Source: an uncultured archaeon
Lineage (GTDB): Archaea > Asgardarchaeota > Lokiarchaeia > Sigyniarchaeales > SOKP01
Assembly: GCA_964632315.1 (NCBI GenBank)
Contig: CAZWEM010000004.1
Location: 1 to 64,000 of the forward strand
DNA: 64,000 nt
Direction of reading: 5' to 3'
A program made the translations under genes and the position numbers. A model generated the notes under the pieces. That model was not told the DNA's origin, made no database searches, and saw only the letters and a list, made by a program, of their open reading frames with translations. This document shows, piece after piece, positions 1 through 64,000 of this stretch; within the stretch, counting starts at the first letter, position 1; the number at the start of each line of letters is the position of its first letter.

Positions 1-1
1 T

Positions 2-148
2 TCAATAATTGGGGGAGAAAATGGTTCAATAATCTTGCATGAATTAGACCAAAATAGATTATTAGCAATAGCTGTTCCCGAAGCGGATGAGAAAAAGCTT
101 GGAACTTATCTTGTGAAAATTAAAACCATAATTAAACAAGGAGTTTAA
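2..148 (+). CDS. 3' end of a gene cut by the window edge; possibly a Roadblock/LC7 (LAMTOR2-like) domain protein
   Basis: Open frame from nt 2: SIIGGENGSIILHELDQNRLLAIAVPEADEKKLGTYLVKIKTIIKQGV*. The beta-beta-beta-helix pattern with KLG..L resembles a Roadblock C-terminus. Not in the ORF track. Confidence 0.45.
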   Translation, partial: SIIGGENGSIILHELDQNRLLAIAVPEADEKKLGTYLVKIKTIIKQGV

Positions 149-155
149 AAAAAAA

Positions 156-1166
156 TTATAAATGAAATTCGGTTCCAACCATTCCTAAAGTGTGAGCTGG
201 GTGCCTTGACATTAAATTATTAAATTCAAATCCCGTGCAATGCATTCCACAAATAATTTCAGGATTTAACTCTTCAAAATATTTCACTTTCTCCTCAATA
301 ACAGAAACAGGATTCCATTCTTCATGAAATCCACCTATTACTGCGTAAACTTTTTCTACTCCAGTAAGTTTTTGACCGTGTTTTATCGTGTTTACTATCC
401 CATTATGTCCACAACCAGTTAACACTACTAAACCTTTATCTTTTATGTTAAAATAAATCGAAGTTTCATCCCTAAAATAATGTTTTTCAAACTCTTTTCG
501 GCTTTTCATTATGTATATTCCTTTAGTAAGTTCATTTTCATCGAATAACTCTATTTCTCCACTGGTCGTGATACCTTTATAGAGTTGAAGAGGTTCTTTA
601 GTCTCAATTATCTTTATTTTATGTTGATCTGCTAATTTTTCAACCATCGATTTGCTAAATAATGGTAATTTTCCACTTAGCTTAAGTTTACCTTGCTTTT
701 CAAGTTCTTTAATAGAATCTGCTAAATTTGATGCGGGTATTTCGATGCCATCACTGGTAACAGCAGAAAAAAATTGTTGATAGCAATCGGGGTTTAAAAT
801 TAATTCAGTTCCCTCACTTAATTCGGGGATCACGCTTGGAAACGCTCCAAAGTGGTCGAAGTGGCCATGACTTAAAATCAGCTTTTCAACGTCTTTAAGT
901 TCAATATTGAATTGTTTACAATTGTGAATGATTGCTTGTGCTAATCCACCAGTATCTAATAGAAACATCCGTTTTTTTTCTCCTTCATCTATTTGAATAC
1001 TCATAGCAAACCCATGTTCTGCTATAGCACTATTTACGCTTCTACCAGGTTGAATTACTTTACCATCAAATCGATCTTCAGTTAATTTGGTTATGCTCAC
1101 TTCATTTGTGGTTAATACTTTTAATGTTACTTTGCCACTTTCTATTTCCTCAATCATATAATTCAC
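156..1166 (-). CDS. MBL-fold metallo-hydrolase (7,8-dihydropterin-6-yl-methyl-4-(beta-D-ribofuranosyl)aminobenzene-5'-P synthase-like family)
   Basis: AEHGF, LLDTG, LSHGHFDHFG, TGCGH.G, GGFH and MHCTG motifs. Confidence 0.85.
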   Translation of the reverse strand: MNYMIEEIESGKVTLKVLTTNEVSITKLTEDRFDGKVIQPGRSVNSAIAEHGFAMSIQIDEGEKKRMFLLDTGGLAQAIIHNCKQFNIELKDVEKLILSHGHFDHFGAFPSVIPELSEGTELILNPDCYQQFFSAVTSDGIEIPASNLADSIKELEKQGKLKLSGKLPLFSKSMVEKLADQHKIKIIETKEPLQLYKGITTSGEIELFDENELTKGIYIMKSRKEFEKHYFRDETSIYFNIKDKGLVVLTGCGHNGIVNTIKHGQKLTGVEKVYAVIGGFHEEWNPVSVIEEKVKYFEELNPEIICGMHCTGFEFNNLMSRHPAHTLGMVGTEFHL

Positions 1167-1205
1167 TTAATAATTTTTATATTGAATAATTATTCAAGTT
1201 GTTAT

Positions 1206-2453
1206 TTATTTTTTTTGAATTATTTCATTTATTTTTTCTATAATTTTTAATGCTTCGAAATAAGATTCAGCAAAAGATGAAGCTGTAAATAAGACCGAAC
1301 ATACGGGATCATTTCTCTTAAGATTACTACTAGGTCTAGATTTATCATGGATATTTGAAATTGAATTAATTCTCCTAATCATATCTTTTGATACATCAGC
1401 AGGAGCAAAATAAATCAATTTTGTTGTAAAACTTTTACTTTTCACGTTTTTCAATTTCATTGTGATAGAATCCCATTGATGTGGATCAAAACTCTGGACA
1501 TGCAGATCTAATAAATTGAGATTCATGCTACTTTCAGAAGCCCGAATAGAACCTGGAATCCTGGGATTTATTTCCATAAAATATGGTTTATGATCTTTAA
1601 GTACAAAATCAAAACCATTGATTCCTTTTAAATTTAGCTCATCAGACAGTCTTAATGAAATTTCAGTAATATATTTAGCATCAGATGGAAGAAGATTAGC
1701 AGGAACAATATTTCCACAATACATGAATTCTTTGGGGGGATTGCATAATTTTTCACCAATAATTTGCCGGTTTACCGAAATTAATTCGCTGCTTTTACCA
1801 TTGGATATCACCGTGCAACTAACGGGAATTCCACTTATATATTCCTGTAATTGCCAATCGGTGAGCTCTGGGTCTCGGATTTTGACTAATTTCATTCTGA
1901 AATGAAAGGAATCAGGAGAATCTATTTTAAAAACATTCAATCCTCCAGAGCTAGTTCTTTTCTTGAAAATAAAGGGATATTGCAGATCAACAGTTATATT
2001 AGGAATATATGAATATGTGGATGGATAAGGATATCCCCAATTTTTAAGCAATTCGTGAATTCTAGAAGTGTCTCTTGACTTTTTAATGACACTGATTTCA
2101 TTGTTTAAGCTAATTAGTTTTGGATTTATCTTATGAAGCCCCTCAAACAATTTTTCTCTCTCATCATATGCATCATCTAATCCACTCGAGATTATAAAGT
2201 ATCGTATTGATGGATTTTCTTTCAGCAACTTAATTGCAAAGCTGATTAAAAAAGTACGATATTTTTCTCTGAGATATTCATATCCTGCTTCAATTTCTTC
2301 AGTTATTATTATCGAGTCCTTTACTAAAGGATATAAATCGAGATCTCCGAAAAAATCTACAACAAATACTTCAAATCCAATTTGTTTTAAGGAATAAACG
2401 AGTGGAAGTGTATTGAATCCGATAACCAATATTGAACTTGAGGTCTTTTCCAT
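1206..2453 (-). CDS. ATP-grasp domain protein (type linked to C1-carrier cofactor synthesis)
   Basis: VDFFGDLD N-terminal motif; QEYISG, YCGN, GINGFDF and EINPR motifs. Confidence 0.8.
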   Translation of the reverse strand: MEKTSSSILVIGFNTLPLVYSLKQIGFEVFVVDFFGDLDLYPLVKDSIIITEEIEAGYEYLREKYRTFLISFAIKLLKENPSIRYFIISSGLDDAYDEREKLFEGLHKINPKLISLNNEISVIKKSRDTSRIHELLKNWGYPYPSTYSYIPNITVDLQYPFIFKKRTSSGGLNVFKIDSPDSFHFRMKLVKIRDPELTDWQLQEYISGIPVSCTVISNGKSSELISVNRQIIGEKLCNPPKEFMYCGNIVPANLLPSDAKYITEISLRLSDELNLKGINGFDFVLKDHKPYFMEINPRIPGSIRASESSMNLNLLDLHVQSFDPHQWDSITMKLKNVKSKSFTTKLIYFAPADVSKDMIRRINSISNIHDKSRPSSNLKRNDPVCSVLFTASSFAESYFEALKIIEKINEIIQKK

Positions 2454-2538
2454 TATTTAAATTAACATACTAGAATATAAAGACATTTTTAAAAACCAAA
2501 AATCTTTTTTTCTGTGCTTAATTTTTTCAATAATTCTC

Positions 2539-3858
2539 ATGCAGTTAAGCTTAAGATTCAAAAAACAGTCTGCAATACCAAAGGAACAAATGTTTACATC
2601 AGATTTCAATTCAGTGATATTCATCGTGTTATGGAATTCACTGGGATTCTTTTTCATTGAATTCATCATGAATTATTTAATATATATTGTTTTAGGGTAT
2701 CCTGCTTACAATGTTGGATTATTTTTTTCCTTTATCACTCTCGGAGGATTAATTAGCAATAGTTTTATAGGATACTTAACAGATCGCTTTTCTAAACGAA
2801 TATTGGTTATGTTAGGTTCCTTTGGAAGAGGGATCTCTTATTTTGGATTATACGTCTCTATCATATTACAATCATTAATTGGCATGTACATTAGTGCATT
2901 TCTCCTAGGATTAGGTGCAAATGCTTTTTGGAATCCATTAGATGCCATCATTTCTGAAAAATCTTCAAAATATCATCGATCTTCTGCCTTTGGTAAACGA
3001 AGATTTGCCCTAGGAATGGGAATGGTTCTTGGTACCGTTGTAGGGTTTAGTATATTTAGCATGGCAAATTTTTTTACACCTGATAATCCATTTTTAGTCT
3101 ATGGTGCTATTCCTTTATTCGGTATATCCAATTTTTATGCAGGTATTCAATTCCTAAGAAGAGTCGATGAGAATAAAAAGTTTGAATATGCGGGAGAACA
3201 AATTGAGGCAAAAATTCAATCTAATTCAGTATTATTAAGCAAAACCTCAAAAAGAAATCTTAATACCATCTATTTTTTAGGAATCATCGTTTTATTCTCT
3301 GGATTTTTTTCAGCATCAATTAATTCGGGAATTTACAGACCTTTCATCCAAACCTATGCCCTTACTAATATTGAGACCAATGCTGAATTAGTAGCATGGT
3401 TTTATTTACCAACATCCCTCCTCGGGTCATTAATTGCTCCTAAATTAGGTACCTTAGCAGATAGATTAAACACATATAAAACGATTGCTATAGCAAGTTT
3501 AGTTGGAGGATTTGTGACATGGTTTATCATCAACTCCGCAAATTTGTGGATATTTGCAATTTTATTAGTAGTTGATAATACGATTATGTTAACAGTTAGT
3601 TTTGTATTTATTAATTTTCTAAGTCGGCTTTCTGTGAAACATAGGGGAAAAATTTTTGCCGCCATCGGCATTTTCGAATCAATTGGTATGATAATTGGCC
3701 CATTTTTAGGTGGTATCGTCTGGGAAACAATTAGCCCACAAACTCCCTTCATAATTTCGATCATTGTGGAGTGGTCTTTAATTCCCTTATTTATAGTAGG
3801 AATGAGGTTATTAAGCCCTTATCTAGTTGAATCGATTGATGAGAAATCTAAAAGTTAG
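2539..3858 (+). CDS. MFS transporter (true start may be the Met at 2590)
   Basis: About 12 hydrophobic segments; motif A twice (GYLTDRFSKR, GTLADRLN). Confidence 0.85.
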   Translation: MQLSLRFKKQSAIPKEQMFTSDFNSVIFIVLWNSLGFFFIEFIMNYLIYIVLGYPAYNVGLFFSFITLGGLISNSFIGYLTDRFSKRILVMLGSFGRGISYFGLYVSIILQSLIGMYISAFLLGLGANAFWNPLDAIISEKSSKYHRSSAFGKRRFALGMGMVLGTVVGFSIFSMANFFTPDNPFLVYGAIPLFGISNFYAGIQFLRRVDENKKFEYAGEQIEAKIQSNSVLLSKTSKRNLNTIYFLGIIVLFSGFFSASINSGIYRPFIQTYALTNIETNAELVAWFYLPTSLLGSLIAPKLGTLADRLNTYKTIAIASLVGGFVTWFIINSANLWIFAILLVVDNTIMLTVSFVFINFLSRLSVKHRGKIFAAIGIFESIGMIIGPFLGGIVWETISPQTPFIISIIVEWSLIPLFIVGMRLLSPYLVESIDEKSKS

Positions 3859-3873
3859 AGTCAAGTATTAATT

Positions 3874-6113
3874 TTAAAATATCCTTTTTAATTCCAACAT
3901 TAATCTGTCGGGATTATATCTATCAAATTGAAAGATCTCTGCTTTTCCAAATTGCTTGAAATTCTCTTTTATTTTATCAGCTGCAATCGTGTTAACACCC
4001 AAAGAACGTGTAGCATAACTCTTTTTAGGCTCTAATACCACAATGTGAACTCCCTTTTTCGAAAGTTTTTTAGTCAATTCTTCGAGTTCTTTAATGATTA
4101 TCCGATAATCTTCTTGTACTTGTGCTACTAAATCTGGATATTTTACAGAGATATTTGCGCCTAAATCAGAGCAAATAAAAATGACAGGAATAACATTCCT
4201 ATTTTTTAATTTCTCTGCATTTATCAATTTTTCACATTTTTTCAATGCTGCGGCCATTGGAGTATAAGATTTTCCCTCAATTTTTTTCAGTTTATTTATT
4301 GCTGTTTTAAACTGTACAGTAGGTTTCTGAAGAATATATGCTTCTTTTCCTCGAAATATTATCAAGCTTATTTTATCCTTCTTTCTATATCCTTCTTTTT
4401 GAAGCGCCATTATGGCATCAGACATCTGCTTTATAACATAATACATGGATGCAGAACTGTCCAAAACAAAGAATAAAACTAACGGGGCTCGGTATTCGTA
4501 GATTTTATCCATTAAATCGTATTTATCAAATTTGAGAGGATATTTGATATCAGATTGATTATAGACTGTATTTTTAAGATAATTTCGAATCGTGGCATCT
4601 AGTGCAATGCTTTTTGGTATTCTTCGAGGTGTTCTATATGATACATACCTTCCTTTCTGACTTGATGCAATTTTAATTCTTCTTCCAATCCCACGACCTC
4701 CGTAATTTGAGACTTTTCTTTCTTTTCTAATGTTATCCAAGATTGAAGTCATCTTTTTCTCCATTTTATATATTAATGGAAGAGTATCGACACCGTTTTC
4801 AAAAAAATTAATATCAAGTTCTTCAATTGGAATATCCTTAACCTTCCATCCACCCGCGGGAGCGGGACTTCTTTTCCTATTATCAGGATATTTAGGTGGC
4901 GGTAATTTTTGTTCTTTTGTTTCAGGAACATCCACTTTTTTAGGATCAACAGATTGTCGCTTGAATTCTTTTTGCGGAGTATCATCATGTTTAAGAGGAC
5001 CTTCAGTGTCTTTATTAGGCTGATAGACTTTAGGATCCTCATAAGCTTTTTCAATCTTCCCATAGACTTCTGCTATTTTCGCTTTAACTTCTTCAGGAGT
5101 CATCTCGTAGTGCAATGATTGAATTCGATGCTCGAATACGAGGTCCAGAGCTACTTCGAGATCCGCTTCTATTACGCTTTCTCTCCCTTGATATGCAGCG
5201 TGTGCTCTCACGCACCTTATGAACGTAATATCTGCTCGTTGGGAAAAAATACCAAGTTCATTCACTATTTCAGAAACAAAGATATAAACTGATTTCGGGA
5301 TCTCCACCTTTTTTAGTAACTCTCTTGCTCGAATGATTTTATGTCTTAATTCTTCTTGCTGTGTCTCGTATTCCTTAATAAATTGTTTTGGATTATCGTC
5401 GAATTCAATTACTTGTCTCGTGATTTCAGCTCGAAGTTTTGAATCGCGTGGTGCTTCAATTTTCACTTCTAAACCTAAACGATCAGCGATCTGTGGCCTT
5501 AGTTCTCCCTTTCCGAACCCTAATTCGATATGAAAGTAGGATCTTCGGGGTTCATACTTCCGACCAATACAAATCGAGATGGATGTGATACTGAAATCCC
5601 TTCACGCTCAATAATATTTACACCTGATGCTGCCGAATCTAATAGAACATCAACTATGTGATCTTGGAGTAAATTTATCTCATCGACGTAAAGTAATCCC
5701 CTATTAGCTTTAGCTAGTAATCCCGGATGGAGACTACGGATACCTTCAGTGAGAACTTTATCAATCGAGAGAGATCCGCAGACCATATCTTCTGTTGATC
5801 CTAATGGCAAATCTATTATACTCATACTTCTCTTTTCTTTCTCAATTTCCCCTTTTCTTAGCTTTATCCGGCAAGTATCACATAGATCCTCAAACTCTGC
5901 GTTGGGATCACATGAAAATAAACATCCTTTAACTACTTCTATTTCTGGCATCATTTCGGCTAAACTTCGTACTGCTGTTGATTTACCCGTTCCTTGTTGG
6001 CCAGTTAATAACACTCCTCCGATTTGAGGATCAATAGTATTCAATAACAATCCCAATTTCATCTTATCTTGACCAAGAATAGCTGAAAATGGAAAATTAA
6101 TCTTTTTAACCAT
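3874..6113 (-). CDS. ChlI/ChlD-type (Mg/Co-chelatase-like) AAA+ ATPase with Pro/charged linker and C-terminal vWA domain; predicted join(5543..6113, 3874..5510) = 735 aa
   Basis: Exon 1: FPFSAILGQ, Walker A GQQGTGKST, LLAKANRGLLYVDEINLL, GSMNPE. Exon 2 resumes EGELRPQIADRLGL. vWA MIDAS DSSASM and TPMA. Exon lengths 571+1637 = 2208 nt, 736 codons including stop. Confidence 0.85.
5511..5542 (-). other. Candidate 32-nt BHB (tRNA-endonuclease-type) intron in a protein-coding gene
   Basis: Minus strand CC-CCGA-AG^A-TCCTA...TAGGG-T-TCGG-AA^A-GG. Central 4-bp helix CCGA/TCGG; cutting after the 2nd nt of each bulge gives CCC GAA GAG GGA GAA CTA (PEEGEL). Confidence 0.75.
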
Positions 6114-6190
6114 AACAATTTAGCAGAAATATTCATTCATAATAAAAATTATCCTTATAAACAAATTATTACAAATAGGTTTTTATTTTG

Positions 6191-8695
6191 CTAAATTGAA
6201 GAATAATATTCTTTAAAGTAATTCATCATCTGAACGGCAAGTATTCCTCTCTCTGTAATTTTATAGAGTGGTTTATTCCCTTCTTGAGTAATTTTTACGT
6301 AATTCCTAATTAAATCAAAATTTCGTCGAAAATATTTCTTTACAGTATTTCCGGAAGAATAACCTAAATAAGTCGTCAAATCATGGTTACTTACTTCTTT
6401 CTTTAATTTTGAGCATTCCCAAACTGCAGTTAAATATGTATATAAGCTATCTGTCACCTTTTTTGGTTTGTCTAACGGATTTTCTAGTTTAAAATTTATT
6501 TTAGATATCGGAGTGAATTTTTTTATAGCCATTTCATAATTATATTTGACTTTTCTGATGATTTCCTTGCTATCATATATTTTATCTAAAACCCTTAAAT
6601 ATTTCTTATTGTGAAGTACAGTGTGACAATTAGAACATATAAAACCGCCATCCTCCTTTTTGAGTATTTCTACTATATCAGAACAACTAAGATGTTTTGA
6701 AATTCTTGAAGGTTTAATAGATTTGTTCTTTTCATCAACGTGATTAAATTGGAATGAAGTTAAATGATTTTTAGTATCAAATTCTCCACAAATATGACAT
6801 TTTTCCCCATATATCGATTCTATTATATATCTCTTTTTTAATAATTTTGCAATCTCAACTCTAACGTTATCTTTTTTCCTATAATCGAAATCTTTTGTTT
6901 TTGGATGACTATCAACACATATCCTTATTATGGTAAAAATTAATTCTGATGTGAGAAGAAAAATATCTTTAGGAAAGTTATTGGGAATATTTCTCCAAGA
7001 AATCAAATGTTTAAAGAAATTAAAATATTTATAAGAGTGAATATCATGATGGTTCCCACATAAAAGTATGACTTTTTTTGATTCCATTAAGTTAATTAAA
7101 TTCTCTAAAAAATTAGGATTATTGCGATTGGTTCTAAACATATGATAAAGTCTATTAGCTGAGTAATTCCTTTCTTTCCTTGATTTCGTATGATGTAATT
7201 CCAAAGCTTTCAATTTTGAAATATCAGTATTTAGCTTAAATCCAGATTTTTTACATTCAGGACATTTTCCAATTTCTTTCTTAGAATATAATCCATTGTA
7301 TATGTTTTTTATAATATAGATTTTGATTCTACTTCCAACTATCCTTCTATATTCAGCTTCTTTTTCATAACCCTCTTTTAGTGTCAATCCCTTCCTGCTA
7401 TATTCATTGATTGAGAAAAAGTATGGAAAATTTAACTTTAATATATTATAAATATCTATAACATAATCGTAAAAGTAAACAAAATCTAAGGAAAAATTAA
7501 TATCTTGTTCGTATAAATCTCTCGCAAGATGCTTTATAATTATTCTTGCTTTAATCTTTTTATGAATACTATATGAAACGTGTATAAACTTAATAAATTT
7601 TATTAAATCTCCAAAGAATTTATCGAAATCACTTGCTTGGTATATCAAAATATGATTAAGTAAATCGAGTTCATCTGAAGTAAGATCTTTTATTGAACTC
7701 AAATTATCTCTAACTTTATATTTTAAATTTTCAAGGATTTCAAATTCATCAAGATCATTTAGGATATCTTGAAAAACGATAACAGAAATCGAATCTCTTA
7801 TTTTAGCAAAACCAAAGTGAGACGTAATTGATTTAGTTTGAAGTAAGGACAACATTTGTTCAATATCTTTCTTATTTACATCTTTGGTTAATCCTTGCTG
7901 AAAGAATCCTGAATAGGCAGAAAATATTTCGATTGTAAATAAATCTGATTGAAATTCTGTCTGTGTCTTACTAATTAGCAAAGAAGTTGTTCTTAAATTT
8001 AATACCATATCATATCTATATTTTAATTTCAGATTATTTTCTGCTTCCGTCTCAAATTTTATATTTGAGATTTTTTTTAAATTTAGTTTCATCCAATCTT
8101 GTAAAATGAAATTTGAAGTATTTGATAATGGTTCTAAATCAAGTGTCTCAACTAACTCTTCTGATTTAAATCGAAATTCTTTAAGATAAAGAGTATATTC
8201 CTTAACGAGTCTCTGCATTCCTTGCCTGAGCATTCCATAGCGATCTTTTTTATCAGAGTTAGAGTTCAATTCCTTTCGCTGCTTTCTATTTAGCACTTTC
8301 ATGTAAGCATTAGACAAACCATCAAAATATCTTGAGACTAAATCTATTCCTCTTCCAAAAGGATTGCTATACATCCATAAATTGACAAATGATATTAGTC
8401 CATTTGGATCCTCCTTCTTTATTTGATCCAAAAGATCTTCGGGAGGTAAGCTCGAAATATCAAACATACATGCATTCACTCCCGTGAGAAATCTTCCTAT
8501 AAATTCATCGATAAATACCAATGGAAGGTGATGTTTTTTACATTTGGGATACTTTCCAAATCCAAAAAATTTAAATTTCAATGGCTTAACTCGTTTAATG
8601 TACTTACAGCTAAATTGAGGGCATATAGCGATCCGTTCTTCCTCAAGATCCTTTCGTTTAACAGAACTCGTAAATGAATTCATTTTTCTAACCAC
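6191..8695 (-). CDS. Large Lys-rich protein with N-terminal Zn-finger, two HNH-like (beta-beta-alpha-Me) Zn-binding domains and a C-terminal winged-helix-like segment
   Basis: CPQFSC..CKKH; CPEC...LELHH...LLCGNHHDIH; CHIC...FQFNHV...ICSNCHTVLH; C-terminal YKITERG wing motif. Confidence 0.6.
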   Translation of the reverse strand: MVRKMNSFTSSVKRKDLEEERIAICPQFSCKYIKRVKPLKFKFFGFGKYPKCKKHHLPLVFIDEFIGRFLTGVNACMFDISSLPPEDLLDQIKKEDPNGLISFVNLWMYSNPFGRGIDLVSRYFDGLSNAYMKVLNRKQRKELNSNSDKKDRYGMLRQGMQRLVKEYTLYLKEFRFKSEELVETLDLEPLSNTSNFILQDWMKLNLKKISNIKFETEAENNLKLKYRYDMVLNLRTTSLLISKTQTEFQSDLFTIEIFSAYSGFFQQGLTKDVNKKDIEQMLSLLQTKSITSHFGFAKIRDSISVIVFQDILNDLDEFEILENLKYKVRDNLSSIKDLTSDELDLLNHILIYQASDFDKFFGDLIKFIKFIHVSYSIHKKIKARIIIKHLARDLYEQDINFSLDFVYFYDYVIDIYNILKLNFPYFFSINEYSRKGLTLKEGYEKEAEYRRIVGSRIKIYIIKNIYNGLYSKKEIGKCPECKKSGFKLNTDISKLKALELHHTKSRKERNYSANRLYHMFRTNRNNPNFLENLINLMESKKVILLCGNHHDIHSYKYFNFFKHLISWRNIPNNFPKDIFLLTSELIFTIIRICVDSHPKTKDFDYRKKDNVRVEIAKLLKKRYIIESIYGEKCHICGEFDTKNHLTSFQFNHVDEKNKSIKPSRISKHLSCSDIVEILKKEDGGFICSNCHTVLHNKKYLRVLDKIYDSKEIIRKVKYNYEMAIKKFTPISKINFKLENPLDKPKKVTDSLYTYLTAVWECSKLKKEVSNHDLTTYLGYSSGNTVKKYFRRNFDLIRNYVKITQEGNKPLYKITERGILAVQMMNYFKEYYSSI

Positions 8696-9339
8696 CTCTC
8701 TTTTTGTCTTTCAGAATTTTGATTAATTACTTTTTTTTGAGTTACTTTCATTACTGAAATTTCTTTCTCAAGAATCCTATAATGTTCTTTCAATTCAAGG
8801 AAATATTCACTAAATAATGGAAAAATGAGGTGTTTAATTTCGCAAGCTATATTCGCAATGATTAAAATGCGATTAAAAAGTCGGGGATAATGTTGTACTT
8901 CGAGTTCGGATAATATATGAAGCAGTTCCCAAATTTTGTTAATTAACTTGGAAATTTCCAATAACTTCTTGCTCTCCTTACTTTGGGAATTTTCAAGCGT
9001 CTTAAATATGAGGTTATTGATTTCGTTGGATAAATCTCCTTTTAAGAGAGGTGGATTCTTTAATAAGGATACGAGTTGAGAGGAGCTTTCATTTAGGGCT
9101 CTTTCATATTGTCTGACTATAGTTTCTTTTGGATAAGTATAAGCAATTTGATTTCTTGAGAATCTCAAGTACAATATTGATTTTTTATAATTTAAAAAAG
9201 TGCGTAACTGCCGGGATAATTCAAAAATTTGATTCTTTCCTTCAATTGAATACCATTCAAGAAATTCATCGTCTTCCTCATATTCAAGGTAAGGATAAAC
9301 ATTCTCAAAATTAATATTATTATAATTTTCAAGGTCCAT
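8680..9339 (-). CDS. Hypothetical helical protein overlapping the HNH-like gene by 16 nt
   Basis: 219-aa ORF on the same strand; the overlap suggests co-transcription. Confidence 0.6.
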   Translation of the reverse strand: MDLENYNNINFENVYPYLEYEEDDEFLEWYSIEGKNQIFELSRQLRTFLNYKKSILYLRFSRNQIAYTYPKETIVRQYERALNESSSQLVSLLKNPPLLKGDLSNEINNLIFKTLENSQSKESKKLLEISKLINKIWELLHILSELEVQHYPRLFNRILIIANIACEIKHLIFPLFSEYFLELKEHYRILEKEISVMKVTQKKVINQNSERQKERWLEK

Positions 9340-9435
9340 ACTTTAATTCTGGACCAGTATATTTAAAGAACAAAATTTGAATTTTTTTGAATAGATCACA
9401 AATAAATTTTTTAAAATAAAAAAAAAGAGGAAAAT

Positions 9436-9789
9436 TTATTCCATTTTACTTCTTTTAATTATAAATAGGACTAATGCCATAACTCCTCCGACAATACACC
9501 AAATGATAGCAAACAAGTACCACGCCATCGTAACGCCTGGTAGAAAAGGATAGAATATCCAGAGAATCACCAACACGATGACCCAGATGATTCCTATTAA
9601 TTTCTCGTTTTTCTTAATCTCTGCCATGAAGAAAATAGTGCCCATAACACCACCAAGTATAGACCATCCTATCGCCACCCACATCCAGAAAAAAATGTCA
9701 CCGGGTAAAAAGGGAAAAATAACCTATAGAATTATTAATATAATTAACCAAAAAATGCCTATTGTTTTTTTAACTTTTACATCTATCAA
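9436..9789 (-). pseudogene. Small 4-TM membrane protein made of two internal repeats, with an in-frame TAG at 9724-9726
   Basis: Frame extends to TTG at 9789. Repeat 1 KTIGIFWLIILIIL*VIFPFLPG aligns with repeat 2 KLIGIIWVIVLVILWIFYPFLPG, and the stop sits where W is expected. Confidence 0.7.
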
Positions 9790-10027
9790 TTTTCATCAAT
9801 TAATTTGATTCTTAAGATTTTAAAGAATAAAATCATAAAAACGATTTATTGGAAATTTCGATATTTTCGCTATTTACTTGATTTATATACATAGTTTTAC
9901 ATTGATACTTCTAAAAAAATATTGATATAGGTTTCCAGATAAGCCTATCTTAGCTTGATTATCAACTAAAGGTAGGAAAAATATCAAATCTTAAGTTAAT
10001 TTATAAAATTTATCTAATATCTTTGAT

Positions 10028-10228
10028 TTAGGGGGTTTTCTCTTCAGAAGAACTAGTTCCAGTCCATCGCTTATAATTTGGAATTTCTTCTTTGTTGACA
10101 ACTTGAACTGGATGACCGGAGTGTAGTTTTTCAAACGCATTTATTTCCTGATTATTAAGATAATTATTCTCAATAATTGGAACATACAGTTGGCATTTAA
10201 AACAAGCTTTAACCCTCATAAATATCAC
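10028..10228 (-). CDS. Small putative Zn-binding protein
   Basis: CFKC ... H.GHPVQ pattern in a 66-aa ORF. Confidence 0.6.
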   Translation of the reverse strand: MIFMRVKACFKCQLYVPIIENNYLNNQEINAFEKLHSGHPVQVVNKEEIPNYKRWTGTSSSEEKTP

Positions 10229-10341
10229 TTCCGGCAGATCTATTAGTTAACCAATTGAATTTAGAACTTTTTGATATTTAAGTTTTTACTTATTTGTTAT
10301 GAAATTGGAATGTGAGTTTCAATTGAAAATATACGAATGAT

Positions 10342-11292
10342 TCAATACTTTTTAGAAAGATTTGATAATTGATTATTTAAATTCGATGCCATTTCATCCC
10401 ATTTAGATAATATGGTTTTTACATGAGAAGTAATTAAATCTTTTTCTTTATACTCTAAGTATTTCGTGAATTCTTTGATACTTTCAATCTTGATAAAAGT
10501 TTCAGCCACAAATTTTCTAATCTCTTGAGTTTGATTTTGGAGCACTTCCTGTGTTCTATTTGTCTCACCCCTACGGATAAGGGTTCTTAAATATTCTTCT
10601 GTACCGATAAAAAGAGAATTTAATTCGTTAATCCTTTCTTGAATATATTCCTCATAAGTTTCAAGCAAGTTATCACTAGGAAAAAAATTAGTGATATCTA
10701 TTACTAATTTCTGGGTTTGAGCGATCATTTGTTCCAATGATTCAAAGCCATCTATTTTATAATCTGCTTCATGATATGATGCAACTGTTCCTTTTGAGGG
10801 GTCATCTAATCTAAAAATTTTAAATCCTGGATCATTGGTTAATTGTTTAACTGGATCTCCCTTTCTTTCGGGCTTCTCTATTTGACGAACCAAACGTTCT
10901 GGATTGAAAACCAAGGAAATAGCTAATGGATTATTTTGCTGATAAGAAAGTGTCGTACGTATATCTATCTGGCTCATCATAACTTTAAAATCTGGGTGGG
11001 AATGCCACCACCCAACAATAAATTCATTTTTTTCATATGCTTTCAGTTCAATTTCTTCAGAAGCGGCATAATCTTCTTCCGACCAAAACACTTTATCTAT
11101 AACGTCTTCCTTTCTTTTTACTTGGTGAGTAATCGGAATTGCTGATGATATAATAACATCATCCCCAGAATTTTTACCAATGAAAATCCCATATACTTCT
11201 AACCAATCATCTTTTGGAACTTTTTTATTAGCAAACCTAACACTTGCGGCAACTATTGTATGATAGACTTCCTTTGGAATAACAACAGTCAT
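10342..11292 (-). CDS. MPN+/JAMM metalloprotease (Rpn11-like) with helical C-terminal tail
   Basis: EVYGIFIG; GWWHSHP-x5-SQID intact JAMM motif; start re-assigned to MTVVI by comparison with the paralogs. Confidence 0.85.
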   Translation of the reverse strand: MTVVIPKEVYHTIVAASVRFANKKVPKDDWLEVYGIFIGKNSGDDVIISSAIPITHQVKRKEDVIDKVFWSEEDYAASEEIELKAYEKNEFIVGWWHSHPDFKVMMSQIDIRTTLSYQQNNPLAISLVFNPERLVRQIEKPERKGDPVKQLTNDPGFKIFRLDDPSKGTVASYHEADYKIDGFESLEQMIAQTQKLVIDITNFFPSDNLLETYEEYIQERINELNSLFIGTEEYLRTLIRRGETNRTQEVLQNQTQEIRKFVAETFIKIESIKEFTKYLEYKEKDLITSHVKTILSKWDEMASNLNNQLSNLSKKY

Positions 11293-11451
11293 AATTGAAT
11301 CTAAATGTAATATATTTCTTGATCTGCTTATATTAGTGCTAATATTTATGTCTATTTTTTCTAGAGCACATTTAAATTCAAAATTTAACATAATTATAAT
11401 ATTAAAGTCATGGGAATAATCCCTATATAATATTTTTAGAAATGAATAATT

Positions 11452-12099
11452 ATGTCAGAGAAAGGGTTTGAGCCATTATCCTCTCAGTTAGGAATCGCAG
11501 GTACGTCTTATCGAATCCAATTAGGATTGATTAATGATAAATGGGCATCTAGATTGTTAAAAGGTAACACTGTCATTGATTCATATATCTATAAAGATGA
11601 GGATGTCGAAAGTGGGTTTCCTAACCAGAATCTCATTGTTGGTTGGGTGATCCGAACAGTAGCAATCCCTAACATAAACCCTCATCAAATAATGAAAACT
11701 ACACAAGCTTTGGTCAAGCAGGCAATAGAAAAGAAAGAACAGAAGAAAGTCATGGCACCCATCTCCGAGACACGAGCAATAGAGCTAGAAAAAGTTCCAG
11801 ATAGCGAATTAAAAAGACCAAAAGCTACAGGATGGGTCAAAGAAGAGGGAATGAAATCTGTTCAAGAGATTGAAGATGAGAAAAGAAAAGCATTTCAAGA
11901 AAGATTAACGGCCAAAAAGGAAGAAGAACGGATAAAAATGCAGAACTCAACGAGTACTACAACAGTACATACTACTAGACAATTACATTCCATTCCGAAA
12001 GGAGATTCTAAAGAACAATCATCTAAATTTTGTCCCAATTGCGGAAAAGATTTAGATTTTAAATTCTGTCCCTATTGTGGCAAACCCTTACCACATTAG
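11452..12099 (+). CDS. Hypothetical protein with C-terminal double zinc ribbon
   Basis: FCPNCG...FCPYCG at the C-terminus. Confidence 0.75.
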   Translation: MSEKGFEPLSSQLGIAGTSYRIQLGLINDKWASRLLKGNTVIDSYIYKDEDVESGFPNQNLIVGWVIRTVAIPNINPHQIMKTTQALVKQAIEKKEQKKVMAPISETRAIELEKVPDSELKRPKATGWVKEEGMKSVQEIEDEKRKAFQERLTAKKEEERIKMQNSTSTTTVHTTRQLHSIPKGDSKEQSSKFCPNCGKDLDFKFCPYCGKPLPH

Positions 12100-12168
12100 C
12101 TTTAATTTAAATTTATTATTGATGGGTTATATTTCGTCTCTTATTATGAAGATGAAATAAAAGAGTGA

Positions 12169-12594
12169 TTATTTCTTACATTCACTACATTCATAATATA
12201 TGTCAATTCTTTGCCCTTTGGGTTCAGTTTTCAATTGAGATATGACTTGTTTCCATATATCATCGAGATTTTCTGGTTTAAAGTCACGAATTTGCTGGCA
12301 ATTAATGCAAATCATATTAATATGGGCCTCAGTGTTTGGGTCATATCTACTACTCCATTCAACAAATCCAAGTTCTTGAATTAATCCTAATTCTCTTAAT
12401 ATGTGCAATGTTTTATAAATTGTACCCAAGCTTATACTTGGATGGTCCTTTTTTATTTCTTGGTGAATTGTATCTGCCGTGGGATGATCTTTTCGAGAAA
12501 AAATAAATTTGCATATTGCTAAACGTTGAGTAGTTACTTTATATCCCTTATTCTTGAATATTGTTATTAATTCTTGAGTGTCCAGATCCTTCAT
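12169..12594 (-). CDS. Fur/PerR family transcriptional repressor
   Basis: T.QRLAI, HPTAD.I, SLGTIYKTL, H.NMICINC and C..C motifs; divergent from katG. Confidence 0.9.
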   Translation of the reverse strand: MKDLDTQELITIFKNKGYKVTTQRLAICKFIFSRKDHPTADTIHQEIKKDHPSISLGTIYKTLHILRELGLIQELGFVEWSSRYDPNTEAHINMICINCQQIRDFKPENLDDIWKQVISQLKTEPKGQRIDIYYECSECKK

Positions 12595-12645
12595 TTTATT
12601 ATAATTCTAAATATTAAAATACTTTTAAAATAAAATATAAGATAT

Positions 12646-12695
12646 TAATAATGATTATTGATTGATAATGATTATTACATAAGAATGATTCTTAT
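12646..12695. promoter_or_regulatory. Three tandem Fur/Per-type palindromic boxes
   Basis: AATAAT-G-ATTATT, GATAAT-G-ATTATT and ATAAGAAT-G-ATTCTTAT centred at 12653, 12670 and 12687. Confidence 0.7.
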
Positions 12696-12769
12696 ATAAT
12701 AAAATATATCCTATTTTTATAAATACTATACTCACTTGTATAGGAAATGAAAAATAGAAATATGTTTAA

Positions 12770-15040
<2,271 letters not shown>

Positions 15041-15172
15041 TCCTACTCAAACTTTATTTTAATATCATTTTTTTTTAATTTTTATCATGATTTATATCGC
15101 ACTACATTAGGTTTGATCCTTTTATTATTCATAAGACATAATTTATTAGATTAATTTAGTAATGATTTAATT

Positions 15173-16918
15173 ATGGATGATCAAAACCTAAATGAACCAA
15201 TCCTAGCAGGACATGGAATTGTTAGGTTCCTAAAATCGCACGGTGTCACTCATATATTTGGAATACCAGATGGGCATACTTTGGCTTTTTACGATGGAAT
15301 TAGAGCTACAGATGGAATCAAGCATGTCTTATTTAATGATGAGAGATCTGCTGCATTTGCCGCGGATGCATTCGCGCGAGTGACAGGAAATTTATGCGTG
15401 TGTGATGCAGGTGCTGCAGGGGCTATGAATTTTCCTGTTGCATTAACAGAAGCTAAAGGATCAGCATCACCAGTATTAGCCATAATAGGTGTTGTAAAAT
15501 CTACAGATGTTCTAAAAAATATTCCTCATGATATTAACGTTTCACGAGTACTAGAAGCAGTTACTAAATGGACAGGAACGGTACTCAACCCAGAATATTT
15601 ACCCCGATTTTTAAAATACGCTGTTAAACAATCGATTAATGGAAGACCTGGACCTACAGCATTAGTTATTGCTGAAGATATAATGAATTCTAAAGAAATT
15701 AAATTAAAAGAATTTATTGAAAGAATAAATAGAAGTTGTTCCATAAATAGTTGTCGAGTTGCACCAATACCAAGCGAAATTGATCAAGCAGTCTCCCTAA
15801 TTGAGAATTCAAAGCAACCTGCAATTTATAGTGGTTCTGGTGCTTTAATATCAGGGGCATATGAGGAGATTCGAGCGCTAAGTAACTTACTGCAAGCACC
15901 AGTTTTTTCCACAATTTCAGGAAAAGGTATAATGACTTCTGGATATTCTAACAACAACCTCTATTTTGGTACTGTAGGATTGTTTGGTGAAAAACCTAAT
16001 CATAAGTTCATTAGAACAAAATCAGATCTATTAATTGTCATTGGAAATCGATTAACCGAAGATGATACTGCTAATTTTAAAGTTCCTACAAGTAGGATGG
16101 ATATAATTCAAATTGACATCGACCCCGCTGAAATCGGATTGTCATATAATCCATGGGGTATTGTTGGAGATCCAAAAGAAACCTTGAAAAAATTGATTGA
16201 CCAATTACAGGCAAATAAACCCTTTAGTTTAGAAAGCAATGGAGAGATAATGAAAAATCGCAAGAAAAATATAGAAATTCTCATAAGAGACCATAAAAAT
16301 TATAGAGAATCTGATAATAATACTTGGATGAATTCAGATCCAATAAAGCCACAAAGAATTCTAAAAAGCATAGCAGAAAACATGGATTCTGGCGACTATT
16401 TAGTTACAGATGCGAGTACAAGTTCAAGATGGATTGGTCCATATTTTCCCGTAAAGGAGCTTGGTCGTCACATAATTACTCCACGTGGAGTTGGACCTAC
16501 TGGATTTGGAGTTGGTGCATTAATCGGTACCATAATTGGATCAAAATACTGTCATCCAAATAAAAAATCAAAAGTAATTTTATTTACTGGAGATGGCGGA
16601 TTGATGAATGGTGGTTTAAGTGAATTTGAAACAATCAGGAAATTAGATTTAGACTGCTTGATTGTTGTAATAAACAATAATTCCCTCGGATTCGTGAAAT
16701 TTGGTCAAGCGATGTTACTTAAACATAGATATTTTGAGACTGATCGCCCAGTAACTAATTTTGCTAAAATATGTGAGGTTTTTGGAGGTACAGGCTACCA
16801 TATTGACAAATTAAGTCAATTAGATTCAACTATTAAAGATGCGACTAAAGGTGAGGGTTTTAGATTGGTCGATATACAGATCGATCCAATGGAAATTCTT
16901 CCACCCAATTTCTATTAA
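15173..16918 (+). CDS. Thiamine-diphosphate-dependent enzyme, acetolactate synthase-like
   Basis: GVTHIFGIP, DERSAAFAADAFAR, GDGG...INNN ThDP motif. Confidence 0.85.
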   Translation: MDDQNLNEPILAGHGIVRFLKSHGVTHIFGIPDGHTLAFYDGIRATDGIKHVLFNDERSAAFAADAFARVTGNLCVCDAGAAGAMNFPVALTEAKGSASPVLAIIGVVKSTDVLKNIPHDINVSRVLEAVTKWTGTVLNPEYLPRFLKYAVKQSINGRPGPTALVIAEDIMNSKEIKLKEFIERINRSCSINSCRVAPIPSEIDQAVSLIENSKQPAIYSGSGALISGAYEEIRALSNLLQAPVFSTISGKGIMTSGYSNNNLYFGTVGLFGEKPNHKFIRTKSDLLIVIGNRLTEDDTANFKVPTSRMDIIQIDIDPAEIGLSYNPWGIVGDPKETLKKLIDQLQANKPFSLESNGEIMKNRKKNIEILIRDHKNYRESDNNTWMNSDPIKPQRILKSIAENMDSGDYLVTDASTSSRWIGPYFPVKELGRHIITPRGVGPTGFGVGALIGTIIGSKYCHPNKKSKVILFTGDGGLMNGGLSEFETIRKLDLDCLIVVINNNSLGFVKFGQAMLLKHRYFETDRPVTNFAKICEVFGGTGYHIDKLSQLDSTIKDATKGEGFRLVDIQIDPMEILPPNFY

Positions 16919-17028
16919 ATAAACCTTTAACAAGTTTCCATCATAAATATATTTACAAAATTTATTTTTGTTAAATTATATATTTTCAAAAATTAACTAT
17001 CAATATACTGAATATTTGGTGAAAAAAC

Positions 17029-18516
17029 ATGCCAAAAAATGAAGACATTCCAGTAGTCATCGAACCGACCGCTTATTATAAAATGCTTTTACATGTTCTC
17101 CGATTTGGTTCAAACGTAAAGGATCCTAACCAATGTAAGGAAGTAATGGGTGGATTAATAGGACATATTAAAAAGAAAGAAGGAAATGAAGTATTGATAA
17201 TCGAGGATGCTATTCCTGTTTCACATGGAGGGGCAATCGAAGTAAGATATTCTCCTGAGCAACTAGGCGATTTTGCTGAGATTGATAGTCGCGTTTTCGA
17301 GGAACACGGAGAAGAAGGATGGTTTAGTTGTGGTTGGTATCACTCTCACCCTGGATTATCTCCTTTTTTCTCAGGAACCGACATCATGAATCAATTATTT
17401 TGGCAAGCTAAAAATCCTGCAGGAGTGGGACTAGTTTTTGATCATAAATATCTAGATAAACCAGGAGATCTTGGTTTTAAAGCATTCAGATTGGATGATC
17501 CTTCAAAAAGTAGAAATACTGGTTATCATGAAGTGCCTGTAACCGTAGAACCTCCAGATGATATATCATACTATCATAATATTATTGAACTAATTGATGG
17601 AGTATATACAAAGCAAATTCCAATCATGGAACTTAATGAAACAACTAACTTCTTCGAAGATGTCTTTATTCCAGAAAAAGATTCTTTAATGATAAAAAAA
17701 CCAGAATTAGATCTTAATCATTTGATAAACTCATTAAAAACTGGAATGGGGAATTTCTTAGAACTGTCATTAACTCCGCTTTTTATTTTGCTAAATTCTT
17801 GGAGTCAAGAAATACTGAAAAAAACTTTTTTTAATAATACCCAAATGCGTCAAGATTTAGAAGACTTGAAATTGAATTTATCAAGTGGTATGATTGATAT
17901 TCAAAAAACCTTTAACTATTCCTTACACGATGAATTAGAAAAACTTGATATTTTTATTGATGACAAACTAGATATCTTGGAAGAGAAACAAGAAAATTTA
18001 ACTGAGTTCATGAAAGAGTTTAAAGAAAAATTAATAACTTTGACTCAAAATACTCTTGAAGAATTTAAAACTCCAATATTCACAGAAATTTTAAAGCAAA
18101 TCGAGAATTCGACTGCCAATCTTGATAGTATTAATAGAAAGAATGTAGAAATATTTAAAGACCTTGAAAAAAACACCATTGCATTACAAGAAGCGTCCAA
18201 AATATTAGAACCTTCTAAGATTCGAATAATTGGAAGTTTGGAGGAACGTTGTGAAAAAATATCTGAAAATACTAAAAAGAAACTAAAAAATACTGAAAAG
18301 AATTTTGATAATCTTGAAAAAGAATCTAAAAAACTCCTTGACGATTTAAAAGCCGCAATTTTGGTTTTGGAAGGTTCAAAAGAGCCAATACTAAATAAAA
18401 TCGAACGATTAGAAGATGATAAAAAGAATTTATTAGAAAAAATCAAAGAATTAAAACTAACAAATGACAAATTATTAGAAAAGGTTAAAACAATAGAAGG
18501 AGGAGGAGAAAAATGA
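17029..18516 (+). CDS. MPN+/JAMM isopeptidase-like protein with long C-terminal coiled coil
   Basis: KMLLHV, EVMGGLIG, GWYHSHPGLSPFFSGTD; heptad-rich C-terminal half; GGTGA RBS 6 nt before ATG. Confidence 0.88.
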   Translation: MPKNEDIPVVIEPTAYYKMLLHVLRFGSNVKDPNQCKEVMGGLIGHIKKKEGNEVLIIEDAIPVSHGGAIEVRYSPEQLGDFAEIDSRVFEEHGEEGWFSCGWYHSHPGLSPFFSGTDIMNQLFWQAKNPAGVGLVFDHKYLDKPGDLGFKAFRLDDPSKSRNTGYHEVPVTVEPPDDISYYHNIIELIDGVYTKQIPIMELNETTNFFEDVFIPEKDSLMIKKPELDLNHLINSLKTGMGNFLELSLTPLFILLNSWSQEILKKTFFNNTQMRQDLEDLKLNLSSGMIDIQKTFNYSLHDELEKLDIFIDDKLDILEEKQENLTEFMKEFKEKLITLTQNTLEEFKTPIFTEILKQIENSTANLDSINRKNVEIFKDLEKNTIALQEASKILEPSKIRIIGSLEERCEKISENTKKKLKNTEKNFDNLEKESKKLLDDLKAAILVLEGSKEPILNKIERLEDDKKNLLEKIKELKLTNDKLLEKVKTIEGGGEK

Positions 18517-19853
18517 TGGATAAAGTTGAAATCCAACCTCAAGCATTTAAAAAAATCATTTTTCACAGTTTACGATTTGCAAATAGTAATCTGGAGGAAA
18601 AACAAGAGGTATTAGGAATTTGTATAGGTAATGTCTCTGAAATTGAAAATATTATTTCTGTGATAGACACAATTCCAGTTATTCATGGGGATCAGATTGA
18701 GATCGGACTTTCTAAAGAACTTCATGAACTATTTGAGCAAATCAAAAAAGATCTTAATTCTGAAGAAGACAAAATTATTGGATGGTATCTCTCACATCCG
18801 GGTTATGATCTTGAATTAACTGATTCTGATAAAACAATCCAATTATATTTTCAAAATGAAACTAATCCCAATGCTATTGCGATGGTATTTGATCCATTAA
18901 AATTTCAGAAATCTGATAATTTTGGATTGAAATGTATTAGATTGAAGGATTACAACCAGCCTAAAACATCTATAGAGCTTGAAACCTTTATCAAAATTCC
19001 GAATACATTAGATTTTTTCAAATGGGTTAAAAGCTTGATAGAAGATTCTCAAAGAAAGATACCTCAAATCATTAATGAATACAAAGAAGTTAAAAAACCT
19101 GATCTTGAAGAATTACAAGAAATACCTAAACCCGAAGAATTAAAAAAGGAAATCTCAGAATTCGATAAAAATGTTGAAGCATTGTCGAATGGAATGGAAC
19201 AAGGATTAGATGCTTTTTCTGAAGATTTTTTAAAGATATACAAGGATCAGATCGAAAATTGGACTAACGATATAAAAAATGGATCCTTGAAAGGAACAGA
19301 ATACATACGCAGTTCGTTAAACCAATTGAATAGGACGATTAATAAAGGATTGGAGGGTTTACGAGGGTATTTTAAAGCAAAATTCAATGAAATTTCGAAA
19401 GTTTTTGTAAAAGGAATTACTGAGTCTTTAGAGAGCAGAATTAATTCCCAGAAAAAAATTGAAACGGATATAATGGTAATTACCGAGGAAATATCAAATT
19501 TCATCGAAAAAGCAATAAGTAAAAGCTTTAATGATATCAATTCAGAGTTGAATTTAGATATTTCTAAATTAGAAAATCAGTTAATTACTAATGAGAAACA
19601 GATCAAAAGAATAGAAGAGTTAATACAAAATAACTCAACTAAAGTATCACAACTTCGTTCTTTGATTGACAATTTTTCTGAAGACATGATCGAAAAAGGA
19701 GATAAATCCTGCGATCCTTTTGAGCAGAACTTGGTTAAACTCATTCAAGATCAAAATATAAATTTTACATCTATTAATGAAAAATACAAAGAAATCGAAC
19801 AATTAACCGAAAGATTGCAGAAATTAATTTCTGAAATAAGACAGATTAAATAA
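18513..19853 (+). CDS. MPN- (catalytically degenerate) JAB domain protein with long coiled coil
   Basis: EVLGICIG; GWYLSHPGYDLELTDSD (first Zn-ligand His replaced by Leu); ATGA overlap with the previous gene. Confidence 0.85.
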   Translation: MMDKVEIQPQAFKKIIFHSLRFANSNLEEKQEVLGICIGNVSEIENIISVIDTIPVIHGDQIEIGLSKELHELFEQIKKDLNSEEDKIIGWYLSHPGYDLELTDSDKTIQLYFQNETNPNAIAMVFDPLKFQKSDNFGLKCIRLKDYNQPKTSIELETFIKIPNTLDFFKWVKSLIEDSQRKIPQIINEYKEVKKPDLEELQEIPKPEELKKEISEFDKNVEALSNGMEQGLDAFSEDFLKIYKDQIENWTNDIKNGSLKGTEYIRSSLNQLNRTINKGLEGLRGYFKAKFNEISKVFVKGITESLESRINSQKKIETDIMVITEEISNFIEKAISKSFNDINSELNLDISKLENQLITNEKQIKRIEELIQNNSTKVSQLRSLIDNFSEDMIEKGDKSCDPFEQNLVKLIQDQNINFTSINEKYKEIEQLTERLQKLISEIRQIK

Positions 19854-19863
19854 ATCTTAAAAA

Positions 19864-20145
19864 TTATGCATGAAACTCCAAAGTAGCTAACTTGCTTATA
19901 TGAAGTTTATACTTAGGGATATTCGTTCCCAATCTTTTTAATTTATTATGAGTTGCTAATTTACTAAGAATCCTACCAATTCGGTCTGCTCTTATATCAA
20001 CTCCATAATTTTCTTTTAAAACAGAATTTATTTTATATGAAGATAAAATTACAACACTGGAAATGTTTTTTTCACATAGCATTTCAATTGCTTGTTTGAT
20101 AAGTCTCAGTAGATTCTCTTTATCAGTTTGATTTTCCATATTCAA
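19864..20145 (-). CDS. Small basic hypothetical protein, possibly winged-helix
   Basis: 93-aa ORF; RIGRILSKLA helix followed by a short beta-hairpin-like segment. Confidence 0.55.
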   Translation of the reverse strand: MNMENQTDKENLLRLIKQAIEMLCEKNISSVVILSSYKINSVLKENYGVDIRADRIGRILSKLATHNKLKRLGTNIPKYKLHISKLATLEFHA

Positions 20146-20282
20146 TATATGTTATCTTTTAATATTTTTAAAATTTTCAACTCTTATTTTTAAATTCAAT
20201 TGTGAGAGAAGGAATTTATATAAGAAAATATGCATTAGTATAATGATATATTGGGTAATATGATTATTAGAGAACTTCTACT

Positions 20283-22574
20283 ATGAAAACTAAACATACC
20301 AAATCGAAATTTAAGAAATCTTTAAATCAAGCATTTAAGAAAATAATTTATAAGGAAATTATAGTTGATGGTCAAGAACCACCGAAATCTTATGCATATG
20401 AAAAAAAGTTTTATGGGATCTATTCAATATTTCTCTTCTATTCTTTTTTAATGTTATTTGCAATAAATTATCCCAATAATTTAGGAGTAAGTATTTTAAC
20501 TCTAGGTAATCCCTTTGCTTTTGGAAATGCTATTATTGGTTTATTTCTTTCACTTTCTTTTCTTTATAGTAGCGACAAATTTCGAACCTTTATTTTTGAA
20601 AAGTATTCTGTCATTAAGCAGATCTTTCTTTATGCAGGAATAGTTTTAAGTTTATACTTTTTTTTCGTAGGGGTTTATGATTCAGGTTTGAATCTCATGA
20701 GTTATTTATTAGCATTATCAATGTTTTGGTTAGTATTATTAAGTACGAGATTTTACATGTATTCTCGAAAATTTGCCACGAAAATTGAATCACGGGCGAT
20801 TGTTAAATATTCCTTAATTCGGAATTTTGGAGCATTTATAACTCCTTATTTTATTTTAGCTGTATTGATAACTTTAGCTCTCTTTTACAGAAGCTTGTTA
20901 GTCTTTTTATCACTCGATTTCTTCGGACCGTTCGCTCCAAATGAAGCCGTACAAGTATATCAAATTGAAATGCGACTAGTAATGCCCCTCATATACTTTA
21001 GTTTAATTTTAACTCTTATTTTCATTCTTTTTGAATTTGTGTTCACTCGTAGAAAGGCTGAAACAAGAAGGGCAGGTCTTTATGATAATTATACATTCTC
21101 ACTTATTGTACTATTTATTTTCTTTTTTCAAATACTCCAAGTGAGTATCTATTTAATATTACATCCAGACACAATAAATGCTTTAAAAGCGACCGTTGGA
21201 GCAACTAGTGCCACAATTACCTACATATTTGTGTTTGAATTTGTAATTTCAATGTTTTTCTTATATAGAATAGTTAAAAAACTAGGGCGAAGCTTGGGAT
21301 GGCGATTATTCATATTTAAGAAGGATGGATTGATCTTATTAATTCTTGGATTTGTTTTCGCTCAAACATTATCTCGATTTGCTCTTCAAACACAAGTGCC
21401 TAATCAAGAAATCACGGTCTTGGGCCAGTTTCTTATGGCTGATAAATATATTGTTTCTATAATCATGATTATATTTTTGGGGATAACACTTCTAATATAT
21501 TACTTAAAACCACACGAAACTTCAATGTTTATTAGATTACAAAAGGAAACCGTTTCAGAAGAAGAAAAGGATCTAGATATAGTATACAAATTAATCAGGA
21601 GTGAATACATAAGAAGAGGAGAAGCATACCCTGTTGAAATACTTGAAAGAGAGCTTATTAAAGCCACACATCTCTCAAAGCAAAAGGTTAATTCTCTAAT
21701 TGGAAATCTCGCTTACCGAGACATTGACATTAAGATATTTAACAAAAAAGATGATACGGGGCACGTAAGGAAATATGTAGATTTTGTTTCTGTAACCGAA
21801 AAATTTGATAGAAAAGGGGTTGCTAAAAAGAAAGCAAAAAAGTACTTAAGTGAAAGGTTAGTGGATACCATGCGTAAGAGGGGTAAAACACTTAAACTAA
21901 GTACTTCAACTAATAATGAGAAGGCTTCCGATCAATTTCTAAACTCCTTATCTACGAACTATTCTAAAAAGGTACAAGAAGAGGCAGGACAGAAAGGAAC
22001 TACAATATTTTTTAAAATGAATCAAATTCCAGCAACTTTGCAAGAAAGTATATTGGATCTTCTAAAAAAGGAGTTTATATATCGAATTGAAAATGAAGAC
22101 AAATATCCTGATATCCATTTTCCTATATCTGAAATTGCATCTCAAATACAATTAGAAACGAGAATTAATCCTGGTGAATTATACCCTATTTTAGAGAATT
22201 TAAGTAGACACGATATTGAGTTTGAACTTATTGCAAATCCGGATGAACCAGAAGATAAGTTAATAAGTTTCTTTCCGATTGCTGATGAAGATATGTTATA
22301 TAGTTTGATGAGCTTTAGAAATGAAGAATTCTTAAAGATTAGAACTCGAATAATAAAACAATTTTTTAAATTTTTTAATCGAAAAAGAGTAATGGCTACT
22401 TTTGGTAAATTAAAAAACAAAATACCTAATAACTCTGAGGAACAGAAAGCTTGGAGGGAGCTGTTGACACGATTGAATGACAATTTTAAAGATTTCTCAT
22501 TAATTCAAGAAAAACTTATTAGTGGAGCCAATATAAAAACTGTTTTAAGAAAATTTCCTGTTAAAAACATTTAA
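20283..22574 (+). CDS. Polytopic membrane protein with large soluble C-terminal region
   Basis: About 10-11 hydrophobic segments in aa 45-405; charged C-terminal ~350 aa. Confidence 0.75.
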   Translation: MKTKHTKSKFKKSLNQAFKKIIYKEIIVDGQEPPKSYAYEKKFYGIYSIFLFYSFLMLFAINYPNNLGVSILTLGNPFAFGNAIIGLFLSLSFLYSSDKFRTFIFEKYSVIKQIFLYAGIVLSLYFFFVGVYDSGLNLMSYLLALSMFWLVLLSTRFYMYSRKFATKIESRAIVKYSLIRNFGAFITPYFILAVLITLALFYRSLLVFLSLDFFGPFAPNEAVQVYQIEMRLVMPLIYFSLILTLIFILFEFVFTRRKAETRRAGLYDNYTFSLIVLFIFFFQILQVSIYLILHPDTINALKATVGATSATITYIFVFEFVISMFFLYRIVKKLGRSLGWRLFIFKKDGLILLILGFVFAQTLSRFALQTQVPNQEITVLGQFLMADKYIVSIIMIIFLGITLLIYYLKPHETSMFIRLQKETVSEEEKDLDIVYKLIRSEYIRRGEAYPVEILERELIKATHLSKQKVNSLIGNLAYRDIDIKIFNKKDDTGHVRKYVDFVSVTEKFDRKGVAKKKAKKYLSERLVDTMRKRGKTLKLSTSTNNEKASDQFLNSLSTNYSKKVQEEAGQKGTTIFFKMNQIPATLQESILDLLKKEFIYRIENEDKYPDIHFPISEIASQIQLETRINPGELYPILENLSRHDIEFELIANPDEPEDKLISFFPIADEDMLYSLMSFRNEEFLKIRTRIIKQFFKFFNRKRVMATFGKLKNKIPNNSEEQKAWRELLTRLNDNFKDFSLIQEKLISGANIKTVLRKFPVKNI

Positions 22575-22621
22575 AACTTTAATATACATATAGGACGTTT
22601 CATTTCTTTTTCTTATTTATA

Positions 22622-23920
22622 GTGGTGCATGGATCATTGAAATTTAACATTTCAAAAACTTTCATCGGACTCTCATCCTTTCAAGTTTTAGCGATGTTTC
22701 GAAGGGGTTTGTTCTATACCTATTTATCCATCTATTTTAGAGATTTTCTTGGATTAAGTGTCACTGAAACGACACTTTATGCCACCCTACCAATGATAAT
22801 GAGTGTTATATTTCAAAATTTTGTTTGGGGACCTATAAGTGATAAATTTCAGCGACGTAGAACATTGATAATATTAGGAGAAATTTTAGCTGGAATAGGT
22901 ACAATCTTAGTTTGGTTAATCCACTATGGCATTAATAATCTATTTATTGCTGGATATGTAATAATTTTAGGCTTGTCAATCATTGAAATATTTTGGAGCA
23001 TGAGTAACATAGGATGGAGTGCGCTTATTAGCGATTTGTATCCCTCTCTTCATAGGAGTAAAGTGATGGGGCAACTAACTTCAATTGGAGGTGTGGGTAG
23101 GATTATTGGGATTTCTATCGGAGGTTTATTATACGATAATGGTTTTGGTTTTCGTGATGGCCCTCTTTTTTTTGTTGCATCCTTAGTGATGTTTATTTCT
23201 ACACTCCCAATGTTATTTACTCCCGAGGGGGGGATAAAGATAGACAAGTTTGAGGAGCCCAACAAAGAAATGGGTAAAGAAACACCACCTAATTTTAAAA
23301 TTATATTTTGGATATTCATTTTATCACTAATATTTATTAATTTTGGAAGAAATAGTATTGCGATACCGTATTCCCAATATTTAACTTTAGAATCTGGGTT
23401 TAACGTAAATAGTATTGTCTTAAGTTATATTGCTAACACAAGATCAGTCGCAGTTCTATTAATAGGATATTCTGCAGGATTCTTAAGTAAAAAGATGGGA
23501 CATGCAAAAACATTGATACTAGGGACGTCTTTATCCATAGCAGCATTATTAATCACTGCATTATCCCCGAATTTATTTCTCATTTTTGTAGGAAGCTTCT
23601 TAATCGGTACTGGAGATGTAATAATTACCGCTTCATCCTATGCTTTAGCATCAGATCTAATTCCTGCTAAAATTCGCGCGAAACTTTTTGGAGTGTATAA
23701 TACAACATTTTTCTTATCGTGGGGAATTGCTGGAACGCTAATAACCGCACCTATAATTGATCTTCTAATTTACCAAGGTTTTAGTGAAGTTTTTGCTTAT
23801 GTTATATCCTTTATCATCGCTGCTTTAATATCAATTATTGGATTAGCGATATTCATAACTTTAGAAATAATCTTAAAAATAAAAAAAAAGAAAAAAATAA
23901 TTAATCGACTAATTTCATAA
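22622..23920 (+). CDS. MFS transporter
   Basis: About 12 TM segments; motif [12 protein letters not shown]. Confidence 0.85.
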
Positions 23921-26900
23921 TCTTTCCGTGATGCTTAGGGATTGGTTGAGATCCACAAGAAGAGCCCATCCAACACACTAATTGATCTCCTTCTTGATGC
24001 ATTGGTTTACCACAATGACTAGGAACATCTTGTGTTTCTCCACATTCCACACATTTTAATTTTGGCACTTTTTCTACAACCTCTTTCTTATCAGATTTAA
24101 AATCTTCTTTCTCATTGGTGATATATTTATCTGGTTGTTTTTTAAATTCAACCAAACATGATTGATTACAGAAATAATACTTTTTTCCATTGAGCTCATA
24201 TTCAATCCAATCTTCTGGTTTTCCCACCATTCCACAAACTGGATCGGTCACAAGATTTTCTGATTCAGCTTGTTTATGCATGAGTTTTGGATTAATATTA
24301 TCGAAATTTATATATTTTTCTGGGTTAGATTTGAATTCTTTCTCGCATCCAGCGCTACAGAAATAATATTTCTTATCTTTGTATTTGTATTCAATCGATT
24401 GGCTTGGAATGATTTCCATACCACAAATTGGATCTATTACCTTTTCTTCTGTTAATAACTTCATTTCTTCTAATTGTTGTTTTGTTCTAGGTTCATAACG
24501 TTTTAGGAATAAAGCATTTGTTACAACTGAAACAGAACTAGACGCCATAAATATTGCTGCTAAATATGGTGGTAGAAAGAAACCTGTTAGAGTATATAAT
24601 AATCCAGCTGCTAATGGTATACCAATCACGTTATATATTAACGCCCAAAATAAGTTAGTGATCATTTTTCGGTAAGTCTTCTTTGACAGATTAATAGCTG
24701 CTACTACATTTCTTAAATCTCCTCTCATAAGGACAATATCTGCAGTTTCTATTGCAACATCGGTTCCAGATCCAATAGCTATACCAACATTAGCTTGAGC
24801 TAGTGCTGGAGCATCATTTATACCATCACCTACCATAGCAACATTAAGATCTTCATCAGATTCTTGCAAATCTTTAATGACTAAAGCTTTTTCATTTGGT
24901 AAAACCTCAGCTAAAACATGATCTTCATCGAAATTTAAGTCTCTGCCAATACTCATTGCAGTTTGTTTATTGTCTCCTGTTAACATGTAAATTTCTAAAC
25001 CTTTTTTTCGTAGTTCTTCTATAGCATAAGGTGTTTGTTCTTTGACTTTATCTGAAATTCCTAAAAGACCTTTTACTTCTTTATTTATGCTAATTAATAT
25101 CGTTGTTATCCCCTTTTGCTGATATTCATTAAATTTTTCTCTAAATCGTCCGAAATCAATGCTATTATCTTCAAATAACTTCTTATTACCGACGTGTACA
25201 ATATTATCAGAAATTGAGGTAATGATACCTTTACCTGGAATTGCTTCGAAATCTCTTGGAGAAATCAAAGATAATCCTCTCTGATTTGCTTCTTCGATTA
25301 TGGATTGTCCAATAGGATGTTCGGATCCCATTTCAGCACTTCCAGCGTAGAAAAGAATTTCGTTATCATCCATTCCTTCTTTTTTCAAATCATTTTCTGA
25401 ATAAATCACTGATACTTTAGGTTTTCCTACTGTTAGAGTTCCAGTTTTATCAAAAACGATTGAATTAATATCATTTACTGCCTCTAATGAATCTCCACCC
25501 TTCATTAAAATGCCGGTTTCTGCTCCTTTACCCGTACCGACCATTATTGCTGTTGGTATGGCTAGACCTAATGCACAGGGGCAAGATATAACCACAACGG
25601 AGGAAAATACTAACAAAGCAATCTCAAGAGACACTCCAGCAATGAAAAACCAATATAAAAATGCACCCGTAGCTATAATCACTACAGCAGGAACAAAGTA
25701 ATTACTGACCCTATCTGCTAATCGTTGTCGTGATCCCTTCCGGGCTTGAGCTTCTTTCACAAAATCAATAATTTGGAATAAAACGGTATCTTTTCCAACC
25801 TTTTCTGTAATTATTTTAATTAAACCTGTTTGATTTACTGTGGCTCCTATAACCTTATCATCAACTGTTTTTTTAACATACTTACTTTCTCCCGTAATCA
25901 TTGATTCATCTATTTTTGTTTTTCCTTCAGCTATTTTTCCATCAACAGGTATCTTTTCTCCGGGTCTGACTATTAACTTGTCTCCAATTTCAATTTCCTC
26001 AATTGGAATTTCAATTTCTTTACCATCCTTCAATAGAGTTGCTGTTTTTGGTTGTAGTCCTATCAATTTTTTTATTGCTTCAGAAGCCTGTCCTTTAGTT
26101 TTATGTTCTAAATATTTACCGATTAAAATGAAAGCAAAGATCATACTCATTGCATCATAAAAAGCTTCTCCAGAAATGAAGAAAGTTGTGAATAATGAAT
26201 AGACATAAGCAGTAGTAGTACCTAATACGATTAAGACATCCATATTGGTTGATTTATTCTTAAGCGATTTATATGCTCCTCCTAAGAAGAAAGAACCTGA
26301 AATGGCATAGTTAGCAGTAGCAAGAATTGCTAAGATAAGATTTCGAGTAAATGTTGGAGGTACGACGAAATTAATAGGGCTAATGATTGCTGCAAATATT
26401 AAAGAGATGATTAGCAGACGTAAACGGTATCTCATTTCTTTTTTATGTTGCTCAACTTCTTTATCTATAGCTCCAGCGGCTTTTTCAATGCGATAGCCAA
26501 AATTTTTGACTCTTGAAAATATTTCTTGTTCTGTTAATTTTGATTCGTTAAACTCTATAAAAAATTTCAAAGCCTCATAATTTTGCCTGACATTATGAAT
26601 CCCATCAATCTCCTCAATTTTTGTTCCTAAATTTTCAAACGCTTCTTTTGAAATATTATCAACAACTTTAAGATCCATCTTCGCTAATGAAGCTTTATAT
26701 CCTAAATCTGTAATAGCTTTATTAAAGATATCATAATTTGTGACTTTTTTATCATATTCTACAGTAGCTTCTTCATTTGCAAAATTAACTATTGAACTAC
26801 CGACTCCGTCAAGACCTTTTAATTTAGTTTCAATTTTTAATGCACAACTAGCACAAGTCATTCCACCAAGCTTGATTTTTACCTTTTCTTTAGGTTCTAT
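23901..26900 (-). CDS. copA: Cu(I)-translocating P1B-type ATPase with N-terminal HMA domains, two C-terminal YHS domains and a Cys/His tail
   Basis: [44 protein letters not shown]; DPICGM and DPVCGM..YYFC. Frame extends upstream to ATA at 26900. Confidence 0.93.
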
Positions 26901-27042
26901 ATCGTTTCACCATTAAATTTGCTACTTTATTATATTAAATGCCGTTATTATAGCTATGGGTTATAAAAAGTAAAGTAATAAAGCTCGATTTATATTCAAA
27001 AAAGTGTAATGTTCAATAATGTTATATTTTATAATTAGAAAA

Positions 27043-27423
27043 TTAAGAATGTTTATTTTGATATTTTTTAATGGCATCATGAAGCGCATCAGCTGCGAGA
27101 TTACTGCAATGCATTTTAATTGGAGGTAATCCATCTAGTGCTTCGGCGACATCATTTCTTGTGAGTTTTAAAGCATCTTCTAATGTTAATCCTTTAGCTA
27201 ATTCTGTGATCATAGAAGATGTAGCAATAGCTGCTGCGCAGCCAAATGTTTGAAAACTAATATCATCGATTACTTCCTGATCTCCTTCTATTTTTACCTT
27301 AATATAAATATACATTAAATCTCCACAAACAGGATTTCCATGTTCTCCAACAGCGTCCGCATCTTTTATTTCTCCCATGTTGCGAGGATTTTTAAAATGT
27401 TCCATTACTTTTTCAGAATAGAT
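27043..27423 (-). CDS. iscU: IscU/NifU-type Fe-S scaffold
   Basis: YSEKVMEHFKNPRN, GNPVCGD, FGCAAAIA, KMHCSNL; the conserved N-terminus extends upstream of the called ATG. Confidence 0.93.
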   Translation of the reverse strand: MYSEKVMEHFKNPRNMGEIKDADAVGEHGNPVCGDLMYIYIKVKIEGDQEVIDDISFQTFGCAAAIATSSMITELAKGLTLEDALKLTRNDVAEALDGLPPIKMHCSNLAADALHDAIKKYQNKHS

Positions 27424-27502
27424 AATTTATCACCTTATATTAAGAATTAGTGCAATTAAATTATAATTATAAAAATGAATGGTTATACCAAAAAAATAAA
27501 AT

Positions 27503-29842
27503 TCAGTTTAGAATAAGTAATTTTCTCTTTTTTGGCAATGATACCTTCTCAACTCCTAAATCTTTTACATGATCAACTGCTTCTATTAATTTCTTTGCCG
27601 ATTGATGGAAAAAGCACACTTCTCTTGGTTCTAAAGCTTTTACCATCTCTGCAAGTTGATTTTTATCTGCATGTAGTTTTATTTGGAGTTGGGGTGCGAA
27701 TGTATTCAATAATAATGCTCTAAAAGGAACAATCCATGTGTCAGTAAATTCAATCTCATCACCTCCCTCAACTAATTCAATTCCTGGCGATTCATGAATT
27801 GAACCAGCTAAAAAAACTAGATTATGAGGATTTCTCCCGACACTATTTATAATATTACGGATAATTCCGTAGGATAAGTCAGGTGGATGAGATATAATAA
27901 TATTATTTCTTTCTCTTAAGAAATTTAAATCATCTAAATCAAACCAACGAAATTTTATTGAATTAAAAGGATTTGCCTTATCCTTAATAAGCCTTGAAAT
28001 CGGTCCGTAAATATATTCATATCTATGATTGATTACCTCAATGTTTTTCTTTACCATCATATCAACGTATATATTAGGACGCTTTTTGAAACCTTTTCTC
28101 AATTGTAATTTTCGAAAATATCTCCAAAAAATCAGCATGAATGTAATAGCTAAACTTGAAGGATCTGCTCCAATCAAAACGTTATCTTCATATTCTGCTT
28201 TTTGTTCCAGAAATAAAATTAGACTATGAAATTGATCAGAAATATGGCCATGGTCTTCTGTTGCACTTGTCCCATCAATTAACAGATAATCAATCGGTCT
28301 GGAAATCTGTTCAAGAAAACGTCTTGTTCCAGCAAATGGAGTAATATCGTGATAAGTATAATCTCCAGTGTATAAAAATCGAAAATCATTAATCTTAGCC
28401 AAAAACATTAGAGCACCAGGCATATGACCAGCGTGAAAAAATGACAAATAGCAGTTTTTATTTTGAAATTCAACTTTTTCTCCATTTTCTACATAAATTA
28501 CATTTTGAATTATATTTCGATACTCTTCTTGCTCGATTGAATCATGAGATTCTTGTTTCAAAAAATTAGAATCTCGAAGGAGAAATAGATCTAAGGTTAT
28601 TCTTGAGGTTAATATCGGGATGTCAGGATAGATTTCTATTAATCTTTTAAGTCCCGATACATGATCATAATGCGAATGAGATATAAAAAGCGCGTCAATT
28701 TTTGCTTTTGATTTCGGCTCAAAAGTATTTGCTTCATTAAAAGAGGGAAATTCTTCTTCATTATCTTCCACTACTTCAAGTTGCTCAGTGCTTTTTTTTT
28801 CAGCCTCCGAAATTAATAAAGATAAATTGGCCAAATAATCTTCAATATGTTCAAAATCATCTTTCTTTTTTTCAATATTCTGTTCTTCCTCTTCTTGAGT
28901 TGATGATTCTGAGATACCACAGTCAATTAGTATGTTAATATCTCCTATTCCTAAAATGTGACAATTATGGTTAGGTTTTAAAACAATAGGATAAATAGTT
29001 ATCCGAATATCAGATGATGGATTTGAAGTATTGAGATTGATATTCTTAAAGTACTCTTGATCATATCTTTTAGGGATTTCATCAATTGCTTGGCAAATAT
29101 CACTTGATCCCACTGGAACACCCGTAATATAGAAATACCATCCGTAGAGTCTGACTAAATCCGTTAAATGCTCATACATCTTATCTCCGATTAGAGATTT
29201 CACTACAATTACTCTCTCTTTGTGATAATAAATGGCCTTTTTAATTCCCTTCTTCTCTTTGAAAGGAACGAGTTTATTATCTTGAAAAAAGTGATTTAAA
29301 ACGTCATGAATATCCATCTGTGGAATATTGTTTGATTTTATAAACTTAGAATAATGAAAATACTCCTTGGTAAAATATAAAGATCGCATATTTTGTTTTT
29401 CTTCAAGTTCAATCGATATATCTTTAATATTGTAAGTTTGAGTGGAAATTGTAATTTCTTCTTTTTTTTGTTTTTTTGAAATTTTATGATCCTTCTTACT
29501 CTTCTTCTCTTTGTCAACTAAATAAAAGAACCAACCATACTGATTTACTAATTCATTCCTTTTATGTATGAACTCTTTTCCAGAGCTTGTAATTAATATT
29601 ATTAGTTTGTCCGATTCACTATATATTATTTTAGATATAGATTTCTTCACTTCATTTGAGATAATAGTATTCTCAAAAAAAAGATGTCTCAATAATTCTT
29701 TAATAGGTTTCTGGGGAATCTTATTTTTATCCATGTATTGGATTTGCTTCTTGTAGATGTTGATTTTATAGGATGATTTGATTTTTTCTCTTGCTTCGAG
29801 AATTATCATATGATCAAAAAATTTGAATTCCTCTTCAACCAT
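27503..29842 (-). CDS. beta-CASP MBL-fold ribonuclease (aCPSF-like) with a duplicated N-terminal domain
   Basis: LIDCG, SHSHYDH, AGHMPG, YTGD, LHAD and FFH motifs. Confidence 0.82.
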   Translation of the reverse strand: MVEEEFKFFDHMIILEAREKIKSSYKINIYKKQIQYMDKNKIPQKPIKELLRHLFFENTIISNEVKKSISKIIYSESDKLIILITSSGKEFIHKRNELVNQYGWFFYLVDKEKKSKKDHKISKKQKKEEITISTQTYNIKDISIELEEKQNMRSLYFTKEYFHYSKFIKSNNIPQMDIHDVLNHFFQDNKLVPFKEKKGIKKAIYYHKERVIVVKSLIGDKMYEHLTDLVRLYGWYFYITGVPVGSSDICQAIDEIPKRYDQEYFKNINLNTSNPSSDIRITIYPIVLKPNHNCHILGIGDINILIDCGISESSTQEEEEQNIEKKKDDFEHIEDYLANLSLLISEAEKKSTEQLEVVEDNEEEFPSFNEANTFEPKSKAKIDALFISHSHYDHVSGLKRLIEIYPDIPILTSRITLDLFLLRDSNFLKQESHDSIEQEEYRNIIQNVIYVENGEKVEFQNKNCYLSFFHAGHMPGALMFLAKINDFRFLYTGDYTYHDITPFAGTRRFLEQISRPIDYLLIDGTSATEDHGHISDQFHSLILFLEQKAEYEDNVLIGADPSSLAITFMLIFWRYFRKLQLRKGFKKRPNIYVDMMVKKNIEVINHRYEYIYGPISRLIKDKANPFNSIKFRWFDLDDLNFLRERNNIIISHPPDLSYGIIRNIINSVGRNPHNLVFLAGSIHESPGIELVEGGDEIEFTDTWIVPFRALLLNTFAPQLQIKLHADKNQLAEMVKALEPREVCFFHQSAKKLIEAVDHVKDLGVEKVSLPKKRKLLILN

Positions 29843-29997
29843 TAACTAAGACAATATTTCACTCAAAAAAACAATTACTTTTTTTCTAAATGATAATATT
29901 TTGTAAGGAAAAAATACATTGATTCTGATAAAAATATTTAAGTTTAGAAGAGAATTAAGTTTTAAGCAAAACAAAATTGAAAAAATAGCGAACAAAT

Positions 29998-30402
29998 TTA
30001 TTTGAACTTCAAGAATTTAACTCTTTTTAGTTGGGATTTTAATTCTTGAACAGGATAATTCTTATTTTTAATAGTTGAGGAAACATTCGAAAAATCTAAT
30101 CCGTTCAAAAGATCTTTATGATTTTCTTTTGAGAGTTCTAGTTCTATAATTTCAGGTAATTCTTTTATGTCATATACTATAGCACTCAATTCTTGGAATC
30201 TTGAACTCAAGAATTCTTCAATCCGCTTACTAAACTTGATAGAAATAGAAGGTGAAACAGACATCAAGTCAATGCACTCAGTTAAAATGTGAATAAATTG
30301 TTTATTTAACTTCACAACTCCGTATTCTTTCCCTTTTTCTTTATATTCTTTCTTAATTAACAAAACCTCATCTTCAATAACATTATATTCATATTCTTTC
30401 AT
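29998..30402 (-). CDS. Hypothetical protein
   Basis: 134-aa ORF with a GGAG RBS upstream. Confidence 0.6.
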   Translation of the reverse strand: MKEYEYNVIEDEVLLIKKEYKEKGKEYGVVKLNKQFIHILTECIDLMSVSPSISIKFSKRIEEFLSSRFQELSAIVYDIKELPEIIELELSKENHKDLLNGLDFSNVSSTIKNKNYPVQELKSQLKRVKFLKFK

Positions 30403-30862
30403 ATTATTGAATCTCCATAGATTATCTCAATAATATCTTTTAAAAAATTGTGCTATTTAAATTTTTACGTTATTCGCTCATTGAATAAAAGAATATTGAT
30501 TTGAACTTGGATTTAATTTAATTTTATACTTTGACCATAGAGAAAGAATGTAACTTCCCTAAAGTTCTATAGCTCTTAATATCGCATTTACCTATTTATT
30601 TTTAATTATAAGCTCTCATCAAGAGAGCATGAGATATAAAGAAGGTTACTTCTCTTTAACATTTTTTTAGTAAATAAAAAAGTTTATAAGCAATTTATTT
30701 ATATCTTTACATCAGAAGTAATTGTTAATATTACTAAAAAAAGATATAAGCTATAGAGATTTAATCAGAAAATTTGTGTTTATTATAAGAGAATTACATG
30801 GTATCATAAACTATATTATAGAAAATAAAAAAAGCACGTAGGAAAGTGTATAATAAGACAGA

Positions 30863-32776
30863 ATGAGTAATAAGAACATAAATGGTGAAAGAAAAACCAA
30901 CAATATGCCTATTTGCTTAGGACCAATCTCGGACTTAGAAGAATATGTTAAAGAAGATTGGTGGAATAAGATTTTTAATGCTTATTATTTGAAAACAGAT
31001 GGAGATGTTGTTGAAGATGAGAAGATCACTTCCCAAGAAATAGATTATTTCATAAAATTACTTGATATTAAGTCTGAAGATTCTATTTTAGATTTATGTT
31101 GTGGACAGGGTCGTCATACTATGGAATTAGCGAGAAGAGGCTTTCAAAATGTTGAGGGATTAGATAGATCCAGATATTTAATTAGGAAAGCGAGAGCAAC
31201 TGCGAGAAAACGTAATATTAACTGTCGCTTCAGAGAAGGGGATGCAAGAAATTTACCGTATAAATCAGACTCCTTTAATGCCATTTTATTATTAGGAAAT
31301 AGTTTTGGCTACTTTGAATCTATATCTGATGATCTGAAAGTTTTAAAACAAGTACATGCAACTCTAAAACCATGGGGGAAATTATTTATCGATTTGACTG
31401 ATGGAGATTATCTTAGAGCAAATTATCAACCACGATCTTGGGAGTGGATTGATAAGGAATTATTTGTTTGTCGAGAAAGATCGTTATCCTTAGATAAACA
31501 AAGGTTGATTTCAAGAGAGGTCATAACACACGTCAATAAAGGTGTTTTAGTTGATCAATTCTATGCTGAGAGGCTATATTCTGAAGAAAAAATAGCTGAA
31601 TTATTAAAGAATGCAGGATTCAGTGATATCACTTTCCATGGAACGATCAAACCTGAATCGCAACGTGATCAAGATTTAGGAATGATGGAACGGAGGATTT
31701 TAGTGAGTGCAATTGTCAAAAAAGATTGGACCACTACAAGGTCGAGGATAAAACCGGGAACAAAGAAAATAACGGTCATTTTTGGTGATCCAAATAAACC
31801 TGATATTTTAAAACCATTACGGATATTTGATGATGATGATTTTTACACTATCGATCAACTTAAGGCTGCATTGAAAGATATCGAAGGATATAACTTTACC
31901 TATTTAAATAATCACGATACTCTTATTAACGATTTAATTAAAAGTAAGCAAGAGACTGATTATGTACTTAATTTGTGTGATGAAGGATTTTTCAATGATG
32001 CTAGAAATGAGCTTCACGTACCAGCTCTTTTAGAAATACTTAAGATCCCCTATAGTGGTTCTGGTCCACAATGTTTAGCATTTTGTTATGATAAGTCATT
32101 GATTAGAGGCATAGCGAAAGAATTGGATATTCCTGTTCCTGAAGCATTGTTCATAAAACCAGAAGATAATGTTATTGACTTACCACTATATTTCCCAGCA
32201 ATAGTTAAACCAAATTTAGGAGATTCTAGTTTTGGAATAACGCAAAGAAGTGTAGTGAATAATGGTGAACAGTTATTAAGTGCAATAAGAGAAATTAGAG
32301 AAAAATTTGGATATGATCATCCGATATTGGTGGAGCAGTTCTTAACAGGCAAGGATTTAACAATTGGAATAATTGGTAACCCTCCAGATAATTATCTCGT
32401 GCTACCAACATTAGAAGAGGATTATTCAAATTTACCTCCAGAATTACCACGAATATGTGGTTATGAAGCAAAATGGCAACCGGATTCACCGTATTGGAAC
32501 CTTAGTTCCATCAAAGCTGAGCTTCCAGAGGATGTAGCTTTAAAGATTGAAAGCTGTTCACTAAAGTTATTTGAGAGATTAGAGTGCAGAGATTATGTTA
32601 GATTTGATTGGAGATTAGATAAGGATGGGAACCCAAAATTACTTGAAGTGAATCCAAATCCAGGATGGTGTTGGGATGGTCATCTAGCAAAAATGGCAAA
32701 ATTTGATGGCCTTAATTATCAGCAAATGCTGGAGAGAATTTTAAATACTGCTGAAAAACGAATTGGAATTACATAA
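30863..32776 (+). CDS. Fusion of class I SAM-dependent methyltransferase and D-Ala-D-Ala-ligase-like ATP-grasp domain
   Basis: LDLCCGQGRH, GDAR, GNSFGYF; IPYSGS, YDKS, KPNLGDSSFGI, RFDWR, LEVNPNPG. Confidence 0.88.
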   Translation: MSNKNINGERKTNNMPICLGPISDLEEYVKEDWWNKIFNAYYLKTDGDVVEDEKITSQEIDYFIKLLDIKSEDSILDLCCGQGRHTMELARRGFQNVEGLDRSRYLIRKARATARKRNINCRFREGDARNLPYKSDSFNAILLLGNSFGYFESISDDLKVLKQVHATLKPWGKLFIDLTDGDYLRANYQPRSWEWIDKELFVCRERSLSLDKQRLISREVITHVNKGVLVDQFYAERLYSEEKIAELLKNAGFSDITFHGTIKPESQRDQDLGMMERRILVSAIVKKDWTTTRSRIKPGTKKITVIFGDPNKPDILKPLRIFDDDDFYTIDQLKAALKDIEGYNFTYLNNHDTLINDLIKSKQETDYVLNLCDEGFFNDARNELHVPALLEILKIPYSGSGPQCLAFCYDKSLIRGIAKELDIPVPEALFIKPEDNVIDLPLYFPAIVKPNLGDSSFGITQRSVVNNGEQLLSAIREIREKFGYDHPILVEQFLTGKDLTIGIIGNPPDNYLVLPTLEEDYSNLPPELPRICGYEAKWQPDSPYWNLSSIKAELPEDVALKIESCSLKLFERLECRDYVRFDWRLDKDGNPKLLEVNPNPGWCWDGHLAKMAKFDGLNYQQMLERILNTAEKRIGIT

Positions 32777-32798
32777 CTAAACTAAAGGGAAATATCGC

Positions 32799-34016
32799 AT
32801 GCAATCCGTAGGAGACGACGAGGATAAAAAAAGAAGAGATGAGGAAGATCTAGAATACCTTACTTCTTATATTCGTCATCTTGAGAATAGGATAAAAATC
32901 ATTGAAAGTGATAATCAATATTTACGAGTTGAGACCGCTAGAATAAATGATGATTTACGTTCACTTAAAAAAGAATTAGATAGCCTTGTTGAAACACCCT
33001 TGTTAACGGGAACGGTTATAGATGTTTTGGATGAAAACTCAGAAAGATTGATCGTTAGAGCATCAACTAATGTTGAATATGTGGTAAAAGCAATTGAAAA
33101 AATCAGAAAAAATAAAATAATTCCTGGAACAAACGTAGCATTAAATCAAAGATCATTTAGTGTGGTTGATATTTTACCTACTAACATAGATCCTTATGTT
33201 AAGGGCATGGAGCTCATGGATACGCCCCCAGATGTGTCATATCAAGATGTAGGGGGATTAGAAGAGCAGATCCAGGAGATTAGAGAAGCAGTAGAATTGC
33301 CTTTACTAAAACCCGAATTATTCAAAAAGATTGGGATAGATCCTCCTAAGGGAGCATTATTTTATGGTCCTCCTGGCACTGGAAAAACTTTATTAGCTAA
33401 AGCAGTTGCTCACGAGACACAATCGACGTTCATTAGAGTGATCGGTTCAGAATTAGTCCAGAAATTTATTGGGGAAGGTGCTCGAATAATTAGAGAAATC
33501 TTTACTTTAGCAAAGAAGAAAGCACCCACAATATTATTCGTAGATGAATTGGATGCAATTGGAACGGTTAGAATGGAAGATGCTACATCAGGTGATCGTG
33601 AGGTTAATAGAACTTTAATGCAATTGTTGAGTGAATTAGATGGATTCGATAATAGAGGCGATGTGAAATTCATTGGAGCAACAAATCGAGTTGACATTCT
33701 TGATCCTGCTATCTTACGACCAGGTAGATTTGATAGATTGATTGAGTTTCCTCTACCTAATGAGATTGCTAGGGAAGCGATATTTAAAATTCATATGAGA
33801 ACTCTAAATATGGAGGAAAATATAAATGTAAACCAATATGTCAAACTTGCAGAGGGTGGAACAGGTTCAGATATTAAAGCGATTTGTACTGAGGCAGGAA
33901 TGTATGCCATTAGAAGAAATGAATATACAATAACTAATGGAGACTTTTTAAACGCGATTAAAAAAGTTCTGCATAAAGAACTTGCTGAAGAAGAAAGATT
34001 TGATCTGTTTATCTGA
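32799..34016 (+). CDS. pan: Proteasome-activating nucleotidase
   Basis: N-terminal coiled coil plus OB fold; GPPGTGKT, KFIGEG, FVDELD, ATNR..LDPAILRPGRFDR. Confidence 0.93.
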   Translation: MQSVGDDEDKKRRDEEDLEYLTSYIRHLENRIKIIESDNQYLRVETARINDDLRSLKKELDSLVETPLLTGTVIDVLDENSERLIVRASTNVEYVVKAIEKIRKNKIIPGTNVALNQRSFSVVDILPTNIDPYVKGMELMDTPPDVSYQDVGGLEEQIQEIREAVELPLLKPELFKKIGIDPPKGALFYGPPGTGKTLLAKAVAHETQSTFIRVIGSELVQKFIGEGARIIREIFTLAKKKAPTILFVDELDAIGTVRMEDATSGDREVNRTLMQLLSELDGFDNRGDVKFIGATNRVDILDPAILRPGRFDRLIEFPLPNEIAREAIFKIHMRTLNMEENINVNQYVKLAEGGTGSDIKAICTEAGMYAIRRNEYTITNGDFLNAIKKVLHKELAEEERFDLFI

Positions 34017-34579
34017 TTATTTTACTTTTTTTCTTTTCAATAAATCCCATCTTTTTGTTATGGGAAAATTACCACCACTGACTGATTTTACTTGTTCTAC
34101 AGAAATAAAAGCCTTAGGATTATTCACATGAACTAATTCTAATATTTTAGGGAGATTTTTTCTTTTAATCACAAGTAAAACTATTCGTACTAATCCTTTA
34201 GATCCTTCGGCTGTCATGGTTGTAATACTATATCCCTGTTCATTCAAGAGATTGATCAATTTTTCAGGATTTTCCCTAATAATTAACTGTAAGCTCAATA
34301 ATCCTAACGATATTTTTCCTTCAACAATTAAACCCATATAATTTCCCATCGCAAAACCTCCAGCATAAGCGATATAGTATATAAAATTAGTTAAATTAGA
34401 AAAAATCTGGCTCATTGCTACTAACCAAATTAAGATTTCACAAAACCCAACAATCGGGGCCAAAAGTTTACGACCTTGAGAAATAAAAACTATTCTTAAG
34501 GTTCCAAGGGTGACATCTGAGACTCTAAAAAAAAAATTAGCACTGGAAGTAGAATTAATGAAAATATTTCATTGACCAT
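34017..34579 (-). CDS. DUF2179/UPF0316-type membrane protein, frameshifted in a T10 run (34527-34536)
   Basis: MVNEIFSLILLPVLIFF joins RVSDVTLGTLRIVFISQG...GFCEILIW...YAGGFAMGNY if one T is added; 563 nt + 1 = 188 codons. Confidence 0.75.
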
Positions 34580-34685
34580 AATCTCTATGAATTAATCTAG
34601 ATGATAATAATTGTTTTAATATTAATATCTAATTTAAAGTAGACGGATTTTATCTAATTTACTATCTGTTCGACTAGTATCTAGA

Positions 34686-35345
34686 TCACTTATAGTACAT
34701 CATTAATTTTGAAATGTCGATTGGACCTTTAATGTTAATTAAACTCACTAGATTATCATCTAAAGGTTTAATTAACTTTTCTACGGATACATAATTTATT
34801 GTCCAGTTTTTGTCAATTAGGTTTAATAATCCATAATTTTCATTCGTTAAAATTTCTTTAGCTCGATTTAAACCTTTCGCAACGGGATAGATGGCGAAGT
34901 AAGGCTCTAAAAAACCATTTTCCCATCGAGGTATTGTACACTCGTAATTTTCGGATTGTTTTATCATAGATTTGATGACCTCTGCTTTAATTAGAGGCAT
35001 ATCACAAGACAAGACATATGCTTTTTCGAATCCATGTTTGTTTAGATGTTTGAATCCGGAATAAATCCCTAGCATTGGTTTAAATATTTTAGGATGTTTG
35101 AAAAATTCTCGATCATCAACTATAAATTTAATATCTTCAGGGAAATCGATGATATCTCTATATTCATTTATCTGTTCATGAGAATGAGCCACCAAGAATA
35201 AATCTTCATCAATTTTAGATAATGTTTCAATCTGATGTAAGATCAATGGTTTTCCAAGTATATTTATAACAGCCTTCTCAACTCCGAACCGAGTACTTTT
35301 ACCTCCAATGAGAATCAGAATAGCTAGTTTTTTTCGAGTTTCCAT
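34686..35345 (-). CDS. mobA: Molybdenum cofactor guanylyltransferase-like protein
   Basis: ILIGGKSTRFG.EKA, LSCDMP, EPYFAIY and INI motifs. Confidence 0.8.
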   Translation of the reverse strand: METRKKLAILILIGGKSTRFGVEKAVINILGKPLILHQIETLSKIDEDLFLVAHSHEQINEYRDIIDFPEDIKFIVDDREFFKHPKIFKPMLGIYSGFKHLNKHGFEKAYVLSCDMPLIKAEVIKSMIKQSENYECTIPRWENGFLEPYFAIYPVAKGLNRAKEILTNENYGLLNLIDKNWTINYVSVEKLIKPLDDNLVSLINIKGPIDISKLMMYYK

Positions 35346-35549
35346 AAGAATCCGAGTAAAAATTTTTATTTCTTAGTAATAGCTAATCAAGTTCATATAT
35401 AAGCTTTTCTTAAATAAACAGATATTAAGTTAGAGATTAACAAGAGATTATTGTAATGATTTAAATCTATGATAAGAAATAAATTAAATTTAAATTTTAA
35501 CATGGTTTTTATCATAATTATTTAAAGAAATAGTGTTTGAATAATCTTA

Positions 35550-36851
35550 ATGAATCTACCACTATTAATTTTCCTTTTCGGCATTTTTGTAATTATTTTA
35601 ATAAGCTATTCATCGAAGAAAATTGATTTTGTGGCAGTTTCACTAATGGGATGTTTTATCGCGGGATTTATTACAGGGTTAATTTATGGATTAGATCTTA
35701 GTTTTTTTATTTCAAAAATAGAATTTGAAGCTATTATCGTAATCTTAAGCATGAGCATTATTACTAAAATTGCGCAAGATTCAAATATCCTTGAATATAT
35801 CGCAGTTAAATTATTTAAAGTATCGAAAGGGAATAGAACTATTTTCTTCTACTTGATTTGCATAATAACTGTGCTTTTAGCGGCAATAATTAGTGATATG
35901 GTTGTGGTACTAATATTAGGACCAGTTGTCATAAGACTTTGTAGGTTTTTAAATACTCGAGCCGGCACATACTTGCTTGGAATGACAATATGTATTAATA
36001 TAGGCTCAATTATTACACCTTTTTCATCCGGAGAAAACATTATTATTTCCACCTACTTCAATCTAGATACATTGTATTTTATTACGTATTATTGGGGATT
36101 TTCTTTTTTCCTCTTATTTATTACCATATTTTTAATTAATAGATGGCACCTGAGAAAAGAACCAGAGATCCTAGAAGAGCAAAAAAAATTTGTACTTGAA
36201 TTAGTGGATGCAAGTATCATGATTAAAAGTAAGAAAATGTTTTACCTCAACAGTATCTTTATAATAATTACAATTTCTCTTTTTGCTATTTTACCCTTTT
36301 TATATCTCACTGCTGGAGTTGCAGCTTTCGCCCTCATCCTTCTAAATAAAAAATTTACCAAGAAAAGAACAGGAGATTTATTTAAAAATATTGAATGGGA
36401 GATAATTTTCTTCTTTATATCTTTATACGTAGTAATTGCGTGCTTGCTTGAAGCGGGATTTGATGAGATTTTCAAAAACATTCCATTTCAACTTTTAAGT
36501 CCTTTCATATTAAGCTTGGTGATACTTGTTCTTGTAAGTCTTATATCAGGTTTTGTTGCAAATACACCTACAGCATTGATTTTTATTCCCATTATCGACC
36601 TACTAATTCAAAGTTTTCATTTTCCTTCAGTACCATTATTCTTTGCTTTTATTATTGCTATTAATATTGGCGGAAATCTAATACCTCAAGGAGCAGCATG
36701 TGATATGATGACATTAAAAATAGCACAGAATAATGCCGTGGAAAATTTAGATTATAAACGGTTGTTAAAAGTAGGAGCAACATTTGCTATACTTCACACA
36801 AGTTTGTCTATAATTTACTTATTTTTTTTAAGTTTATTAACTGGATTTTAA
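35550..36851 (+). CDS. ArsB/NhaD/SLC13-type ion transporter
   Basis: About 11-12 TM; NIGSIITPFSSGENII, SGFVANTP, NIGGNLIPQG. Confidence 0.82.
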   Translation: MNLPLLIFLFGIFVIILISYSSKKIDFVAVSLMGCFIAGFITGLIYGLDLSFFISKIEFEAIIVILSMSIITKIAQDSNILEYIAVKLFKVSKGNRTIFFYLICIITVLLAAIISDMVVVLILGPVVIRLCRFLNTRAGTYLLGMTICINIGSIITPFSSGENIIISTYFNLDTLYFITYYWGFSFFLLFITIFLINRWHLRKEPEILEEQKKFVLELVDASIMIKSKKMFYLNSIFIIITISLFAILPFLYLTAGVAAFALILLNKKFTKKRTGDLFKNIEWEIIFFFISLYVVIACLLEAGFDEIFKNIPFQLLSPFILSLVILVLVSLISGFVANTPTALIFIPIIDLLIQSFHFPSVPLFFAFIIAINIGGNLIPQGAACDMMTLKIAQNNAVENLDYKRLLKVGATFAILHTSLSIIYLFFLSLLTGF

Positions 36852-36856
36852 GAAAT

Positions 36857-37966
36857 TCATGTTCTAAAATAATCTATAAGGGTGAATATGAATTCAATAA
36901 CAAATACAAAAGTAAGAAGAATTTCTAAGTATAAGAGATATCCTTCATTTTTATTCGTTTGAGCAGTGTTATAAATATCTCCTATAGTTTCGAGGCGTTG
37001 CCTAATGCTTGTAATCCAATGCTTAAGTTGAAACAATTCTGAGAGATCGACATAGATTTGAGCTAAATAGTAATTTCCAATTAATTTTGAAACGTTTTCT
37101 ACTTTATCTAAAATAAACGTTAAATCATATTTTATTCTCAATAATTTCCCTACTTTTTTACTTATTCTTCTGAGAAGTAAAGGTCCAGTAAAATAAATCA
37201 TGCGAATATCTTCTTCAGCGATATTTAATCTCTTGTCTAATAATTTATCTAATACCCGCAATTCTAACAACTGATAATTGGTAATTTCCGTCACTAATAT
37301 TACATCTTCGTAATCTAGGTTAGGATCGAAGATTATTCCACGGTCAAAATCCATAATAACTAAATCATTTTTCAAAAATGAAAAAGGATTGGTTAAGGTT
37401 TCATTTATTTGAGTCTCATGTAGATTTAAATCGGGATTTTCTCCCATCAATAAACAAGCTATATATTCCTTATTAGCCTCAACAAATTCTGAAGGATTAA
37501 TATCATTGGTTATACAATATAATGTATATTTTTCATACTCAAATTCACTTGGAGTAAAATCGGGTTCTTCAATATAATCTTTAATTTGCTGAAAAGTCCT
37601 TTCATTTTGAAATTTCAAATATTCATCGATATTATAATCTTTTCCATCAATGGAAAATTTGATCCTACTTATGGTATGAAGCTTGTTTAATGGAAGTTCA
37701 TTAAACGTGATTCGAGCGATTAATGAAATTACGCCATCTTCATATAATTTTATCTGAAGATCTACTTTATTTATAAATTCTGATTCAGCTAATATCTCTT
37801 GTTGAAAGTCTAATCTTAAACATTCGGGAAAATCTAAGTAAGAAGGGGTATTTTTTGTTTTTATAATTTTTTTATCAGGAATACCAGGAAAAATGAAACT
37901 CGCTTCTTTAAGATAGATTTTTCTTCCAACATCAGTTAAACTCATGAATATTACTTCCCCATTCAA
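36857..37966 (-). CDS. Hypothetical protein with C-terminal TM helix (RMD1/DUF155-like)
   Basis: QLLELRVLD, KLIGNYYLAQIY, W...IRQRL, LEILL pattern. Confidence 0.55.
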   Translation of the reverse strand: MNGEVIFMSLTDVGRKIYLKEASFIFPGIPDKKIIKTKNTPSYLDFPECLRLDFQQEILAESEFINKVDLQIKLYEDGVISLIARITFNELPLNKLHTISRIKFSIDGKDYNIDEYLKFQNERTFQQIKDYIEEPDFTPSEFEYEKYTLYCITNDINPSEFVEANKEYIACLLMGENPDLNLHETQINETLTNPFSFLKNDLVIMDFDRGIIFDPNLDYEDVILVTEITNYQLLELRVLDKLLDKRLNIAEEDIRMIYFTGPLLLRRISKKVGKLLRIKYDLTFILDKVENVSKLIGNYYLAQIYVDLSELFQLKHWITSIRQRLETIGDIYNTAQTNKNEGYLLYLEILLTFVFVIEFIFTLIDYFRT

Positions 37967-37976
37967 CTTAGCTCTC

Positions 37977-39170
37977 TCATTTTTCTTTTATTTTCTTATA
38001 TAAAGGAGATATTTTCCTCAATCTTTTAATTACTAAAGGAATGTGTTTTAGAAAATAATCTACTTCTTCTTCGGTGGTGAATCTCCCTAACGAAACTCTA
38101 AGAGAACCATGGGCATCTTGAGGGTTTAATCCTATTGCAAGTAAAACATGAGAAGGATCCAATGATTTAGAAGAGCATGCTGAACCTGTAGAGGTTCCAA
38201 TGCCCATTGCATCTAAATCTAACACAATCGACTCGCCTTCAACATATTTAAATCCCAGATTTATATTGTTGGGCAAACGAGAAGTAGGATGCCCATTTAA
38301 ATAGCTTTCATCTATATTATGCAATATAGTTTTGATGATCTTATCTCGTAATTTTGTTTCTCTTACAATTTCCTCTGGCATCTCATTTTTAGCTATTTCA
38401 GCAGCCTTAGCGAATGCGGCAATTGCAGGAACGTTCATAGTGCTGGGCCTTAAGTCTCTCTCATGCCCTCCGCCATGCATTATTGGTTCAAGTATCTTAC
38501 CCCATCCCTCACGATTGCCTTTATTTCTTGTATATAGCATGCCAACTCCCTTTGGACCGTAGAGTTTGTGAGCAGATGCTGATAATAGGTCGATATGTAA
38601 TTCTTCTACATTTATAGGGATCTTTCCAACGGCTTGAACAGCATCTGTATGGAAGATCACATCATATTTTTTTGCAATACGCCCAATATCTCTAATAGGT
38701 TCAATAGTCCCGATCTCGTTGTTCGCAAACATAATACTTATTAAGATAGTGTTATCTGTAATGGATTCTTCAAGAAGTTTGAGGTCGATTAAACCTTGAT
38801 TATCTACGGGCAAATATGTAACTTTGAATCCTTGTTTTTCTAAAAATTCGCAAGTTTTTTCTACAGCATGATGTTCAATTGCAGTTGAAATAATGTGATT
38901 TCCACGTTTTTTATGTTTATTAGCAACTCCAAGAATAGCAAGATTATCTGCTTCAGTTCCAGATGATGTAAAAATAATATCATCTCTGGGGGCACCAATC
39001 AAAGAAGCGATGGTTCGCCTAGATTTAAGTAGTGTTTTTGCTGCTTTTTGGCCTATATCATGTAGACTTGAAGAATTTCCATAATTTTCTCTCATTTGAA
39101 GGCCAAACTCTTCAATCACTCTAGGATCCATGGGTGTGGTTGCGGCATAATCCAAGTAAACATACTTCAT
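37977..39170 (-). CDS. iscS: Cysteine desulfurase, NifS/IscS type
   Basis: YLDYAATTP, FTSSGTEADN, HTDAVQ, SAHKLYGPKG, TGSACSS. Confidence 0.95.
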   Translation of the reverse strand: MKYVYLDYAATTPMDPRVIEEFGLQMRENYGNSSSLHDIGQKAAKTLLKSRRTIASLIGAPRDDIIFTSSGTEADNLAILGVANKHKKRGNHIISTAIEHHAVEKTCEFLEKQGFKVTYLPVDNQGLIDLKLLEESITDNTILISIMFANNEIGTIEPIRDIGRIAKKYDVIFHTDAVQAVGKIPINVEELHIDLLSASAHKLYGPKGVGMLYTRNKGNREGWGKILEPIMHGGGHERDLRPSTMNVPAIAAFAKAAEIAKNEMPEEIVRETKLRDKIIKTILHNIDESYLNGHPTSRLPNNINLGFKYVEGESIVLDLDAMGIGTSTGSACSSKSLDPSHVLLAIGLNPQDAHGSLRVSLGRFTTEEEVDYFLKHIPLVIKRLRKISPLYKKIKEK

Positions 39171-39295
39171 TGTATTATCAAATCAATGTGCATTTCTTAA
39201 TAATGAATAAGAATATAATTAAAATTATTAGAATTTTGATCGAATAAGTAATTTTTCAAACTCAATTCATTCTAATTTAAAGCGATTGTGTATAA

Positions 39296-39607
39296 AAATT
39301 AAGAGCAAAAAATTCTTGGCTGACGTGTACCGCATCATGGACCTTAAAAGCGGCAACAGACTGGATTTTAGGAATACGACCAGAATATCATGGATTAAAA
39401 ATTGATCCGTGTACTCCAAAATCATGGGATAATTTTCGAGTTAGACGTCATTTTAGGGATAAAATTTACGATATAGAAGTTCAAAATCCCAATAATATCT
39501 CAAAAGGAGTAAGAAAAATAATTATTGATAAAGTTAGTCAAGATAGCAATCTTATCCATGTATCTAATCATAAAAAGAAATATAAGGTTCTAGTAATTAT
39601 GGGTTAA
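39296..39607 (+). pseudogene. Start-less C-terminal remnant of a GH94 cellobiose/chitobiose phosphorylase
   Basis: RAKNSWLTCTASW...ILGIRPEYHGLKIDPCTPKSWDNFRVRRHFR..IYDIEVQNP...KGV...VIMG*; in-frame TAA immediately upstream and no start codon; absent from the ORF track. Confidence 0.8.
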
Positions 39608-39688
39608 ATTTTTGATATCTTTCTAAAATAAAATCTCTTTCTTTCACATAGAATTTTTAAAAATGAAGAAATATACTTCAAAATTAGT

Positions 39689-40219
39689 ATGCCGAAGAAT
39701 GTCTTTAAAATTTTTATTATCGGTACAAAAAATTCCGGATTACAACAATTAATAGATTATGAAATGAGCGATGGGTTTTTTTTAGATGCGAGTCATATTT
39801 CCGGTGTTGATTTAGCCACAAAAATGATTCAAGTGAACAAGAAGACTTGGATGTTACAATGTTGGATAGTTGATATAGACAAGATTTTTGGACGATTACA
39901 CGATTTATATCCTCGCTATTTAAGAGGAACCCATGGAGCGATTTTAATAGTGAATCTCGGAGATTTAAATAGTTTAAATAAGTTAGAGGAGTGGATCTCT
40001 CTTATTAGAGAGAATCCTAAGAAAATACCCATCTTAATAGTAGGGGATCGTCCTAAAGTGAAACAGAACAGACAAATTTCTGAACGAGAAGGTATTCAGT
40101 TTGCAAAGGAGCACGGATTAGCAGGTTATATGGAAATTGATAGTTATAGTGAATTCAATACATCGAGTATGTTCGAAAGAATTACGAGTTTAATTTTAAA
40201 ACATGAAGATAACCTCTAA
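39689..40219 (+). CDS. Rab/Ras-like small GTPase fold with degenerate G motifs
   Basis: FKIFIIG, GVDLATK.I, LQCW, YLRGTHGAILI, EWI..I, IPILIVG, FAKEHGL.GYME. Confidence 0.8.
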   Translation: MPKNVFKIFIIGTKNSGLQQLIDYEMSDGFFLDASHISGVDLATKMIQVNKKTWMLQCWIVDIDKIFGRLHDLYPRYLRGTHGAILIVNLGDLNSLNKLEEWISLIRENPKKIPILIVGDRPKVKQNRQISEREGIQFAKEHGLAGYMEIDSYSEFNTSSMFERITSLILKHEDNL

Positions 40220-40315
40220 TCTCACAAGAAGTTAAGTGAAGATTTAAATATACACGATCTCAAATTATTATTATTCAGAAAAGTAGATCGTAAAACATGA
40301 AGAGGTTCTTCTAAA

Positions 40316-40879
40316 ATGAGTTTTTCTATACTTTGGGGGATAACTGGAACTGGTTATTTAATTGAGGAATCCATTAACTTGATGAAAGAATTACAGGAAA
40401 ACTATGATATCAAAATAACCGTTATGCTATCAAAAGAAGGCGCTGTGGTGGTTAAATGGTATAAACAATGGTTGCATCTCACTGAAGTCATCAGTCGGGT
40501 TTCTGTGGAAAAAACACCAAATAATCCTTTCTATGCTGGACCTTTACAAATTGGCAAATATGACTTCTTTATCACTTGTCCAGTATCTGCAAATAGCGTC
40601 GCTAAAATTGTAAATGGAATCGCCGACACTTTAATAACTAATTGTATAGCACAAGCAATTAAGGGAGGAGTAATTTGTTATATTCTACCATCGGATCAAG
40701 ATTTAGAACCAATTACAACTAATCGACCAGATGGAAGTCCTTTAGTGCTGAAAATTCGAGATATTGAGATCGAAAACGTTAACAAGCTTCGAAAGATGGA
40801 AGGGATTCATGTAATCTCGGATTTTAAAGAGATCAAGGATCTAATCATAAAAAAATACCAAGAAACAGCTAAAAGTTAA
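40316..40879 (+). CDS. afpA: Archaeoflavoprotein AfpA-like (HFCD flavoprotein family)
   Basis: WGITGTG, G.YDF..CPVSANSVAKIVNGIADTLITN, LRKMEGI. Confidence 0.75.
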   Translation: MSFSILWGITGTGYLIEESINLMKELQENYDIKITVMLSKEGAVVVKWYKQWLHLTEVISRVSVEKTPNNPFYAGPLQIGKYDFFITCPVSANSVAKIVNGIADTLITNCIAQAIKGGVICYILPSDQDLEPITTNRPDGSPLVLKIRDIEIENVNKLRKMEGIHVISDFKEIKDLIIKKYQETAKS

Positions 40880-41316
40880 GCTTCATAAAGCACTGGTTTA
40901 ATTGCCCCTTGAGGACACGAAAGCTCACATTTTAAACAACCTTGGCACTTAGCAATTTCTTTGAATTTATACCGAATTCCTTCTCTTTCTCCTGCTTCTG
41001 TTTTAACAATATCCTTATAAAATAAGTTTTTTGGACAGAACTTGCCATTATTCTCTAAACATTCTTCACACATAGTACATTTTTCGTGATCTATTTTAAT
41101 ACTAATAATTTGATCTGGAGTGGTTATTGAAGTTACCTCAATTGCATTTCTCGGGCATACTTGCACGCAATTTAAACATGCCCTACACTTAGTATAATCT
41201 ACTCTCCGGATGCCATGTTCAAAATAAATCGCATGAGCTTTACAAGCACGATAACATCGCTCACATCGCATGCATTGTTCTTGATTTATCTGAACCGGTA
41301 CGAATTTTTCTCTCAT
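40876..41316 (-). CDS. Multi-[4Fe-4S] ferredoxin
   Basis: Four CxxCxxC...C(P)-type motifs. Confidence 0.9.
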   Translation of the reverse strand: MREKFVPVQINQEQCMRCERCYRACKAHAIYFEHGIRRVDYTKCRACLNCVQVCPRNAIEVTSITTPDQIISIKIDHEKCTMCEECLENNGKFCPKNLFYKDIVKTEAGEREGIRYKFKEIAKCQGCLKCELSCPQGAIKPVLYEA

Positions 41317-41493
41317 AGTATTTCTACATTTTTTTAATTTTGCTATAAGCTCAATTAATCAAAATTATATTTAATATTAAAATTGATGATTATGAAATAT
41401 CAAAATTAACGCCTTTTAGCTTTCATATCTGTTTAAACTCAAGAAGTAGGAATTACAGACAAAAATCAGTATTATAAAAATTAATTAAAAAAA

Positions 41494-42285
41494 TTATTGA
41501 AAATATTGTGTATATTGTTTTTTAGGCCCTGCTGGTAATTGTTGTTGTTGGTATTGTTGAGCTTTTTCAGCAAGTTCCAACATTTTTGCCTTGATTTCCT
41601 TTCCTTCCTCGATCAATTTTGATGTTTCGATATTAAGTCCATATATCTTATTTAAGACCTCTATTATTGCTGCACCGGCCTCAGGAGTAGGAATTTCAAG
41701 TACAGGTGTAAATAGCGCATAAGCTTGTAAATGATTGGCTAGTGCTTCATTCAAGATTGTTGCTTCTGGACCTACAATGATACCTTTTTCGACTTTTTTA
41801 ATACCATATCCTTCTAATCTTTCTATCATATGAGCTTCGGCAGCATAATACACTGGATAATCATCAATAACCCCTCTTTGAGGAATACCTTGAAATATTA
41901 CGACTTCTTTTGCTCTAACGTCTTCTGATAACGCCCAGTTATTTATTGTTTTACTTAAATCGTTATAAGCCGTGGCAACTTGGAAGGGGACTTCTGCTAT
42001 CCCCACAATCAAGTTATTTTTAGGTGAATAATAAAGCCTAAAAGGATGCTTTAAAACGCCTTCATAAAACACGCTAATTGGAGGCAAATATTCACTTGTA
42101 ATGAATCCAATTTCCTTTATATCAGGTATTTGATCAATTAAAGCATTTGAAACAATTGGTCCAATCAAGCCTATACCCGCGAATCCTAAAATTAAAGTAG
42201 CTCCAGGCTTAATTTCTGTAGTTAAATCTGTTATAACAAGAGTACTTCTCTTTCCTTTCTCACATACATATTCTTTCTTTACCAT
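41494..42285 (-). CDS. PAC2-family proteasome assembly chaperone
   Basis: LILGFAGIGLIG.I, PFRLY, P.PEAGA.IIE.L.KIYGL.I.TS.L.EE. Confidence 0.85.
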   Translation of the reverse strand: MVKKEYVCEKGKRSTLVITDLTTEIKPGATLILGFAGIGLIGPIVSNALIDQIPDIKEIGFITSEYLPPISVFYEGVLKHPFRLYYSPKNNLIVGIAEVPFQVATAYNDLSKTINNWALSEDVRAKEVVIFQGIPQRGVIDDYPVYYAAEAHMIERLEGYGIKKVEKGIIVGPEATILNEALANHLQAYALFTPVLEIPTPEAGAAIIEVLNKIYGLNIETSKLIEEGKEIKAKMLELAEKAQQYQQQQLPAGPKKQYTQYFQ

Positions 42286-42504
42286 TTATATCACTAAATA
42301 ACTCTTTTAACTGTGATTATTCTCGATTTATAATTATATTGAATATAAAAATAGATTATTAAAACTGATCTATTATGAATATTTAATGATCAAATTGATT
42401 TAAGCTTGATCTGAAATAGTAGTTAAAAATTCCTATAAATGATTAAATAAACTATTAAAAATTCAAAGGATTATAATATCTTAAAATAGAATTAAACTCG
42501 GAAC

Positions 42505-43299
42505 ATGCTTTTAGAAATAGAACACGTATCGATACCCACAGATGATCAAAAAAGGATGATTATCGATGATGTCTCCTTTGGGGTTAAAGAGGGGTCAATT
42601 CATGCGATAATAGGACCTAACGGTTCGGGAAAATCTACCTTAGCTTATGCAATTATGGGAATTGAAAACTACATTATCTCGAACGGAAAGATTAAGTTTG
42701 ATGGCAATGATATTTCTCAGAAAAGTGTTACAGAAAGAGCGAAACTGGGTATTACTCTAGCGTGGCAGGAACCGGCAAGGATTGATGGTCTATCAGTGTT
42801 TCAATATGTTTCATTAGGAATTAAGGATAGAAAGAATCTAAAGGAAAAAGTGACCGAAGCTTTAGAAATCGTCAATTTAGAACCTAATTTGTATCTGAAT
42901 CGGTTTATCGATGAATCTCTAAGTGGAGGAGAACGTAAACGAATCGAATTAGCGGCATCTATTGCAATGAAACCAAGATTGATCATACTTGATGAACCAG
43001 ATTCTGGTTTAGATGTAATTATTGTTGAGGATTTTTTGAATATATTCAATAGAATTAAGGAACTAGATATGACCATCCTATTGATAACACATAGAGAGGA
43101 TATCGGGATGGTTGCAGATTACGGAACATTATTATGGAGAGGAACACATCTGCTGACTGATGAGTTCCCTAAAGTGATGCTTCAATACTGTAAAAAAGCA
43201 GGGCTGAAAGATTTTTGCAAAAGAGCACTATTTAAAAATGGGAGTAAGTGCTTTGACGATGATTATATTGAAAGAATTTTTAGAGAGGAGGGAGTATAA
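42505..43299 (+). CDS. sufC: Fe-S cluster assembly ABC ATPase (SufC/SmsC)
   Basis: GPNGSGKST, WQEPARIDG, LSGGERKRIE, LDEPDSG, C-terminal Cys residues. Confidence 0.88.
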   Translation: MLLEIEHVSIPTDDQKRMIIDDVSFGVKEGSIHAIIGPNGSGKSTLAYAIMGIENYIISNGKIKFDGNDISQKSVTERAKLGITLAWQEPARIDGLSVFQYVSLGIKDRKNLKEKVTEALEIVNLEPNLYLNRFIDESLSGGERKRIELAASIAMKPRLIILDEPDSGLDVIIVEDFLNIFNRIKELDMTILLITHREDIGMVADYGTLLWRGTHLLTDEFPKVMLQYCKKAGLKDFCKRALFKNGSKCFDDDYIERIFREEGV

Positions 43300-44258
43300 T
43301 GGTCAATTCTCAGTATCCCGAAGACATCTTGCAGAGTTTAGAAGATTATAATATCGATATCCGTGAGTTTTTACCAGGACATGGAAAAGGAGCAAAATTA
43401 TTACTGGATTTCAATAAAATATCCGGAATTGATCAAGTAGAAGGAATCATTTTAAAAGGAAGAGAAATCGAGAATGGAATCATTGCTGATATAATAATCA
43501 AGGAGGGTACTTCTCATGAAGAACCAATCCATTTATGTTTTGGAGTTAATAAGCAAACGGGTATTCAAGAAATTTTTCCAAGGATTATCTGTGAGGATAA
43601 CGCTAGTGTAAAAGTCCAAGCTCATTGTAGCTTTCCTAAAGCTGATGGATTAATTCATAAAATGTTTGGTCACTTTTATATTGGCAAAAATTGTAATTTC
43701 GAATATAGTGAAACCCATTATCATGGTGAGAAAAGCGGTGCTTTAGTAGCTCCTGTTGCTTACATGTATGTTGGAGAAAATAGTGTCTTTGAAAATAATT
43801 TTACCTTGACTAAAGGTACACCTGGTAAAGTAAAAATCATGATTGATATCTATGCAATGAAGAATAGTGTTATAAGATCTACCTTAAAAGCATTTGGAAA
43901 AAATAAGGAGGATTCTATACGTATCAGAGATTCCGTATTTCTTGAAGGAGAGAATGCCAGAAGTGTTATTAAAATGAAGGCTGCTGCTAGAGATGGAGGA
44001 GAAGTATTGATGTATGGTGTTACAGAGGGAAATGCTCCACATTGCAATGGACATGTTGAATGTAATGAAATAGTTTTAGGAAAAGGCTCGATTTGTCGAG
44101 CTCGACCCTTTATTAGAGCGACAGATCCTACTTCGAGTGTATCCCATGAAGCATCATTAGGAAGATTTCCTCAAAAATGGTTGGATGAATTAAGAGCAAA
44201 AGGCTTATCAGAGCAAGAAGCAACAGATGTTCTAATCCAAGCCATGCTTCGAGATTAA
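43299..44258 (+). CDS. sufB: SufB/SufD-family scaffold (SmsB type)
   Basis: PIHLCFG, AHCSFP, ETHYHG, GHVEC.EI, SHEASLG, RAKGLSE; coupled to sufC. Confidence 0.85.
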   Translation: MVNSQYPEDILQSLEDYNIDIREFLPGHGKGAKLLLDFNKISGIDQVEGIILKGREIENGIIADIIIKEGTSHEEPIHLCFGVNKQTGIQEIFPRIICEDNASVKVQAHCSFPKADGLIHKMFGHFYIGKNCNFEYSETHYHGEKSGALVAPVAYMYVGENSVFENNFTLTKGTPGKVKIMIDIYAMKNSVIRSTLKAFGKNKEDSIRIRDSVFLEGENARSVIKMKAAARDGGEVLMYGVTEGNAPHCNGHVECNEIVLGKGSICRARPFIRATDPTSSVSHEASLGRFPQKWLDELRAKGLSEQEATDVLIQAMLRD

Positions 44259-44283
44259 AATATAGTAAAAAAAGTTGAAAATT

Positions 44284-44802
44284 ATGGCAAAGATCAAAAT
44301 AAAAAAGGGAGATGACGCTCCAAGATTTAAATTGGAGTCTTATAATGCAGGAACTATTGATCTCGATCAGCTTATTGGTTCCCAGAAAATTGTATTAATC
44401 TTTTCTAGATATTTTGGATGTCCTATATGCCAATTAGATTTAGAGACTCTCCTTAAGAGTGTTGATGATATTGAAAAAAAGAATGCCAAAATTCTGTATA
44501 TCACTCAATCAGGTGAAAAAATCGCTAAAAAATTTATAGAAGAGAAAAATATGACCTTCCCAGTTATTCCATCGTCTAAAGACGAATTATATGCTCAATA
44601 TGGTTTAGGAAGATTTTCAGCTGCCGCTGCAGCAAAAGTACTGAGCAGAGGGAAACAGGCTAAAAAAGCGGGTTATGAGCATGGGGAATATGAAGGTTAT
44701 GAAATGCAGTGTCCTGGACAATTTGTCATTGATACTGAGGGAAAAATCATACACGCCAAGATGGATTGGTTAGATGTTCCCGAAATCCTACAAGTTTTAT
44801 AA
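44284..44802 (+). CDS. AhpC/TSA-family thioredoxin-fold (peroxiredoxin-like) protein
   Basis: GDDAPRFKL, FSRYFGCPIC, PGQFVID..GKI. Confidence 0.8.
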   Translation: MAKIKIKKGDDAPRFKLESYNAGTIDLDQLIGSQKIVLIFSRYFGCPICQLDLETLLKSVDDIEKKNAKILYITQSGEKIAKKFIEEKNMTFPVIPSSKDELYAQYGLGRFSAAAAAKVLSRGKQAKKAGYEHGEYEGYEMQCPGQFVIDTEGKIIHAKMDWLDVPEILQVL

Positions 44803-44826
44803 AATGATAAATATTCATGAGAAAAG

Positions 44827-45453
44827 ATGAAAGAGTCAACAAAATACAATTCATATCGATTTGTCGGCACCATCAACATAGATGAAATTATGCCTTGGTT
44901 CGATTTTGATAAAGGAGAGCCTTGGGATGAGAGTGAAGTGCCTTGGGTTTTAGAAGATAAAGTAAGGAGAGAAATTTTACTTCGATTAGCACACTTGGGA
45001 CCTAAAAATTTAGAAGAAATACATGCTTTAATCAATTTTTCACCAAAGCCTTTAATAATCCGATCAGATGAATATATTCCATCAATAAAGTATCAATGGG
45101 AGAGAGAGGTTATCCAAAATCATCTAATGAACTTAGAATGGTATGGTTTAATCAAGCACACCGAAAATCGATATGAAGTGACCTTTCCTGTTTTTTCAAT
45201 GGAAGATTTAGAACATTTAGATAAATTTATTATCAAATTTGCAAATTCTTGGCTTAACGTCGTTAAAGAAATCAAAAAAGATTTCGATCAAGAAAAAATA
45301 AATCTTGGAATTTTGATTGAAAAAACTGTAGAGAAACTCTATTTGATGCTTAAAAGTCAAGGATTTCTGCCTGATATTCCAAATATAAAGCTTTTGTGGG
45401 CTGAAGAACTCCGGAAAATCAAATTTGAAGAATGGTTAAGTAAGAATTTTTAG
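44827..45453 (+). CDS. Hypothetical protein with a winged-helix-like segment
   Basis: RREILLRLA..GP..LEEI ... HLMNLEWYGLI. Confidence 0.6.
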   Translation: MKESTKYNSYRFVGTINIDEIMPWFDFDKGEPWDESEVPWVLEDKVRREILLRLAHLGPKNLEEIHALINFSPKPLIIRSDEYIPSIKYQWEREVIQNHLMNLEWYGLIKHTENRYEVTFPVFSMEDLEHLDKFIIKFANSWLNVVKEIKKDFDQEKINLGILIEKTVEKLYLMLKSQGFLPDIPNIKLLWAEELRKIKFEEWLSKNF

Positions 45454-45495
45454 ATTATCATATATCAATAGAAACATAGTAATTTTTTTTATCTC

Positions 45496-46341
45496 TTATT
45501 TCAAAATCAGATTTATCGCTACATAAATAATCCATGCTTGAATATTTATTGTTAATATCCACTCAACAAGAGGGTTTAAATCGGTTAATAGGAGTAATAG
45601 AAAGTTAAGACCAGTAGCAAAACCAATTACCACATGAAGAAAAGTGTAATGCCCACTTTTTAACATTAAGCCGCTATATAAGCAGATATAGACCACAGAA
45701 CCTATAAAACCAGTGAAAGCAACAATTGAATGAAAAATTTGGAAAAATTCAGGATTAAGTGGATCTGGCAATATCGCTACAAGAGCAATACATAGGGATG
45801 TTATGATCGCGATGGAAGTGGCGATTCTTCTTAAAAAGTCATTAATCCCTCTCAAAGTTTTCTCAAGATATAAAATAAACGGAATGGATAGTGAACCTCC
45901 AATTACAAATCCTATTGAAAAAAGTGTTCTAGCTGTTCCTTCCCCCAAAGAACTTACAGTATCGAAAAAAGGGTTATAACCCGGTGTAATGATTGCTGCC
46001 ACTATAATTATGATCAAATTTATCACTACGCCAATGAGTCCAAAATAGCATTCTATTTTTGAAAGGTACATATCAGTAAAATACATTATACGTTCTGAAG
46101 GAATCGACTCAGAAAGTACAGATATCTTATTAATTACACCTTTCACGCCCCTAAGCGCCTTTGTTAATGACTCGACTTTTAATTTTTCAAAAAGTTCGCT
46201 GATGTCTCCCTCTAAAGTCACTATACCATTAGAGACTGAAGTTCGAAGTCTAGAAAGTTCTTTATTCTTATTTTTTTTTAATTTAGAATCGAGATTTTCC
46301 TTAATCTCTTGATCTGTCTTGCCCATTTTATCTTGTTCCAC
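45496..46341 (-). CDS. BON domain fused to a DUF998-like membrane domain
   Basis: V.NGIVTLEG...GVKGVINKI; PGYNPF..TVSSLG, H..VA, EW. Confidence 0.7.
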   Translation of the reverse strand: MEQDKMGKTDQEIKENLDSKLKKNKNKELSRLRTSVSNGIVTLEGDISELFEKLKVESLTKALRGVKGVINKISVLSESIPSERIMYFTDMYLSKIECYFGLIGVVINLIIIIVAAIITPGYNPFFDTVSSLGEGTARTLFSIGFVIGGSLSIPFILYLEKTLRGINDFLRRIATSIAIITSLCIALVAILPDPLNPEFFQIFHSIVAFTGFIGSVVYICLYSGLMLKSGHYTFLHVVIGFATGLNFLLLLLTDLNPLVEWILTINIQAWIIYVAINLILK

Positions 46342-46531
46342 TTTTTAATTAACTAAAAATTTGAAATTCTTCATCAATAAAGAATTTTATGACCATATTA
46401 TGAGAATGACACGCAGATATCACTTAATTTCAAAAGAAAAAATCTTATCTTCTCTATATATATGTAGATATTTCTCTAAAATTATCGAGATATCTACAAC
46501 TTAAAGGATAAGGTACTCAAATTTTTAAGGA

Positions 46532-46810
46532 ATGGTCATGTTATCATCTAATTTTGGAGATCAAGAGCCTGTTCTCAACTTAAATAGTTTATTCGAAGAT
46601 AAAGTTATAGGACAAGAATTAAAAGAAAAGGTCGATAAATTACAAAAGAAAGATGTGGGGGATAATTTAATATTACTTAATGAAATCAAAGAGATACTTC
46701 ATAACTGCACGCATTTAACTCCCGAACAAAAATTAATGTACTGTCAGTCGCAAAGATATTTCATGAAACTTTATTTACGAGAGGTAAATAAAGAAATGGT
46801 TCGAGATTAA
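46532..46810 (+). CDS. Hypothetical protein
   Basis: 92-aa ORF filling the gap, convergent overlap with the next gene. Confidence 0.5.
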   Translation: MVMLSSNFGDQEPVLNLNSLFEDKVIGQELKEKVDKLQKKDVGDNLILLNEIKEILHNCTHLTPEQKLMYCQSQRYFMKLYLREVNKEMVRD

Positions 46811-47163
46811 AAATAGCCAATATGACCAATATTATTTCCCTCTGCATCCAAAGCGTATATTAAACCCATACTCAAATTCTCTTTTTCATCGGTAGCGGTT
46901 TTTGGTTTTACAACATTTTTAATTGTTTCAAGCTTTAAAATGAAAGTGCCACCACATTTCTTACATTTAATATATATCTTTTTTATACTTTTTTTGTCGT
47001 CTTCAGATTCTTCCATTTTAAAAGGTTCAAGGAGTTTGATGTCTTTATTATCGCAATTCTTAAGGAAACATTGATCTAATGAAATTTTTTCCATACCTCT
47101 ACGAGCTAAAGAAATATACGCAAAACTAGGAATTTCTTGCCATAGATTTTCGTTATTGTTCAT
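46807..47163 (-). CDS. Hypothetical Zn-binding protein
   Basis: CFLKNC and CKKC pairs. Confidence 0.65.
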   Translation of the reverse strand: MNNNENLWQEIPSFAYISLARRGMEKISLDQCFLKNCDNKDIKLLEPFKMEESEDDKKSIKKIYIKCKKCGGTFILKLETIKNVVKPKTATDEKENLSMGLIYALDAEGNNIGHIGYF

Positions 47164-47254
47164 GATGAATGCAAATATGAGGAGTTATTAATTTTTTATT
47201 ATTATTTTTCAGAAAAAAGATTAATTAATATCACAATTTTTGATTATATAGAAA

Positions 47255-47560
47255 ATGTCTGTGAAGAAACAAATCTCAAAAGATGATTTAGAAAATCTAT
47301 CAAAATTAGCAATGTTAAATTTATCTGATGAAGAAAAAGAGAAATTAATTCCACAATTAAACGAGATAATTAAATATTTCAAAAAATTGAATGATTTAGA
47401 TACAAAGAATATCCAACCAATAACGCATCCAATTGAAGGTTTAAAGAACGTATTTCGAAAGGATGTTCCTAAGGAATCGCTTTCCACTGAAGAAGCTCTC
47501 AAAAACGCGCAACATAAAAAAGAGGGATATTTTAAAGCTCCAAGAATCTTAAAAGAATAA
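47255..47560 (+). CDS. gatC: Asp/Glu-tRNA amidotransferase subunit C
   Basis: L.KLAML.L, LN.II.Y, NVFRKD, ALKNA, GYFKAPRI. Confidence 0.93.
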   Translation: MSVKKQISKDDLENLSKLAMLNLSDEEKEKLIPQLNEIIKYFKKLNDLDTKNIQPITHPIEGLKNVFRKDVPKESLSTEEALKNAQHKKEGYFKAPRILKE

Positions 47561-47563
47561 ATC

Positions 47564-48565
47564 TCATTCTTTATACTCTCTTGTAAGGAATTCTATTGCT
47601 TCTTCCATATCTTTGAGTGCTTTTTTCCTCTCTTTTCGACTGAGGTTATAAAAATCTTCACTTAAATTTGTACCGATCTTTTCCGTTTGAGCAATGGGTT
47701 TGAATTTTTTATAAACCAAAGCATTAATATAACGCTCATAATGACCAAATGCTTTGTTTAGATCTGGTGAATCTTTAATTTTATCCCATAATTCCAGGGT
47801 TTCCAAAGATCGTAAGCCAATATCGATTCTGAACCAACTAATTGGAAAAAGTATTTCTCGTTTAATTCCATATTCAATTAATTTTATGTTATCTTCATCA
47901 ATGTAGAATTCTGGCAATTGATCTCTACTAAAAACAATATTATCACTTAAAATATACAAGTTAGCAGCATTACTGGAAGTACATACCACACCTACCGCAA
48001 ACCCTTTAGCTAATCTTAATTTATTTATTAGATCCTCTAATTTTGATCCCTTAATGTGTAAATTATGCATTTTAACTCCTTGAAATTCAACTTTGATTTT
48101 CTTGATCCCTTTATCATCATAAATTATTGCAGGAAAGAGATTTTTTTCTCTAGTTACTTTATGTGCTTCCATTAGTTTATTAATGATGGGATAATCTAAA
48201 TTTAATCCAGGGATGACCGTAGTATTGGCATTTAAAAAGGCGTCAACTTCAAAATCCGCTATTCCATAAAAAATTTTCTGGTTATTAATGATTTGGTAAA
48301 TGATGTTTATAATCGCGTCAGTTAGAGCTTCTGGATCTTCTCGAATGGAGTCATATTCAGTTGTAGTAAATGTATCGATTTGATCTTCAAGCCCCTTCTC
48401 TTCATAAAATGCTGCCCAAGACATCTCAGTGTAAATATTTCCTTCATTATAAAAATTATGCTGATTATCAATGCTGATAATTGATTTAGAGCCTCCTATT
48501 TCCACACCCTTTTTTGTTCCAGCAGCTAATAAGCTTTTTGGAGGATCAAAAAATTCTATCGACAA
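47564..48565 (-). CDS. Hypothetical protein
   Basis: 333-aa ORF; no family recognised. Confidence 0.75.
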   Translation of the reverse strand: MSIEFFDPPKSLLAAGTKKGVEIGGSKSIISIDNQHNFYNEGNIYTEMSWAAFYEEKGLEDQIDTFTTTEYDSIREDPEALTDAIINIIYQIINNQKIFYGIADFEVDAFLNANTTVIPGLNLDYPIINKLMEAHKVTREKNLFPAIIYDDKGIKKIKVEFQGVKMHNLHIKGSKLEDLINKLRLAKGFAVGVVCTSSNAANLYILSDNIVFSRDQLPEFYIDEDNIKLIEYGIKREILFPISWFRIDIGLRSLETLELWDKIKDSPDLNKAFGHYERYINALVYKKFKPIAQTEKIGTNLSEDFYNLSRKERKKALKDMEEAIEFLTREYKE

Positions 48566-48657
48566 TTGATGATAACCTTGATTTATTTCAATACTCTATT
48601 AATAATAGATTCGATTTAATATAAAAAATTAGTGAAAGAGATAAGAAATACAGATTT

Positions 48658-51270
48658 TTATACATTTTTTATTGGTAATTGTATCGTAAATGTTGAACCT
48701 TTATTTTTACCGGGAGATTCTGCTTTTAATTGACCATTATGTAAACGAACAATTTCATGGGCTATATGAAGGCCTAAGCCAGTACTACCTAAGTCAATGC
48801 CTACTTTTCTTTCTTGAATATTAGCGATTTTAGTAAATTTTTTGAACAATTCTTGAATCTCATCTTTAGATAATCCTATTCCAGAATCCCGTATGGATAT
48901 TTCTGCTATACTATCTAATTTCTTCAAACTTAACCATATCTGACCATTAGGAAAAGTGTATTTTATTGAATTTGTCAATATATTTGTCAATACCAATTCT
49001 ATTCTAGAAACGTCAATCATAAGATTCAATTCTGTTGGTAAATCTAATTCTATCACTTGATTTTTTTTCTTTATTAAATAACTCAGTTCGTTAACACACT
49101 TTTTTATAATCTCGCATAAATTAGCTGTTTCTAATTCTAGTTTAAACATTTTTGATTCGATTTTAGACACATCAAGCAAATCATCCACGAGTTTTTTTAA
49201 TCTTTTTGTTCCAGTAAATGCCATTTCAAGGAGCTCAAGCTCTTCACTTCTAAATCTATCCCGATATAAGGTATTTAATAATTGGTAAGCCCCGTATACA
49301 GTGGTTATGGGTGTTTTCAATTCGTGAGAGGCCCTATCAATGAAATCTTTTCTCATTTCATCAAGTTCTTTTAACTTTTGTTCTGCTTCCTTTTTTTCAG
49401 ATATATCATGACCCATCACAATTATAAATACGTCATCTCCAATGGTCATTAATGAAGATTCAATATTCGCCCAGATATGAGAGTCATCTTTTCTTTTTAA
49501 TTGTACATCCACCGGAGGTAATGATTCTCCTTGTCCAATTTTACCAAGTCTTTCAAGCAATAAGGGTAATTGTTCTTTCTTTACAACAAGTAATTTACTA
49601 TACTTCTTCCCTAATATCTCATCTCGTTTAAAGCCAATTAATCTTTCTACAGCAGGATTACATTCTTTAATGCTTCCCTTTTTATCTATTAAAATAATAC
49701 CAAAGGGAGCGTTCTCAAAAAGAAATCTATATTTTTCTTCTGATTCTGTTAATCTCTGCCTTGCTTCTTTTTTCTCAGTTATGTCTAAAAAGGATACCAA
49801 ATATGCTGGTTTTTCTTCATATATAATCTTCTTGTAATAAACTTCTAACCATATGACTTTTCCAGATTTCTTGATAGCTCTTGCTTCATATGAACGAATA
49901 CCATTTTTAAAATAGTCGTCAGCTGTGGTAGCTAATTCTATTATCATTTTTTTATCTGAAGGATGGATTGTTTTAAAAAATTCACCAGGTTTCCATCTCT
50001 TTAACTCCTCTTCAGAATATTCTAATAGATTTGCTAAAATGTGGTTAATGTACTTGATTTTTTCATCCTGAATTATACAAATACCCAAAAGTGATTGTTC
50101 AGCAATAGTTCGGAATTTCATTTCTGATTCTTCAACTTTTTCTTGAGCTTTTTTCATTTCAGTAATATCATGAATAATGCTCCTAATGCCGACTATTTCT
50201 GCATCTTTTATTATGGGACTTGCAAATACACTAGTGTCTATGTATGACCCATCTTTTTTTCTTAATCTAATTAATTCGGGTCCTACTTGTTCTCCTTTAT
50301 ATAACTTCTTTAGATAAATTAACACATCATCCTTTTCTTCTGGATGAAGAAAATCAAAAACAGTCAACCCTTTAACAAAATCTTCATGTGAGTATCCAAA
50401 TACCTTAGAAGCTACCAAATTAGTATATGATAAGTTATAATTCAAGTCCAATTCGAATATCACTTCGGGTAGCGTGTTTGCTAAGTCCCGATATCGTTGT
50501 TGGGATTCTTTTAATTTATTTTCATTTTTAATGCGGTCTGTGATATCTCTAGATACCGTCATCACTAGTTGATTTCCTTCCTCATCTTGGAATCTCCTAC
50601 CAGTTGTTTCAAACCAAATATAATGCCCATTCTTATCTCTGATTCTCGCGATTATCCTTCCCTCCCCATATTTCAAAACATCTCTAAAGGCATCAATAAC
50701 GAGATTTACGTCTTGAGGATGCAGTAGATCTATTGGATTAATTTTAAGTAATTCGTCTTCTTCATATCCCATCTTTTTTTTATGAATTGGTGCATTGACA
50801 TATTCAATACGAAAATCTGGATTCAAAACTGTGATCAAATCACTAACACTTTCAGAATAGATTTGGTATCTCTTTTGTGAATTTCTTAGTTTTATTTCCA
50901 ATTTTTTGTTTAAAGTGAATTCTTCTAAAAATACTTGTAAGTAGAGAGATTTATCGATTTGGATTGGAGAGATCGTGAATTTTAACCATTTAGTATCCGA
51001 TCCCATATTAAATCGTACCTCTTTTGGACCAAAAGAAGAATTAATCCTATTTAATTTGAGTTTCTCAAAAATTTCTTTAATGTTATCATTAGAAAATGGT
51101 GGAATTTCAGTTATTGTTTTATTTTTTACCAATTTTGTTTTTAAACCAAGAATTTGCTCGACTGCAGTATTTATATTGACAATTTTAGAATTTGAGTCTA
51201 ATAAAATGATTGAAATTGGAGAATTTTTGGCAAATAAAATGTAATCATCAATAGAAATATTGTTGTTCAT
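48658..51270 (-). CDS. Cytoplasmic multi-PAS (about 5) sensor histidine kinase
   Basis: Repeated PAS/PAC ending in DITE/DITD; ASHELKTP H-box; N box NILTNSIKY; DSGIG and GLGL. Confidence 0.93.
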   Translation of the reverse strand: MNNNISIDDYILFAKNSPISIILLDSNSKIVNINTAVEQILGLKTKLVKNKTITEIPPFSNDNIKEIFEKLKLNRINSSFGPKEVRFNMGSDTKWLKFTISPIQIDKSLYLQVFLEEFTLNKKLEIKLRNSQKRYQIYSESVSDLITVLNPDFRIEYVNAPIHKKKMGYEEDELLKINPIDLLHPQDVNLVIDAFRDVLKYGEGRIIARIRDKNGHYIWFETTGRRFQDEEGNQLVMTVSRDITDRIKNENKLKESQQRYRDLANTLPEVIFELDLNYNLSYTNLVASKVFGYSHEDFVKGLTVFDFLHPEEKDDVLIYLKKLYKGEQVGPELIRLRKKDGSYIDTSVFASPIIKDAEIVGIRSIIHDITEMKKAQEKVEESEMKFRTIAEQSLLGICIIQDEKIKYINHILANLLEYSEEELKRWKPGEFFKTIHPSDKKMIIELATTADDYFKNGIRSYEARAIKKSGKVIWLEVYYKKIIYEEKPAYLVSFLDITEKKEARQRLTESEEKYRFLFENAPFGIILIDKKGSIKECNPAVERLIGFKRDEILGKKYSKLLVVKKEQLPLLLERLGKIGQGESLPPVDVQLKRKDDSHIWANIESSLMTIGDDVFIIVMGHDISEKKEAEQKLKELDEMRKDFIDRASHELKTPITTVYGAYQLLNTLYRDRFRSEELELLEMAFTGTKRLKKLVDDLLDVSKIESKMFKLELETANLCEIIKKCVNELSYLIKKKNQVIELDLPTELNLMIDVSRIELVLTNILTNSIKYTFPNGQIWLSLKKLDSIAEISIRDSGIGLSKDEIQELFKKFTKIANIQERKVGIDLGSTGLGLHIAHEIVRLHNGQLKAESPGKNKGSTFTIQLPIKNV

Positions 51271-51398
51271 ACTAAATCCTATAGGTTGTGCGAGAGATTG
51301 ATGAAAAATCTTTATGTTTAACTACTAATATAAGAATAGAATTTCTATTTAACATTTTCTCATTATTCAAAAGAATATTATATGCCAATGAATTATAT

Positions 51399-52964
51399 CT
51401 AAGATCTTTTTCTGCGAAATTCAGAATATTTTATGAGTATCTCCAAACAACTGGTAGTATAATCCCATAACTCAAATATCGGAATATCATAAGAAATAAA
51501 TTTCTGAAACCATGGATAACGATAAGGGAATGGTCCAGCATAAAAAACGGGTATGGAATATTTTTGCATGAGCCTTATAATGGGCTTTAAGACGGAACGA
51601 TCAATCAAATGTTTCACATTCTTAACATCTTCACTTATTTCCATTCCAGAAGATTCCATAGTACTAATTACATCATCAAAATCAAATACTCCATATACTA
51701 TTACTGCATCAATTTCATTTGATTTCATTAAAATTTTCGGAAATTTATAAAACAAATTCGTAAAATTCACATCGAACGTTACATCTATGGGATTATCCGA
51801 ACTCCCAGTATTGGGTACTAATTGTGAGAACTCGTGAATTAACTCCTTTGAAAAGCGTGGAACTTTTAGTCCGGATAGTTCTGCTCTTTTAACTATGAGA
51901 CTATTAGCTCCACCTGAATCTGAGATAATTCCAATCCTATTTCCCTTTAAAAAAACATTAAATTTCTGAGCAAAAGAGAGAGTCCTCAGGAAAAATAAAA
52001 AATCCATGATGGAATTGGTTGAAATAATTCCAGTTTCCTTAAATACCGCATCCAATATTTTTTGATCTCCCCCCATCGATCCCGTATGACTCATTATTGA
52101 ACGTTTTGCCGCTTCTGTCCCGCCAGCGTAAATCGCAACAATTGGTTTGTAGGGAGTTATCTTTTTAGCTAAAGTAATAAATTGCTTACCACGCTTTATT
52201 TCTTCAATATAGAGACCAATTACCCCAGTTTGAGGATCATCTTTTAAATATTCCAAAATATCTACAAGATCTATATTTCTCTCATTACCGACAGAAATGG
52301 ACTTACTAATTTTAACCCCATATTCTTTTGCATGCCAAAATGTTTGCGCAGCAATGGTTCCAGATTGACTAATAAGAGATATATTTCCCTTGTCAGGAAT
52401 CGCATATGGCCAGAAGGTATTAAGATAAGCATCTGGTTTTTCTGGATATCCATACCATCCATTATAGAATCCTAAACAATTTGGTCCAATAAATCGCATT
52501 CCATATTTTTTAGCAATTTCATCAATTTGTCTTGAAAGCTTTTTTCCTTCCAAACCACTTTCACGAAATCCTCCAGAGGTTATTAAAAGATACTTAACTC
52601 CTTTTTCTCCACATTCTTCCATTACTTGGGGCACCACCCTAGGTGGTAGGATTAAGAATGCCAAATCAGGGACAATAGGAACATCCATAATTGACTTGTA
52701 AGCTTTAAATCCCTGGACACTTTCTAATCGAGGATGGATGGGAAAAAGATTTTCTTCAAAACCCTTCCCAGAAATTATGTTTCTGAACTGCATTGACCCC
52801 ATAGTATTCATTAAATCATTATTTGCTCCAAAGATTGCTATGCTTTTTGGATTTAAGATTGCTTCCACAAAGTGATCAGGTCTTTTGTTAGTTTCACTCA
52901 ATTTTTTAGCCGAAAAGGTTAAATTATTTTTGAATATAGAAAATTGAATGTAAAAATATCCCAA
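51399..52964 (-). CDS. ADP-forming acyl-CoA synthetase alpha subunit (start may be near 52901)
   Basis: NPKSIAIFGA, GPNCLG, SQSG, SVGN, SHTG phospho-His, NPID. Confidence 0.87.
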   Translation of the reverse strand: MGYFYIQFSIFKNNLTFSAKKLSETNKRPDHFVEAILNPKSIAIFGANNDLMNTMGSMQFRNIISGKGFEENLFPIHPRLESVQGFKAYKSIMDVPIVPDLAFLILPPRVVPQVMEECGEKGVKYLLITSGGFRESGLEGKKLSRQIDEIAKKYGMRFIGPNCLGFYNGWYGYPEKPDAYLNTFWPYAIPDKGNISLISQSGTIAAQTFWHAKEYGVKISKSISVGNERNIDLVDILEYLKDDPQTGVIGLYIEEIKRGKQFITLAKKITPYKPIVAIYAGGTEAAKRSIMSHTGSMGGDQKILDAVFKETGIISTNSIMDFLFFLRTLSFAQKFNVFLKGNRIGIISDSGGANSLIVKRAELSGLKVPRFSKELIHEFSQLVPNTGSSDNPIDVTFDVNFTNLFYKFPKILMKSNEIDAVIVYGVFDFDDVISTMESSGMEISEDVKNVKHLIDRSVLKPIIRLMQKYSIPVFYAGPFPYRYPWFQKFISYDIPIFELWDYTTSCLEILIKYSEFRRKRS

Positions 52965-53012
52965 TAGTTATGAAGTTTCTCTTGATTTAAATGAAAGAAT
53001 TTAAAAAAATTT

Positions 53013-53531
53013 CTATTTTTTACCAGTTGAACCAAATCCACCTAAGCCCCTTTCAGAATTAGGTAGTTCAGTGGTTTCAATAGCTTCATATTCATGCATT
53101 TTAGACAAGATAATTTGGCAGATACGATCTCCTTTATGAAGAATCACATCATTGTTAGATAAGTTTACCACGATAGCCATCCATTCATTTCTATACCCTG
53201 AATCAATTGTTCCGGGTGTATTGACTATTGAAATGCCTTCCCATAATGCTAACCCACTCCTTGGTACTACTTTAAAATAATAACCATTTGGAATTGCGGT
53301 CGCAAAACCCAGTGGACAACCCACTCTTTCTAAAGGTCTAAGAGTATAAGATTCAGAGTCAATATCAACAAGCTTTTTCTCTCCTTCCCCTTTTAAAATT
53401 TTTTTAAAACCCATAATTCGAGCATCTGCACCTGCATCTCCAGATTTTGAAGGAATAGGTATTTTAGTCCCTTTTCTTAAAACCTTAAATTGAACCTCAA
53501 GCATCTTCGCATTTTTATTCATGCTAATCAA
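53013..53531 (-). CDS. dut: Trimeric dUTPase
   Basis: AGAD, PRSGLA, GTIDSGYR, RICQ, RGLGGFGSTG. Confidence 0.95.
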   Translation of the reverse strand: MISMNKNAKMLEVQFKVLRKGTKIPIPSKSGDAGADARIMGFKKILKGEGEKKLVDIDSESYTLRPLERVGCPLGFATAIPNGYYFKVVPRSGLALWEGISIVNTPGTIDSGYRNEWMAIVVNLSNNDVILHKGDRICQIILSKMHEYEAIETTELPNSERGLGGFGSTGKK

Positions 53532-53639
53532 GTTAATTTAGAATATATTTTAAAAAAGAATTATTATTAAGGATTAATTATAGGGGTTTAAGGATTAATA
53601 TTCAATAAACTAAAATTAATAAAAAATAGTGAAGCATTA

Positions 53640-54095
53640 TTGCTTGTAGTAGATCGATACGATCCTCGAATAGATAAAGACGATTTAAAAGAAATTTTTG
53701 AGGATTTCATTGAAAATAAAGCATATTTCTTTTCGCACTGGCAAAAGTTCCAAGAAGAAACCAACAAGAGATCACTCGACCTTCAGTATAGAAATTCGAT
53801 GATCGTTGCTAAAGAAGAAGGTAAAATCGTGGGCTGGGGAACTTATACAATTTTTCGAGATTATTTAGGTAATGAGAGAGTTTTAATTCATCAAGTTTTG
53901 ACCAGAAAAGAAGATTCTTATAAAAAAGGAATAGAAGAAAAAATAATACGTGAACTTCAATTATATGTAAAGAAAACTCTAAAAATAGATAAGACTTACT
54001 TTATCTGTCCAGATTCTGATGGTGCATTAAGAAGTATTTTCATGAAATTAGGGTTTAAAAAATCTCAACATGTATGGTACGAGGGATCTATATAA
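53640..54095 (+). CDS. GNAT-fold protein
   Basis: IVAKEEGKIVGW, YKKGI, F.KLGFK. Confidence 0.65.
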   Translation: MLVVDRYDPRIDKDDLKEIFEDFIENKAYFFSHWQKFQEETNKRSLDLQYRNSMIVAKEEGKIVGWGTYTIFRDYLGNERVLIHQVLTRKEDSYKKGIEEKIIRELQLYVKKTLKIDKTYFICPDSDGALRSIFMKLGFKKSQHVWYEGSI

Positions 54096-54120
54096 TTTCT
54101 AACAATAAAGGAGTCTTAAA

Positions 54121-54840
54121 TTGTCTGACTTAGAGAGGATTTTAAAAGAAGTCGATGAATTGAGAAAGTCAAAAAATTATGTAAAAGCAATAGATTTGCT
54201 AGAAAATGCATATAAAGAAGAAAAATCTTCAAACCAATTACATACCTCATTAGTTGAACTTTTATTTGAATTTGGAAACCAGCAAAATGATGAATTAGTA
54301 GCAAACTACAATGATGCAGTTTTAATTTTTAAAAGAATCACCGAAGTAGAACCTAAAAATTATCGGGCTCATTATAACCTTGGAATTGCATTTCAAAACT
54401 TAAATCAATTGGATAAAGCATTAGAAGCTTTTCAAACTGCAATTGACCTTAAACCCGATTATTATTTTTGTTATTATAATATTGGATTGGTACTTGAGGA
54501 CAAAAATGATTTAGGTAATGCAATCGAGTATTATGAAAAGGCATTAAAAATCGAGCCAAATTTTAGGTATGCAAAACAAGCAATATCGGAGTTAAGAGAA
54601 TTAATTGGTAGGCACTCTAAATTTGAAAATTTTGATCAATTAAAATCTTTAATGTTGATGTCAAACAAAGTTAGGATCGATTTGATCCAAGAAATCCTGA
54701 AAATTACCAAGTCGGAACTGATTGCTTTGTTGACAAAATGGGGTGAAAAATTTAATTTTAATTTAGATGGTGATTATCTTATCATTAACAAAGAGACTTT
54801 AAACGATCTATTTAATGAACTAGAAAATGAGAGTTTTTAA
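54121..54840 (+). CDS. TPR protein with a C-terminal winged-helix/PCI-like domain
   Basis: AHYNLG...A...F..AI...PD and YYNIG...A..YYEKAL...PN repeats. Confidence 0.85.
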   Translation: MSDLERILKEVDELRKSKNYVKAIDLLENAYKEEKSSNQLHTSLVELLFEFGNQQNDELVANYNDAVLIFKRITEVEPKNYRAHYNLGIAFQNLNQLDKALEAFQTAIDLKPDYYFCYYNIGLVLEDKNDLGNAIEYYEKALKIEPNFRYAKQAISELRELIGRHSKFENFDQLKSLMLMSNKVRIDLIQEILKITKSELIALLTKWGEKFNFNLDGDYLIINKETLNDLFNELENESF

Positions 54841-54966
54841 TCAATTTATTATTAATAGGGCTGAAATTTTAACAAATCAAAATTGATTTATCTCTTTAAT
54901 TTCAGTATAATTTGATTTGTATCATACAATTAAAAATAAAAAAAATAATTTTAAACTTAATATAGA

Positions 54967-55182
54967 CTAACGCTCTATTTGGAAGTTTACTTGCATTCTC
55001 ACTCTATAAATGAGTTTGTCTTGATCTTCCTTTACTTTCACGTCGCTTTCAACAATTTGGATATTCCTAATGCCACGAAGCGTTTTTTTCGCTTCTTCAT
55101 AACCGGCACGGACTGCTTCAGCCCAATTTTTCTCACTGGTTGCCACCAGTTGGATACTTTTATATACTGGCATATCATTCAT
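54967..55182 (-). CDS. Dodecin family flavin-binding protein
   Basis: VYK.I.LV.TS..W.EA......A.KTLR.I ... YRV...V.F. Confidence 0.88.
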   Translation of the reverse strand: MNDMPVYKSIQLVATSEKNWAEAVRAGYEEAKKTLRGIRNIQIVESDVKVKEDQDKLIYRVRMQVNFQIER

Positions 55183-55471
55183 CTCTGTTTTTTTCTTTTA
55201 AGATTTCGGTAGTATATAATGTTATCACTTATGAATTTAAATTTTTCGAAGAATAATAATAAAAGATATTCTAATTAGGGATTTTAGAAATAAATTGACC
55301 TAAAAATATCGATAAATTTATTAAAAGTCGAAAACATCTATTGTTTTTTAATAATTGAGTTTTTTAATAATATACCAACAAAACCAGTTATAATTAATAA
55401 AAAGTACTTCAGATCATTTAAAAATATAGTTTGAAAAAAATAAAATAAATAAAATGTTGAAATGGTTGAAT

Positions 55472-56797
55472 TTAAGCATCCAGATTTTCAATTAAGATAG
55501 CTACTCCTTGTCCACCACCACAACACGCATTAGCAACGCCATACTTGGCATTCTTATCTTTTAATATGCGTGCTAGAGTCCCCGTTAAACGTACCATTGT
55601 AGAACCTAATGGGTGACCAATAGCCGTTGAACCGCCCATAACATTAACCTTTTCTTCTGGAATATTGAAATGCTTCATGCAATTCAAGGTAACAACACAG
55701 AAGGCCTCATTTATTTCCCAATAGGAGATATCATCTGCAGTCAATCCCGCATGTTTCAAAGCCATTTCCGTTGCAGGAACAGGTCCTCGGCCCATCACGG
55801 AGGGATCAACGCCCGCAATACCAATGCTAACTATTTTTGCCATAGGGTTCAAACCTCTCTTTTCAGCTTCCTTACTTTCCATCAATAGCATTGCGGTTGC
55901 GCCGGCATTTAACGGAGATGAATTTCCCGCAGTGATTACACCTTCTGCTTGCCTTTCTTCATATCCAGGTTTTCCACTTTCTCGATCTCTATATCCTTGT
56001 CGACCACCTATATCTACTCCGCGAATATTCTCCTTTAAATAGTAAGGCTTTGATAATCTTCGCAACTTGGATACTTGTTCTAACGTTGATTTTCTTGGAG
56101 CTTGATCTTCATCAATTAATACCCTTTCTTCCACATTTCCCTCTACATGTCCTTCGATTGGAATTATTTCTCCTTTGAACCATCCCGCTTCAGTGTTATC
56201 AACTGCTAGATTGTGACTTCGAACCCCAAATTTATCTAAATCTTCTTTAGTGAAATCGGGGGTCTCTTGTTCATATAATTTTTGAGCTGTTTGTAACATA
56301 TTGATAGTAGTCATTAGATCATATTGAGGGCGGTAAAATTCATCTTTCTTGTTAATCATACCAAGGTATGGTCTTGTCCAATCATTTTGCATGGGAATAC
56401 GGGTCATATGTTCCACTCCTGTTGCCAAGCCACACTTAGTATATCCCGTCATAATTTCTAAAGCAAGAAATTGAGCACCAGCACCAGCTGACCCACATTG
56501 TCTATCAATAAAAAAAGCAGGAGTTTTTACAGGAAAATCAGCCATAAAGATTGGAAGTCTTCCACCGTATGTCCATTGTTCATAAACACCCATCGCACTA
56601 CCTACGGAATAATCATCTACATCCTCTTTTGTGATTCCTTTATCTGCTAGTTTCGCATCAAAAAATTTCATGATCAATCTCGATAAGAGTTCATCTCCAC
56701 GTTGGTCTCCAAAGACATCTCGCTCGGGTTGTTTTGGGCGACTTCGTGAAAAGGCAGTTCTAGCATAATCAATTAACCAAACTTCTTTTGTTTCCAT
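55472..56797 (-). CDS. Acetyl-CoA C-acyltransferase (thiolase)
   Basis: DRQCGS, TAGNSS, EINEAF, GHPLG, CCGGGQG. Confidence 0.93.
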   Translation of the reverse strand: METKEVWLIDYARTAFSRSRPKQPERDVFGDQRGDELLSRLIMKFFDAKLADKGITKEDVDDYSVGSAMGVYEQWTYGGRLPIFMADFPVKTPAFFIDRQCGSAGAGAQFLALEIMTGYTKCGLATGVEHMTRIPMQNDWTRPYLGMINKKDEFYRPQYDLMTTINMLQTAQKLYEQETPDFTKEDLDKFGVRSHNLAVDNTEAGWFKGEIIPIEGHVEGNVEERVLIDEDQAPRKSTLEQVSKLRRLSKPYYLKENIRGVDIGGRQGYRDRESGKPGYEERQAEGVITAGNSSPLNAGATAMLLMESKEAEKRGLNPMAKIVSIGIAGVDPSVMGRGPVPATEMALKHAGLTADDISYWEINEAFCVVTLNCMKHFNIPEEKVNVMGGSTAIGHPLGSTMVRLTGTLARILKDKNAKYGVANACCGGGQGVAILIENLDA

Positions 56798-56985
56798 TTT
56801 TTTTTCTTCCTCCTAATTTATTACTAATTTTTGATAATAATTTAGGGTATTAAAATTTGATATTAAACTTTTTGATAATAGGGTGTTTACATACGTAAAA
56901 TCTACTAATCAATATGAAAATCCAATTTGTCAATTTTGATAAAACTATTCGATATTGTTAAGATTATATTAGAATCATTTTTATA

Positions 56986-57417
56986 ATGGGAAATTTTAAA
57001 AAAATTATGTCTGGTAAAAGTGAGAAAATCCCCTTGATATCAATAATTGCGGGAAGTACATCTGATAAAGAAGTTTATGAAAAAGCAGAAAAAGTTTTAA
57101 ATGAAAATGGAATAAATTATGATTTACAAATAATTTCTGCTCATAGAAACCCAAAGGAACTTGATGAGTACATAAAAAATAGTCACTCTTTAATATACAT
57201 CGCAGTTGCAGGACTTTCTGCTGCTTTACCCGGAGTTATAGCATCTAAAACGGATAAAGTAGTTATTGGAGTGCCTGTTAGTGCTAAATTAGGAGGCCTT
57301 GATGCCCTATTATCCATAGTTCAAATGCCTCCTGGAGTGCCTGTTGCATGTGTAGGGATTGATAGAGGAGATAATGCCGCATATCTCGCAATAAGACTTC
57401 TCAAATTGTTAAAATAA
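56986..57417 (+). CDS. purE: AIR carboxylase / N5-CAIR mutase
   Basis: [33 protein letters not shown]. Confidence 0.93.
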
Positions 57418-57431
57418 GAGGTGAACATATA

Positions 57432-58136
57432 ATGAGCGATGAATTGGTAGAATTGGGTAAAAAAAACGCTGCATATCGAGCTGTGGAGGAAAATGTGCAA
57501 AATGAAATGATTCTAGGGATAGGGAGTGGTTCTACTGTAGTTTATGCAGTTGAAAAGTTAAAGATGTTGATTTCAGAAAAAAAATTTTCAGTAAAATGTA
57601 TACCCACCTCTTTTCAATCATATCAGTTGATTGTCGAGAATGGATTAAACTTAGGATCGTTAGATCAATATCCAATAATTGATCTAGATCTGGATGGGGC
57701 AGATGAAATCGACGAAGACCTTAACCTCATTAAAGGAGGGGGAGGATGTTTAGTACAAGAAAAAATTGTTGCTTCAAACTCTAAAAGGCTTGTAATAATC
57801 GCCGATTTCCGTAAAAAATCTAAGAGTTTAGGCGAGAATTGGAAGAAAGGGGTTCCGATTGAAGTAATTCCTTTAGCATATGTTCCAATTCTTGAAAAGC
57901 TGAAAAAATTAGGAGCTAATCCTATATTGCGGATGGCGAAAGCAAAAGCGGGCCCACTAATAACAGATAACGGTAATTTCATAATCGATGCCGATTTTGG
58001 GATTATCGAATCTCCTAATGAGATAAATGATAGTATCTTGAAAATTCCAGGGGTGGTAGACACGGGATTATTTATTGGGATGGCTGAAAAAGCATATATA
58101 GGACAAAAGGATAGCACTGTATTAGTATTGGAATGA
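57432..58136 (+). CDS. rpiA: Ribose-5-phosphate isomerase A
   Basis: GIGSGSTV, DGADE, IKGGGG, EKIVA, TDNGN, IPGVVDTGLF. Confidence 0.96.
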   Translation: MSDELVELGKKNAAYRAVEENVQNEMILGIGSGSTVVYAVEKLKMLISEKKFSVKCIPTSFQSYQLIVENGLNLGSLDQYPIIDLDLDGADEIDEDLNLIKGGGGCLVQEKIVASNSKRLVIIADFRKKSKSLGENWKKGVPIEVIPLAYVPILEKLKKLGANPILRMAKAKAGPLITDNGNFIIDADFGIIESPNEINDSILKIPGVVDTGLFIGMAEKAYIGQKDSTVLVLE

Positions 58137-58158
58137 TTCTAAAGTATAAGAAACGACT

Positions 58159-58776
58159 ATGAAAAAAGTAGCATTAGCAGTTCATGCAAATAATAACTTT
58201 AGTCTTGAAATTATCAATAATTTGCATGGTCTTGATTTTATCCATGTAGATGTTGCTGATGGTAAGTTTACTGAAGTAAGAAATTTAGATTTAGATGTTT
58301 TCAGAACTATCAAATCAATGACTGATACTTCTCTAATTGCACATATGATGGTACGGACCCCATTAAAATTTTTGGATAAGATTTCTGATTTTGTAGAAAT
58401 TTACACTTTTCATGTTGAAGTCGCAAACGAGATAGAGTCTATCATAACTGAAATAAGAAAAAGAAAAAAATTGGTAGGCATCGCCATCAATCCAAACACC
58501 CCAATTTCAAAAGTAATACCTTATTTGGATGAAATTGATTTAGTATTAGTCATGTCAGTATATCCAGGTAAATCTGGTCAAAAATTTATTGTAGATACAG
58601 TTCAAAAAGTACAACACTTATCAGCTTATCAACAGAGTCATGAATTTTTAATCGATGTTGATGGGGGAATTAATGTTGAAAATTCCAAACTACTCAAGGC
58701 AGACATTGTAAGTAGTACTAGTAGTATACTTAATGCGCCTGATCCAAATTTAATTATTAAGTTATTAAAAAATTGA
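58159..58776 (+). CDS. rpe: Ribulose-phosphate 3-epimerase
   Basis: HVDVADG, HMMV, FHVE, MSVYPG.SGQKF, VDGGIN. Confidence 0.92.
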   Translation: MKKVALAVHANNNFSLEIINNLHGLDFIHVDVADGKFTEVRNLDLDVFRTIKSMTDTSLIAHMMVRTPLKFLDKISDFVEIYTFHVEVANEIESIITEIRKRKKLVGIAINPNTPISKVIPYLDEIDLVLVMSVYPGKSGQKFIVDTVQKVQHLSAYQQSHEFLIDVDGGINVENSKLLKADIVSSTSSILNAPDPNLIIKLLKN

Positions 58777-58799
58777 AATTAAAAAGAAATTAAAAAAAA

Positions 58800-61700
58800 T
58801 TATTTTTTTGGTGTAAATTCTAAGGATTTCCCACAACTAGGGCAAAATTTCGTATTAAGTCGTATTGAATGACCACAATATGGGCAATAGAGAATATTTT
58901 TTTGAGCCCCTTCATCAGAAGATTCATGATCACTAGAAATTGAATGAGAAGAATCATAGTTTTGCCATGCTTGCTCTTGAAAAGCAGCGCGTTTCTTTCT
59001 TCTATGTCTAACGGAATATATTATAACGGAAATTACTATTAATGCTATGACACTGATGATTATAATTAAAAGTAGGGGATCAAACTGAGTTCCTTGTTGT
59101 ATAGAAAGGATTATTACGAAATCATCAGTTCCTCCATCACTATCAAATATAGTTAATACAAAAATGGATAAATATCCCTCTCCTGTGTTAAAGTCGTAAG
59201 TAGAAGCAGTAGAAATAGACTTTATTCCTGTTATCGACGAATATTGCATGTTATAAGGAATTGAGAATGATCCGATATGTGTATTTGCCGCAAGATTGTA
59301 ACCTAATTCAACTGTAGGGAAAGTGCTTGGATAGATAAGCATAATGTAATTATCAGGGGTAATTGAAACAGCAAACAAGTTGACCGAAATTCGCATTTTT
59401 TGAGAATTGGAATCTTCGTATGAAACTGAATCAAGAGCAGTAATGTTAAAATCAAATCTATCGTCTTGAGTGGTTGTGATCACATAAGTGCTATTGACAT
59501 CATGAGTTTCATCTAAAGTGTATTGTTGACCATTAACGGTAAAGGTTGATTTAGCCTCATCAAATTTTGGTGGATGATTGATAATTTGAGATAATACTCT
59601 TTCTGAGTTTGGATTAGTATAATTGCTATTTGGATCACTTGGAAGAATATACGCTAATAAATATCCTGAGGGGTCATTTGAAGTTGGAATGAATGTGCTT
59701 GAATAGTGAGCTCCGAAATTGCTCATTGAGAGAGTTTTATTGATGGTTTGTTTAGTATTATAATACGAATAGGTATAAATTGCCATGTATGTTGATGAGT
59801 CGTAATTCGACGCATCTAGCTCCGCATCAATGATGATGGGGTCAGAACCTGATCTTGTTGCAGAACTAGTTATATTCAACGAATTAATCTGTGGTACAGC
59901 AGAAGAATTATAATATAATACTTTTGAACTCTTGGAGTAAGTTGTACCTCCAATAGTTATACTCACATTGATATCATAAGGCATATAGGAGTAAGAGCTC
60001 GTTGGTAATGAAAAGGTTTCGTTATAAGCGATCCCATTATAAAGTGAAGCCATCAATATTTCTTCATTATAGCCCAAATGATTAATGGATACGTTTAATC
60101 GTGATTGAAGGATACTTGAGGAAATACGTGAATTAGTTATTTGATCAAAAGCATAAACAGAGATATTCACATTGGAATCAGTAGTTCGCTCCGATTCTAT
60201 GTCAAGGTTTAATGAAACATCGTCTTTTTTCAAGAAATAGTCCATAAGGTTCGAAACCAATCTCGAATGGTCATTAATAAAATCTTGATCATCATATAAT
60301 GCATTTAACCAATTTAGATCTCCAAACGCTACAAAGCGTCCCTTATCCGTACTCCTTCCATCAAAGGCAGAAGCTACGCATTTTCCATCTATGGTTGCAA
60401 TAGCTTGTACATCACCTGATCGTGAAAAGGTATTACCATACGCCCAGCCAAATCCATTAACACCACCAAAGATCTCTGGGGAATTGAAATTAGATACGTT
60501 TATGATCTGATATGATGCACCCACTCCTAACCAATTTTCATTTATGATGGTTTCCTGATTCACTTGAAGATCCAAACCAAGTTGAGAGAAGAGTGAATTG
60601 ATATTCTGGATACATAAATCATTATGTCTAGTTCCCAAGAACAATATGTTTCCTCCACTATCAAAATAGCTTTTAAGATTTTTCATTTCTAATTGATTAT
60701 AAGGTAAAATTGGATTTTGTAGAATGACGAGATCATATTGAAAAAGACGTTCCTCAGTGAGAATAGAATTATCAGAATCTGCATTGTAATTAGGGGTCCA
60801 ATATTCAGCTAAATAATCAATAGATATGTTCAAATCGGTTATAGCCTTCATTGAATCATAAAATCCCACCTGATAAAAGGAGATGTCTGGGAACCAATCA
60901 TTTAAACCATGATAAGAATCCATTAATATTTTATATTCTGGAAACCTTACATCAATAGAAACTTCAACAGAATCATATAACACGCTTCCACTGGTAATAT
61001 TAAGAGTAAAGGTTCTTTTACCAGGTGAAGCATTTTTTTCAATAATTACGTCAACAGAAACAAAAGAAACATCATCATTAGAAAATATCACTTCTGATTT
61101 ATCCAAAGAAATCTTTACGCCATCTAATTTGTTAGGTACTCCAATATCTATCGTTTGGGCTTTCCCTGAAAGGAGAGTTAAATTGAATGCTTGGTGATCA
61201 CCTGGAAAATTTAATAGATCGAATGGTTTGACTGGTAAGGTATTAGGAGAAATTGAAGCAATTTCATTGACATCCCCATAGGTTGCATTAACCGTCATGA
61301 GAAAATTGAGAGATGCAGTTACATTTAAAATTCCTGCTCCATCTTTTAAGTATTCGTAAGATCCATTAACTTGCTTGTTAGCTCCTTTAATCAGCGCAAT
61401 TCTTCCCGTTTCTGGTGTCATTGTTGGAAAAGCATCCAGTAAGACAGCTAAAGCTCCTGAAACAAATGGGCAAGCCATACTGGTTCCACTTAGAGGAATA
61501 TAATCGAAATTACTGGGATAATCAAAATAATCACCAATGAATCTTTTTTCATCAGATAAGACCGAGTTGGGAGCTTCAGTAGAAATAATATTTACACCGG
61601 GTGCTATTATATCAGGATATCCAAGATAACTTAGAGATGGCCCCCAACTACTGAAAGGTGCTAATTTGTTATTTTGATCAAAAGCTCCAACTGATATCAC

Positions 61701-62792
61701 ATCAACACCAGATGCTGGACTTCCTCCTGTAAAATAATCCGGCCCAGAATTTCCAGCTGAAGCAACTAATAATACACCATAATTTTTAGCCGCATTGCTT
61801 ATTGTTAAAGTCATTGGGTCTTCTGCATCGGGAGTGCCCCCTCCAAAACTCATTGAGATTATATCTGCTTCTGCTCCTCCGCTCGCTACAGGTGTAACGG
61901 CCCAATCAATGGCACTTATTATGTCTCCTTCCGCTAAGCCAGAATAGTTACCTGCCCTTGCATTTATTAGGGAAACTCCAGGAGCAACTCCGTGATATTT
62001 CCCTGAAGAAGCTTCACCATCTCCGGCAATTATACCTGCGACATGAGTACCATGACCATAATCATCGTTAACTTTATTAGAAGCTTCTCCAGAGACAAAA
62101 CTTCTACTTAAAACCACGTTGTAATCTGAATGGTTATAAATTCCCGTATCCACAACGGCAACTCTTACTCCAGATCCATCATAGTTCAGATTATTTGCGC
62201 TAATCGCTGGTATCCACCAGTTCGGATAATTATTTGGATTTAAAGAACTCGAACTAGGTAGTTCATTATTAATATAAGGGGCTTCATATATGGTAGAAAT
62301 ATATATCTTTTTGACTCCTTGGACCTCATTTTTAGTCTGGTACATCTCAACTAAATCAGATAAAGAAATCGATAAAAATAAACCAGGAATGATGTTATAG
62401 TTGTTAAGAAGCGTATAATCACTTAGAAACGAATTTATTATTGCGATTCTTTCTGATTTTTCAATATAATCGTCAAATAAGACTATCACCTTTATTTTCT
62501 GTGAATAATGGTTTTCAATATAGGTATTATTTGATAAAATCTGACTTAATTTATTATCAAACAATCCATTTTGACTTTTAAATTCAACATTCACACGATT
62601 TGTATCATTTTCTGTCATTATGGATGATAACCCTGTTAATAAGCTTGAATCAAATATTAAATCATCATCTGATTTTGCATTGCTTCCAGTTGTTCCAAAA
62701 TTTATAGCAATAGGGATAGATAGGAAGCAAGCAACGATGTATATGAGAAATACAGTTTTTTTATCAAATTTAAAGATTTTCATAGGTATCAC
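58800..62792 (-). CDS. Membrane-anchored S8 subtilase with pro-domain, Ig-like and GATase/DUF4350-like domains, C-terminal TM and cytoplasmic double zinc ribbon
   Basis: VAVVDTG, HGTHVAG, SAGNSG, GTSMACP catalytic residues; N-terminal signal/TM; TM followed by RHRRKKR; CPYCG..CPSCG. Confidence 0.9.
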   Translation of the reverse strand: MIPMKIFKFDKKTVFLIYIVACFLSIPIAINFGTTGSNAKSDDDLIFDSSLLTGLSSIMTENDTNRVNVEFKSQNGLFDNKLSQILSNNTYIENHYSQKIKVIVLFDDYIEKSERIAIINSFLSDYTLLNNYNIIPGLFLSISLSDLVEMYQTKNEVQGVKKIYISTIYEAPYINNELPSSSSLNPNNYPNWWIPAISANNLNYDGSGVRVAVVDTGIYNHSDYNVVLSRSFVSGEASNKVNDDYGHGTHVAGIIAGDGEASSGKYHGVAPGVSLINARAGNYSGLAEGDIISAIDWAVTPVASGGAEADIISMSFGGGTPDAEDPMTLTISNAAKNYGVLLVASAGNSGPDYFTGGSPASGVDVISVGAFDQNNKLAPFSSWGPSLSYLGYPDIIAPGVNIISTEAPNSVLSDEKRFIGDYFDYPSNFDYIPLSGTSMACPFVSGALAVLLDAFPTMTPETGRIALIKGANKQVNGSYEYLKDGAGILNVTASLNFLMTVNATYGDVNEIASISPNTLPVKPFDLLNFPGDHQAFNLTLLSGKAQTIDIGVPNKLDGVKISLDKSEVIFSNDDVSFVSVDVIIEKNASPGKRTFTLNITSGSVLYDSVEVSIDVRFPEYKILMDSYHGLNDWFPDISFYQVGFYDSMKAITDLNISIDYLAEYWTPNYNADSDNSILTEERLFQYDLVILQNPILPYNQLEMKNLKSYFDSGGNILFLGTRHNDLCIQNINSLFSQLGLDLQVNQETIINENWLGVGASYQIINVSNFNSPEIFGGVNGFGWAYGNTFSRSGDVQAIATIDGKCVASAFDGRSTDKGRFVAFGDLNWLNALYDDQDFINDHSRLVSNLMDYFLKKDDVSLNLDIESERTTDSNVNISVYAFDQITNSRISSSILQSRLNVSINHLGYNEEILMASLYNGIAYNETFSLPTSSYSYMPYDINVSITIGGTTYSKSSKVLYYNSSAVPQINSLNITSSATRSGSDPIIIDAELDASNYDSSTYMAIYTYSYYNTKQTINKTLSMSNFGAHYSSTFIPTSNDPSGYLLAYILPSDPNSNYTNPNSERVLSQIINHPPKFDEAKSTFTVNGQQYTLDETHDVNSTYVITTTQDDRFDFNITALDSVSYEDSNSQKMRISVNLFAVSITPDNYIMLIYPSTFPTVELGYNLAANTHIGSFSIPYNMQYSSITGIKSISTASTYDFNTGEGYLSIFVLTIFDSDGGTDDFVIILSIQQGTQFDPLLLIIIISVIALIVISVIIYSVRHRRKKRAAFQEQAWQNYDSSHSISSDHESSDEGAQKNILYCPYCGHSIRLNTKFCPSCGKSLEFTPKK

Positions 62793-62925
62793 TTACCATC
62801 ATGTATATTTATTTATTATTTTAACACCTAAAAAACCAAAATTTTTTTTAATTTTTGTTTATTACTTTTCTTACGGTTTCAAAATTAGCATTAAAGGAGA
62901 TAGAAAAAAAAAAATAAGAAATACT

Positions 62926-63061
62926 GGGCCTGTGGATTAGTCGCAGTTCGAGTTCTCGTTTTGATAGAAATCGAGCGAATATCGTTCGCTTGGCATGCGA
63001 AAGGCCGGGGGTTCAATGAACCGCGGGATTTACCCGTACTATGAAAATCCCCCCAGGTCCA
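62926..63061 (+). tRNA. tRNA-Ala(GGC) with two introns (62947-62980 in the D arm, position 22/23; 63018-63047 in the T loop, position 59/60)
   Basis: Acceptor GGGCCTG/CAGGTCC with G3:U70 and discriminator A; anticodon stem TTCGC/GCGAA, loop TTGGCAT; T stem GGGGG/CCCCC. Removing both introns gives a 72-nt cloverleaf. Confidence 0.9.
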
Positions 63062-63093
63062 CTATTTTTATCATTAAATCAAAGAAAATTGCG

Positions 63094-63877
63094 ATTATAA
63101 ATCTCTAATATAAGACTTTCCATCCATCTAAGCTAATTCAGTATCAAGCATAAACTGAACAAAAGGATTAACCTTTAGATCCCATTTCCTAAAAGTTCTA
63201 ATAGCGTTATAAAAATTAGTTATAGATTCTAAATCCTTTTTTACTAATATATTATTGATTTGAATCAATAAATCCTCGGGCTTATCTCTAACCTCTGAAA
63301 GCACCCTCAAAAACCATTTATGATATAGATAAAGGACTTCATTATGGGCCAAGATTAATCTTCCACCTTATAAAATTAAATCTGAGATAGCTGTCGTGAG
63401 TAAATACAGATTATTCAACTTAATTGCCTCTTGGCAATACCAATAAGCAACTTGAAACTGTGAATAGAATTTTTTTATATTTTCGGATTGCTCGGTTTTT
63501 TGATATACGGGGATCATATTGAGTATTCATTCTAATTCAGGAATCATTGAATATGCTATATACGCATCTTTAAACGCTTCTCTTGCAGGTTCAGAACCTC
63601 TTTCAGCAACAGTTCTTAGGAAATCAAGATTTACTACTTTACCATCAATATATCCACCCTCATAATTACAAGCATATTTATTAAAATATCCGAAATTATT
63701 TCGTTTTCTTCTCTTCTGATATTCTTCATCTGTTGCAATTAGAATTACATCAATATCTGAACTAATTCGGTCATATCCTTTAACAATTGATCCCCCAATA
63801 ATTAACCCAATGAATTTAGGATCAGTTCTAATAATTTCTGTAAACCTTTCAATTGCTTTTTTATGATGTGGTCTCAT
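63094..63877 (-). pseudogene. Decayed nucleotidyltransferase (DNA pol beta superfamily) gene
   Basis: GGS.......SDID motif. One frame continues through TGA 63527-63529, TAA 63368-63370 and TAG 63128-63130: ...PELE*ILNMIPVY...DLIL*GGRLILAHNE...DTELA*MDG. Confidence 0.8.
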
Positions 63878-64000
63878 CTGTAATCAATTACTATTGTCCC
63901 AAGTACAATTAATATTTTATGAAATTCAATACATATTACCTTAGAAATATCGAGGTATATATAAAAAGACGTGAAAGCGGAATTTCACGAACTTTAACTA

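What the first reader, a model, noticed from the sequence alone, without database searches (positions are those of the whole stretch)
5487..5576. Candidate tRNA-type (bulge-helix-bulge) intron inside a protein-coding gene, splitting the NPEEGELRPQ motif of a ChlI/ChlD-like ATPase
Seen: the minus strand reads ATG AAC CCC GAA G[ATCCTACTTTCATATCGAATTAGGGTTCGGAA]AG GGA GAA CTA AGG CCA CAG ATC GCT GAT CGT. Removing the bracketed 32 nt (5542->5511) gives MNPEEGELRPQIADRLGL and fuses the two ORFs into 735 aa. The insert is not a copy of its flanks, shifts the frame and contains an in-frame TAG. It folds with a 4-bp exon/intron helix CCGA/TCGG, followed by AGA on the 5' strand and AAA on the 3' strand. 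An intron stem TCCTA/TAGGG closes one side, with one extra U, so that side is relaxed. The exon side has CC/GG and, further out, TGGTC/GGCCA and CGATTTG/CAGATCG. Established: the archaeal tRNA splicing endonuclease cuts after the 2nd nt of each 3-nt bulge, mRNA introns of this type are rare (cbf5 of crenarchaea is the classic case), and NPEEGELRPQ..DR is the conserved ChlI/BchI motif. Inference: the canonical cut positions coincide with frame-restoring junctions, and both halves have no other lesions. So this gene probably depends on EndA/RtcB pre-mRNA splicing in a likely Asgard archaeon. That would echo eukaryotic non-spliceosomal HAC1/XBP1-style splicing and could act as an on/off switch, since the unspliced RNA gives a truncated 197-aa product.
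Basis: partly seen in the sequence, partly recalled or inferred. Interest (0 to 1): 0.95.

Follow-up and report, generated by a model that had tools for sequence, protein, structure and literature searches.

The report
tRNA-type mini-intron in Asgard chelatase gene
A 32-base insert that breaks a chelatase-type ATPase gene of an Asgard (Loki-type) archaeon behaves in every comparative test like a tiny intron cut out of the mRNA by the tRNA-splicing enzymes, a kind of splicing printed so far for only one archaeal protein gene (cbf5), but RNA proof is still missing.

Summary
On the minus strand, 32 nt (5542->5511) split a 735-aa ChlI/ChlD-type (TIGR02442-like) gene inside NPEEGELRPQ. Independent contigs from two other studies carry the insert.

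- Seven species of the genus carry the insert at the same codon; 26 have an uninterrupted gene.
- Both halves are under strong purifying selection (omega 0.04-0.12, dS saturated).
- The exon codons that pair with the insert are fixed 7/7, against 0/27 elsewhere.
- The intron stem shows one compensatory pair.
- The second half has no start codon of its own upstream of the junction.
- An eighth species has a 30-nt form with the motif shifted by one base. The rule "cut after bulge base 2" still restores the exact protein.
- Four sister species instead carry a 30-nt insert at another site of the same gene.
- leuS in this genome has a textbook BHB insert.
- Two EndA paralogues and RtcB are present.

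Not supported: the distal helix TGGTC/GGCCA and the on/off-switch idea. No RNA run was available. My genome-wide scans showed no excess over decoys.

The scan had already noted this chelatase insert in two other genomes, and similar inserts in other genes of this genome. I found no paper on it.

The parts
5543..6113 (-). Exon 1: ATG (6113) to the last exon base G (5543). Encodes residues 1-190 plus the first base of the split Glu codon. Holds Walker A/B of the AAA+ module.
   Evidence: TIGR02442 profile 1-180
5511..5542 (-). 32-nt insert, the proposed BHB intron. It shifts the frame and carries an in-frame TAG (5522-5520).
   Evidence: Same position in 7 species. Present in independent contigs.
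3874..5510 (-). Exon 2: AG of the split codon, then GELRPQ... to the stop. Holds the AAA lid, linker and VWA domain.
   Evidence: profile 182-625. No start codon in this frame upstream of the junction.
5545..5550 (-). Exon-1 strands of the outer helix h (CC, 5550-5549) and the central helix H (CCGA, 5548-5545).
   Evidence: 100% paired in 7/7. Codons AAC CCC GAA GAG fixed 7/7 against 0/27.
5542..5544 (-). 5' bulge A-G|A. The cut is placed after 5543. The third base varies (A/U/G) between species.
5518..5541 (-). Intron hairpin h': UCCUA/UAGGG plus an inner UUC/GAA stem and a 5-nt loop. 5517 is the unpaired U that relaxes the 5' side.
   Evidence: 94.6% of cells paired, one compensatory pair C-G(4)/U-A(3), one G.U to A-U change
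5513..5516 (-). Intron strand of the central helix H (UCGG).
5510..5512 (-). 3' bulge A-A|A. The cut is placed after 5511. Invariant in the 32-nt form.
5508..5509 (-). Exon-2 strand of the outer helix h (GG).

Best explanation
The 32 nt at 5511-5542 (minus strand) are a tRNA-type (bulge-helix-bulge) mini-intron inside the coding sequence of a ChlI/ChlD-type AAA+/VWA chelatase-like gene of a Promethearchaeota (Asgard, Loki-type) archaeon. In the pre-mRNA, the last exon-1 bases pair with the 3' end of the insert to form a 4-bp helix (CCGA/UCGG). This helix is flanked by an exon-exon helix (CC/GG), an intron hairpin and two bulges. The splicing endonuclease, here two EndA paralogues (probably a catalytic alpha and a structural beta subunit), cuts after the second base of each bulge, and RtcB joins the exons. 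The result is GAA-G|AG-GGA, one 735-aa protein with an intact NPEEGELRPQ motif. Unspliced RNA would give only a 197-aa fragment. Shown: the anatomy, its conservation, selection on both halves and the presence of the enzymes. Inferred: the cutting and joining themselves, and that removal is constitutive.
For: 1) Position: 7 of 39 orthologues in the genus carry a 32-nt insert at the identical codon, and 26 have uninterrupted frames of 736-753 aa.
2) No other lesion: removing only the insert leaves every copy open to the end of the DNA held.
3) Selection: omega is 0.04-0.12 on exon 1 and, where dS can be computed, on exon 2, between insert-bearing species whose dS is saturated.
4) Exon constraint: the codons that build the exon side of the motif are AAC CCC GAA GAG in 7/7 bearers and in 0/27 others (expected about 0.017 from their usage).
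5) Structure: H and h are paired in 7/7. The intron stem is 94.6% paired, with one compensatory C-G/U-A pair. The bulge base varies freely.
6) Re-registration: an eighth species (L143) has a 30-nt form with H shifted by one base (CGAA/UUCG), strict 3-nt bulges and the same h. The same cut rule again gives MNPEEGELRPQ, and the other three geometric solutions do not.
7) Second site: four sister species lack this insert but carry a 30-nt insert with a TAA at another codon (EVYGK|IEK). Removing it at the same rule's positions restores the protein in all four, including the one whose 3' bulge reads ACA.
8) Positive control: leuS of this genome has a strict hBHBh' 30-nt insert, kept at one codon in at least 6 species and absent from about 30.
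9) Machinery: two EndA paralogues and RtcB are present. Asgard EndA is reported as the (alpha-beta)2 type with the L1 loop that gives broad specificity (PMC5829648).
10) Real DNA: independent contigs hold the insert.
Against: There is no RNA evidence. Covariation is thin: one compensatory pair, probably a single event, and the core helices never vary, which says nothing by itself. At 26 of 500, 18 shuffles reached the observed score, and relatedness inflates such figures. The 5' side of the window's motif is relaxed (a 2-nt bulge in the MFE, or 3 nt opposite an unpaired U), and the outer helix is only 2 bp. The MFE folds of G007 and L143 do not show the central helix. The region's fold energy is ordinary (z = -0.83). 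My genome-wide scans for ORF-fusing BHB motifs found no excess over a decoy and no length peak near 30 nt, so motif plus ORF fusion alone is weak evidence. Site 2 fits the motif only with one mismatch in H, and at that tolerance geometry is not discriminating.
Confidence: 0.87

Rival explanations
1. Recoding at the ribosome. The insert stays in the mRNA and is skipped by translational bypassing (a hop, as in phage T4 gene 60) or passed by a frameshift. The hairpin would then be a recoding signal.
For: A conserved hairpin with an early in-frame stop is also what a bypass or frameshift signal looks like. At site 2, three species have matching GGA-AAA codons on both sides of the 30 nt. In leuS of G000 and G057 the insert is flanked by identical AGT/AGC-type Ser codons.
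Against: Site 1 needs a 32-nt displacement, and no codon in the exon-2 frame matches a take-off codon in a way that keeps NPEEGELRPQ (direct reading). Matches break between species: the landing codon is CAA in G016 at site 2, and TGT against AGC in leuS of G016, G023, G006 and G009. A frameshift would leave about 10 foreign residues inside the most conserved motif, and it cannot pass the in-frame stops of site 2, leuS or the 30-nt L143 form. One mechanism (BHB cuts) explains all four cases, while recoding needs a different one for each.
Confidence: 0.04
2. A split gene. The two ORFs are translated separately and the two polypeptides assemble into a working ATPase.
For: Both ORFs are conserved and selected. 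Split AAA+ or chelatase subunits exist in nature (my knowledge).
Against: In 7/7 species there is no ATG, GTG or TTG in the exon-2 frame between the upstream stop and the junction. The first possible start lies 10-58 codons downstream, at varying places, and would discard the invariant GELRPQIADRLGLE, which is nevertheless conserved through many synonymous changes. The break lies inside a Pfam/NCBIfam domain. This rival explains neither the frozen exon pairing bases nor the re-registered 30-nt allele.
Confidence: 0.04
3. A pseudogene, inactivated by a 32-nt insertion and inherited by related species.
For: There is a frameshift plus a premature stop. The distribution is patchy, and the gene is not universally essential (3 of 42 genomes had no match).
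Against: omega is 0.04-0.12 on both halves across lineages with saturated dS, and there are no further lesions in 11 interrupted copies. The insert itself is more conserved than synonymous sites (31/32 identical between G000 and G005 at dS about 2.2).
Confidence: 0.02
4. The intron is real but works as a regulated on/off switch rather than being removed constitutively.
For: Unspliced RNA gives a truncated product. In one clade of the exon-1 tree most members carry an insert at either site 1 or site 2, never both. An in-frame stop is kept in nearly all inserts.
Against: There is no evidence of any regulator or condition. 26 congeners, and 74 of 80 species in a wider sample, do without an insert. 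Three members of the same exon-1 clade have none. Similar inserts sit in housekeeping genes such as leuS, which fits passive tolerance by a broad-specificity enzyme better.
Confidence: 0.08

Closest known systems
BHB intron in the cbf5 (pseudouridine synthase) pre-mRNA of Crenarchaeota (Watanabe 2002; Yoshinari 2006; Yokobori 2009, PMC2738675)
   Same: [quoted passage not shown] The hosts have a hetero-oligomeric, broad-specificity splicing endonuclease. Presence is patchy, with gain and loss among related species.
   Different: It is a different gene and a different phylum (Asgard/Promethearchaeota). Here one gene has two alternative insert positions in sister species and a 32-nt and a 30-nt allele at one position. 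Splicing of cbf5 was shown experimentally; here it is not.
46-nt BHB intron in the 5' UTR of Haloferax volcanii HVO_1309 (PMC7714728)
   Same: An mRNA substrate of the archaeal splicing endonuclease outside tRNA and rRNA. That paper states that cbf5 was the only other mRNA case reported.
   Different: It lies in an untranslated region, so the reading frame does not depend on it. It was shown by circRNA-seq and in vitro cleavage.
Non-canonical and multiple tRNA introns of Asgard archaea (bioRxiv 10.64898/2026.10.13.758758; PMC5829648)
   Same: The same presumed enzymes, relaxed motifs, repeated gains, and two EndA paralogues consistent with an (alpha-beta)2 enzyme.
   Different: Those are in tRNA genes. 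Neither paper reports introns in protein-coding genes.
HAC1/XBP1 unconventional mRNA splicing in eukaryotes
   Same: Non-spliceosomal removal of a short intron from a coding mRNA, changing the reading frame. Ligation is by RtcB in animals (my knowledge; PMC8718801 mentions XBP-1).
   Different: There the cut is made by Ire1 at paired stem-loops, not by the tRNA endonuclease at a BHB motif, and it is stress-regulated. No regulation is shown here.
Translational bypass of phage T4 gene 60 (contrast)
   Same: A short hairpin-bearing coding gap with an early stop in an otherwise intact gene.
   Different: Bypass needs matched take-off and landing codons. These are absent at site 1 and break between species at site 2 and in leuS.

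Membership tests
Archaeal BHB (splicing-endonuclease) intron | Central helix of 4 bp between an exon strand and an intron strand | tested here: met
   CCGA/UCGG in the MFE fold. Paired in 7/7 species. CGAA/UUCG in the 30-nt allele.
Archaeal BHB (splicing-endonuclease) intron | Two 3-nt bulges on opposite strands, each 3' of its helix strand (strict hBHBh') | tested here: inconclusive
   The 3' bulge AAA is strict. In the window the 5' bulge is 3 nt only if U5517 stays unpaired, and it is 2 nt in the MFE. This is the relaxed form. The 30-nt allele L143 and the leuS insert are strict on both sides.
Archaeal BHB (splicing-endonuclease) intron | Flanking helices h (exon-exon) and h' (intron-intron) | tested here: met
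h = CC/GG, only 2 bp, 7/7 paired. h' = 5 bp plus a 3-bp inner stem, 94.6% paired with one compensatory pair.
Archaeal BHB (splicing-endonuclease) intron | Cuts after the 2nd base of each bulge give a functional product | tested here: met
   This restores NPEEGELRPQ and a 735-aa frame and abutting profile positions 180/182. The same rule works for the 32-nt form in 7 species, the 30-nt form, site 2 in 4 species, and leuS.
Archaeal BHB (splicing-endonuclease) intron | Host encodes the splicing endonuclease and an RtcB-type ligase | tested here: met
   PF01974 hits on C28 (103 bits) and C8 (70 bits), and RtcB on C26 (568 bits). One EndA keeps the Y..H..K pattern and the other lacks the His (direct reading). 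Broad specificity is taken from PMC5829648 and was not tested.
Archaeal BHB (splicing-endonuclease) intron | Intron absent from mature RNA; excised intron circular or linear | not testable with these tools
   No RNA run holds this DNA. The only run search and read-laying run are spent.
ChlI/ChlD-type chelatase ATPase (NCBIfam TIGR02442, putative cobaltochelatase) | Full-length match above the curated cut-off (779 bits) | tested here: inconclusive
   The halves score 284 and 270 bits and cover profile 1-180 and 182-625 of 641. Their sum is below the cut-off, so this is a family-level relative and the metal or substrate is unknown. Pfam: Mg_chelatase/AAA_5, AAA_lid_2, VWA.
T4 gene 60-type translational bypass | Matched take-off and landing codons flanking the gap, kept across homologues | tested here: not met
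   There are none at site 1. The match is broken in G016 at site 2 and in four species at leuS.

The most novel reading that the evidence does not exclude
This insert is one visible member of a wider habit. In this Loki-type Asgard genus (and, by earlier unchecked notes of this scan, in many genes of this genome), coding mRNAs would routinely need EndA/RtcB splicing. The mini-introns would be gained, lost, re-registered and even replaced at a second site within one gene. Cells whose translation is thought to be coupled to transcription would then need some way to keep ribosomes off unspliced messages, which is a direct handle on how the separation of splicing and translation arose in the lineage closest to eukaryotes.
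Probability: 0.45. Interest if true: 0.9.

Novelty: new member of a known kind. Interest (0 to 1): 0.72.

Why it matters
Endonuclease-type splicing of a coding sequence is documented in print for one archaeal gene family (cbf5, Crenarchaeota), plus one 5'-UTR case in Haloferax. Here the same kind of element sits in the catalytic core of an ATPase gene in Asgard archaea, the closest known relatives of eukaryotes. It comes with unusually rich natural variation: presence and absence among congeners, a second site in the same gene, and a 30-nt allele whose motif has slid by one base while still splicing in frame. That variation makes the element a ready-made test set for the cut rules of the Asgard endonuclease. 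It also bears on annotation, because such genes are called as two fragments or as pseudogenes. If splicing is confirmed, it raises the question of how an organism with coupled transcription and translation avoids making truncated proteins from unspliced messages.

Tried and rejected
- RNA evidence: no RNA holder is listed for window 4500-6500, so expression and splicing could not be tested. The loose ends in runs X4 and X5 at 5542, 5545 and 5510 are intron-less relatives of other species, not spliced or deleted forms.
- Genome-wide census: the first script timed out. The strict hBHBh' + ORF-fusion scan gave 2483 hits against 2230 decoys and no peak near 30 nt. A second scan allowing 30-codon exons gave 978 against 894, and L=29-32 gave 84 against 66. 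Most hits are abutting genes such as carA|carB. The scans therefore neither show nor exclude a large class. They recover only this site and leuS as clear cases, and nothing else credible inside the window.
- ARAGORN intron calls on the genome (30 tRNAs, 19 'with intron') are too noisy to use. The window has no tRNA and no Rfam family.
- Distant genomes with 349-367-aa frames (G025, G026, G028, G032) turned out to have a different gene architecture, not a site-2 insert.
- Site-2 geometry: with one mismatch allowed there are 10-17 solutions per sequence, so geometry alone does not identify it.
- Homing or recent transfer of the insert: sliding-window identity shows only a mild rise around the junction, and it is also seen against an insert-free species. 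Not supported, not excluded.
- Literature: five searches found no report of BHB introns in Asgard protein genes.
- Rejected readings: assembly artefact, pseudogene, split gene, hop, frameshift (see rivals).
Full report
WHAT IS THERE. On the minus strand of the window, a 197-aa ORF (5520-6113) and a 544-codon open frame (5508-3874) are separated by a 32-nt block (5542->5511). The block shifts the frame and holds an in-frame TAG. Removing exactly these 32 nt joins GAA-G to AG-GGA and gives a 735-aa protein reading ...SMNPEEGELRPQIADRLGL... Pfam sees a Mg_chelatase/AAA_5 domain cut off mid-profile at the end of the first ORF, and AAA_lid_2 plus VWA in the second. NCBIfam TIGR02442 (putative cobaltochelatase, ChlI/ChlD type) covers profile positions 1-180 in the first piece and 182-625 in the second, and the missing position is the split codon. 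The break is therefore inside a domain, and the pieces abut to the residue.

IS IT REAL DNA? Yes. Contigs assembled from two other studies' salt-marsh runs cross the block with 0-2 differences (X2 record 12, X5 record 30). The loose ends seen in two runs are insert-free relatives of other species living in the same marshes. Records of the nearest relatives are labelled Promethearchaeota/Promethearchaeia (for example Loki_b31), so the organism is an Asgard archaeon of the Loki lineage.

THE FOLD. The MFE structure of 5480-5580 contains the proposed arrangement: outer helix CC/GG, central helix CCGA/UCGG, a 3-nt AAA bulge on the 3' side and an intron hairpin. The 5' bulge is relaxed, either AG with A5542 paired or AGA opposite an unpaired U. 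The bulges lie 3' of their helix strands, as in pre-tRNA. Overall stability is ordinary (z = -0.83). With the junction fixed by homology, six pairs at the required places have a chance probability of about 0.003. Among 350 cut/length combinations around the site, the window has one geometric solution, and it is the frame-restoring one.

COMPARISON WITHIN THE GENUS. Of 42 genomes, 39 have the orthologue.
- Seven carry a 32-nt insert at the identical codon: G000, G005, G007, G009, G017, G042 and G050.
- Four carry no insert there but have a 30-nt in-frame insert with a TAA further on, between EVYGK and IEK: G001, G016, G023 and G057.
- Twenty-six have uninterrupted frames of 736-753 aa, and two are cut by contig ends.
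- No genome has both inserts.
After removal of the insert alone, all 11 interrupted copies read open to the end of the DNA I hold.

SELECTION. Between insert-bearing species, dN is 0.08-0.17 while dS is 1.1-2.4 or too saturated to compute. Where dS can be computed, omega is 0.04-0.12 for exon 1 and 0.06-0.12 for exon 2. The part downstream of the frameshift has thus been kept as protein throughout the divergence of these species, which excludes a pseudogene. In all seven species the second-half frame has no ATG, GTG or TTG between its upstream stop and the junction. The first candidate start lies 10-58 codons downstream and would drop the invariant GELRPQIADRLGLE. That argues against two separately translated proteins.

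CONSTRAINT ON THE RNA.
- The four codons that build the exon side of the motif are AAC CCC GAA GAG in 7/7 bearers. Among the 27 orthologues without this insert, these synonymous sites vary freely and none has that combination (expected frequency about 0.017).
- In an alignment of the seven (A1), the central and outer helices are paired in every sequence but invariant.
- The intron stem is 94.6% paired, with one compensatory pair (C-G in four, U-A in three) and one G.U/A-U change.
- The third base of the 5' bulge is A, U or G.
- The insert is better conserved than synonymous sites: 31/32 identical between G000 and G005 at dS about 2.2, and the 3' 18 nt are identical in all seven except for the two stem changes.
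- Covariation alone is thin, because it rests on one event. CGAUUUG/CAGAUCG is mostly kept but sits in constrained codons.

A NATURAL RE-REGISTRATION. In a census of 80 species representatives, 74 are uninterrupted at this site, five are bearers already seen, and one (L143, isolate LW40_45) has a variant. Its insert is 30 nt and in frame, with a TAG. The central helix has slid by one base to CGAA/UUCG, both bulges are a strict 3 nt (GAU, AUA), and the outer helix is again CC/GG. Cutting after the second bulge base once more yields MNPEEGELRPQIADRLGL, and the three other geometric solutions nearby give deletions or nonsense. A change of insert length that is matched by a shift of both predicted cut sites is what the endonuclease model predicts. 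Decay, hopping and frameshifting do not predict it.

OTHER MECHANISMS. A ribosomal hop needs matched codons. Site 1 has none that keep the motif. Site 2 has GGA-AAA on both sides in three species but GGA-CAA in G016. The leuS insert is flanked by matching Ser codons in G000 and G057 but by TGT against AGC in four species. A frameshift would leave about ten foreign residues in the most conserved motif and cannot pass in-frame stops. The BHB cut rule gives the conserved protein in every case.

CONTEXT IN THIS GENOME. Two EndA paralogues are present. One (207 aa) has the Y..H..K pattern, and the other (205 aa) lacks the His. RtcB is also present. Published work assigns Asgard archaea the (alpha-beta)2 endonuclease with the L1 loop that confers broad, relaxed-motif specificity (PMC5829648). 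A 2026 preprint finds two paralogues in 44 of 60 Asgard genomes and very many tRNA introns, but does not treat protein genes.

My own scan recovered a second case: a 30-nt strict hBHBh' insert in leuS (C41 26254-26283) that restores ...YPMGYD|SFGLPAENAAI.... It is present at the same codon in at least six species and absent from about thirty. Its central helix is invariant, its bulge bases vary, and its stem changes are wobble-compatible.

Beyond these two, my genome-wide scans show no excess over a parallel-pairing decoy and no length peak. Motif plus ORF fusion is therefore not evidence by itself, and strict-motif cases number at most a few dozen.

Earlier notes of this scan list many further candidates in this genome (histone, TBP, ACS, SCP2, E2, gap, mvhD), the same chelatase insert in two other genomes, and claims of spliced RNA reads for other Asgard genes. 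I tested only leuS among these.

HISTORY. The gene is mosaic: G005 and G042 resemble G023 and G000 in exon 1, but are 90-98% identical to G009 and G017 from about 90 nt after the junction. In the exon-1 tree, all 11 interrupted copies fall in one clade together with three uninterrupted ones. This points to gain and loss within one lineage. The number of events cannot be fixed without a species tree.

WHAT IS KNOWN. Printed precedents are the cbf5 intron of Crenarchaeota (PMC2738675) and a 5'-UTR intron in Haloferax. The Haloferax authors state that cbf5 was the only other mRNA case (PMC7714728). Five literature searches found nothing on Asgard protein genes.

VERDICT. The best reading (0.87) is a relaxed BHB mini-intron removed from the mRNA by EndA and RtcB. 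It is a new member of a known kind, in a new lineage, with informative natural variants. The switch idea is untested. RNA or enzyme evidence is the missing step.

Noticed in passing
L002:2495-2584, L003:987-1076(-), L006:2495-2584, L022:2492-2581: Second insert site in the same gene. Four sister species lack the site-1 insert but carry a 30-nt in-frame insert with a TAA between EVYGK and IEK, ending ...CCGGAA|A (ACA bulge in G016). The motif is relaxed (A.G in the central helix). No genome has both inserts.
   Followed up: partly
L143:958-1050 (JAHPZA010000009.1, isolate LW40_45): A 30-nt allele of the site-1 insert with the BHB motif shifted by one base (CGAA/UUCG, bulges GAU/AUA). The same cut rule restores the frame.
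   Followed up: yes
G000 contig C41 26254-26283 (minus strand); L043, L044: leuS is interrupted by a strict hBHBh' 30-nt insert with a TAA. At least six species carry it at the same codon and about thirty are uninterrupted. In G057 the insert has no stop codon, so read-through would add 10 residues.
   Followed up: partly
L005, L021 against L008, L011 (gene alignment, nt 630 onward): The chelatase gene has a mosaic history. G005 and G042 are about 75-85% identical to G009 and G017 in exon 1, but 90-98% identical from about 90 nt after the junction, which suggests recombination between species.
   Followed up: partly
window 5511-5542 homologues (L008, L011, L026, L143) and L044 leuS insert: The 9-mer TTTCTCAAT is shared by the leuS insert of G000 and the site-1 inserts of G009, G050, G017 and (as TTCTCAAT) L143. 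This could be chance (rough p about 0.01) or a hint of common origin.
   Followed up: no
window 6191-8695 (minus strand): An 834-aa ORF directly upstream of the chelatase gene has no Pfam family and many Cys pairs. A similar C-terminus occurs at this position in only some relatives (L011; partial in L004, L006), while most others have a ~320-aa ORF there.
   Followed up: no
G000 contigs C74, C80, C87, C103, C105, C106, C109, C112, C113: Scan hits on these contigs are strikingly G+C-rich with Arg/Gly/Ala-rich frames, unlike the A+T-rich bulk of the genome. They are probably foreign contigs in the bin (stated contamination 8.57%).
   Followed up: no
window 5510, 5542, 5545 (loose ends): Insert-free orthologues of other species co-occur with this organism in the same salt-marsh samples (runs X4, X5).
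   Followed up: partly

Follow-up and report, generated by a model that had tools for sequence, protein, structure and literature searches.

A tandem pair of long-tailed MPN (JAMM) paralogues in a Loki-type archaeon: a constant zinc site in one gene and a recurrently degenerate one in the other

The window, a stretch of 64,000 nucleotides at the start of contig CAZWEM010000004.1 from an uncultured Asgard archaeon, contains two adjacent genes, here called A and B, that both exceed the Pfam cut-off for the JAB family (PF01398, 22.5 bits), A with 40.3 bits and B with 46.4 bits. In their AlphaFold2 models the two proteins share one layout: an MPN domain, a low-confidence linker of 35-45 residues, and then essentially a single helix. 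The features of the pair are as follows.

17029..18516, forward strand: gene A, a long-tailed MPN+ (JAMM) protein of 495 aa (open reading frame, JAB match, motif)
17029..17607, forward strand: MPN domain of A, residues 1-193 (AlphaFold2 model)
17341..17382, forward strand: zinc/catalytic motif of A, H105-S-H107-x7-S115-x2-D118, with the catalytic glutamate E38 at 17140-17142
17608..17715, forward strand: linker of A, conserved but of low confidence, with the motif ELNETT..F.DVFIPE..KKPE (pLDDT, conservation)
17716..18501, forward strand: single long helix of A, residues 230-491, hydrophobic period 3.62 (AlphaFold2, periodicity)
18346..18399, forward strand: invariant tail motif of A, LKAAILVLEGSK.P...K, L440-K457 (conservation)
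18499..18516, forward strand: A-B junction, a GGAGGAGGAG Shine-Dalgarno run and an ATGA stop/start overlap
18513..19853, forward strand: gene B, a long-tailed MPN paralogue of 446 aa with a degenerate active site (open reading frame, JAB match)
18513..19052, forward strand: MPN domain of B, residues 1-180 (AlphaFold2 model)
18789..18830, forward strand: motif of B, L93-S-H95-x7-T103-x2-D106, with the glutamate E32 kept
19161..19847, forward strand: long helix of B, residues 217-445, hydrophobic period 3.63 (AlphaFold2, periodicity)

At the junction, the stop codon of A (TGA, 18514-18516) overlaps the start codon of B (ATG, 18513-18515) in the sequence ATGA (18513-18516), and the Shine-Dalgarno run GGAGGAGGAG (18499-18508) lies within the final codons of A. 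A and B are predicted to be co-transcribed, and they are probably translationally coupled. The two genes are homologous from end to end, tails included: BLASTP aligns them at 27% identity over 293 aa (E 4e-24), and a profile-profile comparison over 436 columns (E 2e-60). The first part of the A motif LKAAILVLEGSK.P...K falls within a 25-residue stretch missing from B. In the linker of A, pLDDT is below 50 at residues 196-239, and E201, N203, E204, F209, P215, and P225 are invariant. The JAMM motif of A is complete (E38, H105, H107, S115, D118), while B carries leucine for the first zinc-ligand histidine and threonine for the serine (L93, H95, T103, D106); with leucine in this position, the B protein of the window would be unable to bind the catalytic zinc in the normal way. 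An earlier note on this DNA had described overlapping paralogues, the first with the full motif HSH-x7-S-x2-D and the second, LSH-x7-T-x2-D, short of one zinc ligand, and all of this holds.

Two further genes belong to a conserved cluster with A and B, and in the window they are parted from the pair by an insertion that lies outside the system.

10342..11391, reverse strand: gene C, a third MPN+ paralogue of 349 aa, in divergent orientation, with a different C-terminal helical domain
11452..12099, forward strand: conserved protein of 215 aa with a C-terminal zinc ribbon
12169..16918, no strand assigned: inserted block of fur, katG (catalase-peroxidase), and a TPP enzyme (Pfam, GC content)

The GC content of the fur-katG block is 0.39-0.40, against about 0.30 around it; fur and katG occur in none of 79 loci from related species, and the TPP enzyme in three. 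Gene C, whose homology to A is confined to the MPN domain, is found in 57 of 72 A-B loci, and its motif is intact in 59 of 60 copies. The zinc-ribbon gene, which stands between C and A in relatives, is present in 70 of the 79 loci (median identity 68%); its product falls into an Archaea-only Atlas cluster in which Promethearchaeota is the commonest phylum. A conserved 763-aa multi-pass membrane protein is encoded downstream in 64 of the 79 loci.

The same 79 loci, 77 with B and 74 with A, served to follow the pair itself. A lies directly upstream of B on the same strand in 72 of the 77 B loci, or 72 of the 73 that are uncut by a contig end, so the pair is syntenic in relatives, a point on which the earlier note had staked its proposal. 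Four of the five B loci lacking an adjacent A are cut by a contig end, and the fifth (L075, on one contig) has a 6-kb insertion between the genes. Among the 72 adjacent pairs, the junctions lie between -32 and +15 nt, apart from a single one of 57 nt.

The active site of A is unchanged (EHSHSD) in all 74 species loci and in 120 of 120 database relatives. That of B is complete in 16 of 77 species (21%) and has some replacement in the other 61. A further 16 species carry Glu to Gln as the sole change, with all zinc ligands kept, and the other 44 aligned copies show approximately 18 motif states, in which the residue replaced is almost always a zinc ligand; across species, the motif has been lost in about 20 different ways. 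HSH is retained in 33 of the 77. The pairing of an active with an inactive MPN protein in the earlier note stands for the constant A site and for B in most species, but B is not uniformly MPN-. On the B tree, intact copies are paraphyletic, with at least five changes between intact and degenerate sites and at least 24 changes of motif state. The B family is best read, from these sequences, as a patchwork in which descendants of an active protein have lost the site again and again, and ancestral B was evidently MPN+. In species with the complete motif, B may be a second enzyme and not a scaffold.

Loss of the motif has not been accompanied by decay of the gene. Between close species pairs, dN/dS (NG86) is 0.14 for A, 0.20 for B, and 0.10 for C; the value for B is the median over 64 close pairs and includes clades with a dead B. 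The B frame is open in all but one of the matches listed, the exception (G157) having a single TAA. By these measures B is under purifying selection, and hence is not a decaying gene. When catalysis is lost repeatedly while purifying selection persists, the pattern is that of a non-catalytic partner.

The tails are unusual in their length, periodicity, and distribution. The AlphaFold2 helix of A spans residues 230-491 (262 aa), and that of B residues 217-413 and 419-445 (about 229 aa); each tail would be roughly 35 nm long. The estimate of 250-300 aa in the earlier note therefore suits A, while the B tail, at 230 aa, is shorter. The length of the B tail is nearly fixed across the family (229-231 aa), that of A varies from 242 to 297 aa, and no covariation between the two was found across orthologues (Spearman -0.27). 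In a canonical left-handed heptad coiled coil, the hydrophobic period is 3.5 residues. The earlier note had called the tails heptad-rich, but the median best period is 3.62 in 74 A and 3.63 in 77 B orthologues, with roughly one-tenth of the peak power at 3.50. The hydrophobic face is approximately 160 degrees wide and 43-61% hydrophobic, with acidic residues centered opposite. By both period and breadth of face, the tails are not canonical heptad coiled coils of the classical two-stranded type. Searched against 1.84 billion representatives, the tail profile retrieved only A/B-type proteins and their fragments down to E 1e-10; weaker matches were all long, multi-stretch coiled-coil proteins, and the tail was not found on any other head domain in this set. 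Matches of the tails to Fib_alpha, FlgN, ZorA, SMC, Atg17, designed bundles, and spike HR (Pfam, NCBIfam, PDB) were set aside as generic helical or compositional similarity.

Matches to B over its full length were confined to the family, order, and class of the window (133 of 134 genomes in family f1, and families f2-f7), and other families of the phylum yield matches to the MPN domain only (E about 1e-13, residues 5-190). In a tree built from sequences other than eukaryotic ones, B is sister to A (supports of 99 for A, 98 for B, and 91 for A+B), and the two fall, with C, within a Loki-specific expansion apart from the ubiquitin-operon JAB common to other Asgard classes. Common descent with a eukaryotic pair would place A with an MPN+ clade and B with an MPN- clade, and neither the sister relationship of B to A nor the B profile, which is closer to Rpn11 than to Rpn8, agrees with it. 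By these matches, the A-B duplication is confined to the Loki-type class. Because of this restriction and the sister relationship of B to A, we regard the pair as a convergent analogue, not an ancestor, of Rpn11-Rpn8 or BRCC36-Abraxas. What stands of the prokaryotic version of the MPN+/MPN- heterodimer envisaged in the earlier note is the operonic pair of active and inactive paralogues with long helical tails.

In eukaryotes, the JAMM deubiquitinases of the proteasome lid, the COP9 signalosome, BRISC, and BRCA1-A all act together with a catalytically dead MPN twin; to our knowledge, why this design arises is not understood. In Foldseek searches, the top PDB matches of A are BRCC36, CSN5, Rpn11, and Caldiarchaeum Rpn11 (probability 1.00 to the first three), the best being BRCC36 of the BRCA1-A complex (6gvw_B), with 297 columns covering head and helix. 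The best match of B is Rpn11 (4o8x_B; TM, target, 0.73), and the heads of both proteins match Rpn11 and CSN5 with HMMER E values of 1e-12 to 1e-7 and a Foldseek TM (target) of up to 0.73. The best PDB sequence match is the Rpn11 homologue of Caldiarchaeum subterraneum (CsRpn11, 6fju/6fjv; E 6e-8 for A, 1.5e-7 for B, and 2.6e-12 for the A profile).

A predicted A-B complex gave an ipSAE of 0.59 (runs of 0.60, 0.56, and 0.59), which supports the pairing weakly, against 0.02 for the best of three controls; at least 61% of contacts were common to the runs, and partner pLDDT was at least 70. Of 80 solved complexes, 58 attain the mark applied to such scores, as do 2 of 110 mismatched pairs, counts that are rough here since the alignments were custom. 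Seven of the 80 solved complexes and both of the passing mismatches attain it with 0.60 or less, and in this band a pass is likelier to be false than true if the pairing was not already plausible. Because MPN+/MPN- complexes have been solved, the predictor may simply have reproduced known structures; near relatives of genuine partners pass too, and the score is compatible with a homodimer, A-A or B-B. The prediction weakly supports the heterodimer proposed in the earlier note and does not separate hetero- from homodimers. Tail-tail co-evolution was considered as further support and rejected. The raw mirror-tree correlation of A-tail and B-tail distances was 0.85 (0.82 as a partial correlation on C; reached by 0 of 999 permutations), but with all parts equalized to 85 columns, tail-tail stood at 0.61 +/- 0.07 against 0.54-0.63 for other part pairs, with split halves of one tail at 0.55-0.69. 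As the signal vanished on subsampling, we take the correlation to reflect shared history only.

We consider it probable, with room for doubt, that A-B is a tandem-duplicated long-tailed MPN+ gene of which A would be the catalytic and B the non-catalytic partner of a stalked heterodimer. The whole gene for a long-tailed MPN+ (JAMM) isopeptidase would have been duplicated in tandem within the Loki-type class. A, a putative zinc isopeptidase of the Rpn11/CSN5/BRCC36 kind, would supply a zinc-dependent activity, and its substrates might be the ubiquitin-type modifiers of this archaeon, as conjugates or as precursors; the genome contains candidates in the form of ubiquitin-family matches that exceed the Pfam cut-off. 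B would most likely be a non-catalytic partner, kept by purifying selection with its fixed 230-residue tail and lying next to A, so that the heads meet and the tails run together, in a stalked heterodimer of about 35 nm. The tail periods of A and B are alike (3.62 and 3.63), so the two helices might run in register from end to end, and the closeness of stop and start codons in 71 of 72 adjacent pairs suggests that the proteins are made in equal amounts. The design would be the same as in the eukaryotic MPN+/MPN- pairs, above all BRCC36-Abraxas, and reached independently.

The likeness to BRCC36-Abraxas lies in the combination of an MPN+ enzyme with an MPN- paralogue-like partner, each a head followed by a helical region. 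BRCC36-Abraxas and BRCC36-KIAA0157 (ABRO1) are the core of the BRCA1-A and BRISC complexes; in the known complex, the heads are fused around helix alpha-1, and the helical regions pack into a heterodimeric bundle (PMC4579573). The archaeal proteins differ in being each other's closest relatives, restricted to one class and not orthologous to the eukaryotic pair; in having a single helix of 230-260 residues with a period of 3.63 in place of two short helices; and in that B keeps a complete active site in 21% of species and the heterodimer is weakly predicted. Rpn11-Rpn8 and CSN5-CSN6 are likewise active/inactive MPN pairs, but they sit in PCI complexes, their C-terminal helices in a multi-subunit helical bundle, whereas the origin of A-B is independent and Pfam identified no PCI-type partner gene among its neighbors. 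Genome-wide, matches to the PCI domain (PF01399) span the winged-helix part only, in a search that was positive in 4 of 14 control genomes, and they were set aside as uninformative. CsRpn11 is also archaeal and eukaryote-like, and processes ubiquitin (PMC6043591); it is small (about 200 aa), acts as a stand-alone enzyme, and is encoded beside Ub/E1/E2/E3, and what sets the A-B pair apart from it is the 230-260-residue tail and the dead twin. Among the seven MPN genes in the genome of the window is one of its own ubiquitin-operon type, a 277-aa JAB on another contig that adjoins a UQ_con E2 and groups away from A and B.

Other readings of the pair deserve to be weighed against the stalked heterodimer. 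A and B could be separate stalked MPN proteins, monomers or homo-oligomers, with A an isopeptidase, the operon linkage serving shared regulation only, and B a second isopeptidase where its site is kept and elsewhere a ubiquitin/Ubl-binding receptor or decoy. The B copies with a full motif (16 of 77) or with all zinc ligands (a further 16) would fit such roles, and retained ligand binding would fit the residues that B shares with A, namely P55, H58, and G59 at the start of Ins-1 and H18, R21, and F22 of alpha-1. CsRpn11, to which both proteins have their best sequence match, is homodimeric in the crystal and active alone (PMC6043591), and complex prediction cannot part hetero- from homodimers. 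The tight junctions, the colinearity of A and B over their whole length and their inheritance as a unit, the recurrent loss of catalysis under purifying selection, and, weakly, the heterodimer score far above its controls argue against separate roles, and we judge this reading fairly unlikely. Far less credible is direct descent, with A-B as the archaeal orthologue of Rpn11-Rpn8, CSN5-CSN6, or BRCC36-Abraxas. Both in sequence and in fold, the heads most resemble Rpn11, CSN5, and BRCC36, and the host is an Asgard archaeon; yet full-length B-type matches are restricted to one class, B is sister to A inside the Loki-specific expansion with C, its profile is far nearer Rpn11 (1e-11) than Rpn8 (1e-5), its ancestor was evidently MPN+, and the tail occurs nowhere outside the A/B family among the representatives searched.

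The tails themselves admit a different interpretation, as amphipathic helices of the apolipoprotein kind on a membrane or lipid surface, or as straight multi-helix bundles, instead of dimerization elements. Exchangeable apolipoproteins consist of 11/22-residue amphipathic repeats with a period of about 3.67, punctuated by proline, that bind lipid. Profiles of the tails find apolipoprotein A-IV and A-I (E 2e-7 to 3e-6) as well as apolipophorin III, matches that may be compositional, as helical Lys/Glu/Leu-rich sequences are prone to such bias, and the tails have a weak match to Pfam Apolipoprotein. The period of 3.62-3.63 in all orthologues, the broad hydrophobic face with acidic residues opposite, and the multi-pass membrane protein downstream are in keeping with a membrane-tethered deubiquitinase module, its heads paired or not. 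Against this, proline punctuation of 22-mers is absent from the A and B tails, which are modeled as one unbroken helix, the face is just 43-61% hydrophobic, and conservation of the neighborhood may reflect genome colinearity among close relatives. We consider it improbable that the tails are of this nature, and equally doubtful that straight apolipoprotein- or hendecad-type tails of period 3.63 lay the MPN heads on a membrane or lipid surface. If they did, A-B, possibly with C and the zinc-ribbon protein, would form a membrane-associated deubiquitinating module in a host with ubiquitin and ESCRT-type machinery, perhaps playing a role like that of AMSH-type enzymes at eukaryotic endosomes with unrelated parts.

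If A and B do form the stalked heterodimer, the archaeal group closest to eukaryotes would have evolved the combination of an enzyme and a dead partner on its own. An active/inactive MPN pair has been stated not to be known in archaea (PMC6043591), and a full-text literature search found no published description of the A-B pair. The locus would add stalked, multi-paralogue putative deubiquitinases to the Asgard ubiquitin toolkit. Living species preserve B at successive stages, with the site intact in 16 of 77, the catalytic glutamate alone lost in another 16, and zinc ligands lost in nearly all others, a natural series in which the contribution of a dead partner, and the reason an active site becomes dispensable, could be tested. 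The records listed for the locus are all DNA contigs, mostly from salt-marsh and marsh metagenomes, with no RNA among them.

The tandem MPN genes, A and B, lie in a window with a G+C content of about 30%, and the names of the relatives ('Promethearchaeota', 'Lokiarchaeota') place it in a Loki-type Asgard archaeon. A third MPN+ paralogue, C, is encoded nearby.

17029-18516, + strand: A, long-tailed MPN+ (JAMM) protein, 495 aa
18513-19853, + strand: B, MPN paralogue with a degenerate active site, 446 aa
10342-11391, - strand: C, third MPN+ protein, 349 aa, HSH..S..D intact

As the earlier note proposed, A and B are adjacent paralogues with an ATGA overlap, in which the TGA stop of A meets the ATG of B; a GGAGGAGGAG run stands 5-14 nt 5' of the B start, within the last codons of A. 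Both proteins pass the Pfam JAB model. The complete JAMM motif described for the first gene is present (E38, H105-S-H107, S115, D118), as is the LSH-x7-T-x2-D variant described for the second (E32, L93-S-H95, T103, D106). A and B are 27% identical over 293 residues, and profile comparison shows homology along their whole length (436 columns, E 2e-60), indicating that the whole gene was duplicated and not the domain alone. The single larger gap in the profile alignment is a 25-residue stretch in which the most conserved tail motif of A (LKAAILVLEGSK.P) begins; B has no counterpart to it.

Within the window's family, 133 of 134 genomes have a full-length B-type match, and every family sampled from its order and class has such matches too (f2 and f4-f7 in full; f3 in 11/14). 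In other families of the phylum we found MPN-domain matches only and no full-length B-type match; in five such genomes, A matches over residues 5-190 only, in much shorter proteins. We fetched 79 species loci around B, 77 of them with a usable B, and the pair is syntenic in these relatives: A is directly upstream of B on the same strand in 72 of the 77. The junction in adjacent loci falls between -32 and +15 nt, except for one at 57. In four of the five non-adjacent loci a contig end interrupts the region. The fifth, L075 (G400 contig C10 47586-56316), carries an insertion of about 6 kb, with a hexapeptide-repeat transferase gene in it, between A and B, which are both intact and on the same strand and contig. 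This is the sole species with a separated pair. The A-B system is thus real and conserved, its anatomy and evolution are securely established, and it is apparently unpublished, as full-text literature searches found no description of the pair.

AlphaFold2 models built with family alignments (mean pLDDT 71 for A and 73 for B) divide both proteins into three parts.

A 1-193; B 1-180: MPN head
A 196-239; B 181-216: linker, low confidence, with conserved motifs
A 230-491; B 217-413 and 419-445: long helix

In Foldseek searches, both heads group with eukaryotic JAMM enzymes, consistent with PDB sequence and profile searches. For A, BRCC36 of the BRCA1-A complex ranks first, with an alignment of 297 columns that span head and helix, and CSN5, Rpn11 and the Caldiarchaeum Rpn11 homologue come next; the top match of B is Rpn11, with a TM score (target) of 0.73. 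The BRCC36-KIAA0157 architecture was used for comparison (PMC4579573).

The tails had been described as heptad-rich, which the periodicity contradicts. Across 74 A and 77 B orthologues, the hydrophobicity spectrum of the tail peaks at 3.62 and 3.63 residues, respectively, with power about 10 times that at 3.50 and exceeding 500 shuffles of the family-averaged profiles. This period is so close to that of an undistorted alpha-helix that the hydrophobic stripe must run almost straight, and the tails are not a supercoiled heptad pair of the classical type. The hydrophobic face is about 160 degrees wide and only 43-61% hydrophobic, with acidic residues centred opposite. The tails could pack into a rod of two or four straight helices, or each could be an amphipathic helix that binds a surface; having the same period, they could lie in register. 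Tail profiles match apolipoproteins A-IV and A-I (E 2e-7 to 3e-6), a likeness that may be partly compositional. Among 1.84 billion representative proteins, the tail is confined to A/B-type proteins (44 clusters at E <= 1e-10), in which full-length members measure 435-613 aa with the tail starting at residues 180-250, the rest being fragments.

The active sites of the three paralogues have had different histories, as seen in the states at Glu, HSH, Ser and Asp of the JAMM motif.

A: EHSHSD in 74/74 species loci and 120/120 database relatives
C: motif essentially intact in 59/60
B: EHSHSD 16, QHSHSD 16, EISRTT 10, EHSRSD 8, and about 16 further states

The window's B belongs to a clade with E[LIV]SHTD. 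With A as the root of the tree, B forms a single clade (support 100), within which intact copies are scattered, including on an early branch; at least five intact/degenerate changes and at least 24 motif-state changes are required. Accordingly, ancestral B was active, with catalysis lost repeatedly. Despite the lost site, B is not decaying: its median dN/dS among close pairs is 0.20, dead-site clades included (A, 0.14), its tail is kept at 229-231 residues, and it has in common with A invariant alpha-1 residues (H, R, F) and a P..HG segment at the start of Ins-1. The degenerate motif E-[IL]-S-R-T-T occurs in two separate B clades (L027-L051 and L054-L076), one nested among intact copies; this recurrence could reflect convergence, gene conversion, transfer between lineages, or tree error.

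In an MPN-domain tree built without eukaryotic sequences, A, B and C form separate clades (support 99, 98 and 99); A and B are joined with support 91, which is not decisive, and fall together with C and a further two long paralogues from the same genome. The B profile is nearer Rpn11 than Rpn8. Together with the class-restricted distribution, this marks the pair as a duplication specific to the lineage, analogous to the eukaryotic pairs and not ancestral to them. A-B is the same kind of arrangement as the eukaryotic MPN+/MPN- pairs, but a separate duplication; Rpn8-Rpn11-type organisation has been described as not known in archaea (PMC6043591). The proposal of a prokaryotic active/inactive heterodimer stands as far as a conserved active/degenerate pair is concerned; it fits less well with the repeated changes of state in B, 16 copies of which are still EHSHSD.

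Do A and B bind each other? Complex prediction gave an ipSAE of 0.59 (runs 0.60, 0.56 and 0.59; best of three controls, 0.02), graded as weak support, with at least 61% of contacts in common between runs and partner pLDDT of at least 70. Of 80 solved complexes, 58 reach the mark, as do 2 of 110 mismatched pairs; passes at or below 0.60 account for only 7 of the 80 and for both passing mismatches. These counts hold only roughly for A-B because our own alignments were used. Since solved MPN+/MPN- complexes exist, A-B may have passed by resembling them. Close cousins of true partners pass the same prediction too, so homodimers of A, B or both stand as a reading alongside the heterodimer. Tail lengths of A and B show no covariation, and a high raw distance-matrix correlation between the tails disappeared once column numbers were equalised. 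As these comparative tests added nothing, the case for the heterodimer is built on the tight coupling of the two genes in an operon, their colinearity from end to end, the signature of a pseudoenzyme and a single weak prediction, from which we infer that A and B may pair.

The window's genome contains seven MPN/JAB genes, of which three are A, B and C.

Contig C8 (L002 1420-2937): 505-aa MPN+ protein, TPR/SNAP-like C-terminal half
Contig C15 (L007 763-2007): 414-aa MPN+ protein, helical tail
Contig C26 (L005 988-2442): 484-aa protein, N-terminal zinc ribbon, central JAB domain
Contig C29 (L001 1288-2121): 277-aa JAB adjoining a UQ_con E2 and a RING-like protein

The 277-aa JAB groups with JABs of other Asgard classes. 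Because of these seven genes, the E2 beside one of them, and the ubiquitin-family matches in the genome, we infer that the likeliest substrate of A is a ubiquitin-type modifier.

Apart from C, the pair has other conserved neighbours, and in the window an inserted block.

11452-12099, + strand: zinc-ribbon protein, 215 aa; 70/79 loci, 68% identity
12169-16918: inserted block of fur (141 aa, - strand), katG catalase-peroxidase (738 aa) and a TPP-dependent enzyme (581 aa)
19864-20145, - strand: 93-aa protein, no Pfam match; 75/79 loci, 69% identity
20283-22574, + strand: 763-aa membrane protein, no Pfam match; 64/79 loci

C accompanies A-B in 57 of 72 adjacent loci, where it stands some 1 kb upstream of A in divergent orientation. 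Its homology to A is limited to the head; it carries its own C-terminal helical domain of about 150 residues, and its conservation exceeds that of A and of B (median 62% identity, dN/dS 0.10). The zinc-ribbon gene is always between C and A. Its product has an unassigned N-terminal domain of roughly 100 residues, followed by a Lys/Glu-rich middle region and a C-terminal zinc ribbon, and belongs to an Archaea-only ESM Atlas cluster in which Promethearchaeota is the commonest phylum. The 93-aa and 763-aa genes are both conserved immediately 3' of B; the 763-aa protein is rich in hydrophobic segments, and its C-terminal half is long and soluble. The fur/katG/TPP block, with a GC content of 0.39-0.40 versus about 0.30 in its surroundings, parts C and the zinc-ribbon gene from A-B in the window, at a site that in relatives is a gap of about 0.1-0.2 kb between the zinc-ribbon gene and A. 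The TPP enzyme is present in 3 of the 79 related loci and fur and katG in none of them, and the block has the look of an oxidative-stress island that this Asgard archaeon acquired recently.
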